Shown: in pieces, positions 1-64,000 of the stretch
Layout of the letters: each line of letters opens with the position of its first letter
Position numbering within the stretch: the stretch's first letter is position 1
Source: Lama guanicoe
Taxonomy: Eukaryota
Direction of reading: 5' to 3'
DNA length: 64,000 nucleotides
NCBI GenBank assembly: GCA_013239625.1
Contig: MU057352.1
Location: 30,077,277 to 30,141,276 of the forward strand
Translations under genes and position numbers: made by a program
The notes under the pieces: generated by a model
What the model was told of the DNA's origin: nothing
Databases searched by the model: none
What the model saw: the letters and a program-made list of their open reading frames with translations, nothing else

Positions 1-49
1 CTCCCTCCTATAAGAATAACCCAAACACATGTTGTTTTTCAAGATACAG

Positions 50-538
50 ACGGAACTCTAGCCGAGTCTGTCGTTCCGACCTTGCGCGCAGCTCTGATGG
101 CACCGCCTCCGCGCCTCCGCTCGCGCGCCCCGCCCCCTCCGGTAAGTGAGGCCGGGTTCGCGCGTTACTCGCCCCGCATCGCAGAGCCCGGGGCGGCGCC
201 AGCGCGGGGCGCCCACTGAGACGGACGGAAGGCTCAGAAGGAAGGAGGAAGGCCAGGCGGGAGGAGGGAAGGAAAAGCAAAGCGGGGAAGGAGTGGCAGC
301 AGCACAGCCCAAGCACCACAGCCAGTCTGAGTGCAGGAAGGCCGCTAGCGGCTGAGCAGCGGCGCTGCGGGGTGAGCGGCGGCGGCGCCCCGGGCTGGAC
401 GGGAGCCGCGCTCGGCGCGAGGCGGCGCAGCACGTCAAGGTCAGCGGCGCCCCCCGAGGCCCCGGGAGGAGCGGCCCCAGCGGGGAGGGGGTCTGCGAAG
501 CTCTCGGCTGCAGCACGGGGGAGTCTCGCGGGAGGCAA
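50..538. promoter_or_regulatory. Intronic CpG island with promoter-like motifs (origin unknown)
   Basis: Very CpG-dense with an abrupt drop to AT-rich sequence after ~540. GC box CCCCGCCCCC 128-137, TCAAGGTCA 435-443, plus-strand donor motifs at 142 and 372. Confidence 0.65.
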
Positions 539-844
539 GAAGGGGCATTTGGCATTTTGTGATGAATGACCACCATCTCAGTGAGCAAGAAGCTCTGAAC
601 GAGCACATTTTAAAACATTTTTTTAAAGAAATGACAAGACAGGGTCCTCAGATAATGGGGGAAGGGGAGTGTGCCAGTGAACCAAGGTGGAAACCACAAA
701 AACATGATTAAAAAAAATCCTACCGAAGACAAGAGGCAAGAAATGATTTCAGAAATGAATTTGGGGATCTGGGAATAAAAGTTACCTAGGAAAAACAGTA
801 ATGTTTCTTCAGGGTGGATGGTTCCTCATAAAATAAGTTTTTAC

Positions 845-898
845 CTGATCGCCTTTCTGCCCAGTCTCACCATCTGCACCACGCTCTCCTTTACTTCC
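845..898 (-). CDS. COL22A1: COL22A1 exon, 54 nt, GSKGERGADGETGQKGDQ
   Basis: ttttctcctaAG acceptor, GTAAAA donor. Confidence 0.94.
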
Positions 899-1409
899 CT
901 TAGGAGAAAAAAAGAAAGAAGGACCATTACTGAAAATCTGGCTAGAGCTTACCTTGCAAAAGAAAAATTTTGGCATTACATCCTTCCACTTATTCAATCA
1001 CTCATTCTTCACTAGTCTCTTGTCAAGACGGTGCTGCAGGCCAGGCAGGATGTCAGCAGATGAGAACAGTTAGGCCTGGTTGAGGGACTGTTGGTGCAAT
1101 GGCTTAATTGGGCTGTAGGGGGCAGGATGGGATCAGCAGAAAATGGGGCTGGGGATCCAGGCAGAGCCCACTTCACTGACAATCTTTTGTGTCAGCCCGA
1201 GAATCTGAATTTACTTGTAGGCTCTGGAAACCAGCAGAAGGATGTAGGACCACCCTAGGCTTCAGGAGGGTGCCTCAGGCTGCGGTGCAGGGTGGGCTAG
1301 AAGGTCCAGGATGAAGAGATGGGGTCAGTTAGGAGGAAACTGGGATGTTACAAGTGTGGGAAGGAAAGGAGCAGAGTCAACACGGTGTCTGTGGGCATCG
1401 CAGAGTAGA

Positions 1410-1535
1410 CCAGCACCACCACCGCCCCCTCCTCCTCGTCACCACCGTCACCACATCGCTCACCCCCAGCACCACTACCGCCCCCTCCTCCTCACATCAT
1501 CATCATCTTCATCATCACAGTCATCAAGACACCAC
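1410..1535 (+). repeat. Low-complexity (CAC/CAT)n-like repeat
   Basis: caccaccaccg...catcatcatcatcttcatcatcac. Confidence 0.8.
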
Positions 1536-2424
1536 GTGCAACCTACCAAAATTATAGTTTCACAGACCAACTCGAAGTAATATTCAAAGGTTCCAATCTA
1601 TCTTAATGGTCACCTATTTGGCCCCATGTTTCCCATGCTAACAAGTGTATTTCAGTAAAATGCTATTAAACAAAAACATCCCAGTTCCTTTAAAAGAATG
1701 CACTACGCAGTAGAAGAAGTCACTGGGGGTTAGCCGCCTTGGCTCTGGTGCCAGGCCCGGCATCCCTTGTCTTTGCGGCTTGCAGAAGATTATGCTCTTT
1801 CTTCACTCTGTTCATCCGGTAAATGAAGGATAGGGGTGTATGTCAATCTATGAAGGTCCTTCCAGCTCCAGAACCCGACAGTTCTCTCACTGAAACATCA
1901 CACCCACCCTCTTCCCATCCCGACTGCGGTACCACATCAGCAGTTCATGGGGACAGTGACTACCGAACAGCACGCTGGCTGCCCCCCTGCAGTGTACCGT
2001 GATGGTTAGGTGATCTCGTGCCTGCAGAGCGCCAAGTGCTGTTGTTTAGAGGAGAAAAGCAGTAGGTTCAGAGGGGAAGAGCATTTATTCCAACATGTTT
2101 GCATGTAATTATTTCTACTGTTTTTAAGTCGATAAAGCCAGCACACTGTCTGCAGCCACTTTGTAATTTCAACGAAAAGCAGTGACATAGAACAGCACAC
2201 TGGTTCTCTGACATTAAGGACAATTGCCTTAAAAGTAAATGGTTTTCTTTCAATTTCCAGCCCTCAGTTTGGCCTTAGAGTGGTTTCAACCCTCATCTAA
2301 CAACTAAAATGTCAGCAGCTCAAGGCTGGCCACAGTTGTCCTTGTCTCCTCCACCGCAGCTGGGAATCAGCACAAACACGGCCACCCCCAAGCCTGACTC
2401 AATTCCTTCCAGAAAAGAGGGCTG

Positions 2425-2720
2425 ACATTTACAGAGCCCCTACTCTGCCGGGCACTCTGCCAGGGCTTTCGCATGAGATCTCATTCCATGTTTTTCTTTG
2501 TTTATATCCCGAGCTGGTGCAAAACAACATTTACTAGTCTATGTTATCTCATTTAGCCAAGACGACTGCTTGACGTAGAGGTTATTATCAGAGTGTATTA
2601 GTAAGAAACCTGAAGACCAGAGAGGTTAAGTCATTCGTCTGAGGTCACAGAGCTAATAAAAAACAAGATGTGGCATCAAATCCAGATCTGTCAGTATCCA
2701 AACTGCCTGCTCTGACCAGG
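2425..2720 (-). mobile_element. MIR SINE fragments (approximate limits)
   Basis: acatttacagagc...; gaaacctgaagaccagagaggttaagtcattcgtctgaggtcacagagcta, resembling the MIR core. Confidence 0.6.
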
Positions 2721-2971
2721 TTACTTTCCTGGTTATTTTCCTAGGTTGTGACGCCTTGTCCCACTGGTTTTATGATGTGCAGATCGCCGGATTTAGAGTC
2801 TGATTGATCATGCTCTGGGAACCATTCTATGCACAGAGAATACAGCCATCAAAGACAGATTAGAAACAAAAAAAACAACCTGCCCCCCTGGAGCCCACAT
2901 CCCAGGGTCATTACTAGTTTGCTACTTGGCTATCTTGGTTCTCTTCAGCAGATGTTTACTGAGGATCGACT

Positions 2972-3370
2972 GTTAGGGTTTTGTTTTTCCTGTTGAAAAT
3001 CAGGGAAGGAACTCCCACCACACCCCTTTTATTAGAGCATTTACTTTAGAAAACTCGTCACTGTGAGTTCTTTCTCTGTCGCTTTGAAATGTATGTAAGC
3101 CTTTTCCAAAGCTAAGTAAGCCTTTTGCCAGCTCTAGGTCCCAGGAAAGTCTTTCTCAAGGACCTGGGAACATTGTTTTGAAATGTAATCATCAAGGAAA
3201 ATGAAACCCCATCTCCCAGGTTCTGCAGGAAGGGAGGAGCCTAACTACAGGGCCCCTTGTTCCAAGCTACAAACTACCTCCAGTTAAAAAGACGTCAGAA
3301 GTTTGTTTTGTTTTGTACAAAGCTAATTCACTAAAGCAGACGGCCACCCCGCTTACCAGGTGACCTTGTA
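2972..3370 (+). mobile_element. ERV1 LTR fragment (MER34/MER39-like)
   Basis: tttctcaaggacctgggaac...ttgaaatgtaatcatcaagga...ccccatctcccag motif, recalled from MER34-group LTRs; limits approximate. Confidence 0.6.
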
Positions 3371-5158
3371 GGTCTTTCTTCTCCAGCACATCAGGCCCTA
3401 AAAGGCATGGCCCATATCTGACCTAACTCTATACCTCCTGACTTGGAAGGGAGCTGTTCAAGGCCATGCTTGGTGAGAACCTTCCAGGATCAAGGCAGCT
3501 GTAGGTGAAAAGACTTCTCTCCTGAAGACAGCATGGACTAAATGGCTTTGGGCTGCCTTCTGGGCAGAATGGGATTCCAGGACCTTTTCTGGCAGAGGAG
3601 GTATGACTCTGCCTCCCAGACTCGTGGGCTCCAAGCGGGGGCTTCTGCTCATTTAGTGTCTCCAGTCCTACAGCTCCCGTTACATGACTGGTGCACATGT
3701 GGGTGAGAAGAAAACCATGTTTTTCGTGAAGGACAGAATAGTCAAACTGGAAGAGGCTTTAACATCTGACTCTGCAGAAAATTATGTGTCCAGAAAATCA
3801 TGTTCTGATTACCATCTTGCTTCTTCTTCCTCTACATGGCTCATAATCAAACAGCAGCCACTACCTCAGACCCTAACCCGTAGAGTCAGTGTCTATGCGG
3901 TCTGAAAGCTCTAGATCGGAGCTCTGCAGTTGATGATGTCAGTGACCTCCCCAGACCCGGCAGCCAGAGGGAACAGCTGTAAATCTGCAAGACAAATCTT
4001 AGGGAAGCTGGTTTCCCAGATGCTGGATCACAAGCTGCAAACAAGCAAATCAAACCTTCCTGATGATGCATGTGACCAGTGGCCACCCAGGACCTTTGGT
4101 TATAAAAGGACATTAACAGTGACCATAGATGCTCCATTATGAGTAGCATTTTCAATTTACAAATTCATCTTCGTGCCCCCAGGTCTGGCAGCGATAAGTG
4201 AAATTCAGCAGAAAGGAAACGAAACAGTCCTCTGTTCTGTTTCCTGGAGATTGGCTTCGGATGAACCAAGAGCACAGAGACAGGTTTGAGCTTGAAGCCA
4301 AGAACCAAGGCAAGCCGGTGAGTCCTCTGCAACTCATTCTCCCAACAACAGGTGGTCGTAAGGGGAAGCTGTTACAGGATCATTACCAGAGGCAGCTGGC
4401 TTTGCCCTCCTTGGGAGCTGTCCTTGGTGCTGGCGCTGGAGGTAGCGTTGCTGGGGTCTAACAGCAGGCTACTACCGTGGGGCATAGTAGGGATCACCTT
4501 GGCTATACCACCCACTAGTTTCATAATTCTAGCACTTAATCTTGCCAAACTCTAGTTTCCTAGTCTGTAAGGTGGAACAGTATCTCTGCCTCCCAGGATG
4601 ATGCTGACCTTTGCAGGAGGTAGTACTTAAAGCAGGTAAACTGGCCTTAGCTCTTAGCACACCAGGTATCTCACCTACTGGCTGCAGCTCCCTGGGAGTT
4701 CATTCTGCAAGTGAACCCTGAGAACTTCTCAAGGTCGCCATGGACTCCCAAGTGGAGAAGCAAACCCTTGTCTCTCAGATACAGCATTAATTTGTGTTCT
4801 TTCTCTGGATGGAAGCTTTCTTTGGCTTTCTCTTGATTATGTAAAGGAACAAATCTCCCTTGAAGGGAATTATAGAAGAACAAAGGCAGAGCCATTGTCC
4901 CAAGACATCAGCACTTCAAGCGGGGCTGGGCTGATAGAGAAAATAACTCCTACTTAGTGGAGGGAACTCCTTATCTGTTTAATTGATTTGCTTTTGTTTC
5001 CCTGAATAAAGGCCATTCCCTGGCAGGGGCAGCACCCAGCAGCCGGTAAGCTGACAGCGAAGACTGCATACTTAAGGCTCAGTTGAAATTCCCCACCTGC
5101 AGAGTCCTTCAGCGAGGAGTTCAGCCACCACCTATGACCCCAGAAAGGGAGGGTAAGA

Positions 5159-5188
5159 CTCAGTTAATAGCCCCTCAGTTAATAGCCC
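5159..5188. repeat. 15-bp perfect tandem duplication (ctcagttaatagccc x2)
   Basis: Direct reading of the sequence. Confidence 0.9.
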
Positions 5189-5590
5189 CGAGGCAGCTAT
5201 GCTTTGTGCAGTCTCTTAACCTAACGCTGCACCAGGGCAGTCTCTCGTTCCAGCAACACTGAGACCTGATGCCTGCAGTTTGTGAAGCAGTAGTGTCGGG
5301 TCTGTCAAGACCCTACGAAACTTCAAAGTCTATCGGACAACAGCAAACGCTAGATGTGGTGACCCGCCAGCCAGGGCCTGGGTGACCTGGTGGTTCTCCA
5401 CCTGGATACCCGACAGGTGGCTGTCACACCACAGTATTTCTGTTTGCTTCCTTGCTTTTAACAATAGTGAGTGAGTTTTCTGATTTTAGAACCATCATTC
5501 CTCTACACTGGACGTCACTCGTCCTCAAACTCAGGTTACCCAGTGAGATGAGCAGAATAATTGTACACAGTTTTATGAAGGCTCACTGAC

Positions 5591-5644
5591 CTGTGGTCCA
5601 GCTATTCCTGGGGGCCCTGGGAGGCCTCTGGGACCAGCATCTCC
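5591..5644 (-). CDS. COL22A1: COL22A1 exon, 54 nt, GDAGPRGLPGPPGIAGPQ
   Basis: gctacAG acceptor, GTCAGT donor. Confidence 0.94.
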
Positions 5645-5677
5645 CTGTAGCATCAACAACAAGAATGAGTGTCTGGA

Positions 5678-5955
5678 CCAGAACAGACTCAGACATAGAA
5701 AACAAACTATGGTTACCAAGGGGGAAAGTGGGGCGGGGGATAAATTAGGAGTTTGGGATTAACAGATACACACCACATATAACATAGATAAACAACAAGG
5801 ACCTACTGTACAGCACAGCGAAGTAGAGTTAATTTCTTGTAATAAGTTATAATGGAAAGGGATCTGAAAATATATGTATGTATATGTATAACTGAATCGC
5901 TTTGCTGTACACCTGAAACTAACATTGTAAATCAACTACACTTCCACAAGAAAAA
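5678..5955 (+). mobile_element. 5'-truncated cetartiodactyl-type L1 3' end with degenerate 17-bp TSD
   Basis: ggataaattaggagtttgggattaacagatacac...aacaacaaggacctactgtacagcacag...ctttgctgtacacctgaaactaacattgtaaatcaactac plus A tail. TSD aagaatgagtgtctgga (5661-5677) / aaggatgcgtgtttgga (5956-5972). Confidence 0.88.
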
Positions 5956-6730
5956 AAGGATGCGTGTTTGGAGCCCACACCCAGAGTTACAGCAAGCCAC
6001 CCCCTTACACATCTAGTCACTGATTTCCCACTGAGATTTCCCTGTCCCCTTCCCACCCCCAGCGTGTGTGAGCTAAGAGGGCAGACGAGTGGTGGCGACA
6101 GGAGCACGGCTATGTGTCCATGGGCATGACCCACCGCTACCGTGCTAGCTGGCGTGCTAGCCAGTCCCCAGGACGACCCCAGTGACCTCTGCCCCCACAG
6201 CCACACCCCTGAGTAGAACCCTCCCGTGTACCAGCGAGGCAACTCTGGGGTCTCCAAGATGATGCAATGGTAAAAACTGTTTCCTATTTTCTCCTTACCT
6301 TCTTCCCTTCTGCGCCTTCTCTAAAACTAACATTGTAAATCAACTACACTTCCACAAGAAAAAAAGGATGCGTGTTTGGAGCCCACACCCAGAGTTACAG
6401 CAAGCCACCCCCTTACACATCTAGTCACTGATTTCCCACTGAGATTTCCCTGTCCCCTTCCCACCCCCAGCGTGTGTGAGCTAAGAGGGCAGACGAGTGG
6501 TGGCGACAGGAGCACGGCTATGTGTCCATGGGCATGACCCACCGCTACCGTGCTAGCTGGCGTGCTAGCCAGTCCCCAGGACGACCCCAGTGACCTCTGC
6601 CCCCACAGCCACACCCCTGAGTAGAACCCTCCCGTGTACCAGCGAGGCAACTCTGGGGTCTCCAAGATGATGCAATGGTAAAAACTGTTTCCTATTTTCT
6701 CCTTACCTTCTTCCCTTCTGCGCCTTCTCT
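5916..6730. repeat. Tandem duplication: 407-bp copies 5916-6322 and 6324-6730 separated by one A
   Basis: Offset 408; identical 112-aa translations in the ORF track; both ends checked by eye. Confidence 0.95.
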
Positions 6731-6820
6731 CCCTGGCTTTCCTGGGAGACCTTTGTCCCCTTTAAAACCTGGCAGACCAGGGAGGCCCGGGGGGCCAGGG
6801 GGGCAGTCATTGCACATGTC
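6707..6820 (-). CDS. COL22A1: COL22A1 exon, 114 nt, [38 protein letters not shown]
   Basis: ctttcAG acceptor, GTAAGG donor; CxxC motif at NC/COL junction. Confidence 0.96.
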
Positions 6821-8966
6821 CTGAAAGAAAGAGCAAACACATGATACAGTTACTGGCAAAACAAAAGGTGGCCCAGAGCTCCTCCTCTCCAGACAGGAGG
6901 AAGCCAGCAAATGAGGAAAGAGCAAGCAGGTGGGTTGAGTCATTACCCAAATAGCTTGTGTCAAGCTTTGCATTTTTCTCTTAGTCCTAAATTAGATTTC
7001 AGTGCTGATATATCTGGATTACTACCCCATTTCTCCCTGCTTCTGGCCAAACGGCTGAAACACAGCCCAAGACAAAGATGTCAAAAGTGCATGTACCAGT
7101 ATCTGTGAACATGTGGAGATACTCACAGTACAGGTTTAATGCAAACACTCAGCATTGTTTACAATAGCACGCCCTGTCCCTAAGGCTAGAGACAAAACAA
7201 AGCCGGAGCTGCGTCCTCGGTCTCATGGGTTTGCCCAAGTGGTTCCTGAACAAAGCAGCAAGACAAAGAAAGCAACAGGTGCCCGCCCTCAGGACTCTGC
7301 TGCCTGGCACATGCGAACCTCCCCAGGCCTGGCATTCCTCTCTGCCCACAGTGGGCATTTAACAAATGTTCCCTGGAAAGGAGCTTTGCTCTCCTTCTTT
7401 GAGGCAGGCAAGTCCCCAGAGTGAATGTAAAGCCCTCAGCCCAGGGAACAGGTTTTCTAACTTGTCTGTGTCATCCCCAGATCTTACAGCTTGGAGCACA
7501 GCAAACACCAAATAAAACTCACGGGCTTGACCACACCCCTGCCCGTCTCACCCCCCAGGGGCTTGGGTCGCTCCCTCCACGGCCTTCTCGCTAACCCTCC
7601 CTCTCTTCCTCCCCCACTCTCTCCTTTTGATGAAGGTGTCAGCTCCTTCCCAGTGCACTTGGCTATTTCTATTCATTCATGTGTTCACTCAGCCGCTCCC
7701 TCAATGAAAGAGCATTTACTTGCAAAGCAACCACTCTGTCAGGCACCGTGCCTCTCCGCTCTGAGACCACAGGAGCACGCATCCTGAGGGCTCTTGGTCC
7801 CGCGGCACCCACGGACACGCAACACACACACTGACAAGGGCCTCTGGGATGCTGCCCTGGAGCCACCTGCAGAGTGTCCTGTAGGACAAGGTGCACGTGT
7901 TCACATTCAGTGAGGTGAGCTTTCAGGCGACCTGGCATTCATCTTGGTGTCTAATGCAGGATGGACGGGCTTTTTCCATCAAAAAAGCAACTCTGAACAG
8001 TCTACCTTCCTTTGACAAGCTCACTCCTGCTCAGTCTCTGCAGACTCTTCAGCTGTGTCCTCCTCCAGGACGTCCCCCAAGAACTGGGGGTGTGTTCCTG
8101 CTTCCACGGACCCAGGAATTCCCGCTGTGGCAGCACGTGACCCACTGTTGATGTGGTCTGTTTATAGCTCCATGCCCTCCCCACCAAGAAAAGGAAAGTG
8201 TGACTCTCCGAGAACAGAGGTAGAGTCTTTATGCATCCAATTCAGAGCAAATAACCTACTGCAGAGCATGAGTTCCGTCAGTGGGTGAGCCAGCCGACCC
8301 GACTGACCGACCAGTGACCTGCTGGCATCCAGGGCCATCTTCCTTAGCAGGTGGTTCCAGAAGCTGCTGAATTTTTAGGGGAAGGGTGAGGAGCATCAAA
8401 TGTTTTCGCTGCTGCCTTTTGTTTGGAGGCATGGCAGACGTGGGAGGAACTCACGTATTCCCAGACCTTCTCTTATAGTTCTTCAAAATGAGACACATCC
8501 ACGACATGCAGCAGAGTGGACAGAGGCTGCACGGGAGCGGAGCTAGCCTGGTGGCTGCGGGAGCTTGGGCCACTGAGATTTTGTTGGATGTGCGGGACAC
8601 AGAGTGATGGGGAACCACCCTCTGCAGTGAGGTCCAGAGCACAAAGCGGCAAATCTGAGTAACTCATCTCACTGGTTTCGACTCTCTCTTTTCAGCTTCC
8701 GTCGTGGATAACTCTCAGGCTGACTGTGTCTTAGTCCCAGTTTCTGTGCAGGATTGTTCACTGAAGACCAGTGCAGCCCCACCGCAGCCCACAGACTCAC
8801 CAGCGAGGGGGCTGGACTTAGCATACTGACCCGGCCCTGGAACCCAGCGAGCACAGGGCAAGGCCAGCCCCCCACTGCTGTCCTACCCACCCTCAATTGG
8901 GCGCCTGTGCTCCTGGGGTCCCCAGTTCCTCTTGACCCTGGGCTGCCTGGAATGTCTTGAGACTAG

Positions 8967-9505
8967 TATTGGGGCCCAGGGCAGGCTGCCCTCAAATATG
9001 TCTCAATGGCATATTGATTATTTTGAATTAAAGTGACTCAAGAAATGGCCAATGCAGGCGGGACAGTGACCCTTCTCTCTGTCACCCTGAGAGCAGGAGA
9101 TAAATCTCTCACGTGAAACGCGCACTGCCCGCATTTGGAGGTGGGACACCTTCACTGCCAGAGACAGGGCATCCAGGGCCGAGAAGCCGGTGTAAACAAA
9201 CCTCCTGATTTTAATTCACGGCCCCGAGCCCAAGCTCCGCTCAGGTTCTTCACTGATGAATCGCCCGAAGCCTAAGCTTCTTTTCCCTGCCAGTTCCTCA
9301 CACACACACACTGTTTCTTTGTCCAAAAAGTATAAAAGCTGCCAGTTTTGGCCACTTCTTAGGTCCCATTTCTAAGATAACTCCACGTGCATGAATTAAA
9401 ACCTGTTGCTTTTCCTCCCACTAATCTGTCCTGTGTCACCTTTCTCATTAGTCCAGCCACAAGAGCCCCAGAGGGGGTGTAGGGGGAAAACCCCACTCTC
9501 CATCA
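8967..9505 (+). mobile_element. ERV1-class solo LTR (MER34-like) with 4-bp TSD CTAG
   Basis: ctag|tattgggg...ccatca|ctag; TATAAAAG at 9331; ATTAAA at ~9394; atggcatattgattattttgaattaaag motif. Confidence 0.85.
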
Positions 9506-12059
9506 CTAGACCGGGCTCTACTTCCAACCAGGCGGGCTTGCTCAGACCACACGGAAGCCTCTGCCACTCGGGCCCACGGCTTCACCTCTCCCAGCCGCAG
9601 CCTCCTCACGTGTGAGGTCAGAGAATGAGTAACGAGGGCTGCCTGCCTGCTGCCGAGCTGGGCCCCCGGTGGGAGCACGAGTGTCTGCCGCCCCGTGAGT
9701 CACTGTGGGTTCAGCCGCCGTTTCCCTCCGAGTCTGTCCCCTTGTCGCACCTGCACATCAGATGCCCTTGCTCCTCAGCACTGATCCCCACCTCTTCCAT
9801 GTCACCGGGTCATCCCAGACAGGCCACTTAGTCCCCACTAGTCTATTTCTACACCAGCTGACAAGGCTCATTCTCCGACCTTAGGGTACAGTCGTGGAGT
9901 TTAAACGGAGCAGGCCTGTGGCGCGTCTAGCACGTTGCCAGGTCCCCTATGCGTAATCTGCAGACGCAACCCCTCTCGCCCCCACCCCCTGCCCTTCGCC
10001 TGCGGCGCCCTCAGCAAACCCAGCCGGCCATGTTGTTCTGTGTGGTGAGGCATGGCACACCAAGCAAGCGCTCCTAAAATGCTTATAACAGGAGGAACTG
10101 CAGTCTCTGCCACATGGGAGAAAACCACCGCTGCTTCTCAGGTGCAGAAATCACCTCCCAATCACCTGACCCAAGCCCCTGCTGGACTCCTGCCCCCTCA
10201 CTGCACACTCCTGCTGAAGGGCTGTGGAGCCTGCATTTCAAACCTCTGGGTAACAGACAAGGAACTCGCTACTGCCTGCACGTCATCAGGGAGCTGTCAG
10301 GAAGCTCAGACTCAGGCAGAGGTGAAGGTGGATGGCAGAGGGGATAAGCACAAGGGTTCGGAGTTGGTCTCACTGGGTTTGAGACTCGGCTCTGCCACCG
10401 TCCAGCTCTGTTACCTTCAACAGGCGACTGGCCCACCTGTGCCCAGCCTCCTGCTCTGTCAAATGCGGCTAGTAACAGCGCCCGCCCACTGGGGTGTCTG
10501 CGGCCACTGGATGCAATAATGCTTATCCTGGGGAACCATCTCACGGGGAAGCCCTGAGGACGGCCTCCCTGGGCACAGCTCCAGCTACGCAAGTTCCTTA
10601 AAGCTGAACTTCCTACCCAGGCAGTTTTCCAACTCTCAGAATGGGGTAAGTGTTCTGTAGTAAAGGATGCATCCTCAGCAAGGGAGGGGCCTGTCCACAG
10701 CCACCTGGACCAGACCATCAGCTTTAACCCACATCAGCAACGTGGCAACAGGTGATTACACAACAGGGAGCTATGGCAGACCTGAGCAAACCCACATGGC
10801 CCAGGCGCCCGTCTACAGGGTTTCCAGGCAAAGCACACTCCACAGGACCAAGGAATTCCAGGCGCTGCCCTGCACGTAGGCGCTCACGCGACCTCCGTGG
10901 TTCCTGGCTGCTCTGATGAACACAGCTGCATCCTTCAGCAGGTAAGAAGTATTGATTCGACTAAGTGCCCTTCTCAGGGCTGCAGCCATGAAGAACGGTC
11001 TTAACCCATGCAGGACTCACTGCTGTCATCACTGCCCTGAAGACTGGGACACCCTGCGTTGAAATCCTTCGGTGGGGGCAAAGGGGCTGATGCAAACCCA
11101 GTGCCTTTCAATGGGGCGGAAATTAAGAAAAAATCATCAAGGCTATAAAAGCCTGTAATAAATAAGGCTTAAATCAATAGACAATGATTTCTTGCCACGT
11201 CCTGGTTGTGAAAGAAAAACCAAACCTCCCTCTTGTCAGTAACAATCAGGAAAGACCGCCCCACTGCTGCGCATCTTGAACACAAAGTATGACTTTGCCT
11301 CAGGGCAGCTCGACGTGCAGAGGATCACACGTCCCGGCTTCTGAGGAGCTTTTCTTCTCCCTTTCCTTCTCCTCCCGTTTTCATGCAAGAACCAGGTGTT
11401 TTCTGACACCACCCAAGTGGTCTTCAGAATACAGGAAGTGAGGAAGGGGCTGATCACACAAAATCCAGTGCCAAGCTTCACCCAGAGTGAAGACAAAGGC
11501 TGGAAACAGAGGCAGCAAAAGGGTCCTCCACACCCGCGGCAGCAGGACTGCTCCTCCTGGAACACGAGTCTTCTCCTGTCTCTGTCAGGCTCACAGCCTC
11601 TCCCGGGTCTCCTCTATTTAAGATCAGAGGTCCTCGGCCAGGGTCCTGGGCATGCAGCTTTCTCCGCCCTGTCTCAGCAGAGTCACGCTCAGCTCAGGGC
11701 GCCTGCTGCTCGTGCAAAGTGCACGTGGTCCTGAAAATGAGCTGAGTCTGCACTCAGGTCTGAACTCACCCCGGCCACGGGCTCCAGCCCCCCGCACCTG
11801 CGCTCCGGACCTCATGCCAGAGGCCCCCGCCTGACCTGGCTGACCCTGCCCACGCCCCTCTCTTGAGAGCTCGAGGAGGCAGTCCTGCGGGGGGCCAGGT
11901 CAGCCACTGGAAGCCGTGGGGCGTGGATTCCACTCCCAGAAAGTCACTGACCCTCACGGTGTCTCAGGTTTCCAACAAGTAAAGCAAAAACAGAAACAGT
12001 ACCAATATCAGAGAGTAACTGTGGACAGTAAGTAAGAGACACCCACGGAGTGTTTAGCA

Positions 12060-12267
12060 CAGCCCTGCCCAGAGGACCTTCTGCGACGACAGAAATCCTC
12101 CGTATCTGCACTGTCCTGTGAAACAGCCACTAGCCACGTGTGGTGATTAAGTACTTGGAATGCGACTAGTGCGACCGAGGACTGGAACTGTTCATTGCAC
12201 TTAATTTTAGTTATCTTAAATTTAAATTGACACACGTGGCCAGTGGCTGCTGCCCTGGACAGTGCAT
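12060..12267. mobile_element. MER3-like hAT-Charlie DNA transposon relic
   Basis: gccactagccacgtgtgg...aagtacttggaatgcgactagtgcgaccgagga...ttaaatttaaatt...tggccagtggct. Confidence 0.75.
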
Positions 12268-12428
12268 TTAGCCCATCGCTGACACACGGTGAGGTCTCAG
12301 CCAGTGTTGCTAATACTGTTAATATTCTTAACACAGTGGTTCAGACACAAAAAAGAGCACGTTACTGAAATCCCCAATCCCCTCAAGACCAGTTTCACAA
12401 CGCATGCACATTTATTTTATGATTTTAC

Positions 12429-12476
12429 CTTAACCAAGAGATTTACGTCCCCTGGAGACAGTAGTGGAGAGGGTCC
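12429..12476 (-). CDS. COL22A1: COL22A1 exon, 48 nt, non-collagenous GPSPLLSPGDVNLLVK
   Basis: tttgacAG acceptor, GTAAAA donor; matches recalled human GLSSLLSPGDINLLAK. Confidence 0.92.
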
Positions 12477-15400
12477 CTGTCAAAGAAAAATAAATAAATA
12501 CAGACATACACACATGCCCACACTCTGTATACCCTGTGCTCCTCCAGGCAGTGCGCAGCCTTCACAGTGCAAGCTGTGCCACGTGACATGGCCACACCAT
12601 GCACAGGATGCAAGCAGCCCGGTCCACACCCCATGCCGGGAGCCACGGGAAGACTCCGCTGAGCCAGCGACTGCACAGACTGCCGGTCCTGAGTCTAGCT
12701 AACATCAGCCTTTCTGGTCCCCAGGCTCCCTGCACTGGTCCCTTCTCTTCTCCTGGTGGTCCCTCCTCCACACTGCCCTCTACACCAACAGGTCCTATGG
12801 GTACTGTAGAAGACAAAGGGGGCCGACCCTCCTGTATTCCCCAGATGGGTAACAGCTGTCACTATCAGTCATTCACAATCTAGTATGAATTTCAAGTAAC
12901 TTCTTTAGCTGTCCCAGGTAAAACAGCATTTTGAACTTCATTCGTCATCACGAGTCAGAAGTCTCTAACTTCAGAAAGATTTCAGAAGTCAGGCGTAATC
13001 GCAGAGCCTCTGAAGGAGTGCGGGGTCTGCAGGTCACTGAATTCACGTTCACAACGGTGAGCTGGGATGTGGTACATCACGATGGGGCCAACCTGGAGCC
13101 CAAGATGGAATGGAGGGCTGGGTTCATACTGGGGTGTAAGGGACACAAAGCTGGGAAGGAAAATGGAAATTAAAAGGCAAACCCTAAAGGGAAGAAAGGA
13201 TTCTCAGAAGAACTGGAGGCTGGCGTGCTACTTTGCAAACTTCTAAATTTTGTACTGGAAAAGGAGTCCCGGAGAACCCGTTCTCCAGAGGGAAGGGGTC
13301 GACATTCCTCTAGAATGGGGGAGCCTGCGGCCACACTCGGACTGCTGGTGGCTGATTTCTTCTGAATAAATCTGAGTTCCGGTTAATGAAGTATGAGTCC
13401 AGTCTAGCGCCTTACGGAGGCTGAAACCAAGACTGTTTTCCTGGCTGCCTCCTCTCCTGACCCCACAGGGCTCCTGCCGCATCCTGCAGCTAAATAGAGC
13501 CATGTGACAGCGGCTTTGGGTATGTTTGTGCAGGATAACTCGGCAGAGGCTGGGCGTACGTCTGTTTGCTCAAGTGTTCGACCAACCCCCCCGACTACCA
13601 CAAGGGTAGGAGGCCCAGGAGAGGCCGGGGCTGGAGTCGGGTCTGGACGTGCTGAAGGGACGACCAGCCCTGCAGGGAGAGCTCACTTAGGTCACAACTG
13701 CTGAAGACGAAACCGAGAGTGTCCTCAGTTACCTGAGACCGACCCTCGGGAGGAAGGCTGACCTGTGCAATGCTGATCGATTAGAACTTTAAAAGGGGGC
13801 GGAGGGGTTTCCTTCTGAAGTTTTTTATTTTCCCTGGGAAGTTAGTAACATGAATCATACAGTCCAAACTGGGACACTTTTCACAGTGCTGGCACTGTGT
13901 TCTTTGGGACATTTTTATGTTGTCACGTAAACCCTTTGTATAATTAGAGTGAGCAGCAGGGCTGGACGTCAGTTTCAAAAGGAGAGAGAACGAGGGGTGA
14001 ATTTCTGTCCAGGGGCAGCGTGGCCTTGGAGATAATTAACGTCTGTTGTGACCCCCTTCTGTAGGCCCCACAAGATAGGTCTGGATACACAGGAGCAAGG
14101 CCGGTGCGGGGACGGTGGCCTCCTGAACGTGGACACAGGATGCAGAGCGGAGTGCCGTGCTCGCCTCTGAGGAGCGGGCCCCACCTGGCGGGTGGATGCT
14201 GAGCGCAGGGAATCAGCAGCGGGAAGCGCTGGGGTGCAGAAGTCCGCGCCCGCGCCCTGCTGGCTCCTTCTCCCCTCCCGGGTACCGCCAGCTGCCTGGA
14301 GCGCCAGCCGGGAAGGCCGGGGAGGTCACACAGCCCACTACGGACTGACCCGGAGGTGAAGAGGGGCAGCTTCTTGACTCAAGATGGGCCAGTTGTGCGG
14401 TGCCGTCCACACCTGAGCTCCCCACGGGATCAGGCTGAGGGCAGATTCACGCTGAACCCACATCCTTGACTACCTTTCCGCTACCCCGTCCTGCTTTCTC
14501 CAACCCCGGCAGGGCTCCCCTGGCTCACTCGCTGGCACGGGAATCCCCACCAGAGGCTCTGCTTCTGGAGAACCAAGCCCAGCAAGGGGGCTCCTGGCGC
14601 GGGAATTCCCTGGGCGCAAGGCTGGAGAGACACTCTGGGCCCCCATCTCCACCGAGGGGTGATGGCTGCAGGAAGGGGTAACTCAGAAGGCCTGGGCTGC
14701 CCAAACCCTGCCCGTGCCAAACAAAGGCTCGGCCCTTGCTGGCTCCTAACGAACGCCCTGCCTGAGAAGAGTGCCTCTGTTCGCCAGGGTCTTGGGCCGG
14801 GCAGGTGGCTTATGCTAACGACCAAACCTATGGCGGGGGCCTGGGCCATGGGGTATCAGTCTGGCCCCTGGGAGGGCTGGAGACGGAGACCAAGGCCAGC
14901 CGTGCAGGCTCGCCACGTCTACGTGACCTGCACACCAAGGTTTGGGGGAGCGACCCTCAGTGGCGACACTTGGTGCTTTCCAGAGCACTTGTCACCCACG
15001 TGCCTCTGCTGACATGTGAGCGCCAGGAGGAGCGAGGGCTGCCCGCGCCGGCTCCCTGGGGGAGGGGCCTCGTCGCTCAGGGACGCTGCCCTAAGCATCT
15101 CGCCCCTGTGCTGACCTTCACCTGCATCCTTTCTCTGTGAGAAACCACAGTCCCGAGTGGAGGCGCTCTCCTGAGTCCTGGAGTCCTCCTGGTGAGTCAG
15201 AGAGCCTGAGGGGAGTCTTGGGACCCCTGAAAACACGACTCATCCGATTAGTGAGATAGAGACCCTGAGGGCTCCCCTGCCGTCCCTGGGACCATCCGGG
15301 GGGTTTGTGTGTGCAGTGAATTTGAAGGTGGTCAAAAACAGACCTCCTCTCTGTCTGTCTCTACTTCTCTCAGTCTGCTCTGCCGGTGACCAGCTGTCAG

Positions 15401-16827
15401 ACGTCACGGTTAGTCCACACTGCCAGCTGGACGCTGCTGGCTTAATTCTCTTGGCAGGGGTGTCAGGGTCTAGACTTGGCAGGAGTCGTCTGAACCCTCT
15501 TCAGCCTCTGGTCTGAACCTTCCTCTTCCAGCCGCTGCACCAGGGCCTTGCACTTGGGTAACGAGGTGGATTCTGTGAGGTTAATTTGGCTGCTGTAAAT
15601 CTGACTCCACAGAAGAGGAGGAGGGTGTGAGTAAGCTGTCCCTACCCTCCAGCAGGACTTTTCACTCCTCCCGCTAGAAGGCCTTCAGGGAACGGTCTCA
15701 GGACCCTTCGAGGAGGACCAGGCCACCCCTCGGGGTCTCTGATGTGCCCCATAGCCTGGGCCCCGAAGGCAGAGAGGCTCAAGCCTTGGGGGCCCCGTGC
15801 CTTGGGTCCTTGTCTGAAACTTGCAGCAGCCAGGCTCACAGAGGAGCCGGATGGCCTTTCAGATCCATCTTGCAGTGAAGATTCTGCATAATGGTTTCTG
15901 AAAGCAGCCTTGAGGCCTGAGCCTCCCGAGTCGTGACTGCCACCGTCTCTCCCACCTCGGGTAGCACCTTTCAGTGGACTCGTTTCTCCTGTATCCTCAC
16001 GCTGCCTCCTCGCTCACCCAGACCTGTCCCTCTTCATCATCCCTCCCCGGGAGGGCCGCCCTGTGCCTGGTTCCTCGGCGGAGCCTTTGGGGCTTCTCTG
16101 GTGTTGCTGAGTTAATTGGGGTGGGGTGGGTGTTCCTAGAAGGTGACTCTACCGCGCACGAGGAACTGCGGGCTGGAGCGCGGCCCCACGGCCCGGGACC
16201 AGACACTCAGGGCTGTCCGTTTCTGCTCAGCCTGTTGCAGCATCGCTGCTCTCACAGGGAGAGAGGAGAGAATGTCTCTTTTACTACAAAGAGGGGAAAC
16301 CAAGAGGTACGGACATTACTGAACTAAAGGGCAGGGCAAGGGCTGGTCGGGACCTTGCCATGAACACTGCTACTGCCCGTCTGCTCACCCCAAAACACCG
16401 TCCTTCCTTCTCTGTCCTCCCCCAGGCCCCGGAGGCTGCACCCTGGGGACGTATCACGAGGCTCGCCTGCCTGCTGCCTGCTCCACAGGCGAGCTGGACC
16501 AATGAGACACACAGCAAGAGATTGGGGAGGGGGTACGGGGGGTGGGCGGCGGCCAGGCGTCCTGCGATGGCTCTGAACCCACAACCACAGCTCCTATCTG
16601 GCAGCCCCTTCCCCCCTCTCTCTCTGCTCTGAAGATAAGCAGCAGGTGGCACTGGCATCTCTGTGGTTTATCTCTGAGCATCACAGCATCTCTGAATAGT
16701 TCCCTCTGCCCGCAGCTTTGTAAAAAGCCCCCTTTTCAAAGTCTCTGGGACCATCCGAGTTGTATTTTACTCTGGCTGGGTCCCTGACTGATGGTCAATA
16801 TTCATTCAGAACAGTTAGATGACATAC

Positions 16828-16872
16828 TGGTTTGCCAGGAGGCCCTCTCTCTCCTGGATTTCCTGGTATACC
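16828..16872 (-). CDS. COL22A1: COL22A1 exon, 45 nt, GIPGNPGERGPPGKP
   Basis: tttcttAG acceptor, GTATGT donor. Confidence 0.94.
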
Positions 16873-18048
16873 CTAAGAAAAGAAAGAAAGAAAACATTAA
16901 CTGTGCGAAGCACATAATGCTGATCCGCTCTGTCCACCCCCTCTCCCAGCATCTGTATCTGTAACTCAGGGGAAAAAATAACCCAACCGTGGAGACTGGC
17001 ACCAGTAACAATTCACGGTTTCCAGTCTCAGCTGAATACCCAAAGCTTCTCAGGAAATATTTAACTGTGGCAAATGTTCCAAACAGTAAGCTACTCCCCT
17101 TATTAGCTCCTATCCGAAACACAAAACCCAAAACAACTCATGCACGGACACACATTTATCTCAAATTTCTCCATCCTTTCCCAAACACAAGTGGAAGGAG
17201 TGGCTTTGAAAAAGAGGAGGTTTCTGCTGAACTGGCTGTAAGAATGTAACCCTGCGAGTGGGGCAGGTAAAGTCAAGCATTTGGAGGCGGGATTTAGAGG
17301 GCAACTTTCTTCTCTGAAACAGAACCTAAGGAAGGGAAGGGGAGGACAGTTTATTGTTCCTACTTATGTGAAGCCGAACTACAGAGATGGAAAGATGGAG
17401 GGACGCAGCAAGTACCACTGCATAGCGGCGCCAGACGTCTTTGCTCCATGAGGACTCGTGGTCGTCATTAAACCGTTTCAGGGAGTCTGTATGGAGCAAC
17501 TTCTGTGTACCTGCCACTCTGTGAAGCATCAAGGAAACCTGAGACACATGGTTCCTACCTTCTAGAGCTCAGATCTAACTGAACAAAAGTCAGGCCATAA
17601 AGATGAGAGGTGATTAACACTGTCACATAAGTGGGGAGGCATACGTCCTCAGTGAGCATCAGGTGAGTGTGCAGAGCTCCCTTGAAGGGAGAAGCCCTTA
17701 CAGGGACAGGTTGGGAACAAGTCCATGGAGAAGCTCGTGCCTGATTTGAGCAGAACTGACCAGCTAGGTATGTAAGAACACTGACAAAATGACAGGAGAC
17801 AGTGATGGGGTACCCAGGAGCTTACAGGTTTCTGAAAGCATAACACAAAAGCAAGAGAAGTGAAACTAGGCAATACAAGATTGTGAGTCACAACGAACAG
17901 AAGAAGAAAACACGGGAAAGGGGCAGGGGTTAGTGGGGCAGGACAGCTCCTCCCGGGGTGTCCTGGTTCCAGGAGGCCGGAGACAGCGGAGGGGGCTCCC
18001 GGGGGGTCTGGAGGACCTGGACTGGCCTGCACTGCCGCCTTTACTCAC

Positions 18049-18102
18049 ATCCTGGCCGGCTGGTCCCTGGGGGCCTGGGAATCCAGGGGGGCCTCGAGAT
18101 CC
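18049..18102 (-). CDS. COL22A1: COL22A1 exon, 54 nt, GSRGPPGFPGPQGPAGQD
   Basis: ttcttcAG acceptor, GTGAGT donor. Confidence 0.94.
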
Positions 18103-18969
18103 CTGAAGAAAAAGAGAAGATGACACCCCCCCCCCATCAGTTTAAGCAAAACAAGTGCCGCCTTCCCTGGGGGGGCTCTCCTTGCACAGACGGCCTGCTG
18201 CTCTGGGGAAGCTGATGTAATGGGTGTGCCAGGGAGCAGGCAGGTCAGAGTCACACACTTTACTGCGCATATGCAGGTGGACACGCCAAGTGCACCTGGG
18301 GACGCTCTGGAAAGCCCTCCCTGTGAGCCGGACTGCCCAGGCAGCTTTCTGGAGTGGAGAGGCAGCTCCTGCAGCGAAACGGGCCTGAGCTCTGGTCCTG
18401 CCCACCCCCCTGCGCCGTGTGGATAACCGGCCCCGGGGGCTGGGGGGCCGGCCCAGCACAGAGCTCAGCACGCAGCTGACGGTGATTATTTTTTATAGGA
18501 AAATCATTCTCATTCTGCTGAAAATTTCCAGACAGTACCAGAAATTGGCACAAATCATCTCATGAAGGATCTGACTTCCTGGGGCACTTCCCCGCCTCTT
18601 CCCCCGCCTTCCAGGCTAAGGGAGCCCTCCCCTGCTCGTGGCTGCGCGGCTGGGGTGGGGAAGCCACGATGCACAGCTAGCTCCTCGGGCAGGTTGATTA
18701 CGCTCCTTAAACCACGACTGCCCGTCTGGAAGCAGAGACGGCGGGGAGCAAAGGCAGCCTCCGCCCGCCCAGCACCGCGCACGCTCCCGGCCCTGGGAGA
18801 CTCCGCCAGCCCATAGGTCAGGGCTCACATTTTGGAGACTTTGCCCAGTTTCATGTTAGGGATTTTTTTGAAACTCGTCTGCCTTCTGGACACTCCAATT
18901 TAAAACCGCTTTCATTAGAACATAATTTCCGCCCTCAAAACCCAGCCCCGTATTTAAATCATACTGTAC

Positions 18970-19005
18970 CGGAGGCCCTTTCTCTCCTGGCGGTCCAGAA
19001 GGGCC
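18970..19005 (-). CDS. COL22A1: COL22A1 exon, 36 nt, GPSGPPGEKGPP
   Basis: gcttttAG acceptor, GTACAG donor. Confidence 0.9.
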
Positions 19006-19539
19006 CTAAAAGCAAACAAACAGGTGAGCAAGCGAAATGGAAATGGGGTAGTTACGTGAACATGCTGCAGTGCCTACTTCTGAGCTTGGTCTTTAATTGT
19101 CCTAAAAGGAACAGCTGACCTCCTCCCACCTTTAAGCCACAGGGTCACACCCTCTCACCACCGCCCACTGATGCTGCACATGGAGATTTCACTGGAACCT
19201 TCTGCATTTGCCCCTGAACTGGTGCCACCCCCTCCTGGCACGCACTGGGCCCGTGTCTAGCTCTGGGACCCAGCATCCCAACATCCTCATGCTGTATTCC
19301 TGCTCGGGATGGGGGGGGGCGGCACTCAGGACCAGACTCCCTGGGTGGCCTGCTTGCCTGATGCTGCACGGTGTCCCTCCTCACTCCTGCACGTGGGTCA
19401 CACATGCACACACACACACACAGGTATGGATCTGTCATCCTTCAAGTGTGACCAGCCTATGATTCGGCTTCCAGATTTTGCACTTAACATGCATTCCTTC
19501 TTGTGACATTAGTGTTACAGTTCCAGGTCCTGCAGTGAG

Positions 19540-19860
19540 AGGACTGTCCCTGCCCTGAGTCTTTGCTGCACTGTGCTCTGCCTCTCTGCCTGGTCACATC
19601 TGGTTCTCAATTTAGATGTCAGCACCCTAGGAAAGTCATCCCTGGCCTCCCCCAGGAGGCTGGTTAGAAGTGGTCTCTAGCCCCCGGGTGCACCCTGTTT
19701 AGGATGGACCACCCAGTGTTCCTGGCCCTTCTGTGCCCTCTGCTGAATGGACCATGCGCTGCCTTGGGGGCACTCAGCTCCGTGCTCACGTGCTCCCTCC
19801 AGTCCTCAGCACAGCCCCGTGTGTCGTCCGGACACAGCAGAGCACAGCAAACGGACGGCA
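19540..19860 (+). mobile_element. L2 LINE 3' fragment (degenerate)
   Basis: ctttgctgcactgtgctctgcc...tctcaatttagatgtcagcaccctaggaaagtcatccctg resembles the L2 3' region. Confidence 0.5.
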
Positions 19861-22689
19861 CTCCACTAAACTTACAATTGGATGGTATGAAGAGAACTTG
19901 AAAATCACTTATTATCACCCTTCCTTTTCACTGATGGTCAAAGGCCTGAAGGAGACAAAGGACCTGCCCAAGCCACATCAGAGTCACTCGCCAGGGGCGT
20001 CAGCCCCACCACCAGCTCGCAGCCCAGTGCATCTGTGTGCCCCTGTGGCAGGGCCCGTGAGAACTCCCGAGGGCATCCCAAGAGGGAGGAGAGATTTCAG
20101 ACCAAGGCACAGGCTTCCGGCAGCGCAACAGACCAGGACACCTAAAAGCCTGCCCGTCTCATGTGTCCCAGAGCTGCCTGACAGAATAAAACAAGCATTT
20201 TAAGTGCACAGCTGAGCACTCAAGAAGGTAGGGGACACCTCAAGAGGCCTAAGCCAAGCAGGTAAGAAAATGGACTCAGAACCCCCCTGGGGTCCACATG
20301 ACTCACACGTCCCTTCTCCCCATTAGTTCCCACTGCTCTGTCAAGTCGTAGGCCAGCGGGATGCAGGGGCCAGGGCGCACACGTCCGAATTCCGTTCCTT
20401 TCACAGTCGTTCCTTACGGAGACTGCACACTTATCCCCAAGGACGTGGCAGAGCGATGGTCTATTGCTGGCACCTCCTGTTTCCAAATTAAACCCAACGA
20501 TCCATCTCCAGAGTTTAATTGTTTCATTAGACTGAACTCCGAATCCCTCTCTTATGTCATTTGATATAAAATCTACAGGTAAAGGGTGGGTTTTGTTGTC
20601 AAAAAAGTCCTCCTATCAAATCTTAGCTTTGCCAGTTATCGGCTGTTTGGCCTCAGTCTCTCCGCACTTCAGTCTGCCCGATCCTGACACAGAGCTGGCG
20701 AGCCCCTCGCTTCGTGTGATCAGAAGTAAGAGGACACACCTAAGGAGAGAACCAGCCCAGAGCCTGGCCCGTGAGAGGCACTCCCGCGGCAGTTGCTGCT
20801 ATACTTTGAGGAGACAGAGGAGTGTGTTGTGGAGGAGGGGTCGCAGGGTGGCTTCCCGATCGATGCCCTTCCTAAATCCGAAGCCTGGGCATGTTTTCAA
20901 GACTAACAACCCTCTGTTCCAAGATTACACCCTCTGATGGGTTTGCTCAGGAGTCGCATTACCTAAAACACGTATTTTGGTCTTTGATACCATTTCCACT
21001 AAAAGGAACTACAGCGCCTTGGAGAGACGACTGACCCCAGATCTGGGTGAGGAACAGAAACGGATCAGGACATCCTGTCCTTCCACAGAGCAAGGACACC
21101 GTCAGCGGCTGCTGGGCTGGTGTCAGAAACACTTCGGGTCAACCTGCATGGGCTCCCGTCTGCCTAAAATACGACAATCTGAGCATCAAAAGGAAGAACA
21201 CCTGCAACATTAAATCAGATCAAACGTGTTTAAATCCAGGAGTTTGGAATGACTGACAGAAAACAAAACCGCCTCATCCATCATCTTTGCAAGATGCCAT
21301 CTTTGTAAGATTTTCAAGTCGTTACTTGAAAATAATCAAAAGGCAAAGACCAGCTCTTCTATTCTGCCTTCCACGCGGACTGTCCCACTGGGTATCCAAA
21401 TCCAAACGACGGAGCGTCTTTTCTGTATAGAAATATTCTAACTAACACATAAAAAGGAACCGATTGAACCAGAATAGCATCAATTTGCAAGTCTTGATGC
21501 GCTAAGCGATCTAAGCTCTGGACATCAAAGGGTGTGAACTTCACAACAAGAGCCCCCCAGACATCCTATGCTTCCTGTGGAAGAACACACCCTCTGTGAA
21601 CTCTTGCCAAAGAGATCAAACCTGAGTCATCGAGCCTTGAGGCCCATGTACGGATGGGTAAGAAACACACGGACACAGCAGCGGGCTAAACTGGTCCACG
21701 AGCTAAGTCCAGACCGTGGGAAGCTCTGTGAGACCAAACAATAAAATAAGTCTTCTTTTGTCAACTAAAGAACTGCAGTTTATATTGAGAGAAATTTGAA
21801 AGCTGACCCCCTCGCCCCATAACTCCGACGGACAGCTATCTGAGAACACAGTGCATTTTATCCCCACGTCTTTTTCCTGAAGGGCGCAGGGTACCGGGCT
21901 CTGTGCTGGGCTCTGGGGTGGCTTAGCCACGTGAGCCAGGCCCGCTTCTGGGCCCCCTCATTTGTGAGCCAGAGATGATGCCAGCACAAGCTCGCAGGAC
22001 CCCAGGGAGGGTGAGCCAGGGCACGTCGGGCCTCGCAGGGGCCTGGAGGGCGTGCACGGCGCTCAGCGTGCCTCCGGAACTATTACTAGGAGCAGCCAAA
22101 GGCCGTGCTGAGATAGAGAGTTCCCAACCAGAAGTGAGAGTAGGAACTTATTTAAAATCCTTTTCCTTTCCATCAGCAGAAGAATCCCGGGACTAAAAGC
22201 CACGGTGGGGATACCGAGCTGCTGGTTATACACGGAGCCCTGCCCTGCCCTGGGGTCTGTGCTGCGCCCCCACCCCGAGCCCCCCGGGATCTGGCTCCGT
22301 GCGTGGAACAGGACAAGAGCCCAAGTCAGCGAATGAAGCCTGCCCAGGCCCCGGGTGTCGGCCGGGGCGTAACCACCGAGAGACACCGGGTGTCCCGCAG
22401 CAGCCCGGCCGGTGGGGCTGCTTGGCTGCACGTGCCCCTGTCGAAGGGAAACTGCTCAGCCTCATTCCTGGGCCAGCAGGGGGCTCCCTGGCTCTTAGAA
22501 CCGAGGGAATCGGACTGAGCCGGCAGATGAGACAGGGACGCAGGCAGCTGCTGGGCTTGCGGGTCACAGCTGAGGGGCAGGCTGCGTGGGGACGACGCCG
22601 GCACCAGGAAGGGCCGTGTAAACGCGAACTTCCGTCCTCTGGGCGCCTGCTCAGAGCTAGAATGCTGGCACCCAGTCCTCGCTCCTCCA

Positions 22690-22820
22690 CGTCCCAGCTG
22701 TGACTTCAGGCAAGCGCCACATCTCTTAAGTGCTTTTCCTCATTTGTAAAATGAAAGGGAGACTAGGAGCTGCCTGGGAGGGCTGCTGGGAGAAGTAAAT
22801 GAGAGGGCGCCCACGAGCTA
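22690..22820 (+). mobile_element. MIR SINE fragment
   Basis: gctgtgacttcaggcaag...ttttcctcatttgtaaaatga...gggctgctgggagaagtaaatgag. Confidence 0.65.
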
Positions 22821-25283
22821 AATGAGGAGACAGACGCGCTGCCCTGCGCGGAGGGGCGACGCGAGCTGTGATCACGGTCACTGCAGCTTTCAGTGGCTTT
22901 CATTTCTGTCACTCCCGGGAAGAGGGGCAGTGGAAGCCACCCCCCTCGGGGGGCTGATGTGTGTTACTGCACATGCTCAGCTCCAAGCTTCTGTCCTCTG
23001 CCAGGCCGCAGGGCTCCTAAGGGCTGGTGGCGTCTGTATGGGGACCCTCAGTGCCTGAGCAAAGCAAGCTGCCAGAGCAAGTGATCTCAGAGCGGGAGGC
23101 AAAGGCCTGGAGAGAGGAAGGGCAATTTTAGGTGGCAAAGGCTGAGGGAGGTGTCGGGGGAGGACTCTCATGACACCCGAAGGTCAGAGGCAGGGCACCA
23201 GGTGTCTCCGGCGATATTACCACGTTGTAGTCCCCCCCACCCCGCTGGCCCACGAGGAAACCACTGCTCAGACCGACGCAGGCTGCCAGAAGGAGCCCTG
23301 CCCTTGCAGACCTTAGGCTCCGAGGGTCAGCGGGGGTCTCTGGCGCTTAGATCTGCCCTCAGGCGGAACTGGGTCATTTTCAAGCATTTCGGACGCTGCT
23401 TAAGGAAGATCAGAGGCATCTGAAGATTAAAGGGATTTTTTGGTTAACATCTTGGACGGAAGGCCAAAACACCAAAGAACGGCCTCCCCGTCCACACCCC
23501 TGCGCGGTGATGTGCACAGCACTGGCAGCGAAAGCCCTGGGCTCCCTCCCAGGGAGTCGGTGCTGCTACAGGAAGCCAGAGGCCCTGGAGTAGGCAGAGC
23601 ACCGCGGGAGGAAGGACGAGGAGACTCCATCCTCAACGTGAGAATGTGACAGAAATGAACACTCCTGCCCGTCCTGCCGCAGCCACAGGCGAGGTGAAAC
23701 AGAGGAAGAGACCTGACTTTGGAGGAGGTAGGAAGAGCTCTGTGTCCCAGCCCTGGCCCTGGCCCAGCTACGGGACATCGGCCAAGTCACTTTACCTTCT
23801 GAACCTCAGAATGTTTACCTGGAAGACGCTGATGAAGCAGACACCATCGGGGGCCCCTCCTAACTCCCTGGGCACGCTCCCACCAGGCAGCTGCTTGCTG
23901 CAGGTGCTGCCCAGGGCTTCCTGTAGCCACAAGGGGACGTTCGGCCGGCGTGCAGGGCAGCTCCCCAGGGCTGTGTGCGACCCACGCCCAACAGGAGCTG
24001 GCACACAAGCCCCCGCTGTGTCACCCCTTTCTCAGCACAGCTCTGTGTCTGCACCAATCGGTCTCCAGGGTGGAGGGGGGCAGGTGCCACTGGAGGCTGC
24101 CTCTCCCGGAGGGGTGATGGCTGAGCTACTTTCCCAAACAGACTCCTTGTCCTTGAATCCTGTTCTCAGGAGATGCTTCTGTAGAATCCCAGCCTTCACC
24201 AAGGAGCAAACCAGCTTTCACAGGCCTGGAGGACTGAGCGTGTGGATGCTTCTGGACTCAGCCCTCAGCACTCAGCAAACGGCAGGCCTCCTGCAAATGG
24301 GCCCTGCTTCCCGTCCGAACTCACGTCCGCCCTCGCCCTCCTCCACCGTCTCCGCATGCCTGCTCGCAGCACAGCCCTGAACCCTCATCGCAGATGGCCG
24401 GGCCATTAGGAAGCAGCCTAGGCTACTGGCCAAAGACAGGATTTATGAAAATTCAATAAGGTTTCACCCACCACGGAAGCTTTTAATAACTGAGGTGGAG
24501 GAAGGACACTGAACAGTTGATTTACAGCCTCTTGGCTGGAGCCAGCCAATCACTTTTCCAGTGGCATCACTCGGGTAGGAGCATATTTCATGGGCGACAT
24601 TGGGTGGCTCTGGAGCGGGAGGTGGCCCGGCTTCCCGAGGAAGGGCTCGGTAGATGAACCCTCAGGGAGTGGACTGGGACATGGAGAGACCGGTGAAATG
24701 ATGGCAGGGCCACGCCAGGCTGCAGCCCTCTGGGGAGTCTGCCAGCTCACCCCAGTGGGCGGGTGTAGGGGGTTCAGAACTGCCAGTGAGGAGACCCCAT
24801 CACTGGGGATAAAAGCCTTTCTTGATTCTGTGTTCTCATCTGTATGTTAACTGGAGGACGAGGGGTCATGAACTCGTTCCTGCCTGAAACGCATGCAAGC
24901 ATGCTGCTTCTCCCACATCACACCCCTCCCCAGCCAGTCCCAGTTCACTGGCTATGACTCAGGTTTTGCAAAGTTTGGTCAGTGAGCCCTTTTTTCTTTT
25001 TCAATTTTAACGACTTTTGTTCTCTCACTCCTCTTTGAATCAGACAAGTCTTGGTCTCCCCACAAACCTTATTCCCATAAGAAGTACACCAAGTTTTAGT
25101 AACAACACCAGCCACTGTGGACAGGCCTACACCCTGACTGAGCAGACATCAGGGGCCGCCACTGCGTTAGCTGGACAAGGAGTGTCCCTGCAGTAGGGCC
25201 CAGGCAGCACCTTCCCTTGGGAGCCAGCACGGAACGACTGTGTGCCCTGAAAGCAAGGAAGTGCTGGATGAGTAAGGACTCAC

Positions 25284-25361
25284 AGGAGGGCCAGCAGCCC
25301 CAACGCCCGGGTCTCCGCGGCTGCCAGGAGAGCCAGGGGTCCCAGGTGCACCGCGGTCTCC
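25284..25361 (-). CDS. COL22A1: COL22A1 exon, 78 nt, GDRGAPGTPGSPGSRGDPGVGAAGPP
   Basis: ctttctAG acceptor, GTGAGT donor; GV-GAA imperfection. Confidence 0.95.
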
Positions 25362-26919
25362 CTAGAAAGAGAAAACATGAAATCAAGTGGTCAGTGCCGG
25401 GAAGGAGAGAGCCAGGGTATGGAGGAACGGTGCTCCTCCCATGGTCCAGACTGCACTCCCCGTCTGGCAGCCTTCCCGGATTCTGCACACTCTAAAGTTC
25501 ACCCCAGCAGCCCGTCGTCCCTGCCAGTCCAGCAGGCATGGACCATGGCCACCAACAGGGCTGACTGTGCCCCAGTCGTGATGCCCCAACTGTGATCACA
25601 GCAATACGCACCCCCCCAATATATGACCACAATTCCAAGTTTTCTGTGCTTTCTCCAGACTTCATTATGTCCCATCCTGGACACACCCCAAATTTGACCA
25701 TGTACCCACATTTCAATTCAGTCCCCATGTCACCAATACATTAATTTATCGTTGCACCAATAATTTGCCAAGTACCTACATTTTGTGGGTCACTTTTCCA
25801 GGAGTTGGGAGGGGCAGGAATGATTAAACTATAGCCTCTGCCCTCAAGCACGGTGGCTGAGATTGCGTGGGTGTAAGTTCTTAGTAACGGCTGGCTTAAG
25901 AGAGGGACAAGTTTCCTGACCGTTAGTTTCCTCCCTTACACGACAGGCGGGCAGCAGCGGGCCAGTGGACGCCGCGCGCACTAAAGGAGCGCCTGGCAGC
26001 GGCCACACAGGTGAGCTGCTGTGGGTGCTGCTGCTGTTGTGCGCCTGTCATTCTGCACTTTGGAGGAAGAGAAAAAGGAGGAGGGAAGACGGGAAAAGGG
26101 AAGGGACCCCATTTGCCATTTTCTGTAGAGGGACAGCAAAACGGTCAGATCTTCTTGCCGTGACTTGTTTGTCCTGCAGCGTGACTGCTGCTTGCACGAC
26201 GACGTAAGCCATGTATCTGGCCAACTCATGTTTGTTGTTTGTTCGCTGCAAGCTGCAGTCTAGGTCCCAGGACCAAAGATGACTCAGTCACGAGCCCTGC
26301 CCACTTTCAATACTCAGTGTTAAGTTCGGAAAAGAAACCTGAACAGGGCTTGTGAAGTTCTCACAAAAGAGATGCAACCAAACCCAAACCTCTCACTAGA
26401 CTCTGGTAATGTGGTCTCTCTCCTGCATCCCTCCAGGCCCACGGCAGCCACGCCCCCCGAGAGCTACAGCATCCGTCTGTCCAACCCTCATCTCTGAAAA
26501 GAGCCCCTGTGAAATTCTCTTCAGAGTCCCAGATGGGCGGTCTGTTTCTGTAGAACATTGTGCTACGGCTGATTCTGGGGCATACGAGACGCTTGGGGCT
26601 GCCAGCAAACCTGACCTGCACGCAACGGAGAGGGCGGGGGAGGAAGGAAGTCAAAGAACAAGGCAAATATGGAAAAAGAGCAATGAACTAAGAATGAACA
26701 TGACCAGTGCTGGATCCCTCACCAGCACCCCACACCAGTGAGAGGACCAGGAGGGAAGATTGCAAACCGGCCAGCAGGTGACTACACGTCCAGTCTTCGG
26801 ACTGACACCAAGTTCCCCTGCTGAGTTTACGACTAACCCATCTATCCAAAACTTTATTCCCATTCTTGTCCTGCCTCTGTTCCCCTCAGGATGGAGGAGT
26901 ATCAGAGAAAAGGGGGGGC

Positions 26920-27556
26920 TGCAACTGAGCAGGACCCTGAGGGGCCTCCCCAGGTACAAGCCCCTCTGTGTCCCCGCTTCTTGTCTGGCCTTCCCGGAGT
27001 TCCAAAGAGCAGACTCAAGCAGTTACTAACTAGGGAAGTGAGGGAATGCAGAAATAGAGGAAAGGTAGTTAAGCAAGAAGAGTTATGGTAAAGAAAGCAA
27101 CAGTCCAGCAAGAAAACAGAGTCCCAGGCCTCCTAGTTTCTCAAGGGGTACACAACAATCTGATGCACACCTGTGAGCTGTTCTGCAGAAACTGAGACCC
27201 CCCCCCGTTAGAGGACAGTAACTACCTCTGACCACAAGCATGGAGACCCCAGACTAGCTGGGACCAGAAGGCTGACGATTAAGATTCCTGACACATCACC
27301 CTGTTACCTCACCATCAACTAATCAGAAGAATGTCTGTGAGCTGGTCACACACCCTGCAACCCTCACTCTAAAGTTGCCTTTAAAAACCCTTGTCTGAAA
27401 GCCACTGGGGATTCAGACTTCTTGGGCACTAGCCGCCCATTCTCCTTGCTTGGCGCCCTGCAAGTGAACGCTGTACTTTTCCTTCGCCACAACCTGCTGT
27501 CAGTGGATCAGTTTTGCGGTGCGTCAGGCAAGTGGTCCTGAGTTTGGCTGGTAACA
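26920..27556 (+). mobile_element. ERV1-class solo LTR (MER41-like)
   Basis: TG...CA termini (tgcaactgagcagg...gctggtaaca); near-TSD gggc/ggac; gcctttaaaaaccct TATA region; ctccttgcttggcgccctgca. Confidence 0.8.
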
Positions 27557-27959
27557 GGACAATGTCAGTCTGGTCCTGTGACCTTGGATAAATCTCATAA
27601 CCTCTCTGCACCTTAAGACCTTCATCAATTGGGGGGGGGTGAACACTCTACCAAATCCCCATGTACTTTATGTAGACTCATTTACAAGGTTAAGAGACTA
27701 TATACCATGGGGTACTGTAAGTACATTATTATGTTTTATCAACAGAATTAGAAGACAGAGAATAAACTACGCACACATAAACATCAGAGAAATCCATGAC
27801 GTTCTGTACTCGTGTCTCTTTAGACACTTGACACAGATTTTCTCCCTACCATTTTCTGTTTCGGCTTGGCTCCCTTCTTCTTCCCAAGGCTTTGCTTCAT
27901 GCACAGCAGGAAACCCTAACTACTGCAAGTTACACCACACCGATGACTGAGTTTGTATT

Positions 27960-28235
27960 CTTCCAGGGTATCCATTCACATCCCTGCTTCCTGCACATGC
28001 TCTTCCCCTTGTGGGGACGTTCTTTCCTCCAGGTTCTAAGCTTCCACTCACTCACCCCCCAATTAGGACTTGGCCCAGTCATTCCATTCCCATAAACCCA
28101 CCTCTGCCTGCCCTCCTCTCTGTCCTCTTGAAGAAATTTGTATGTATCTTCATTAATCATAACACACTCTGCCCTCCCATTTTGTCTGTCTGACTCTCTG
28201 ACTTCTGTGTAAGTGTCTTAAAGAAGAAACTATCC
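27960..28235 (+). mobile_element. L2 LINE 3' fragment containing the non-exonised counterpart of a human COL22A1 cassette exon
   Basis: cctgcacatgctcttcccct...ccctcctctctgtcctc...tttgtctgtctgactctctgacttctgtgtaag follows the order of the L2 3' consensus. Confidence 0.55.
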
Positions 28236-28829
28236 ACTCATTCATTTATTAATCCAATAAACATTTGTCAAGTACTTAAAAGGAGTCAGCCCCTACCTTC
28301 GGTACAAAGTCCATACACTTTTCCATCCACAGGGCCCAGTTTAGGGCCTGCCACAGCCCTCTAATAGCAAATTCCTGAATGCCAGAATGAATGGATCTAT
28401 CGTCACTCACGTCTTGTCAGGTACTGAATTCTACTTTTGACCAAAATCAACTTTCTACTGAGAAAGGAGCATAATAAAAGACACCTCCCAGCCTGCAGGA
28501 ATCTGAGTCACTGATTGATCTCTGCAGCTGGGTAGCCAGGCCCAGCTCCCTTTGTGTGTTTAAGGCCCATTGCGACGCTAACATTCCCTGCCTGCCCCGG
28601 AACTACACTTCGAGGCTTAATGGACTGAAACTTTTAGAAAATGGCTTCAAGAAAAGAGCAAAAGACCTTAATGCTCTGTTAGCAAAACCAAGAGGGCTCA
28701 ACTAGAAAAAAGGGGGCACATGAGCTATAATCTGTAATACTGACTGCAGTAACTGTTTTGGCTGCAAGACATTCTGGGCCAGTTCAACAGTGTTCAGGGA
28801 AGAAATGAGTGAGGCCGTGGAAGGAGAAT

Positions 28830-29030
28830 GACATTTACTGAACAACCACCATGTGCCATCAGAACACTTATCTGCAGGAGCCCTTTGGGGGTTAAATATG
28901 CTTTATTCCTTTATACAGAGAAGGGACAGTCTCAGAAAGAATGAGCCACTTGCCTTCAAGTCATCTATCTTGTAGGCAGCTGAGCTAGGATCCTAACCCA
29001 GTTCTGTATGAAGGCAAAGCCTGCTCATTT
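28830..29030 (-). mobile_element. MIR SINE fragment
   Basis: acatttactgaacaaccaccatgtgcc...ttttatacagagaaggga...gagctaggatcctaacccagttctg. Confidence 0.6.
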
Positions 29031-30728
29031 TGCTAGGAAACAAGTGCCACCCAAGAGAAGGAAAGGCATCTTCACATATCTTCCTGTAGTTGTTAAGTAG
29101 TTAGGAAGGGCTACCCAGGTGCCCCTAACAACCTTTATATGGCTCCCTCCCTTGGTTCCCCAGGTGTGTTCAGTCAGCACCAGGGACAGCACCTGGGCAA
29201 GGAACAGGGCTGACCAGTCTCAGGGGTCACCCTCTGTGTCTCTGCCTCCCTCCCTCCCTCCCTCCCTCCCTCCTTTTCTCCCCAGGAGCTCTCAGTTCTA
29301 CAGCTAAAGACCTCTGAATCCCAACTCACCTTCCCAGCGCCAGTTAATTATGGAAACCTCTAAACTACATTCTAACTTAGAAACAAATATTTACAATACT
29401 AACACTGAAAGGGTCATGTTTACACATCCCACATTTTTAAAAAGAGGACTCCTTTGGCCAAAGGGACAGCGTGACTGACTAGGAGCCCCCGGAGTTGAAA
29501 CTAGCTGGTCAACAGGACCCCACGGCCCGGCCCTCCGCACGCCTCACCCGGGCTCTCAGCCTGGCTCCGCTCGGCAGGGCTGCCCCCCAACTCCCCTTGC
29601 GCTTCCTCTCTCCAACAGCGAGCCGACGGGTGAGTCAGGCCTCTCTAGATCCCCACCTTCTTGCTGCAACCCTAAGGCAGACTCCGCGGGGTGATCTAGC
29701 GACAAGGATCACTAATATTTACAGAGCGAGTACCTGTGACTAGGCAACCATGAGGCCAGGCAATCATTTCCATCTGTGTTATATCACTTTTTCCTAAACT
29801 CTGCCTGGGAGATACTTATCACCCTCATAAGTAATTATCGTAAGAGAAAGGACATCTTAAGCCACTTTCTCATTACCCCACTTCCCGTGTCCTTGCCTTC
29901 CTTTCTTCTAAGAGGCAATTTATTTCTTCTAGATCCTGAAGGTCCTACTCTCGGGGGAAACCTGAGAGCACAGGAGGCTGCCAGTCAGGCGCTGTGCTCA
30001 CTGAGTCACAGAGGAACCTCTGACAAACACCTTCACTCGGCTGTTAATTCGCAGGGTCCTCCAGAACCTGGGTGCTGCTTCCTGCTCCTCCACACACGCC
30101 CACCCGCACGTGCCCACCGCCCCGCACGCGCCCACTGCCCTGCAAGCACTCACTGCTCCAGGCACAAGGAACTACCTGATGTGCCTTCAAATCCAGGCAA
30201 AGTTGTTTCCATTTTTTTTTTCTCCTCAGAAACTAGGGAGCTGCCAAACATTTGCTTAGATCACTCAAAGAACGTTCTCATTTCTTTTTCCTTTGATCAT
30301 GAACAACAAACATGAACGCCATCAGGGGACTGCACACTAGCCTCCCTCTGACCTCAGTCAGTGCAAGCTCAGTGCGTTCACACAGGTCACCTGCCTGAAC
30401 AGCAGAAAAAGTCATGGAGCAAACAAGTTAAACGTAGACACGGCCATGATTCCTGGGGCCTTGAGTCCCGCATCCTGGATGTCATTGAAAACAAGCCTTT
30501 AATACACAACAAAAACCACATGCTCTGTGATCATGTTGCTCTATTAAGCACCAATTGTGTGGAAATTACTTCAATGTCACAGTTTAGAGTCACAGAACCT
30601 TGAGATGGGTGGAAAATGAGAAACATGGAAGAAAACTGAGGTGACCAGAGATTCTTACCATTAAGTTTTGCACGGCCCCTTTCTATGTGCAACCCATGGT
30701 GCCCACAGTTTGCTGCATAAATACTCAC

Positions 30729-30773
30729 CTTGGTTCCTAGAAGCCCAGGTAACCCAGGTGGTCCACGAAGCCC
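30729..30773 (-). CDS. COL22A1: COL22A1 exon, 45 nt, [15 protein letters not shown]
   Basis: tccccAG acceptor, GTGAGT donor. Confidence 0.94.
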
Positions 30774-31387
30774 CTGGGGAAATGAATGGTAAGAGGACAG
30801 TCAGGGGACGATAAGCGAGCATTTCCCCATCCAGCACGTGGCCAGCTGTGCGCACCCTATGCTGTGGGAGCCACAGATGACCGGGACTCTCACCATGATG
30901 TGTCTGGCACAAAGCAGACCACCTGCTTTTGAGACCCGAGGCGCTTGGGTGTGAGTTCTGACTGCCACCTGCCAGCTCTGTGTGACCTTGAGCAAGTTCC
31001 TCCGTCTCTCCCTGTTTGCTTTCCTACTAAAGAGTCTTATTTTGCAGACTCCTTCAGAAAGGGCAAGGCCAGATTTCAGGTTTCAAGGTAGGGCTTCACC
31101 CAATTCCAAAGACTGATCTCTTCCTCATTTCCCGTGCTGTCAAGACCTGGAGGAGCCAGTGGGCAAAGTCTTCAACTGCTGATGCAGTGCACACGGCCTG
31201 CATTCAAACCACAATCTACCATTGGAAGTACTGGCTGGAAGAGCCAGAGTGCAGGGAGAAGGGAGGTCCAGGCCCTTGTGGGTTAATGGCCAAGCTCTCC
31301 CACTCTGGCCATGTGACTTTGTTTCGGCAAGTGAATCTCCTCTCTGAACCTCACATCTCCCATCTATAAAACAGGCTTAATGATACC

Positions 31388-31742
31388 TCTGGTCTGAATG
31401 TTGGTCTCCCCCCAAAATTTGCATGTTAAACCCTAATGCCCACTGTGATGGTGTTAGGAGGTGGGCCCTTTGAGGGTGATTAGGTCACGAGGGTGGAGCC
31501 CTCTGAATGGGATTAGTGCCCTACTGAAGAGGTTCCATAGAGATTCCCTGCCCCTTTCACGACCCGAGGACACAGCAAGAAACCGGCAGTGTGTGACCAG
31601 GAGAGGGCTCCCACCAGAACCAGCCGTGCTGATGCCCTGATCCTGGACCTCCAGCCTCCAGAACTGTGATACTCAGATTTCTGCTGTTCATAAGACACCA
31701 GTTTATGGTGTTTCCTTATAGCAGCCCAAATGGACTAAAACA
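31388..31742 (+). mobile_element. MaLR solo LTR (MLT1A-like)
   Basis: tggtctgaatgttgg...gagggtggagccctctgaatgggattagtgccct...ctccagcctccagaactgtga...ttatagcagcccaaatggactaaaaca. Confidence 0.88.
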
Positions 31743-32129
31743 ACTTCTCACTTCTCAGCGTAGACACGAGGATGAAGGACGGCGTGCTCAGTGCCTGGTA
31801 CACAGAAAATGCCACACTAGCTAGTACAACAAAAGCTGGCTGAGAGCCACACGCTAAGGGTTTATGTGTACCATGTCACTTAGCCCTTGGGAGGTAGATG
31901 CCAGGATCACTCATGTTTTAGGGCAAAAGGAAATTCACATCTAGGATTAAAGATTCAGGCACAGCAAATTTCAGTCATTTTTCCAAGGTCACACAGGTAG
32001 GGGGTTGTTCTGACTCGAACTTAGGTCCATCTGTCCCACTCTATGAGGTCGTGAGCTTTTGAGAATGACAAAGCCACCATCATCACTGTCTTCAGAGTCA
32101 GGACAGAACCTGGCTCAGAGTGGGCACTG

Positions 32130-32540
32130 GCCAATGAGGAAGATTTCATTACTGGCCCCAACTCTTCCCTTCCTGTGAGAGGATCCACATGCCCACCCAC
32201 TGCCAGCGGACTAGCAAGACGTCCCACGGGGGAGTGAACGTGCCTGCCCCACCGGTGCTGGGCTTGGCCACGAGGCTTGCTTTGGCCAACAGCACGAGCG
32301 GACGTGATGCGGATCACACCCACAGACGCTTTGAGAGTCATCGTGCGTCTCCTCCGTGAGGAACACGTGGCTGGCGGGGCCATGGACCTCTTCTTCAGCC
32401 TGGGGCTGAGAAGACAAGTGGGGCAGGGCCCCAGTGCTCAACCCAACGGACATCAACATGTAACACAAGGGCCTTCTGTTAAGGGTCAAAAGCCACTGAG
32501 ATTTCAGGTTCTTTGTTACTGCAGCAAAATTTACTAACAC
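32130..32540 (+). mobile_element. Old MaLR LTR (MLT1I/J-like)
   Basis: gggcttggccacgaggcttgctttggccaac...cttcagcctgggg...aagccactgagatttcaggttctttgttactgcagca. Confidence 0.75.
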
Positions 32541-33053
32541 GTCTCACTTCACGTGGAGGACATACTAAAATGTTCGCAAGCCTCCTTGCACGTAACACCG
32601 CATGCATTTGCAGGTACAATCTGTCTCGAACACCCACTCTGCTGTTTTGTCTAAAATATCATTTCTTCTCAACTTTGACTTTCAGCACCAACGCCATTTC
32701 CTATGTGAGGTTAGCCCAGACTTACACAGATGGAGAAGCCCCAGGGCTGCCCGAGCTCTGGCTTGCTGTTTGCTTCACTGTTTCAGGAGCATCTCAACAT
32801 CACAGACTTTAACCCTGTGTCCCCAGCATCTGGGCTGGAGCCTGACACACAGCAAGCAGGCCATGCAGGCCAGTGCTGCCCTGGTCTGAATGCACTGGAG
32901 CAAGCTGTCTCCCCACACAGTGCCCCCTTCCCGACCACACACTTTCACTGGCTAAGACTCAGGTTCTGCAAAGTTGGGCCAGTGAGCCTTTTTTTTTTCT
33001 TTTCTCTGTGCCCGGTCGTCATGGGCACAGAAACGCCTGGACAGGACACTTAC

Positions 33054-33158
33054 CGGCTCTCCATCTTTCCCTTTTCCAGGTGGCCCGGGGAGCCCAGGGG
33101 CTCCGGGGTCGCCCCTGGGGCCAGCTGGCCCTGGGCTCCCTTCTTCTCCCACGGCTCC
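33054..33158 (-). CDS. COL22A1: COL22A1 exon, 105 nt, GAVGEEGSPGPAGPRGDPGAPGLPGPPGKGKDGEP
   Basis: ctctccAG acceptor, GTAAGT donor; contains GK-GKD triplet imperfection. Confidence 0.95.
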
Positions 33159-33296
33159 CTGGAGAGCAAAGCAGACAAGTGTCCAGGATCAATGACATGC
33201 AGACAGTAAGCTTCTCGGTGGCGAACGAACCTGAATGGGGTTGGGAGGCTTCCCAGTGATGCCGTCTGAGAAAGCCCACCCCCTCTGAGGGCGGAG

Positions 33297-33688
33297 AGAG
33301 CTGGACGGTACTGCGTGTCCCCCAGAATTCACACGCCAAAGCCCTAACCCCCGGGAACTCCATTTAGAAGATGTAATCAGTTAAGACGAGGTCCCGCTGG
33401 CGCAGCACAGAATCTAAGCCGGGCTGGCCTGGTGTCCTCATAAGACACAGAGACGTGGACACAGACGTGCGCACAGGAAGTGAAGACGCAGGGAGAAGAC
33501 AGCCATCAGCAATTCAAGGAGAGACGCCTGGGGGAGAGTCTTCCCTTGCAGCCCCAGGAGGAGCCAACCCTGCTGACCCCACGACTCGGGGCTTCCAGAC
33601 ACGGGGAGCACGGTGAGACGGTGAGCGTCTGCTGCTTAAGGCTCCAGTTTGTGGTCCTCTGTTACGGTGGCTTTAACAGACTATACGC
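33297..33688 (+). mobile_element. MaLR solo LTR (MLT1B/C-like)
   Basis: gtgtcccccagaattcacac...gatgtaatcagttaagacgaggtc...ggagccaaccctgctgac...cagtttgtggtcctctgttacgg. Confidence 0.8.
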
Positions 33689-35225
33689 CAAGGAACAAGG
33701 AACTGGGAAGGACATTAGCAGTCTTCTAGTCCAGCCTTTGCCCTCTGCAGGAAACCGTCAGGCGTGGCTCTCACGGGCAGGCCTCCTCCCATTTCTGCTT
33801 GGACTCCTTTGAGAGCAGAGAGCTCACCACCTCCCAGGTCTGTTCATCCCTTTATTGGGCAGTCTCATTACATCATGTGTCTTTACATTCAGCTAAAACA
33901 ACCTTCTCTGAAATCTCCCAGACGTCTGACATTCCACCTTGGAGCTCTGCGGACTAAAGCTAACCCTCCTCACGCGGCAGGCCTTCAGCGACGGGAACAC
34001 GCACAGCGTGGGGCTCCGAAGTGGGGAGAGAGAGCGTGCGTGTGCGAGCCAGGACCTGATTCGGGAGGGAGCTGGGCTTCGAGTCTGCTCACCCTTTCTG
34101 ACCACAAAGCCAGGGGCCCCGTGGCAGCCCTGGCTGCGGACCGCAGTGCTAGGGGGAATGACGTGAGCCACAGGAACGCCTCCCGGGCAGGGCTCCCGTG
34201 GGCCTAAGCTGCACCCCGGTTGTCTCTAGACACTCCTGCTGCAGAGGTGACGTGAGGTGTGACGTCCCAAGGAGAGCCAAAGCAAGCCCAGGGCAGGACT
34301 GGCTTCCCCAAGCGTCAGGCCAGCCACTGGACAGTGAGACAGAAAGGGCACGTCCTGCGTCAGGGATGCTTCCCGCTGTGCAGAGCATCGGAGGTCCCCT
34401 TCCAAATGCAGCCCTGGGTCTTGGACCTCAGCCTGGGTGTCTGCTCGGCTGAGAAGCGGTGTTTGGCTCCCCCTAGAGGCTGAGTGAGCCAACAATGCAC
34501 TGACCTTCTAGTCTCTGCTCAGCTGGTCCTCAGAAACCTCTTCTCACCCCCCTCAACTCCCTCTCAGTGGCCAGAGCCCTACTTGTGTCCTAGGAGGGAG
34601 CCCAGCCCCGCAGACACGGCATAATCAAGGCAGAACAGACGGGCCCAGTTTCCTCCCTCGCTCCGCTCTCGCTGCTGCAGCCTGAGGGGGTCTTAGGGAG
34701 AAATGAGCACGTGCATCACACAGGGGTTGTTACTGAGCTCGTGGTGAACGAACGCTCCAAGAACCCAGGACATTACCCACAGGCTGGCTGATCATTCTTC
34801 TCCACAATAAACCATGCTCTCCTCTGAGGTACGCACTTTAAAGCTGAGCCTTCAGACCAAAATGCAAACGTTTACATCCAGTCTTGTTACATCTCGCCAA
34901 AACAGAAAACATAAAATGGCCGCTCCTTTTAAAGGTTCCAGGCACAGTGGACTGGGAGGGGTCCGTGTCAGGCTCAGACACTGGAGTGTGGGAGCGGCCG
35001 CTGTGCACGGCGGGTTAGGGTTGGGGGAGGCTGAGGTACCTGTCCTTGGGTGTGGAAGTCCGCACGGGGAGCGCGGGACACTGACCACCGGCTCCTGGCA
35101 CCACCTGCTCTCAGCCGCCTTCGATACATCAACGCTTCAGTTAATCCTCACCACCCACGACCAATGAGTTGTCCTCCCCATTTTACAGGTGAGGACATTC
35201 GGGTGCCAGAGGGTGCCCGAGGTCC

Positions 35226-35346
35226 AGGCTTCTCAACCTTGGCGCTACTGACATCGGGGTGGATAGTCTGTGTTGAGAAGGGGGTGCTGTCCTGTGGCTG
35301 TAAGACTTTTAGCAGAATCTCTGGTCTCACCCACCAGAGGCCAGTA
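35226..35346. mobile_element. MER20-like hAT relic inserted in a MIR
   Basis: ttctcaaccttggcgctactgacat...gctgtcctgtggctgtaagacttttagcagaatctctgg. Confidence 0.7.
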
Positions 35347-35861
35347 CAGCAGAAGTCAGAGTAAATGTCTGAGACTCCTCCTGAAAGGTTTCAAAAGGCC
35401 CTGGAGCCTCCGTCTCTGGCCCTGGGTGTTGGTGGCTTCTGTGCGTGTGTTGGGGAAATCTCTCTTCTTAGTGAATAACGCTCATAGCCCGGGACGGTTT
35501 AACTGCGCACACAGGCGTGGGACGGTTACGCTGGTGCACTGAACTGAGAGGAAATGAGATCTAGAGTCAGACAGACCTGGGTCTGAGGCTCAGCAGCTAC
35601 AGGATGCAGGACGAATGAACAGATCTCTCAGAGCCTCAGTCTCCACCTCTGTCAAATGGGGATCCGCCCAACGCACAGGTCTGCTGCGCGGGTTAAAGGA
35701 GATGACGGCAGGGCCTCCTCCCTCCCTCCCTCCCTCTACTCAGAAAGCCCTTCTGACTCCTGGGTCCCGAGTCAGGGCTAAGCTGAGCAGCTGCCTCCGT
35801 CCCTTCTTCTCTAGATGCTGAGAAGAGCCACTGTGAGCCGAGGGACCACACCGTGTCTTAC

Positions 35862-35915
35862 CTTCTCCCCGCGCTCGCCATCCTTCCCAGGGGGGCCTCT
35901 GATGCCAGGGGGGCC
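35862..35915 (-). CDS. COL22A1: COL22A1 exon, 54 nt, GPPGIRGPPGKDGERGEK
   Basis: ctcttcAG acceptor, GTAAGA donor. Confidence 0.94.
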
Positions 35916-37500
35916 CTGAAGAGAGAAAGGTTATTGACAAGGTGAATGACCTTGTCTAGAGGCTCACAGCCTCCAGAAGAGGGCGAAAAGGCCCCTTTTT
36001 GGTCCACAACAGCTCCAGCCCCACTGTCCCCGACTCCTGACTTAAATTCCTTGCTGCTGTCTCCTCCCCGCCTGCCTTTGCTGTTCCTCCCCAGTCTGCT
36101 CACATGGCCTTGCACATCAGAGCTCCCAACACCCAGGTGTGGGCTTCCAGACGCTCTGCCTGCCCTGGGTTGTAGCTCTCAAAGGGCAGGCAGGGCCTGG
36201 CTCCGAGAGGAACCCGGGGAGGACGAGGGTGACCTAAGAACCCAGCCTCGGCATCAGAGACCTGCTCCACCTGTGTCTTCAGAGCCCCCTGGAGGTTGGC
36301 TTTTGAGACAAGGCTCAGGTGCAAGTGCTCCACGCGTGCACCAGTGTGGGGGGGGAGAGAGCGGAGGACAGGCAGGTAGTGACACGTTCATGTAACTGGA
36401 GCTCAGTCCTGCGGGGGCTCTGGGGACCAATGAAGGCACGTGCTCAGAGCGGCTCCACCGGGGTGAAGGAGCTGGGGCACTTGTACACCATCGTTCAGGG
36501 CTGCTTCTGGTGGCGGAGGAGCTTCTGGCCACGTGTCATGGGGCCGGGCAATAAGGTCTCTAAAAGCCAGAGGAAACCCTCGGCAAAGGGAAGCAGCGTT
36601 GCTCCCGGAAGTCTGTGGCACACACTCAGTGGGGAGGGCGACGTGACTCTGGCGACGTCACAGCAGGATCATGGCAACCGTGAGCGGCAGGTCAGTCTCC
36701 CCGTGCCTGCTCCCTCCTGCGTAAAACGGGGCGGTAATAACGCCCCCGCCAGGGAGGGGATGACTCATGAGCTGACACGTGCAAAGCACGGAGAGCGGTG
36801 CCTGGCCTGTGGCTACGCCCAGGGTCTGTCTTCCAAACTGCTGTGATTCTTCACGTGGAGGTTGACGGCTGAACAGGACTGACCTCAACCTATTTTAGAG
36901 CAACTCTCCGCTGCCCTTGACCTGACGCCACTGGGCGTTTCATTGCACACGTTAAACTGAAATCAGTGTCTAGAGACCTTCAGGCTGGTCCCTTAGCAGG
37001 CCCCGTGGGGCCCATGTGGGAGAGGCGGTGTCCATGCTTCCAGTGCAGCGGGATGTTATAGGTGAACCACCACAGCGCGCTCTCTCCGTTTTGAAGACAG
37101 AAAAGCAGAGGCCCCCAGGGGCCCCAGGCAGGGGCCCACAGCCCGTGAGCGACAGAGCCGGGGCGAGAACCCGGGCATCCCAACAGCCAGGGCCCCTTCA
37201 GCTTCTGCCCCTTCTAAGGCACCTCTGACGCTGACTCCAGCATCGGTGGTGCTCACGGCTTTCAGCAGTTACAGCCGCCTCGCTGGCCACCTGGAGACCT
37301 CACGAGCTACCCAGAGCTTCAGGCTGGTAACTTTCCAGGTGACTCCGTGGGACATCAATTTCCCCAACTGTGAAATGGGAGCGAGGATGCCTACACCCCC
37401 AAGCTTCCTGGAGGATAGTGAGCTAACTCGGGGGGTGGGCACGGTGGACCCACAACCAGTTTTGGTGTCCCTGCCCTCTCCCCCCACCCTGATAACTCAC

Positions 37501-37545
37501 CGCACTTCCTGGGGGGCCACTGGGACCTGCAGGTCCAGGAGCGCC
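37501..37545 (-). CDS. COL22A1: COL22A1 exon, 45 nt, GAPGPAGPSGPPGSA
   Basis: ctgaacAG acceptor, GTGAGT donor; five triplets. Confidence 0.9.
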
Positions 37546-38437
37546 CTGTTCAGAGATGGAAGGAGGTTAGAAAGGCCAGCGTGTTGGCTGCAAGCAGTTG
37601 CCCCAGGCTCTCTCCAAACCCACCTCCACTCTGTTCCCCCTGACTTGCCAGAAACGTTTCTAACCTGAAACTCCCCCAACAGGTGAGATAAACCCCTGCC
37701 TGAGTGCTGCAGCGCCTCTACCAGCCAAGCCTCAAGTGAGTGAGACTCTGGCCCAGCGGTGGGAGGCAGGAGGCAGGAGGATGCTAGGAAGCTCCTCAAG
37801 ACCAAGGCACGGGGGAGGCAGAGGTGGTGTCTGTCGGGGGCAGGCACAGAGGAAGCCAGGATCTAACGTGCACGAGGGTCTAGGTGACGTCTGGCCTCTA
37901 TCCGAAGTGCATGGGGCAAAGGAAACACTGAAAATGGAGCAGACCGTCCAGATCGGAGTCGCAGAGAAAGACACCCTCGTCTAATGAAGGTCTGTGTGTC
38001 TTCCTGGGTTGGCTGGAACTGCATCAGGGGTGTGTGTGTGCGCGTGCGTGTGCATCACTGGATGTGGGCACCCGGGTTTCCGAATGTGTGGGTGCGGCTG
38101 TGCACGTGGGCACACTTCCAGGAGTGTCAAACCCATCTGGGAAAGAGCGTCCATGTGTGTCCACATGTGGATCACCCGTGTTTGTGCGGCAGGCGATTCC
38201 CTTCGTGGGCTGGCACGTGGACAAAGCCCCAAGGTGCTGGGAGCGCTGTGGAGATGTTCTCTGGTCCTCACTGCTCAGAAGGCCCCAGCCCTGGCCAGCC
38301 CTGCAGTGTGGACTGCACCTTCCTGGCCCCTTGCTCACAGTCAGCTGAGAGCTGGGAGCCCAGGGGCAGGTGCTCGGCCCAGGCTCCCTCCCGTGGGACC
38401 CCGGGGTGGGGGGGCCAGGTGGCGCATGAGGACTCAC

Positions 38438-38491
38438 GGGGTTCCCAGCTGCTCCGGGCGTCCCCTGTGCACCTTCTTGGCCCCTGGCACC
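38438..38491 (-). CDS. COL22A1: COL22A1 exon, 54 nt, GARGQEGAQGTPGAAGNP
   Basis: ctctgcAG acceptor, GTGAGT donor. Confidence 0.94.
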
Positions 38492-39267
38492 CTGCAGAGG
38501 AAATAAAATGTGGTGGTGGGACACCGCAGGCAATGCTGTCCTCAGCCCTGTGCAGGGAGGTCAGGGAGAACTTAACATCAGAATCAGGTGATCCAAACCG
38601 AGAGGGCAGGGGGCAGGGTCTAAAGGTGCAGAATCACACCTCCTGGCCTCCGCTGGCCATCTTCCCCACCCCCAGGACACAGGGATCAGTACCAACCCTT
38701 CATCTTTACGTAAACGAGGCTCAGGCACAGGCCAGGCCAGGTGCACACAGCCAGCCCAGGGCCCCATGGGGTCTGAGCCCTGACAGGTCGTTCCCAGGGA
38801 AACTCTCGGAGAGCATGAGCCACTGCCCAACAAAGAGCCCAGTTAAGAAGCCAAAGCTGCAGAAAATACAGTCAAAATGCCAACACACTCCAGGTGTCAT
38901 TTAAACTGGAGCCGCCAGTCATGGCTGGCGGGAAGGAAGGGGCTGCCTGCGTCTGAAAAGCCTTAGGGAGCCAGGGACAGCCCTGGAGCTGAGCACCACC
39001 AGCCTGACGGCACTGAGTCGGGAAGGGAAGGCGTGGCTGGAACCGAGCTCGCCTAAACGACACCCAGGGGCCCAGAGGCAGGACCCGGCGCCGTGCGCTG
39101 CGTTTTGGGGCGCTTTGTGGGGCCCTCTCAGCCCCAAGGCCCTGGACTCATGCAGTCCCAGCAGCGCCCCTGGTGGACACTCCGGGAATGGCAGGTGAGA
39201 AGGGCCAGCAGGAGATGGAGGGGCTGTGGGGATTTCGAGGCAACAGGTGGACAGAGGGTTTTCTTAC

Positions 39268-39321
39268 CGGTGGTCCAGTGGGTCCCCGAGGCCCCAGTTC
39301 TCCAGGATGACCCTGTGGTCC
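39268..39321 (-). CDS. COL22A1: COL22A1 exon, 54 nt, GPQGHPGELGPRGPTGPP
   Basis: attgcAG acceptor, GTAAGA donor. Confidence 0.94.
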
Positions 39322-39595
39322 CTGCAATGAAACAACCCATCAGTGGACCGGGTAACCCCTCACTTTGGGCAGGTGGGGGAGGCCTGGACACGTGCAATGG
39401 GCATAATTTGAGATCCACGGGGGGTGTCCTTGGACCCCTGAGGGACGAGGAAGGGGCCTCATTTGGTTCAGCAGGGCTCCTGTGCGCAGTTCAGACCTGC
39501 AGCTGCTCTGCCCTCAGCATCCTGTCTCAGGGAAACCAGCCGCACAGAGGGAGGGGCGTGGAGCAGGGGTGTGGGGCCGAGCACAGGGCACTCAC

Positions 39596-39649
39596 CGGGT
39601 CCCCAGGCGCGCCGGGATCGCCCTTCTCTCCTTTGGGCCCTGGCTCTCC
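39596..39649 (-). CDS. COL22A1: COL22A1 exon, 54 nt, GEPGPKGEKGDPGAPGDP
   Basis: ccaacAG acceptor, GTGAGT donor. Confidence 0.94.
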
Positions 39650-42600
39650 CTGTTGGCAGAGAAGCACAGAGTACAGACGCGCTCAGCCTGCTCCCAGACC
39701 CGCCACACGGGCCTTCCCGTCCTGCAAGGCTCCAGACCCGTCCTCCCCGGGCTGCCCCTAGGCCTGGGGCCTCTCCCCTCCAGCCAGACGCCACTAGACT
39801 CCGACAGAGCCTTACTCATCCTTCAGATCTAAGGTCAAGAACGCCTTCTTCAGGGAGAATGACTCCTGAGCCGGGCCAAGCCCTGCTGTTGCAGGCTCGC
39901 ACGTCAGTCTTTCTCCCCCTCGGCACCGGGCACCACAGCAGCCGACTTCTCTGTGTGGTCTGATTCCTGTCCCCCCAGCCCAGAGCCTGGCTAGCGGGAG
40001 CCCATCAGTGACCAGTGGGAAGGATGCAGGGAGGAAGAAGGGTCTTTCTCGGCCCCCTGACCCAACCCCTTTCTTGTCTTGATGGAGAAGCTGAGGAAGG
40101 GGCTTTGTTCAACAGATCCAGCCCTTCGGGGACAGAATGGGAACCGAACATTGGACTCTCATGGACAGAATGGCGTTTCTAACTTTTGCTACAGAAGAGA
40201 CAGGCATGGGCTGGGAAGGAGTACATAGCGTCGGGGCTCCTGGGATGGGACAATCTCATGGGGGAGGGATCGGTCCTTCTCCTCATCCACTGGTGCCACA
40301 CCCAGGGCTCCCCTCATACCTCCCAGGAAGGCTGGAGGGACAGGAGACCCCCACCCTGCTCTTCACAGGTGACGGGGAGAAGGTGGGCAGACAAGACACT
40401 GTAACAAAGGCAGACTTGGAAGGGCTCAGGTCCCTGCCTTCCCGCGGCTCTAGGGCCAGCATGTGGGATGGGGACACCATGGGGACAGTAGACCGCGGAC
40501 CACACAGACTGGCCTGGAATGCCAGGTCTCCAGCTCGCCAGCCCTGTAATCTCGGGCAAAGTATTGGCCCACAGTGACCTTAGTGTCTAGATCTGCAAAA
40601 TGGGTAGGGGTTCCCTGTTTCACACAGGATGAGGATGCACTAACAAAGGGCACGCGCAGGTGTCTGCGGGCTCTTTGGGGAGAGCAGAGGAACAGCCAGC
40701 ACGCGCAGCAGAAGGGCCAGGCCTGGGTCTCACTAAAGGAGCCTCCAGAGGGCGGTGGGCTGCTTAGGGAGACACTGGGCTCCCCGTCTGCAGAAAGGCC
40801 CAAAGAGAGAAGGGATGAGCATTTGCCCTGAGTGTAGAAGGGGGTCCTGTGCAGGTAGGGAGTTTGAAGGCAAAGGCTGTGGAGACCAGGAGGTCTAGAG
40901 AGGACCCTGGAAGGTTCCAGAAGGCAGTCTACCATCTGAGTTGGGGAGCCTGGGGCGAGCTAGTCCTAAGCCTTTCGTCGGAGAAGCAGCAGTACAGACG
41001 GCCGCAGCCCTTTGTGGGTCCCACGGCGCTTCCTGTACCCACACGTGGGCAGGTTTCGGAGTCCCTGCCCCAGAGGCTCCTGCCTGGCCTCCCACAACCT
41101 CATCACTGATCGCAGAGTTAGTGTCTGCATGGCCTGGGGCTGCGGTCCCCACTCTCTCTCTGCATCACCTGTCGAGTGAAATCTGTGTGGTCCCCATAGG
41201 AGAGCTGTGACCGGAGTAAATGACTGCTCTTGCAGAGGGCTTCGTGCTGCCGACACAGAAGAGGTTACAGGCGTGCGCTCATGCCTTCTTCCAGAATCTC
41301 CATTTCCCACCAGCTGAGAAGAGCACACTCTGGCTCCAGTCACCAAACAATATTCTTACTTCCTCCAAGAAAATTTCCCGTGGGGGGATTTGCAAAATTC
41401 TTTGCCTGGGCCTCAAGTCTCTGGAGACACAATCCGTGAAGACAGAAGGGCTTACGGGGTGGATTCAGGTGACACACAGGAGAGAAGCCTGCACGCTGGG
41501 GCTGGCAGGGGCAGGCTCAGGCCAGGCCAGAGGAGGGGCCCTGGGGACTCAGGCAAGATGCTCATTATCCACCCGGGGCCCGGGAGCCCAGAGGCAGAGG
41601 CTTCTCGTGGGTGCACAGCAGATGATGACTAACGGCTGCTGAATGCGGAATGGGTGAGCTCAACTGGCTTTATTCTCCTCCGACTGCCCCCTACCGGTGA
41701 TGGCAGCCAAGCCAAATCCTCCCCTGGGCTCAGCAAACGCAGGGCACTGGCTGGGCGTCCTGGGACCCCTCTCAGGCTGAGGGGGTGCAGTCTGGCGGCC
41801 TTCCCACGGTGGCTGCTTCTGAATCACCTGCGAGCCTCCCAGTGACGAAGCCCCACCTGACCTCTCAGCTGCCACTTCTCCAAGCAGAGGCCGCCTGCCC
41901 CTCCTTCCTCCCATAAGGGATGGGCCCTCTCTCCTCTGCCCTCTCCACACCTGCACCCACCTAGCAGTCCCTGCTCTGTTCTCACAAACTGCCAGCCCCA
42001 CACCGCCTCGAGCCCCCCACCCCTGTGTGGTGCCCGACATCCCCTGGAGACGTTGCGATCCTGGAGCAGAAGGGTTTGGGGCTCTACTTCCCGACCCCCT
42101 CCCCCTTTCTGTTTCCCTTCTTAATTGTGCCGCAAACTTCGCCGCCCATCTAAGTCTCCCGGCCCCTCCCTCTGTGCAGGGACTCAAAGGCACACAGCTG
42201 GGAACAGGGAGAAGTCAAACAGAAGAACATCTTTAAAAACCATCAATACAAACATGGTTACCATGGCAATGAGGCCAGGCCCCAGAGGAATTCATGCAAT
42301 AATCCACGATGAATCTTTTTTTTTTTCATGGACACAATCCCCTTGCTTTGCATCTGAAAACGGCTTCTTGGTTTCTGCAAAGCTCAGACACTGTAGGAAG
42401 GGGTCACCACTGGGATTCAAAGGGGAGGCTGGACAGGCCCCAGGCTCCAACTCAGCTGCCTCTCCAGGGGAACACCTTGGAAATCACCCTGTATGGAGCA
42501 ATTCCTTTAAGGACAGGCTGGATGTGCAGACTTGCCCCAGGCTTTAGGGGCTCAGGGTGGGCCTGAGGGAGGGAGACTCAGAGGATGGAGGAGTGGGAAG

Positions 42601-43913
42601 CACTGTGAGGTGGATGTGGCTCTGGAGGCCAGAGGCGGTGGGGCAGTGTGATGGGGGCTGGTGCCACCCACGGGGCGGGGCTTGAACCTCAGCAGCGGGT
42701 GGGGACAGCGGCTCCTCCAGGGCCTTGTGGCCGAAAACTTCATCTCAATTCCTATCTCAGGAGGGCCCTTTGCAAGGCACTTCGCTCCTCTGAGCCAGGC
42801 GCCATCGTCTGTGACATGGCGCATCTGCAGCCCTCAGGGATGTGGGAGCGGCGCCTGCACCCCGCCTGCCGCGCTGGATGCTCTGGTGCCCTGACCCTTC
42901 GAGCCCTTCCTCTGAGACAGGAGAGGACACAGCCAGGGCCCCGAGCCCACCCCTTCCGCAGGCATCTCCCAGCCCCCCTGCAGCCCGCGCTGCCCAGGGG
43001 CAGGCCCTCCTGCCCCCGCTTCCTCCCAGCTCTTCCTCCAAAGCAGCTCAACATCCCCCGGCTCCTGGATGATTTTGGCACCAGCTCGCTCTTCCCTCCT
43101 ACTCTGTTCTTTCCCACTGTACACAGGATGCGTCTTAGCTTCGGAGGCCGTGTCTACTCAGTGGTGAAAACGCGGAGGAGGATTCCCCACACAAGCCTCT
43201 GGGCCGCCGCGCGTGGTGCAGCGGAGCAAGTCCTCATGCCGGAGAAGTGCGGCCGAGAGCAAACGAACAAGGGAGGCGAGTCTGCTGCCCTCGGTGTTGT
43301 CAAGGGTACCAGCCATCCTGAACATGCTCGTTGTCACTGGAGCCGCTCATGGGAGGCGTAGGGCAGGGTTCCTAGAGGCTGCAGCCACGGTGACCTTCCT
43401 TTTCTGTCTCGTGTTTGCGTCGTCACAAGAAGCCATAAGCTCTCCCGCCATCAGCCACACCCCCAAGCCAGCTCAGCACTCCGTGTCCTCTGAGCAGCCC
43501 CTCTTTGACCTGTCCCCTCCAGTCCCGGGTCCCCTCACTGCTGACACCCACAGCAGCTGTCTGCTCTGCTCTTTCATCTTCTGAAAGTCACGAGATCCTG
43601 TCCTCCTGGGAGCCACCAGCCCCTCCAGGTAGTGAAGCGGAGCTTGACCCAAAGAGAGGGCTGGCCTCTGCCCTTGGCTACTGGGAGGCAACCCCCAGGC
43701 CCCCCTGGAACGTCCTGCCTGACGTGGAGCCGGTTCCTTGCAGGGCCCGATCCCCACCGGCTGCCAGGACAGGGTCTGGCACGTGACTCGCACGTGGCGC
43801 TGACAGTCAGGATGCAGCCCAGCCCAGCTCCCAGAGCACCTGCGGACATGGTGAGCCAGGCTGGGGGGATACCAGGCAGCACCCTGGGGGGACATGGGGC
43901 CACTGCTACTTAC

Positions 43914-43946
43914 TGGCAGTCTCGGGTGTGGCGTGAAGAGGGACGT
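43914..43946 (-). CDS. COL22A1: COL22A1 exon, 33 nt, non-collagenous TSLFTPHPRLP
   Basis: cttttcAG acceptor, GTAAGT donor; matches recalled human TSLFTPHPRMP. Confidence 0.92.
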
Positions 43947-44489
43947 CTGAAAAGGAAACCACAGAAATTGGGAAAACGTGAATTCATTTCAAAAGCTTGC
44001 CTCTGAGAGATTTACCAAGTGGAGAACGCAGCCCCAAGGGTTCCTCCAATGAGTACTGTTTCGACAATTAGGATCACACATTCCTTTAAAGCCCCTGAGG
44101 ATTTATGAAGTCAGGAAAGCACAGTGGTTAGAGGTGGAAACTCGAGGCCCGCGGCCCAAGCTCAGATCCCATCGCCCCCACCTGACACTGGGTGCCCTCA
44201 GACAGCGAGCAGCTTCTGCGCTCTCAGTGGTAAGGAGGGGATGGATGTTCTCTGCTCAGGGTGTGGTGAGGCCGAAATGCAATCATTCATGCAAATCATC
44301 AGGGCCGGCCGGGATGGCTGGGTCCCTAACCAGTCCCCCTTTCACTTTCAGCGTCTACTGGCTTCGACGCAGGTGAGGAGGACGCCAGCTGCAGGAGCGC
44401 AGCTCTGGGGACAGAGAGCTCAGCAGATATGAACTCTGTCTCGGCAGATGAACACCCCGCGGACTGGCCCCTGCGTGGCCCTCCTTCCA

Positions 44490-44860
44490 CGCAGCACTGA
44501 ATGCTTCCCAGGCCTCGTGCTTTCTCCAGCCCCAACGCTTTTTCGCGCAGGCTGCTCCTCTGGCTTGGAACACGCTCGCCTCCTCCCTTGATCTAACTGA
44601 CTAAGCCCATCCTCTGGGGCTTCAGTTTGAACATCGTGTCTTTGAAGGTCCCCCTCGCTCCCACCACTCAAATATAAATTAGACCCCGTGGCATGCACGC
44701 TGCCCTTTTCTGTGAATGCGTTTACTATAATTTGCAAGATATGTTTATCTGGGGCACTATGTGACTAGAGTTTATCTTCCTGGCTAGTCTGTAAGCCCCA
44801 GAGGGTCCAAACTTTGCCAATGCCCGGCTCACAGCCGGGGCTCAAGTAAAAATGAATGGA
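44490..44860 (+). mobile_element. L2 LINE 3' end
   Basis: ggctgctcctctggcttggaacac...cttcagtttgaacatc...tagtctgtaagccccagaggg...gggctcaagtaaaaatgaatg. Confidence 0.65.
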
Positions 44861-46686
44861 CAAAAGGATATCATGGATTCTAGTAAAAAACACAATGAAT
44901 TCAAAACAGAAGGAAAAAAAGAGATTTCCTAACCTTACCTCCCCGTCTCCTGTTCTCCAGTTTAGATATTTTCAGACCCATTTGTATATATTTCCATACA
45001 ATTATAAATGTGCGGAGACGCACGACTTTGTGTGAGAGTTACACGAACAGTAACGGCGAGCATTGTTACCGATGGTTGTTTCCACGTATTAACTTATATG
45101 TTCTTCACGGGAAGTCTGAGAGGTCGCTGATCTGTTTTTGCCCTGCTTCATTCATAAGAAAAACGAAGGACAGAGAAGGAAACTACTTAACGAAGTCCCC
45201 CCAGCCAGCAAACGCGGGAGCAGGGGCTGGCATCGTGCGTGGGCAGCAGCCATGCTAACCTTGACACGCGCCGTAATTCACCGATCGCTCTTTCCACTTT
45301 ATCTTTCCTGAGTACTGGTATCTTTTTAAAGCCGTACACACAGCATATTTATTTTAATGAAGTAGGATTCCATAATATGGCTATCCTGTGGGCTAGTTAT
45401 TCTTTGCTTCTGGTCATGCAGGCTGCCTGTAATTTTTCATTCTAAGTAACACCACAATGTAAATTTTTGTAAGTTTTTAAAAAACACAATGCAAGTAGTT
45501 TTCTTAGGAGAGATGCCAAGAAAGAGACTCTCTAAACTAACGGGCAGACACTTCATGATATGTTAACACCAAGGAACTTCTCAAGTAAGTGCACCAACGT
45601 GCTCTCACCAGACAGCGGCGCTCATCTCTCTGCGTGCCTGCCTGTGTTAAATAAACAAAAAACTGTACACGACCAGTTTCGACTCTGCACGTGATTCTGA
45701 GATTCTTGCCACATCTTCACGGAATGGTCAGTCTCGTGCTGATGGGCGTGTGTGTCGGGAGGAGACCGAGTTGAGGAATCATGATTAACACACATAGAAA
45801 CCACAGAGCACAGCTCTCTAATGCACTGCACGCAGGATTTCTGGGTGTTCAGGCTCTTCTATCTCCTGCCCTCCAGGCAGGCCCCTGCCCTGGCTCCTAA
45901 CCACCAACCTCTACTTGCCCGGTCATGGCCAGCACCCGGAGCCATGTCCACCTTCCCCGAACTCATCTGATCAAAGCATAGAACATCCAGGCTTGGAAGG
46001 AACATTCAAATGAAAAAAAGCATGCCGAATATGTTCACATACTTATACAGGTTTTTAAAAAATTTAGTGTTTATTATGTACCAGAAACCGAGCTATATAT
46101 CTGACATTATTTCAGTTAATTTTCACTATAAATGTGCAAGATGGCTGGGTAGAACATTTTCCTTGACAGCTGAGAAGACCTAGTCTTTCTGACATTGAGC
46201 AACATATCTAAGACCACAGCGCTGGTGAGTGCTGGTGAATGGCGCAGCTGGGGTTCAAACCCACTTGTTTCCAGCTCCAAAGCCCTGGCCCTCACTCACT
46301 GCTCAACACCAACTCACGATGCCCAGCCTCAGACCCGAGGACGGCGGAGGCACGAGTTAGGGCTGTACGTCCACCCTGAAGCCTGACCCCGGACAAGCTG
46401 CTTCCTGTCTCTGGACCTCTGTTTCCCCACAAGCAATAGGCAGGTGTGGATTCTCAGCATCTAGTCAATGTTCGGACAAACAGTAACTGTAATTGCTGAA
46501 TAAAGTCAGTCAATGAACACGAGGTGGTTCTCAGAGGAGCTTATGCATTTTTGGGTTATGAGACCTCGGAACAGGTCTAGCTATTGGCAAACTCCCTTGA
46601 AACGATGTTTGCGACTAAGCGGTATGTGTGGAGGGAGGGGACATCCCAGTGCCCCAGGAATTCAAAGGAGGAGAAGGGTCACTTAC

Positions 46687-46728
46687 AGTTCCAGGTGAGC
46701 CAGGGGGGCCGGCTGGGCCAGCATCACC
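46687..46728 (-). CDS. COL22A1: COL22A1 exon, 42 nt, GDAGPAGPPGSPGT
   Basis: catctAG acceptor, GTAAGT donor. Confidence 0.93.
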
Positions 46729-48991
46729 CTAGATGAAGAAATAGAAAATAAACTACAATTAACCCTGCCCCCAACCCTGTTCGTCCTGGGACACCTCGCC
46801 CCAGACAACAGAATCACCCACCAGCATCAATCTTGATAAGACAGACTGATCCTGAATTATAAAATATTTCAGGTATACGAAGCCTCGTGTTGTGAGAAGT
46901 GTCTACGCTGCCGTGTGTTGCTGCAGGCCATTTACATCACTCTGCACTCCTGCATGGTGCGCGTGGGAACACTGATCCACTGTCCATCTGCCTGCTGATG
47001 ACACTTGGGTGACTCCCCACCTGTTGCAGCAAACACCCCAAGCTGCGCTGGAGTGCAAAGACCTGAGCCCCCTTACAGGCCCCCCTGGGCCCTGCCCCAC
47101 CCTCTCTGAAGGGGACAGGCTCTTCTCAGGGGGCTGGGGGACCAACATTGCATTCCTGTGAACAGCACAGGCTGGGGAGTTGAATCACCTGAGCTTGAAA
47201 CCTAACTCTACCATTTTGTACATTATTTTACCTCTATTGGCTTGTTTTTCTCTTTGCAAAATAATGATACCAGTACATACAGCTCCCAGCATCATACGGG
47301 GACATGAGTGAAGTCATCTTCAGCAGAGGCGCAACAAGGAGGAAACTGTTACCGCATTTTCCCTGAGGAAAGGAGGTCCCTGGGCTGCTCCACGCAGGAG
47401 GAATGGTCCCCAAAGCCTGTCGAACCACGTGAGCCACCACGGTGTCAGCACATGGATGTCTACGCCCAGCTGTGTTCCCAGCAGCCCAGGGTCAGGCCTG
47501 TTGCAGGCCCGGGTCCACACGTGGTTATCAGTGGACAAACGAACGAACAGCTACTGCCCACAGTCTCACAGCCAGCAAACGGCTCACCCTGGTTTTAGAC
47601 TCAGAATTCAAGCCCTTAGACACTGAGCAGCATTCCCCTGACTGTTCCAGATGCTTCGGAGAGAAAGATCCTTCCTCAGTGCTACCTGCGTTATCTGAGT
47701 TTACCCAGCTCTCTCCCTGACACTTTGAACCTCACGCTCCAGAACCAGTCTCATCTAAACCTACTGACCCTGTGTTAAAAAGTCCAAAGGACTCAAAGCT
47801 CAGAGCTGAGGGTTTTTCCCAGTGAAACGTACGAACAGACGTAAACAAGAAGAGGACGGGGGAGAGACGGGTCTCCAACCCCGATGGCCTCGAGACTGCC
47901 CCCCACCCCCAGGGCTGCGGAGTGAAGGAAGGGTCGGGGGCCAACGGGGTAGGGCCCGGGCAGCTCTCTGACTTGGAGACCGAGGCTCGGCTGCAGAAGG
48001 GTCTGTGAGTTTTGGAGTTAAGGTGACCAGCCTGGGCTCCCATCCCAGCCTCTCCGTGGTTTAACTCTCTAGGCCCCAGCTGATGGGAAGTCATATCACA
48101 TCTACTTTCCAAGACGCCCTGGAGCCAAAATGCTCACAGCAGGCGGGAGGGAGGGCGTGGACAGGAGAGCTGAGGCCAGGATGCACAGGCAGTCAGCCGG
48201 GGCAATGCGGCTTTAATGTCTTGTTTTAGATTTTTTTAAAACCAGAATGGTCTATTATTACATATTTCTCCGGAGGAAAAGAAAAGCAGAACAGTCTTTG
48301 GAAGCCTGACTGTGATTCTGCCGTGGCCCCGGCGATTCTGCCAAAGCAACGAAAGGGGCTTAATGGTCTCACTGACTCCTCCGCAGCCCGGAAATGAGTT
48401 TCTCAAGTGAAAATGCCCAGGAAAGCAGCAGGTCTGATGGCTCACCCACCAAAGCCCTGCCCATTCCAGGATCTCTATTTATATACAGATGGCAGGTCCG
48501 CCCAGAACAAAGCTGGGCAGAGGGGGATGGGAGTCAGGGCAGAAGGAGAGCAGGACACTGCAGGGGAAGAAAGTGCGCACTTGGGAGAACAAGCTGACAG
48601 CACCGTTGGGGAGAGGGGTGAGGGCGGTGGGGGGCGCCCTTCGGGCGGTGACCATTCCTCAGGCCCCAACTCCGCCTCGGGCCAGGCCCGTGTGAGGTGT
48701 GGTTCTGCCAGGAGCCAGGACGCTGGGCCCAGACTGAGGTTCAGGTCTTGACCCGACCGCCCTCCATCCCCGCAGCTCCGGGAAGGCAGCTTGGTCTTCT
48801 GTGCCTCAGCTTCCTCATCTGAAAACTGGGGCATTGCTGCTAACATGACCCCTCTCTGGACTGCCATGCGGATCACCTGAGTCACTACCCGTGCAGTGCT
48901 TCCCAAGGGCCTGGCGCACAGTGAGCCCGCAGGAACTCACTCCCCAAGCAGATGAGTACCTACGCTTTACTAAACCCCCTGGGGAGAGGTA

Positions 48992-49115
48992 CAGTCAGCC
49001 CCGCCTCCCGAGGGGTCCGCTATTCCTCATATGCCACCATTTTAAATAGGAGTCTTGAGCATCCATGGATCTGGGTATCTGCAGGGGCTCCTGGAACCAG
49101 CTGCCTGTGGATACC
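48992..49115. mobile_element. MER2/Tigger-like DNA transposon relic
   Basis: cagtcagccccg...ttgagcatccatggatctgggtatctgcaggggctcctggaaccagctgcctgtggatacc. Confidence 0.7.
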
Positions 49116-49324
49116 GGCCTATATTAGTGGAACCACTTTCAGGCCAGCAAGGGAGGCACAGCGAGGTCAAATAAGATGCTCACATCGGGTGGAACCAGGA
49201 CTGTAACCCAGGCCACCTCTCTGACTCCGAGAATGGCGCTCACTGCAGACAGTGCACACAAACTATGGAGGGGAGGCTCTGCGGCTCGTAGGGTTGATGG
49301 CCAGGGTGACAGCAGCAGTCCTAC

Positions 49325-49378
49325 CTTTTCTCCTCGGTCACCTTTCAGTCCCGGGAGCCCCCGCTCCCCCTTCTCTCC
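49325..49378 (-). CDS. COL22A1: COL22A1 exon, 54 nt, GEKGERGLPGLKGDRGEK
   Basis: ctctgtAG acceptor, GTAGGA donor. Confidence 0.94.
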
Positions 49379-49843
49379 CTACAGAGAAAGATGAAATTAG
49401 GAAACATGAGAACTCAACTGAGTGTAATGACGGCCTCTTCCAGGTAAGGGCACTGGGACCTTGGGCAAAATACTTTTTTTCTCCCCGACCTGCCCTGACA
49501 TGGCTAAGGCCAAGTCCAAGGGGTGTCCTGTCAGTTAAACACGAAGCCTCTAATTCTCCACTGGGCACCTGACAAATGACGCCACCCACCCTGTTCCCAA
49601 AAATATCACCTGGAGATGCTCCACCCTTTCCAGGGAGACCCCTCGGCCACTGGCCTTTTGTTCCAGTTCATGGACCACAGCAGCCTGACCCCCTGCCCTC
49701 TCTCTTCTGTAAATGCTGGGGAAATATGCGCTAATCTCAGCCAAAAGGGTCACCCATCCCCCAAGGTCTTAGACAACAAAGGGGGCTGCTCTCCACGGGC
49801 ACAGGCAGGGCGGCCTTGCTGGGAAGAAGCTGCCACCACTCAC

Positions 49844-49906
49844 CTGTTCTCCTTTCTCTCCCTGCACGCCTGGGAATCCCGGAGAACCTGGGAGCCCCGC
49901 CTCTCC
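49844..49906 (-). CDS. COL22A1: COL22A1 exon, 63 nt, GEAGLPGSPGFPGVQGEKGEQ
   Basis: ttccacAG acceptor, GTGAGT donor. Confidence 0.93.
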
Positions 49907-50441
49907 CTGTGGAAAGAACACGGCGCCTGTGCTCAGTGGGCCCTCGGTGAGGAGGCACTTCTGGGGGTCAGGAGGAGGGGCGTGCGCTCTCCACCTCCTG
50001 CAGTGCAGCCCCCCAAGGCCCTCTGGCTTAGCGGAGGTAACATGGGAAGCAAATAAAGGGGGTTCTAGAGCGTCTGCTCGCTGGGGCCCGCAAGCTCCTT
50101 CTCTTCGCTCTTCCCTGTCCAGGAACCCTTGTTTCTCCTCCCTTGTTGTCTAACGCCTCATTTGGAGCAGCCACAGTGTCACCTCCCAGCCCGAGTCTGC
50201 GGGAGGGGCCTCCCCGATGTCCTCCCCCCCTCACCCGCATGGCACCGCTCACTGCACCTGTTCGGCTGCCCCTGGTTGATGGTGGTGCCCCCAGCACCCA
50301 GCACTGCAGCGCACGCACAGGGCATGCTGGCAGTCACTGGGTAAATAAATGCCTATGGAATGAATGGCGTGACTCCAGGAAGACAGCTGATACAAGGTGC
50401 AGTGCAGAATAACGAATGAATGAATGAGCGAACAAACAGAC

Positions 50442-50486
50442 CTTCTCTCCGGGTCGGCCTGCCAGGCCCCGCTCCCCAACTTCACC
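50442..50486 (-). CDS. COL22A1: COL22A1 exon, 45 nt, GEVGERGLAGRPGEK
   Basis: ctctAG acceptor, GTCTGT donor. Confidence 0.92.
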
Positions 50487-53339
50487 CTAGAGATGGAGTA
50501 ACAGACACCCCATTATTTTCCACTGACATTACAGAGAGGGCGGTCATCACCCCTAGCTGGCCCCATACGCTCCGGGCACCTGTCAGCCACAGCCCTTGGT
50601 CCTCAGGGCAGTGTTGCAGGCGTCTCAGGCTTTAGACCGGGGCGCTGGCCCTTCTCAGAGAGGGCTTCCACACTCGCCCACGGGCTCTTTCACCTCCTTC
50701 AGAAGAAACCACTTCTGGAGTCGCCCTGGCAGCGTTTACGCAGGCGGAACCCATTCATCCTGAATCTACACACTTACAATTCAAAACAGCGAGGAGCCCA
50801 AAATCCATGCGCCCCAGATCCACCCCCGATGCTGAGCTCCGCTCCCCTTGAGGGAAGCCCAGACCCCGGCCAGGCCCAGCGACGGCGCAGCTGGGGTGAA
50901 CCTGCCCGAGCTGACTGGCCAGCCCGCGGCGCCGCCTGGACTCGGAAGCACAGGCAGCCCCGCGGCCCAGGAGCCTGCAGGCAGGAGAGATGTTTCTCCT
51001 CGATTTCCTTCTCCCCCGGCGTGCCACAGTCAAGGCCAGTCTTGGGTGAAATGCTGTGAAACAGCTAGACTTTTACTGGAAAGCAAGCCTCTGGCGGGGA
51101 CACCCTGGCTCCAGTGGCCTGGATGAAGTTCTGCTCTCAGCCACGAGGTTCCTGATGAGCATGTTGTGGTCACGTGGCAGTGGGGGCTGCAGGACCAGAG
51201 GGGCCTGGTCTCTGACCCGACAGCATCAGGCCACTGTGCTTACCAGGTCCCTACAGGTCCCTGATGCGAAGAGGTGTGTGTTGGGGGTGGGCGGGGGCTG
51301 TAATTTCCAACCAGCTGTGTGTCTTGAGAAACACTAACTTCTAGAATGACACTTCCTTCCTAACATCACTATGCTACTTAGTAAGGCCTTTACATAAATT
51401 TCCATAAGGAAATGTGGTTTTCTGCTAAGTCAGTGGACACATGAATTAATGAGTGAGTGAATGAATGAGAGGGCGCTCATACACAGAAAGAGTTTTCCTG
51501 CAGCTATGCCGGACTCCACTGGCAGTGAAGGCTGCACCACACCACCACTTACCGCAGAGAAAGAAAAAGAAAAAAAGAAAGAAACTAAAAGCATTGTTTA
51601 GCATCAACCAATTAAGCACACGTTTTATCCTGCAGGAGAACGGGTGTGCAGAGGGAGTGCACACAGGAACTCCGGACGCCCTCCCAGTCTCCCATCAAGT
51701 CTGTGTTCACAAGAGCAATTTGTAAGACCTGCTCCAACAAGAGCTGTGCAAAGACTTGCTATACAAACTGTCACTTTAAATCTGTTGGGAAGATAGCACC
51801 ATTGCCGTGGCAATCGCTCCTGAGAAAGGCGCTGTGGGGCTGCGTTTGGGGGGGAAGCATTTTGAAGGCCAGCCAAATTGCCCCCTTAATTCGTACTCTG
51901 AACCCTGAGCCATAACCCCCACTGCAGGGCTGGGCGGCATCCCAGCTCTTGACAGGAGCCTCAGGGGTCGATGCGTCTGCTTGTCCTGCAAGCAGTCCTC
52001 TCCCTGAGTGGACCTGAGAACTGCTGTCAGAATGTGCCCATATTGGTCCTCAAAAGATATTCATCTTTAGTTGGCACGTTGTCAAAATTAGGTAACGAGA
52101 CGTCCTGCCAGGTCTCCTTTGAAGCTACGAAGTGTGACATAAAAGCATCCTAACTGCAGGCATGCACAGTTTTGAACTTTGTAGAGAAACGTTTGGAGCA
52201 CATCGCACTAGAAACGCACAAAAACGACACGTGTGCTGCAGTAACGAACTTCTCTGAACCAGCCCTTAGGGGTCAGCACAAACACAGAACATGCAGACGG
52301 AGAGACTAAAGAAATCCCGGAGGCAGCTCTAGTTTCACCCCAGCACTGCTGATCCATCACCTTCCTCCACGGAATCGTGCACAGGGCACTCGGCGGGAGC
52401 GGATTCCTTCCGAAGCCTATAGACTGGAACGTGGACGCTCACACGGTCTAAGTCCAGAGGATCTGCCGGCTCACAGATTCGAGGAAACACAACTCCACAA
52501 AGTCCATGAAGTCCAACACGGAAAAGAACAGCCAACTATGCAAACACTCTAAGTTATTTCCAGAAAACGACTGAATTTCAGCCAAACATTGGAAGGTGGT
52601 CTTGGTTCTCAGAAGACTGTGTGGTTCACCCCCGTACGACGCCTCAGGGCAGGGGACGTGTGGACAAAACACAGCATTTCAATCACTGGGGATCATCATA
52701 AAGATTTTTTTAAAACGTGAATGTTGGGTCTTAAAATACAAAGGACGGCTGTGCTGACAAGCGGCAGTGGGATGGTTCGCTGCGCCCGGACGGGAAAAAA
52801 GCAGGAGGGCCAAGTTCTTGGAATCTGGAGCCCAGAAGACGGGGTCTCCTAGTGGACGCTCTTTTGTGCAGAGTCCCCCCGGGCGTCCCTGAGAGAGCTG
52901 GGCTGCGTTGTCACCTGTGCCTGCTCGGCTCCATTTGAATTGCATCTTCTAAAGAATGACCACGTCTTGAAAAAGTAACACAGTGGGGAACTAGGGTCCA
53001 CGGATTTGCCAGTCAGCCCTTCACGGGTCAGTAAGGTGACCGGAGTCCGGCCTCGGGAGCAGAGGGTCACCCCCGGGCTGAGTCCAGGCCGTGTCTGTGC
53101 CCTTGCTGGGCTGAGTTTGTCATTCAGCCCCCACCCAGCAAACCCTGACCAGGGCCCTACCAAGTGCCGGGCTGTGGGCTGCAGGGAGCGGGGAGCACTG
53201 ATGCCCAAGACCCTGTCACGGCCTTTAAGTAGTTCTTGACCCGGGAGAGTGAGGGGCACTGCGTAGGGAGGGAGAGGGCTCCCCATGCAATCTCTGGTCC
53301 GGGCACTGGCTCCCCAGAGCCACAGTGACTGTGCCCAGT

Positions 53340-53400
53340 GCGTGCGTGCACACACACGCACACGCGCACATACACACACACACACGCACACGCACACACA
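53340..53400. repeat. Imperfect (CA)n/(CG) microsatellite
   Basis: cacacacgcacacgcgcacatacacacacacacacgcacacgcacacaca. Confidence 0.9.
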
Positions 53401-54210
53401 GTCCAGCCCTCTCCTCTGTGCTCACTGCACTCTGAGCCCAGACGAAACCTGAGGTGTGGAGCTGAGACCTTACGACTCAATGAGACCCCGCAGCCCATCA
53501 GGAAAGGCCTGAGGGAAGCAGTGGTTCCTGGAGGGAACTGGGGCACCAAGTGATCCGAACCCAGCGCTTGGGGTCCGTCCCCACACCCACAGGAGGTGCC
53601 CTGTCCACGCAGCATGTGGGGTGGCCTCCGCTTCGCTTCCCCCTCGGATCTGCCTTCCACATGTCTACACCTGCTGGGAGCCCTGGAGGCTGAACAGAGG
53701 TCAGCCGGACTTCCCTGCTGTCTGCAGAGCCAGGTGCTAGGGAACACTGGAAGGAGAGCAAAGCTCGGGGGGACAGAAGAGAGAAGAGGGGGCCTTAACG
53801 CACACGCACACACAGTCCAGCCCTCTCCTCTGTGCTCACTGCACTCTGAGCCCAGACGAAACCTGAGGTGTGGAGCTGAGACCTTACGACTCAATGAGAC
53901 CCCGCAGCCCATCAGGAAAGGCCTGAGGGAAGCAGTGGTTCCTGGAGGGAACTGGGGCACCAAGTGATCCGAACCCAGCGCTTGGGGTCCGTCCCCACAC
54001 CCACAGGAGGTGCCCTGTCCACGCAGCATGTGGGGTGGCCTCCGCTTCGCTTCCCCCTCGGATCTGCCTTCCACATGTCTACACCTGCTGGGAGCCCTGG
54101 AGGCTGAACAGAGGTCAGCCGGACTTCCCTGCTGTCTGCAGAGCCAGGTGCTAGGGAACACTGGAAGGAGAGCAAAGCTCGGGGGGACAGAAGAGAGAAG
54201 AGGGGGCCTT
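53384..54210. repeat. Tandem duplication: 413-bp copies 53384-53796 and 53798-54210 separated by one A
   Basis: Offset 414; repeated identical peptide in ORF 53157..54269; both ends checked by eye. Confidence 0.95.
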
Positions 54211-54569
54211 GTCCCCTTGCCGCTTCCCTCCCAGGATGCACCAGACAGTAACCATGTCCTCCCTCCCAAGACTGCCGCTCTCTCAGGGGCTCCCCTTCAG
54301 CTACATCCCCAGGCTCCAGGAACGCTTCCCTCACTCCTCTGCCCTAGGGTGGCGTGGCTCTCCCTTGCTGCCAATCCTAGGCTGTGTCACTGGGGACCCC
54401 CTAATCCCATCCTCAGCCTTTCAATCCGTCTCTTTGCAAGGATCCCGGCTGCCTCCTGCCAGACCCCAGCTGGTACAGATGCTACCCTCTGTCAGTCACC
54501 ATTCGCACATGATCCCAAATACACCATTTAGGGTGACAGACGTGATGGGGAAGGAGGCGGGGTCCCTAC

Positions 54570-54623
54570 CCGAGGGCCAGGCTGTCCAGGCAGACCGTCG
54601 TCCCCTCTCTCTCCTGGGGCTCC
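54570..54623 (-). CDS. COL22A1: COL22A1 exon, 54 nt, GAPGERGDDGLPGQPGPR
   Basis: cttccAG acceptor, GTAGGG donor. Confidence 0.94.
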
Positions 54624-55541
54624 CTGGAAGGAAAGCAAAGAAGAGTAAACAGGAGGGGCTGGGCTTGGAGACACACTTGGTCCCAGGGACAGGCTGGAAG
54701 GAAGACAGCCACTCATCCTTACGTGCTACTGACCTTCCTGAACCCTGTGTGACCACGGGGATCAAAACCAGCAGCTCAAACTGGTTCTGACTTCTGATCT
54801 CTCAAGACATAATGGAGCAGAAAGGGTGCCCTTCCCCTACCGAGGGAGTCAGAGCAAGGAAGACAGTGCCTATGTGTTCTTGAGGCACAAAACACTAGGT
54901 GAGCCCTTATCTTTTGTCTTGAAAGATAAGGGAGGAGGATGGAGAATATTTGCACAAAATGCCCACAAAATTAACTTAAGTCCATACTTGTTCTGGATCT
55001 GGTCATGAAAAAGTGTGCTTTTTGAAAAGGAAGATGCATTTTCTTACAACACCCACAAGCTGCCGCTCAAGGACCGCTGACTCAGGTGTGTCTGCTGTGA
55101 GAGTGTGACGCTCCCTTGTTAAGACACTGGTCATATGGCTTTTTAATTGTTCATCTGAAGTCGCTAACGGTTTCATGACAACTGACCTCTGACTCTCCTC
55201 TTAATGACCTCACTGTAATGAGCCCCACCAGAATATTTTTTTAAACTGAAGTGTCTAATGTTTGTAAGAGTATCTGAACGGTTTTCCTCTTTGCAAGTGA
55301 AAAAAATACATATTACTAACAAAATAATTCAAAAGCCCTAGGCCTCCAAATCCTTCCCGTTACCTAAGTAGAAATAAGGGCTCGCCCACATCTGAACTGA
55401 GAAATCCAAACATTTCCAAGCCCTGCGTGACCCGGACTCCAAACGCGATCCAAGGCCCAGGCCACCAACATGCTTCCGAATTCCCGAACAATCAAAAATC
55501 TCTTTGGCTTCCGTGTTTTGAGTGCCCAGACTCACACCAAC

Positions 55542-55595
55542 CTTGGGTCCCGGCAGGCCTGGGGGTCCGTCCAGCCCGTCCTTCCCTGGTGGTCC
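55542..55595 (-). CDS. COL22A1: COL22A1 exon, 54 nt, GPPGKDGLDGPPGLPGPK
   Basis: ggctcAG acceptor, GTTGGT donor (second GTGAGT 6 nt downstream). Confidence 0.92.
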
Positions 55596-57755
55596 CTGAG
55601 CCGTGGGGGAGAGAACAGACCAACACGGAAGGCACCGTTAGAGCAGCCGGGCACTGAGCTGTTTCCAGCCTGGAGCGAATGCTGCCGTCAGAAGCCGGGC
55701 GAGGGACGCACTGCGGTCGGCTGGACCTGGCGGTGATGGTTGCAGGTCTGCCTTCAGCCTCCACGGGGCCCCTGGGGAGGGCACCGCCCGCACGACCCCC
55801 GTGCTCTCCTCTCTCGGCCGCCATCTCCTCCCTTCCCACCGCTACGCCCCCCACCACTGCCCATCAACATGCAGGGGGTCAGTCTACGGGGCTGGCTCTG
55901 CTCAGTCTGCCTTTTATCTCTGATGACGACAGCGAGGAGCTGTGTCCTACTCTCTATACGAGGTACTGCCCCCTCCCAGGACGTGGTAAGGACAGGGGCT
56001 ACTGCAGGTAAGGAGGCAGCGGTTCTGAAGGGCTGAGTGACTTACTCCATGTCCCACACCCCGGAATGGGGACCCACGGGGTTGAAACCCATGCCTCCTG
56101 GCTCCACCTTCCGCTACCCCGGTGCCCCTTTCCCTTCTGTGCCCTAAATGACGCATCAGGTGCACACAGTCCCCCAAGACAGACTTAAGGGAAGCCAGGC
56201 CCCAGCCTGAGATGATATTTACATGTAATTGCTTTGACAGCCTAAGGGCCAGGCAAAAGTCACTTTTAAAAATAAACCTGATAATTCTTCTGCCAAGAGA
56301 TTCCCCTGCCACCCAAGACTCTTAATTCCTTGCGTCTCCAGCCTGGGCTGGTGGTCTACTGCGAGGACAGCCCCGCCGCCCCAGAGCAGGGGTCCTGGGA
56401 GTCAGGGCCCCTGGAGTCGGGGGACGGCCTTGTCTGGGGGGCCAAGGGCACTCGGGTCAGCGGAAGTATGACCTTGATGAAAAGCAGATACCAAACCCAA
56501 GAGCAGTGCTTCCAACCTTCAGCGGCCAGAGCCTCCCCTCATAGACCATAAACGGACGCCTTTGACTCTTTCCTCCTTCCTGCAACCCCTGCCCTCTCCT
56601 GAATGCTCACACTGACGCATATGCTTTCTGACGAAAATTAGATCAGACGAGATCATTCACGTGTCTGAGCTTAGACGGCACGCTCATTGTAGGAAAATGT
56701 TTGTGGGTGAAACTGCGTTGCCTGTGTGTTCAGGAACGCCTGTTGGTGACAGTTGACTGGATGTTCCAGATGTGGATCACACCTGAGAGTGCACATCACA
56801 GCACTGAGTTTACACTCGAGACCCTTCGTCGTGGTACCCAGAGCTCAGCAGAGCTGGGAGTGCCGGCATCCAGCTATCACTGTCCCTGCCTCCTGGGTGC
56901 CTCCATCTACAGCCCCCAGTGGTCCAGCGACAAGGGGACAGCTGTGCGCTTCACAGTCTGATTTTCCTCCATCACCCTTCCTCCAACGTCTGGATCTGTC
57001 ACCAGTGCTGCAGGCGTCACGGCCTTCCCCCCCCCCGCTGGCCCCACAAGAGAACTAGCGCTAAGGAAATCCCTTCCAGGCGAGCAGGGCTTCCCGAGGG
57101 CCATCGCCAGGTCTGTGACGGTCCCTCTTGGTCACAGGGTATCAGAGGCTCACGGGCCACCCCTACCAGCCTGCCCCGAAGAGCTACAGACAAAGTGGCA
57201 GGAGACACCCAGCCTGAATCTGCACCCGCTACGCGCACAGATAAAGGCGGACGAGCTCCACCCTCAGGACTTAGAGGAATGAGAGGGCCTGGATGCCGAG
57301 GATGGTTCCGGCTGGGAAAGCAGGAGCGCTATCAGGACGATGACAGGAGGAGCCCTGCCACGTCTGGACCACTTCTCACGTCTCCACCTCCATCACTGCT
57401 GCGACCCTCTGCAGGTGTCCCTGCAGACAAGAAGTCACATTCAAAGCAGCAAAGGACTTTCCAATTGGCCTTTGGGTGACAAGAGCACAAGTGGTGGCCT
57501 GGGAAGAGGGTGCTCCAGTCTGTACCCCGCTGGGGGCATGGAGGAGGCACCTCGGAGACAGAACATGTGGCAGACACCACAGAGCCGAGAAGCCAGGCTG
57601 AGAGCAGGGGCCTGGGTCCCCACTGACGATGACAGGGAGGCAAGGGCATGGAGTGCCCCCAGCTGGAAGGGCCCGGCCCCCCCCCCCCGCTGGGACACAG
57701 AGCGATGAAGAGGGGAGGATGCGGGGTTGCGGGGGGGAGGCCCCCGGTCACTCAC

Positions 57756-57809
57756 CGCCTGCCCGGGGTGCCCAGGTTTTCCCGGGAAGCCGATCTCTCC
57801 AGGTAAACC
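57756..57809 (-). CDS. COL22A1: COL22A1 exon, 54 nt, GLPGEIGFPGKPGHPGQA
   Basis: ttcccAG acceptor, GTGAGT donor. Confidence 0.94.
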
Positions 57810-58470
57810 CTGGGAAGGGAACCACATGAGAACGGTTAGTCTGCCCTCTTCTGAGTGTCAGAGCTTCTCTCCCAGCGCTCTTCCGGGCAGAAGCCCAGGC
57901 CTCTAGCTCTGACAGGGCCCCGAGGCAGTTACATGGGGGTGGGGGGAATCTGGCTGTCCTCAGTGTGAGCCACTGTGAAACGTGGAGTGGTCATACCACT
58001 CAGGCCGGCCAGCCCAGGGCTTGTCTGGTCTGCAGTTGGGGCCACTGTCACCGTCATTACTACCTGGTGGGGTGGGTGGAACCACCTCCCTCTGCCCACA
58101 GCTGGGTCTGCGCCCCCCCCCCCAGCTCAGCCTCCAGAGGAACTTTCCCAGGTGCTCCTGAAGTGGAGGAGGGGAGTGTGTGTCTCAGAGGCAAGCCACA
58201 CACTCCTGAAGCAGCCCCGCAGGGCAAGCCCAGCCCAAGCTGCTTCAGCGCATCTCTGGAAGCAGCCAGCCCACGTGCCACGTGAGCTCAGGGGATATTT
58301 CTGATCTAAGGGGCTCCAGGGGTGTCTGGGGGGCCCTCCTTCTTTGTGTCTTTGCTCTGGTCCTGGACAAAGAACCAACAGGTGGCTACACACAAAGATG
58401 TCCCCAGCTCCCAGGGCCATGAAATCTCCATCTAAGTGCCCTGGGAAGAGAAACTCAAAACCTATCTTAC

Positions 58471-58524
58471 CGGCGGGCCTCCGGGTCCAGGGGGGCCTGG
58501 GAGGCCAGGTGGTCCTGGGGGGCC
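58471..58524 (-). CDS. COL22A1: COL22A1 exon, 54 nt, [18 protein letters not shown]
   Basis: ctttacAG acceptor, GTAAGA donor. Confidence 0.94.
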
Positions 58525-58709
58525 CTGTAAAGAAAGAGCATGGCCTGGGTTACGGACGTGCGGGCAGCAGCCCCCTGGTGGTGCTGTGCTTGGAGGGAGG
58601 AGAGGGTCCAGGACACGGTGATGGGGTGGACCTGCAGCTTTATTTGAAATACCTTATTTTTTAAACAAAAAGGAACAAAAGCAAAAAGAAAAGATCTGAA
58701 GTAAAATTT

Positions 58710-58815
58710 GCAAAATGCCAACATGTGTACTGTCTGGGTGATGGGTATACATCTGTCTGTTACACTATCTACTCTGGTATCTATCTAGTGTATTTGAACA
58801 TTTAAAATAAACATG
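58710..58815 (+). mobile_element. Old L1M 3' end fragment
   Basis: tctgggtgatgggtatac...gtgtatttgaacatttaaaataaa. Confidence 0.55.
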
Positions 58816-59288
58816 TATTGCATGAATAAACACACACATCCATAGTGGGTTGACTCATTAACCAAAACCTTCTACAACAGTGGTTCCCAAGCACCGTTCA
58901 GCATCGAATCACCTGGGCTGAGTAACACAGATCTGTCCAAGTCTGTCCATCACCGCCCATGCAAGTTCTCGGAGACAGACCTCCGGCCTTTGTTCATGTG
59001 TCTCTCCAGCTGTGCCTCCCTCCCCTGCCCCTCCTCGGATGGACAACTCCACCTTTCTGGAATTCCTGCAATTTCCCAGGCACAATTAAGCACTCCCTCT
59101 GCCAGGCTCGAGGCCAGCGTGACTGAGCTCGTCTGACCCACATGCCCCCGAAGGCCCTCTTGTTCCCGCTGCATCTTGTCCTGCACAGCGACAAGCCCCG
59201 GTCTTGACAAAGAGCAGGTGCTCTATAAAGATCTGAAGAAGTCAACGGGGCTGAACACGGCTGAGCGTCCAGAGTGAACAACGCCGCG

Positions 59289-59307
59289 TCGCCACTAGAG
59301 GGCAATA
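59289..59307 (+). promoter_or_regulatory. CTCF core motif
   Basis: tcGCCACTAGAGGGCAata matches the CCASYAGRKGGC consensus; occupancy unknown. Confidence 0.65.
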
Positions 59308-62300
59308 AATACTAAACAATGGCCAAGGCTGCCGCTCCCCTGCTCTGTTCCCCTTTCTCCCTCTGGGGGCACTCGTGGTCAACAAAGGGCGGAGAAAGGC
59401 CGCATCTACAAAACTTTCTGGTGGCATCTGGACCTAGTTTTCTGTGTAGCTCTCTCAGTGCCGGCGAGTCCTTGGGGGTAGCACCTACATTTACTGGGAG
59501 AATGAGGCACAGATCGGGGCGGGGGGGAACACTGGACGAATGGGCCTCCCCTGACTCCATTTCCAGTTCTTCCTGCTGGAAACCAACCCACCTCAGCAAC
59601 CTGGTCTCCAAACTCTGCACAGTGCACGCCATGCTTTCAGAGCCTCTTCCCGGACTGAAGGGTGAATTCTGGCCTCACCTGGGGCTCCGCTGATCTCCCC
59701 CACCCCACAAGCTCCCTGAGCGCGGGGACCACCACTGTCTGCACCTGCTGAATCCAGCAGTCAGCCCGGGCCCGGGCACGCAGGGTGCCCTCAGGATTTA
59801 TCTGCTGAATCATAAAGTGCTGCTTCGAAGAAGAGTCCCTTCCTTCCTTAGGGAACGAAGGTCGGGGTGTGTGTGCTGGTCCTCACAGGGGCTCTGACTC
59901 GGGGCAGTCTCCTGTCTCTCTTTTTTAGCATTTGAATTAAAACCGATAAATTAGAAGGTTATTTTAAACTAAAACTATCTGACTACTGATAGCTTTACTA
60001 GCAGTAATAATGATGATGTGAAGAGATGCAGAGTAGGGCTTTGGTTTCAGATGTCCTGGGCCGAACGCGAGGCCGCCTCGAGCTACCAAGATGGAACTGG
60101 GTAACAGACTCCACCTCCGAGCATCTCTCAGTCCCCGCAACGTCACAAAAAGGCTGCAGGCCCCTCTGGTATCGATGAAGCAGGGAGTAATGACGGTGTG
60201 AAACCAGCTCAGCACAGGGGGGCGTTCCACTTTCTCTTCTTTTTATCATCAGTAAAAATACCTAACTAACCAATTCATCTAACAATTAAAGAGAGACAAA
60301 TTAGCCAACACATCTAAATGTTAACAACAAAATAACTTATGATTATTACTAATAAAACAACTAAGTAATGATTCTATTAATTAGCCAATTCATCTAATTA
60401 TTATTCATAGAACATTTGATCCTTCTTAATATGGTGGTGACTAAACAGCTCTTTAATGTGCTCGGTAATTACCATGATGATGTGTAAATAACCCATTAAC
60501 CTAATTATCATTATTAATAAAGGAATGGCAAATATCTACTTCTAATGACCACCGAGTTCCAACTGGAACAGATTTATGAAGTCGGAGGGAATTTGAAGAT
60601 GCGTGAAGATTACTTGCATAAATTAGCATGGCAGTCACATTCCCTGTGCCACATGGAAACGTTTGCTTTTTTGGGAAGTTGTTTTTAATTGTGAGTCCTG
60701 TTGGGGTGTGGCTCCAGGGCCGCAGCCATAATGGCAGTCCGCCTCAGGGGGGTCTCTGTGTTGGGGCCCAGAACCACGAACCCACTCCGTCCCCTGGGGC
60801 TGGTCCCTCCCCTGGCTGTGTCCTCACCAAATCAAGGGACTTGGGGCCACCCTGCCTGCACCACCGAGCACTGTTGCAGCACAGACACTTGACCAGACCA
60901 GACAGATTTCCATTTTCCCTAACAGGCTGCCAAGATACAGGAGCCACCACCTCGTGTGTGTATATTGATGCCACAACATTCCAGCAGGTGAAAATGTGCA
61001 TCTTGAAAAAGAGGCACCGGAAGCATCTTATAGACTGCCAGCCGTCCTTTAGATTCCGGTTGGGATAAGCATTCCTTTCTCACAGGTGGTTATAAAGAAC
61101 AGACGCAATCATGTATGAACACTGAGAAGAGCAGAAACTAAACACACGTATCGAGTCCCCTTCAAAACTACGTAACTTCGTTTCTGCTGCAACAGAGTCA
61201 ACCTTGATTCTCCAGATCTGCGTAGGGACCCTCCTCTGGGCCCTGGGAGAGGCGGACAAGCTCTCTCCCAGAACCAGAGCTCTGACTACCTCTGTCCCAG
61301 CACTTAGCTTGGACGATGGTCAGTTTCTTTCTGCATCTTTCTGCTCTGTTCCATCTGGCTCCTCTGCACATGGACAGTGGCTGCTAGGACTTCCCATCCC
61401 CAGAGTGGAATCTGCACACAGTGGGTACTTAGTAAATACCTGTGGTCAAGGAACAAGTGAACCAATGTGGATGGCAAGCAGGAGAAACCGTGGCCAGGCC
61501 CAGGGAAGGTGGTGCGCAGGTGTGTCAGGAAGAGTGGCCCAGAGAGATGAGCAGCGATCCATGTGCAAACACTGCTCTCAGCCTGGGCCCGGCTAGCTTG
61601 GATGCAGCTCTGCATCCACTGGCGGTCTTCCAACGCAGGGTGCAGGGGGTGTGCATTATTCACTGCACACTGTCTGGTTCTGAACCACTGAGATCCCTGA
61701 ATATATCAGGGTGCCCTATTTCTGGTAAGATCCCTGCTGTGAGAAAGCTGGCTGTGTTTCTATCTGCAGTGTCCAGCTCGACGCCTGGCATTCAGTAAAG
61801 ATTTGCTGAAGGGAAATGGCTTCTAAACGAAAAATGAAAGAAAAATATATATTTTCCAAGGGAGCAAACAAAGAGCTATAGGTGGAAAAAACATCTGTTA
61901 CTTCAAGCAATTTGATGGGGGCTGCATTTAGAGTGAGTTTTTGAGATCCACAAGCTTTGCTCACCGGAAAGCAGGCCATAAAACAAATGCAAACACACTC
62001 TAATTTTCACTATTAACATCAAAATGCCACAGTGCACGTGGAAACTTTAGTAGAAGACCGATAACGGCTTATTCTGTGCTATGGCCTGACGGGAACACGA
62101 AGGGCTGAAATGAAATCTGAGACGAGAGTTGGGTGGGGCGCCCATCACTCAGGGACCACTTCATCAGCCAGCGCAGAAAAGGCTGGTCTGGGGAGTTCAG
62201 TTAGCAGTGTCCTCCGGGCGAGTGCCTCCCTGACGCCGCAGGAGGACAGCATGGCTACCACCACGGGGGCGCTGGTGTTGGGTGGAGGTGTCCAGGAACA

Positions 62301-63039
62301 GGTGGTGCCGAAGCTCAGCCTCTCCTGCAGCGCAGGGAGGGGCCAGTGGCTGAGCCCTAAGGAGCCCACCCACCTGCCTGCTGTGGCCACAACCAGGAGA
62401 GCAGGACGGCCTCGCCGCCTGGTGCTCACTGCGCCTTGGGGCCCCGTCACTGGGTCACATCCCCAACTTCTCTCTGACCTACAGTAGCGCACAGTAGCGC
62501 CCTCCCCTTTTATTTTTCTTGGTATTTGTTGCAAATGATGAAACTAAAGTTCAGAAGGTTAAGTAATCTGTCCCAGAAGCTCAGCCAGAAAGCGATGAGG
62601 GCTGAGACTCAGCGGGTCTCTGCCTAGAAACTGGGCTCCCTCCCTACCCTGGGACTGTCTCCTGGAATTCACTGAGCCTCATCAAAGGCAGGCTGGGGAG
62701 GGAGGGGTGGGGAACTCCGTCCACACCAGGGTGGGGGCGCACAGGGACGCAGCATTTACAAGTAAGGGGACTGAGAGGGGCCAGGGCCAAGGTCGCCTGG
62801 GGATGGAGGGAAGTGTCTGCTTAGCAGCTGGTGGTGGTGGCCCTGAGCAAGTCTCTCTGCATCTGGGGGTCTCACCCCCTCATCTGTGCAATGGGGACAG
62901 GGACCTGAGTCTGCCCATCTGGCGGGCTGGCTGTGGGGTCCACAGGGGACCACAGTGACAACCCACGTGGAACCATGTGGGAGGAGGAGCTGGACAAATT
63001 GCGAGGCCAGAGGAATTTCACTAGAGCTGAGCCTGAAAG

Positions 63040-63118
63040 GTGGGTGAGGATGGGAGGAGGAGGGGGAAGGGGAGGAGTGGTGGAGGGGGGAGTGGGAGGG
63101 GGTGGAGGAGGGAGGGCA
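63040..63118 (+). repeat. G/A-rich low-complexity tract with G-quadruplex potential
   Basis: Multiple runs of three or more G separated by short loops. Confidence 0.6.
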
Positions 63119-63814
63119 TCTTGGTGTGAGGCAGCACCTGCCTCGGGACAGACCGTGACTGGGCTCCAGCCCCACGTCACAGATTGGAAACCAAGTCTGA
63201 GAGAAGGGAAGGGACGCGAGCAATGTCACAGAGTGTCTGTGAGAAGTCAGACTGAGACCAGAGCTTGGTCTCTCGATCCTAGACTAGTGACTGCCATTTT
63301 GATTGTTCTGGCCCCTTGGCTGAGCCCCTCCCAATCTGAATTCATTGTCCAGCCACCTGCCGACACCCCTTAGGGCTGTGCGCTCCGGCCACGTCGCAGG
63401 CCCATCCTCCCCTGTACCCTGCTGGGAAGGCCCCTCCTGCCGCCCCTGCCCAGCTGGGTGCACACAGTCTGACCGTGGGCTCCAGGTGCCGCGTGTCTCC
63501 CTCCTGGTGTCTCCACTGTTTCCCTTTCTTGTAACACTGGGCATCGCTTTTGTCACCGCTTGTCTGGGTCTGGCCTCCTCTAGACCTAAACCCCTACAGG
63601 AGACCAAACAGTGGCCGCTGTGCCAGCGCCTGAGCTGGGAGGCAGGGGGAGCAAGGGACAAGGGAGGACAAACGACCCACCGGATATTCTTTTTAATGCT
63701 CTGATGAGGTGGCCGTGCAAGAATCTGGTTACCAACCTGAGAACTGCTACTGAGCCTTCATTTAATCAGAGAAAGCAGCGTTGCTATGGAAGGGGATTTA
63801 AAGACAGTGGTTAC

Positions 63815-63868
63815 CTGCGGCCCCAGCAGTCCAGGGGTTCCAGGAGGGCCCGTCTCACCTTTCTTCCC
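63815..63868 (-). CDS. COL22A1: COL22A1 exon, 54 nt, GKKGETGPPGTPGLLGPQ
   Basis: ccctcAG acceptor, GTAACC donor, six Gly-X-Y triplets. Confidence 0.93.
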
Positions 63869-64000
63869 CTGAGGGCAAAAGAAGAAGCCAAAATTAACGG
63901 CCAAGACCAGCAGCGCCCAGCACCCGGCTAAGAGTACACCTCAGCGGAAACTCCGATTATCAGGCCATCCCCTCGGGGTGCCCTGCAGGGAAGCAGTGCG

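Follow-up and report, generated by a model that had tools for sequence, protein, structure and literature searches.

An orphan, promoter-like CpG island in an intron of the presumed COL22A1 gene of the guanaco

The guanaco collagen gene which we take, from its peptide sequences, to be COL22A1 carries in one of its introns an orphan intragenic CpG island, as judged by sequence criteria. Collagen XXII is found at muscle-tendon junctions. Orphan intragenic CpG islands are an ordinary, already known kind of element, of which this is one more case; in the literature on COL22A1, searched by gene name, we found no paper on such an intronic island. Positions are those of the window, that is the whole 64-kb stretch of DNA that was analysed, with negative numbers for bases before its start. 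The explanation that we favour, and that we hold to be right with slightly better than an even chance, is that of a single-copy island, older than the split from a relative that differs by ~4%, which probably escapes methylation in the germ line and probably serves as a weak promoter within the gene. The island and the nearest exon of its host gene are as follows:

51 to 540, no strand assigned: CpG island with 62 CpG and 73% GC, single copy in the assembly (CpG counts and own-genome searches)
845 to 898, minus strand: 54-bp Gly-X-Y collagen exon, upstream of the island in the host gene (exon scan)

Counted on 50-540, the island holds 62 CpG in 491 bp, with an observed/expected ratio of 0.95 and a GC content of 73%, and thus exceeds the sequence thresholds that were applied (at least 200 bp, GC above 50% and CpG observed/expected above 0.6). 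The background was set by 83.5 kb of DNA, made of the 64-kb window and the 19.5 kb before its start, in which the other windows of 491 bp (821 windows) never had more than 36 CpG, their median being 14. The GC content of the whole window is 55% and its CpG ratio 0.42, which is a high background; the right flank of the island (541-844) has 39% GC and 2 CpG, and the left part of the intron 44% GC and 18 CpG in 756 bp. The final CpG of the island is at 529, the right edge being sharp and the left edge softer, and within the island the GC skew flips from -0.30 to +0.20 at the first of two donor-like sites (GT at 142). No direct or inverted repeat pair bounding the island was found, and a comparison with Rfam gave two weak matches only, far below the gathering scores and both outside the island.

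The host intron is 1,552 bp long. It is bounded by the exon at 845-898, 305 bp from the island, and by another exon ~710-760 bases before the window start. Scanning the minus strand for Gly-X-Y exons gave 26 candidates, of which 24 were used as real (one lacking a standard donor and one duplicate were dropped). Eighteen candidates lie upstream of the island on the minus strand in the window, the farthest at 63,815, which places the island well inside the gene. The CpG counts and the exon scan therefore bear out the original prediction of a CpG-rich patch of ~490 bp that ends abruptly near 540, ~300 bp from a collagen exon, and support its description as an orphan, promoter-like CpG island, inside the gene and away from its main 5' end. 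The exon at 845-898 has an unusual AAG acceptor (899-901, minus strand), CAG or TAG being present in 23 of the 24 exons checked. Elsewhere in the window, positions 5913-6730 form a head-to-tail duplication of about 410 bp, 99.8% identical, which is either a tandem duplication of recent date or an artefact of overlap in the assembly, and positions 53384-54210 form one of 413 bp, 100% identical, which starts in a CA-rich repeat and is possibly an assembly artefact. Besides these two tandem duplications, self-comparison of the 83.5 kb showed one 58-bp pair and almost no dispersed repeats, so no young SINE family is evident there.

The island is found in independent sequence data. Of 24 listed sequencing runs, 14, which carry six organism labels between them, contain 92-100% of the words sampled; nine of these are flagged as possible sources, which leaves 5 runs from 4 studies. 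Contigs of the runs were compared over a region that begins 300 bases ahead of the window start and ends at position 800. In run X14 (DNA), one of these five, the whole region lies in one contig of 10,265 bp with 7 other letters. An assembly artefact is excluded by this contig together with the 14 runs that contain the sequence, and misassembly, which had been named as grounds for discarding the island, was in this way checked and ruled out. An unbroken contig from short reads, as in X14, also speaks against that genome having another copy nearly identical to the first.

Three further runs from three studies (X15, X17 and X18, on record or guessed as RNA) share a common set of variants that is ~4% different from the window: 13/273 and 16/444 in X15 (29 other letters in about 716), 4/115, 5/121 and 13/429 in X17, and 9/290 in X18. 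Their contigs are colinear across both edges of the island, those of X15 running from -50 to 641 in two pieces and those of X17 covering -300 to -186 as well, and the divergence is alike for flanks and island. The island was already present before the split from this relative. A divergence of ~4% is of the order of 5-20 million years at usual mammalian rates.

Within 50-540, 56 of the 62 CpGs are free of listed differences in the relative and 6 are touched. Of the listed transitions, 3 fall on the 126 CpG bases and 6 on the 365 remaining bases, counts with P=0.006 under a tenfold CpG mutation rate and P=0.067 under a fivefold one; six X15 differences are not listed by place, and in the worst case, all six being CpG transitions, P is 0.10 for the tenfold rate. 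The relative has three extra CpGs, at window positions 9, 30 and 42. The most simple reason for which CpGs are kept over such a time is that the island is unmethylated in the germ line, not that it is new, and judging indirectly from these counts it is probably unmethylated in the germ line where most mutations originate. Because CpGs are retained without excess decay in a relative in which the island is in line with both flanks, undecayed CpGs do not imply youth, and the proposal of a young insertion, which had been built on them, no longer holds.

Evidence for transcription comes from the same relative, and centres on one site:

595, minus strand: 5' end of one cDNA molecule in the relative, a candidate start site in the collagen sense (template-switch adapter, X18 contig 14)

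Contig 14 of X18 covers window positions 306-595 at a depth of 3.8 and continues past 595 with 39 foreign letters. The first 13 of these read, in reverse complement, as the 10x 5' template-switch oligo printed in PMC10636040, and the remaining 26 fit a 10-base molecule tag followed by a 16-base cell barcode. The tagged RNA began at 595 on the minus strand, which is the collagen sense, 55 bases outside the island; it represents one molecule bearing one barcode, where PMC10636040 sets its default threshold at 50 molecules. A second X18 contig with the same adapter maps inside a CpG-island promoter (L021), which fits a 5' library for X18. This promoter, at L021 1200-2100, is unrelated, has 84% GC and reaches a 5' contig depth of ~2,950 in X18. 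Strand invasion is unlikely at 595, because the adapter and the genome upstream disagree in 6 or more of 13 letters (a mismatch count, not an edit distance), and a stall of the reverse transcriptase is less likely because 595 lies outside the GC-rich part. Since the first G matches the genome, an unencoded cap G is not tellable. In the three studies, RNA contigs stop at ~595 (X18), ~602 (X17) and ~641 (X15), and positions 642-800 are covered by no RNA contig of these runs, a weak hint, as the runs were picked for containing the stretch and contigs as such do not show starts. The three runs comprise 489-936 million letters of contigs, equal to a quarter to nearly half of a genome, so that DNA carry-over or collagen pre-mRNA could explain the coverage. 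The tagged end points to initiation at the right edge of the island in the collagen sense.

A TATA-like TTTAAAAA lies ~30 bases upstream of 595; it is shifted by 3 bases in the relative and is for this reason not relied on. An AATAAA is found 370 bases before the window start, downstream on the minus strand. It sits in an A-rich stretch ~310-560 bases before the window (L001 about 940-1190), which to our eye looks like an ancient L1M element's 3' end lying in antisense. The island may also initiate antisense RNA. The original prediction had an antisense RNA running across COL22A1; the sole strand evidence is for the collagen sense, and the contigs, examined from -300 to 800, show no joints or loose ends at the plus-strand donors at 142 and 372. 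Contigs drop rare forms and cover this region only, so that unseen splicing at these donors does not show its absence.

The motifs of the island are:

83 to 90, no strand assigned: TGCGCGCA palindrome, NRF1-like; shuffle P=0.018, no listed difference in the ~4% relative
128 to 137, no strand assigned: GC box with its core at 130; not above chance, P=0.15
139 to 147, plus strand: donor-like site, GT at 142; score 10.3, changed at position +6 in the relative, no use seen in contigs
369 to 377, plus strand: donor-like site, GT at 372; score 7.0, no use seen in contigs
431 to 443, plus strand: CACGTCA (431) overlapping TCAAGGTCA (435), CRE half-site with ERR/NR5A-like site; exact 9-mer P=0.0007, post hoc, no listed difference in the relative

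All the motifs named in the original prediction were found where it had placed them, including, besides the above, TTCGCGCG at 157 and the flank motif AAGGGGCATTT at 540. The names ERR, NRF1, CRE and E2F are our own assignments. Chance was estimated from 3,000 block shuffles of the island: the exact TCAAGGTCA gave P=0.0007, the looser ERR core P=0.012, the NRF1-like site P=0.018 and the two donors P=0.028, while the GC box (P=0.15), the CRE half-site (P=0.28) and an E2F-like site (P=0.30) were at chance level. As the motifs were selected after the sequence was seen, the exact TCAAGGTCA alone is clearly beyond chance. Donor scores come from an approximate matrix, on which the real collagen donors score 2.8-12.0. 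The GCG run after the second donor (372-395) varies in length among the runs of the relative (+3 in X17, +12 in X15). On the minus strand, 215-290 holds a 60-base tract with 52 pyrimidines that ends in CAG at 217-216; by count it is as strong as the real collagen acceptors (17/22, against 13-22 for these) and no use was seen in contigs. By its sequence, it could serve as a cryptic acceptor or as the start of a terminal exon for the host pre-mRNA.

An open frame also crosses the island:

58 to 576, minus strand: open frame of 172 codons, judged to be chance

Frames of this length occurred in 19% of 5,000 shuffles (P=0.19), the relative has insertions of 1, 1, 2 and 1 bases that shift the frame, and none of 1,574 candidates scored as a homologue. 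The frame was rejected as a gene on these three counts.

The island had been proposed to be a retrocopy of another gene's 5' end, made by L1, with its right flank forming part of a target-site duplication. No second copy of the 540-550 flank was found in the 83.5 kb, so that the proposed duplication found no support, and the best match to 538-552 in the 780 bp leftward is 9/15; an old duplication could have decayed. No exact 10-mer is common to 520-700 and the 780 bp leftward, and what few matches there are, shorter or with mismatches, do not enclose the island; a match of 10/13 that pairs 601-613 with a site ~370-385 bases ahead of the window start, noticed by eye, was dropped as chance. As to a poly(A) or poly-T tail, only T7 at 618 and A8 at 710 were found, and the upstream poly-T tract that the proposal called for is lacking, as there is no T run of 6 or more left of the island. 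With target-site duplication and poly(A) tail both searched for and absent, the island is not classed as an L1 retrocopy. The search for a parent locus in the 2.05-Gb assembly by DNA, by six-frame protein and by seven patterns (1-3 mismatches) returned only the island itself, so the claim of a parent gene found no support in this assembly. The six-frame search gave, among 48 candidates, the island and one match at E=0.073 that did not extend; the seven patterns gave 9 off-target matches, none extending past a short GC-rich stretch. The modelled chance that all seven patterns miss an assembled parent is 0.0002 at 5% divergence, 0.022 at 10%, 0.21 at 15% and 0.56 at 20%, which excludes a parent less than about 10% diverged, if it is assembled. 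The assembly is in 55,231 contigs and a GC-rich promoter could be missing from it; the control promoter L021, with 84% GC, is present, and one control does not prove completeness. L021 itself was rejected as kin of the island, since the 37 letters that they share are no better than shuffles (44 of 150 reached the score). A 5' UTR or LTR of a transposable element should be met in many copies, and the DNA search and the seven patterns found one copy. If there is a parent, it may be old or lie in an assembly gap. Taken together, origin by insertion stays plausible, and the young L1-type insertion with its hallmarks is not supported, no duplication, tail or parent having been found.

Origin is the weakest step of the explanation that we prefer. 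Within it, we lean towards an old insertion of promoter-bearing DNA, whose source would have diverged beyond ~10-15% or be missing from the assembly. This is favoured by the step from 39% to 73% GC, by the skew switch at the first donor and by a promoter-, exon- and intron-like layout opposite the host strand. Because no insertion hallmark was found, a native island stays the main rival: the same promoter-like island would be ancestral in many mammals and lost in mouse, or would have grown in place. We consider this distinctly less probable than the preferred reading, and still a serious contender. It accords with the missing parent, tail and target duplication, with the soft left edge, where the relative has its three more CpGs, and with the finding of PMC4122923 that, out of 2,033 intronic islands which human has and mouse lacks, only 104 match another place in the genome; it fits less well with the sharp composition step at the right edge, with the layout on the strand opposite the host gene and with the lack of an island here in the mouse catalogue, and 490 bp at 73% GC would be hard to grow within an intron of 40% GC. 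The young retrocopy or 5'-inverted fragment of another gene's 5' end, driving antisense RNA, appears very improbable to us. It would explain why the plus strand, with its two good donors, looks like a gene's 5' end, and it is helped by the fact that run contigs resembling human DNA can be dropped and that an assembly of 55,231 contigs can miss a GC-rich promoter; its age is largely refuted by the presence of the island in the ~4% relative, and the lack of duplication and tail, the small modelled chance of missing the parent at 5% or 10% divergence, the unbroken X14 contig and the presence of the 84% GC control promoter all count against it.

It is also conceivable, and to our mind improbable, that the island is unmethylated or GC-protected and starts no transcript. 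The RNA signal would then stem from carried-over DNA or from collagen pre-mRNA, and the tagged end from a broken RNA on which priming took place in the A-rich stretch 340-370 bases ahead of the window start, which lies downstream on the same strand as internal priming requires. A single molecule, depths of 2.7-5.9 and very large RNA contig sets, with no silent control, leave room for this; the position of the tagged end 55 bases from the island edge, the RNA contigs of three studies that stop within 46 bases with the next 160 bases uncovered, and the initiation seen at many orphan islands (PMC2944787) argue for a start. We see only a slim chance that the island is lineage-specific, maternally methylated and imprint-like, its unmethylated paternal copy driving the internal transcript. 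By analogy with the RB1 retrocopy in primates, a captured promoter restricted to this lineage would have kept its CpGs for millions of years and would fire a shortened sense transcript, and its maternally methylated switch would extend KCNK9/PEG13 imprinting to COL22A1, an equally slim prospect. CpG retention would also fit methylation in oocytes only, and there are precedents in the intronic inserted islands of RB1, with allele-specific, maternal methylation (PMC4122923), and of H13/Mcts2 and Herc3/Nap1l5, of the imprinted kind (PMC8873577). COL22A1 has been tested with the KCNK9/PEG13/TRAPPC9 region, with the result that human COL22A1 is among the transcripts reported as biallelic (PMC3986935); moreover, among the 104 human islands with matches elsewhere, only 4 had both methylated and unmethylated copies (PMC4122923). 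Finally, a small protein-coding gene of 172 codons nested in the intron on the minus strand, or an assembly artefact, is hardly credible: the frame begins 19 bases after the tagged 5' end, and it is of chance length, frameshifted in the relative and devoid of a homologue among the candidates scored, while the artefact is contradicted by the X14 contig and the 14 runs that contain the sequence.

We take mouse Col22a1, a minus-strand gene, to lie at ~71.63-71.86 Mb. Over chr15 rows 231-260 of 985 in the mouse CAP-seq data (PMC2944787 Dataset S2), there is one island between 71,559,006 and 72,342,456, at 71,837,068-71,837,584, which is methylated in blood and which, by the gene coordinates assumed above, is near the 5' end of Col22a1; the guanaco intron is >63 kb and 18 candidate exons into the gene. 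Therefore, there is no unmethylated mouse island in these rows at this part of the locus. The gene name yielded no entry in the mouse island table or in five PMC4122923 supplement files. In PMC4122923, 2,033 of 2,174 human intronic islands are absent from mouse, and 77 of the 104 that match elsewhere were heavily methylated in monocytes; absence in mouse is thus the usual case and weak evidence.

With the orphan and intragenic islands of the literature (Illingworth et al. 2010, PMC2944787; PMC8873577), the guanaco island shares its intragenic position, promoter-type motifs, a hint of initiation and little CpG decay. The present one is known from sequence and contigs, and it differs in having no counterpart in the mouse catalogue. 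Like CpG85/PPP1R26P1 of RB1 (PMC4122923), it is a sharply bounded intronic island absent from mouse that could drive a sense alternative host transcript; it differs in that no parent gene, coding remnant, poly(A) tail or target duplication was found. Retrocopies that inherit the parental promoter are rare, about 3% of expressed ones (Carelli et al. 2016, PMC4772013), and have in common with it promoter-like DNA that may have moved through an RNA intermediate; here, in contrast, there is the promoter-like part only, in an unspliced donor-intron layout without body or parent. The islands of L1 or ERV 5' UTRs and LTRs are likewise CpG-rich intronic patches of several hundred bases, but the present island is single copy with no element body alongside.

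In the mechanism that we propose, an open and unmethylated state of the patch would be maintained by the GC-box, NRF1-like and ERR/CRE-like sites and by its high density of CpGs. Starting near 595, at the right edge, the polymerase would transcribe across the island in the collagen sense, yielding an unspliced, probably non-coding RNA, with some divergent (antisense) initiation, as is usual at such islands. Active intragenic islands can cause interference with, or early termination of, the host transcript (PMC8873577); an active island here could in the same way interfere with full-length collagen transcripts or end them early.

What the island means depends on which of these properties it has. 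As an ordinary orphan island, it would be one more among the more than 10,000 per mammalian genome, many of which show initiation (PMC2944787). It would count for more if it turned out to be active as well as confined to this lineage: it would then be a dated example of a structural gene that gained a promoter within its body, one able to yield a 5'-truncated or non-coding RNA and to interfere with the full-length message. If its methylation differs between alleles, an imprint new and limited to this lineage would lie next to a domain already known to be imprinted.

Follow-up and report, generated by a model that had tools for sequence, protein, structure and literature searches.

The 59-nt stretch analyzed here is a real but ordinary LINE-2 (L2) fossil on the camel side. 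The favored reading, to which we give about an even chance, is that it is a silent fragment of an ancient L2 in antisense orientation, within an intron removed in one piece by splicing, and possibly the ancestral site of a 20-residue insert in human collagen XXII. The human COL22A1 chain is assumed to carry this insert, with three cysteines, between ...LGTK and GDRGAP..., and one human isoform is assumed to be without it. Coordinates refer to the window, the whole 64,000-nt stretch of Lama guanicoe DNA that was analyzed (Table 1).

The minus strand of the window carries a run of phase-0 exons that translate into Gly-X-Y repeats. The vWA exon located about 90 kb past the window end has 100% identity to a Camelus dromedarius protein and 86-90% identity to mammalian collagen XXII, and by these identities the gene on the minus strand is assigned to camelid COL22A1. 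The helix around the exon junction consists of 13 Gly-X-Y triplets bounded by two one-residue imperfections. The continuous helix described in the earlier note therefore holds locally, but a one-residue imperfection interrupts it at either end of the segment. Elsewhere on the minus strand of the window, identical translated stretches at 6604-6569 and 6196-6161 lie 408 nt apart, which suggests an intronic tandem duplication or an assembly repeat.

Table 1. Features of the COL22A1 intron and its flanks, in window coordinates.
Feature	Position	Strand	Remarks
COL22A1 exon 5' of intron	30773-30729	(-)	45 nt, phase 0, 5 Gly-X-Y triplets, AG/GT, donor GTGAGT
COL22A1 exon 3' of intron	25361-25284	(-)	78 nt, phase 0, AG/GT
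GT-AG intron, 5367 nt	25362..30728	(-)	excised in one piece according to the RNA joint table
59-nt stretch	28216-28158	(-)	L2-derived; weak AG acceptor; AT where the donor would be
Nearest good donor 3' of stretch	28102	(-)	GAG/GTGGGT, 7.7 bits; exon would be 115 nt, out of frame
Next good donor 3' of stretch	28056	(-)	8.0 bits; exon would be 161 nt, out of frame
AG-60nt-GT candidate	29192-29133	(-)	Cys-free open frame; acceptor of 9.0 bits but a weak donor (2.0)
Degraded L2 3' end	~28400-27980	(-), antisense to COL22A1	profile and consensus alignment; CATT-type reverse of L2 tail first on gene strand
Nested piece with L2 tail, ~72-74 nt	28231..28325	(+), sense to gene	profile match 28237-28305; interrupts the antisense L2
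L2 3'-end fragment	25763-25849	(+), sense to gene	trimmed profile; E 1e-4 (first of the two fragments)
L2 3'-end fragment	26249-26303	(+), sense to gene	trimmed profile; E 8e-4 (second of the two fragments)

Camelid RNA was surveyed for splicing of this intron. The survey listed 24 runs, and four RNA or presumed-RNA runs were aligned to the whole intron. Runs X15, X16 and X20 and the DNA run X9 were aligned to 27750-28700, and runs X21-X24 were left out because they shared hardly any words. One RNA contig from run X17 skips 5367 nt between CT..AC boundaries and joins the exons at 30729 and 25361 directly, as the earlier note had proposed. This contig has a depth of 30.5 with 47 letters on its shorter side, and it comes from one of the four runs aligned to the whole intron. 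X17 contigs also join exon 30773-30729 to its upstream exon. Only the direct joint, and no inclusion junction, was present among the joints listed, although assembled contigs may drop rare isoforms. Contigs from X15, X16 and X20 pass unspliced through the acceptor or donor position of the stretch. These three runs and X9 gave no joints in 27750-28700, and none of the joints and loose ends listed for six RNA or presumed-RNA runs falls at 28216, 28102 or 28056. The RNA contigs diverge by ~3-5% from the window sequence, so their source is probably a related camelid. Many RNA contigs stack on an interspersed repeat of ~750 nt at 26807-27560, which has 2333 candidate genome matches with the best copies 70-77% identical. 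If this repeat is lineage-specific, it alters the proportions of the intron relative to other mammals.

The same junction was compared in 29 long collagen XXII models, only three of which (cat, kangaroo rat and sifaka) cover both flanking exons. In cat (P0124) and in kangaroo rat (P0142) the flanking exons join directly and the insert is absent, and a hand reading of the frameshifted duck model P0024 gave the same direct join. The sifaka model has a 12-residue filler at the junction that begins with VS and resembles donor read-through elsewhere in the model. Fish models were too fragmentary for polarizing the junction. The X17 joint from a related camelid supports absence of the insert in camelids, as the earlier note claimed for this species, and cat and kangaroo rat are likewise without it. 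Homologue searches, cluster look-ups, an HMMER representative search, PDB and the ESM Atlas did not yield a primate COL22A1 with the insert or any anthropoid sequence across the junction, and metagenome scans yielded no mammalian contigs over this intron.

A repeat profile was made from copies in the same genome, with the COL22A1 intron left out of the build. A 20-base seed had 361 exact genome matches versus 0 for its reversed control. Ninety of these copies were retrieved for the profile, and 15 further copies from a second motif were added. The second motif falls in the mir-28-type segment, which the preceding version of the consensus already contained. The profile spans only ~380 nt of the 3' end. 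Single-sequence DNA searches were too insensitive for this L2, returning two matches, one match or one seed. The repeat family ends in a TGAA-type tail, as in L2, and the profile matches both arms of 3/3 mir-28-family loci. These loci are listed as L2c pairs in the available part of PMC6433296, and on the basis of that listing the repeat family is identified as L2.

After three rounds, the profile aligned to the gene strand at 28446-27982 (E 0.0047, with high composition bias) and placed, of its own accord, a ~73-nt gap upstream of the 59-nt stretch. A trimmed profile built from 113 copies matched 28355-28307 (E 0.002-0.011) and, on the opposite strand, 28237-28305 (E 0.058). Across 303 aligned columns, the degraded L2 is ~73% identical to the consensus built from this genome. 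With the gap removed, the consensus aligned end-to-end with a score of 331.5 compared with 159 ± 24 (maximum 240.5) for 300 dinucleotide shuffles, and the portion of the alignment from 28233 onward scored 218.5 compared with 151 ± 20. The uncut 28400-27980 interval scored 277 on the gene strand versus 140 on the other strand, a score attained by 11 of 1497 random genomic windows. These scores bear out the earlier placement of the stretch inside an antisense L2. The 84 nt around the stretch alone match the L2 consensus at chance level (521/1000 shuffles), and HMMs likewise did not rise above shuffles. Assignment of the stretch to L2 is therefore due to its collinearity with the flanking L2 sequence and not to its own similarity. 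As judged by the profile searches, 28400-27980 is the sole well-supported antisense L2 of the intron.

The edges of the nested piece are uncertain, at either 28305-28234 or 28324-28251. Its L2 tail supplies branch-point-like motifs, TTAAT at -36 and TTGAC at -55 from the stretch, which may act as branch points. The predicted fold pairs the two L2 tails in a hairpin, which was rejected as a feature because its z-score is -0.30. An Rfam scan of the intron gave seven matches, none near the gathering score and none at the 59-nt stretch. A mir-28-family hairpin above the Rfam cut-off is located on the same contig ~1.1 Mb from the window (L169 1501-1568; G000:C55226:31279556-31279623), and from synteny this is likely miR-151. 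The L2c 3' ends that give rise to miR-28, miR-151 and miR-708 in the accessible text of PMC6433296 cover the L2 3'-end portion seen here, and the 59-nt stretch begins in the miR-28-5p/151-5p segment. Unlike the miR-28-type L2c pairs described there, the L2 pieces in the COL22A1 intron have no notable hairpin and are nested rather than forming a miRNA pair.

The gene-strand sequence given in the earlier note was located at 28216-28158, where 59 nt are preceded by tttcttctttaAG and followed by ATTAAT. The dead donor is seen in the window sequence, with AT instead of GT directly after 28158. A GT or GC donor is missing at the stretch's 3' end, and X9 and X20 have no listed difference there. The length of 59 nt, in the window and in X9, is not divisible by three. 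Splice weight matrices were trained on 22 exons of the window, with 2 of the 22 donor picks misplaced. The AG acceptor reported earlier is present but weak, scoring -1.8 bits versus 8.3-20.1 for the 22 real acceptors and ranking 77 of 448 among the AGs of the intron. The AG at 28218-28217 aligns to a pyrimidine run plus AAG in the L2 consensus, and 29 of 69 copies retain the AG, with 71% pyrimidines upstream. Since the L2 consensus already supplies both the AG and the pyrimidine run, the acceptor-like site does not point to an exon in the past. The L2 consensus has GT at +9, +14, +64 and +98 and none exactly 60 nt past the AG. The camelid site probably stays silent owing to its weak acceptor, the lack of a donor at 59 or 60 nt and the out-of-frame position of the nearest good donors. 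In X15 and X16, which belong to one study and have a depth of ~2, one base is added after 28209 to give a 60-nt stretch with an open frame by hand reading. The 60-nt length in this relative was considered as proof of an ancestral exon and rejected, since the L2 consensus has the camel spacing; the extra base may be an insertion of the relative's own.

The motifs EVRESD, MGGQ and CVM had been described as lying across different frames. MGGQ is indeed in a separate frame, but EVRESD and CVM share one, so the match to the human peptide requires a 2-nt shift and a compensating shift. The MGGQ frame hits a stop at the end of the 59-nt stretch. The EVRESD/CVM frame contains one Cys, and coding constraint is not evident in it. 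None of the 36 AG-60nt-GT candidates elsewhere in the intron resembles the Cys-rich insert, which agrees with the earlier expectation of no insert-like exon outside the stretch. Only one of the 36, at 29192, has an acceptor within the range of real exons, and no RNA joint falls at this candidate among the joints listed. Inspection of the three gene-strand frames by eye did not reveal an intact copy of the insert elsewhere in the intron.

Likeness to the human insert was scored by hand at the site with the assumed human peptide, and the scores, which are lower bounds, were compared with scripted shuffles of the peptide composition. Without gaps, hand counting in the best single frame gave 5 identities among 20 residues and no fewer than 21 mismatches in 60 bases. 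Among 5000 ungapped shuffles, 0.06% equaled the score of the assumed peptide at the site, 25% at some AG and 75% intron-wide. With gaps and simple scoring, the score was equaled by 0/600 shuffles at the site, 105/600 inside the L2 and 532/600 anywhere in the intron. The gapped HOXD70 hand score of 2371 was reached by 0/600 shuffles at the site, 128/600 at AG starts and 282/600 (47%) anywhere in the intron, and it equals the median best intron-wide score of shuffled peptides. Inside the L2, a window picked after the fact, 21/600 shuffles (3.5%) reached 2371. In 200 runs of simulated orthologues, scores of 2371 or lower were obtained in 1%, 6%, 15.5% and 35% at 75, 70, 65 and 60% identity, respectively. 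The claimed likeness of the stretch to the assumed human peptide thus goes beyond shuffles at the site but is at chance level across the intron. The whole 5.4-kb intron was open to the search behind the earlier note, so the likeness is not significant by itself.

The leading alternative, to which we assign a probability well short of even, is that the likeness is due to chance and the human exon comes from other intronic DNA, such as a different repeat, one confined to primates, or sequence since deleted from the camel. Intron-wide shuffles do as well under all three scorings, only five residues of 20 agree in the frame that matches best, the camel stretch and the human insert are both purine-rich, and a score of 2371 is low for a true orthologue (6% of simulations at 70% identity, 15.5% at 65%). 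The likeness gains some weight against chance from its position. It starts at most 1 nt away from the AG that forms the acceptor-like site of the L2 consensus, ends at an AT one transition away from GT, and sits in the sole well-supported antisense L2, the fragments at 25763-25849 and 26249-26303 facing the other way. Orthology of the 59-nt stretch with the human insert exon, as judged from these sequence comparisons, is close to a coin toss. If the two are orthologous, gain in primates would be far likelier than loss.

Loss would require that the boreoeutherian ancestor already used the cassette as an exon and that camelids and other lineages lost it by donor mutation, which we consider improbable. 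The AG and pyrimidine run are present and the relative's 60-nt copy has an open frame, but the L2 itself supplies both the AG and the pyrimidine run, and the camel frame has a single Cys and no signal of coding constraint. With direct joins in both cat and kangaroo rat and a sifaka filler resembling intron read-through, an ancestral exon would need several independent losses. Low-level use of the AG at 28216 with the donor at 28102 or 28056, giving an out-of-frame exon subject to nonsense-mediated decay, is the least probable reading. In its favor, the donors at 115 and 161 nt are good (7.7 and 8.0 bits, respectively) and branch-point-like motifs lie at -36 and -55; against it, the acceptor scores -1.8 bits at rank 77/448 and the six RNA or presumed-RNA runs have no joint or loose end there among those listed.

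In the preferred reading, in which the stretch is a silent L2 piece and possibly the ancestral site of the insert, the L2 would have inserted before the mammalian radiation. A second L2 tail would have landed later inside the first, bringing the branch-point-like motifs. Point changes in the primate line would then have created a GT donor 60 nt past the AG, giving an in-frame cassette with Cys codons. Such an in-frame insert would split the 13-triplet helix segment into 7 + 6. A fuller proposal, made tentatively and rated a little below even, is that the three-Cys, helix-breaking insert of human reference collagen XXII arose from a nested L2 fossil that is silent in other mammals, through an L2 acceptor, a branch point in the nested tail and a primate donor mutation.

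If the human link is true, the two species would provide a clean before-and-after view of how a very old L2 became a coding exon within a collagen triple helix. At one spot the human reference chain would not match those of mouse, cat and camel, and animal models may be without a Cys-bearing helix interruption. At muscle-tendon junctions the insert might provide new disulfide links; alternatively, it could be a minor form mistaken for the canonical one. This raises the question of whether recombinant and variant studies of human collagen XXII use the main isoform.

In the exonization of antisense Alu elements, the repeat brings a pyrimidine run and an AG, and a few changes finish the exon. The COL22A1 site likewise has an antisense repeat with a pyrimidine run and an AG, but compared with the Alu cases in the available part of PMC6924539 the L2 is older and its consensus lacks a GT 60 nt past the AG. 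The age of L2 is given as 100-300 million years in the accessible text of PMC6433296. L2-derived exons are a known class, and the portion of Attig et al. (2018, PMC6108849) at hand counts 594 with >5% inclusion in human. Exonization of an L2 in human COL22A1 would be of this known kind and is plausible. In contrast to the human exons described in that portion, just the silent non-primate site is seen here, and the human COL22A1 exon, if real, would be in frame within a collagen helix and add Cys. The IL18R1-Short transcript, as described in the available part of PMC13232192, is similar in that an old and widely shared L2 takes part in species-restricted RNA processing. There the L2 provides a poly(A) signal within an intron and the receptor is truncated, whereas an internal coding cassette is proposed here.

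A literature search found no publication on a human COL22A1 insert exon. The supplements of PMC6924539, PMC2394776, PMC2203978 and PMC6637531 and the smaller supplements of PMC6108849 have no COL22A1 row, and the accessible parts of PMC6307901, PMC11945623 and PMC8851264 contain no mention of the insert. In the supplement of PMC2592719 there are two COL22A1 exons other than this one, together with two pseudo-Alu rows. Row Ex297 of PMC2592719 is a 39-nt human COL22A1 exon labeled PS, taken as primate-specific. The models of cat, kangaroo rat and wolverine have a peptide similar to that of Ex297 at the corresponding position, so the PS label is likely a false call.
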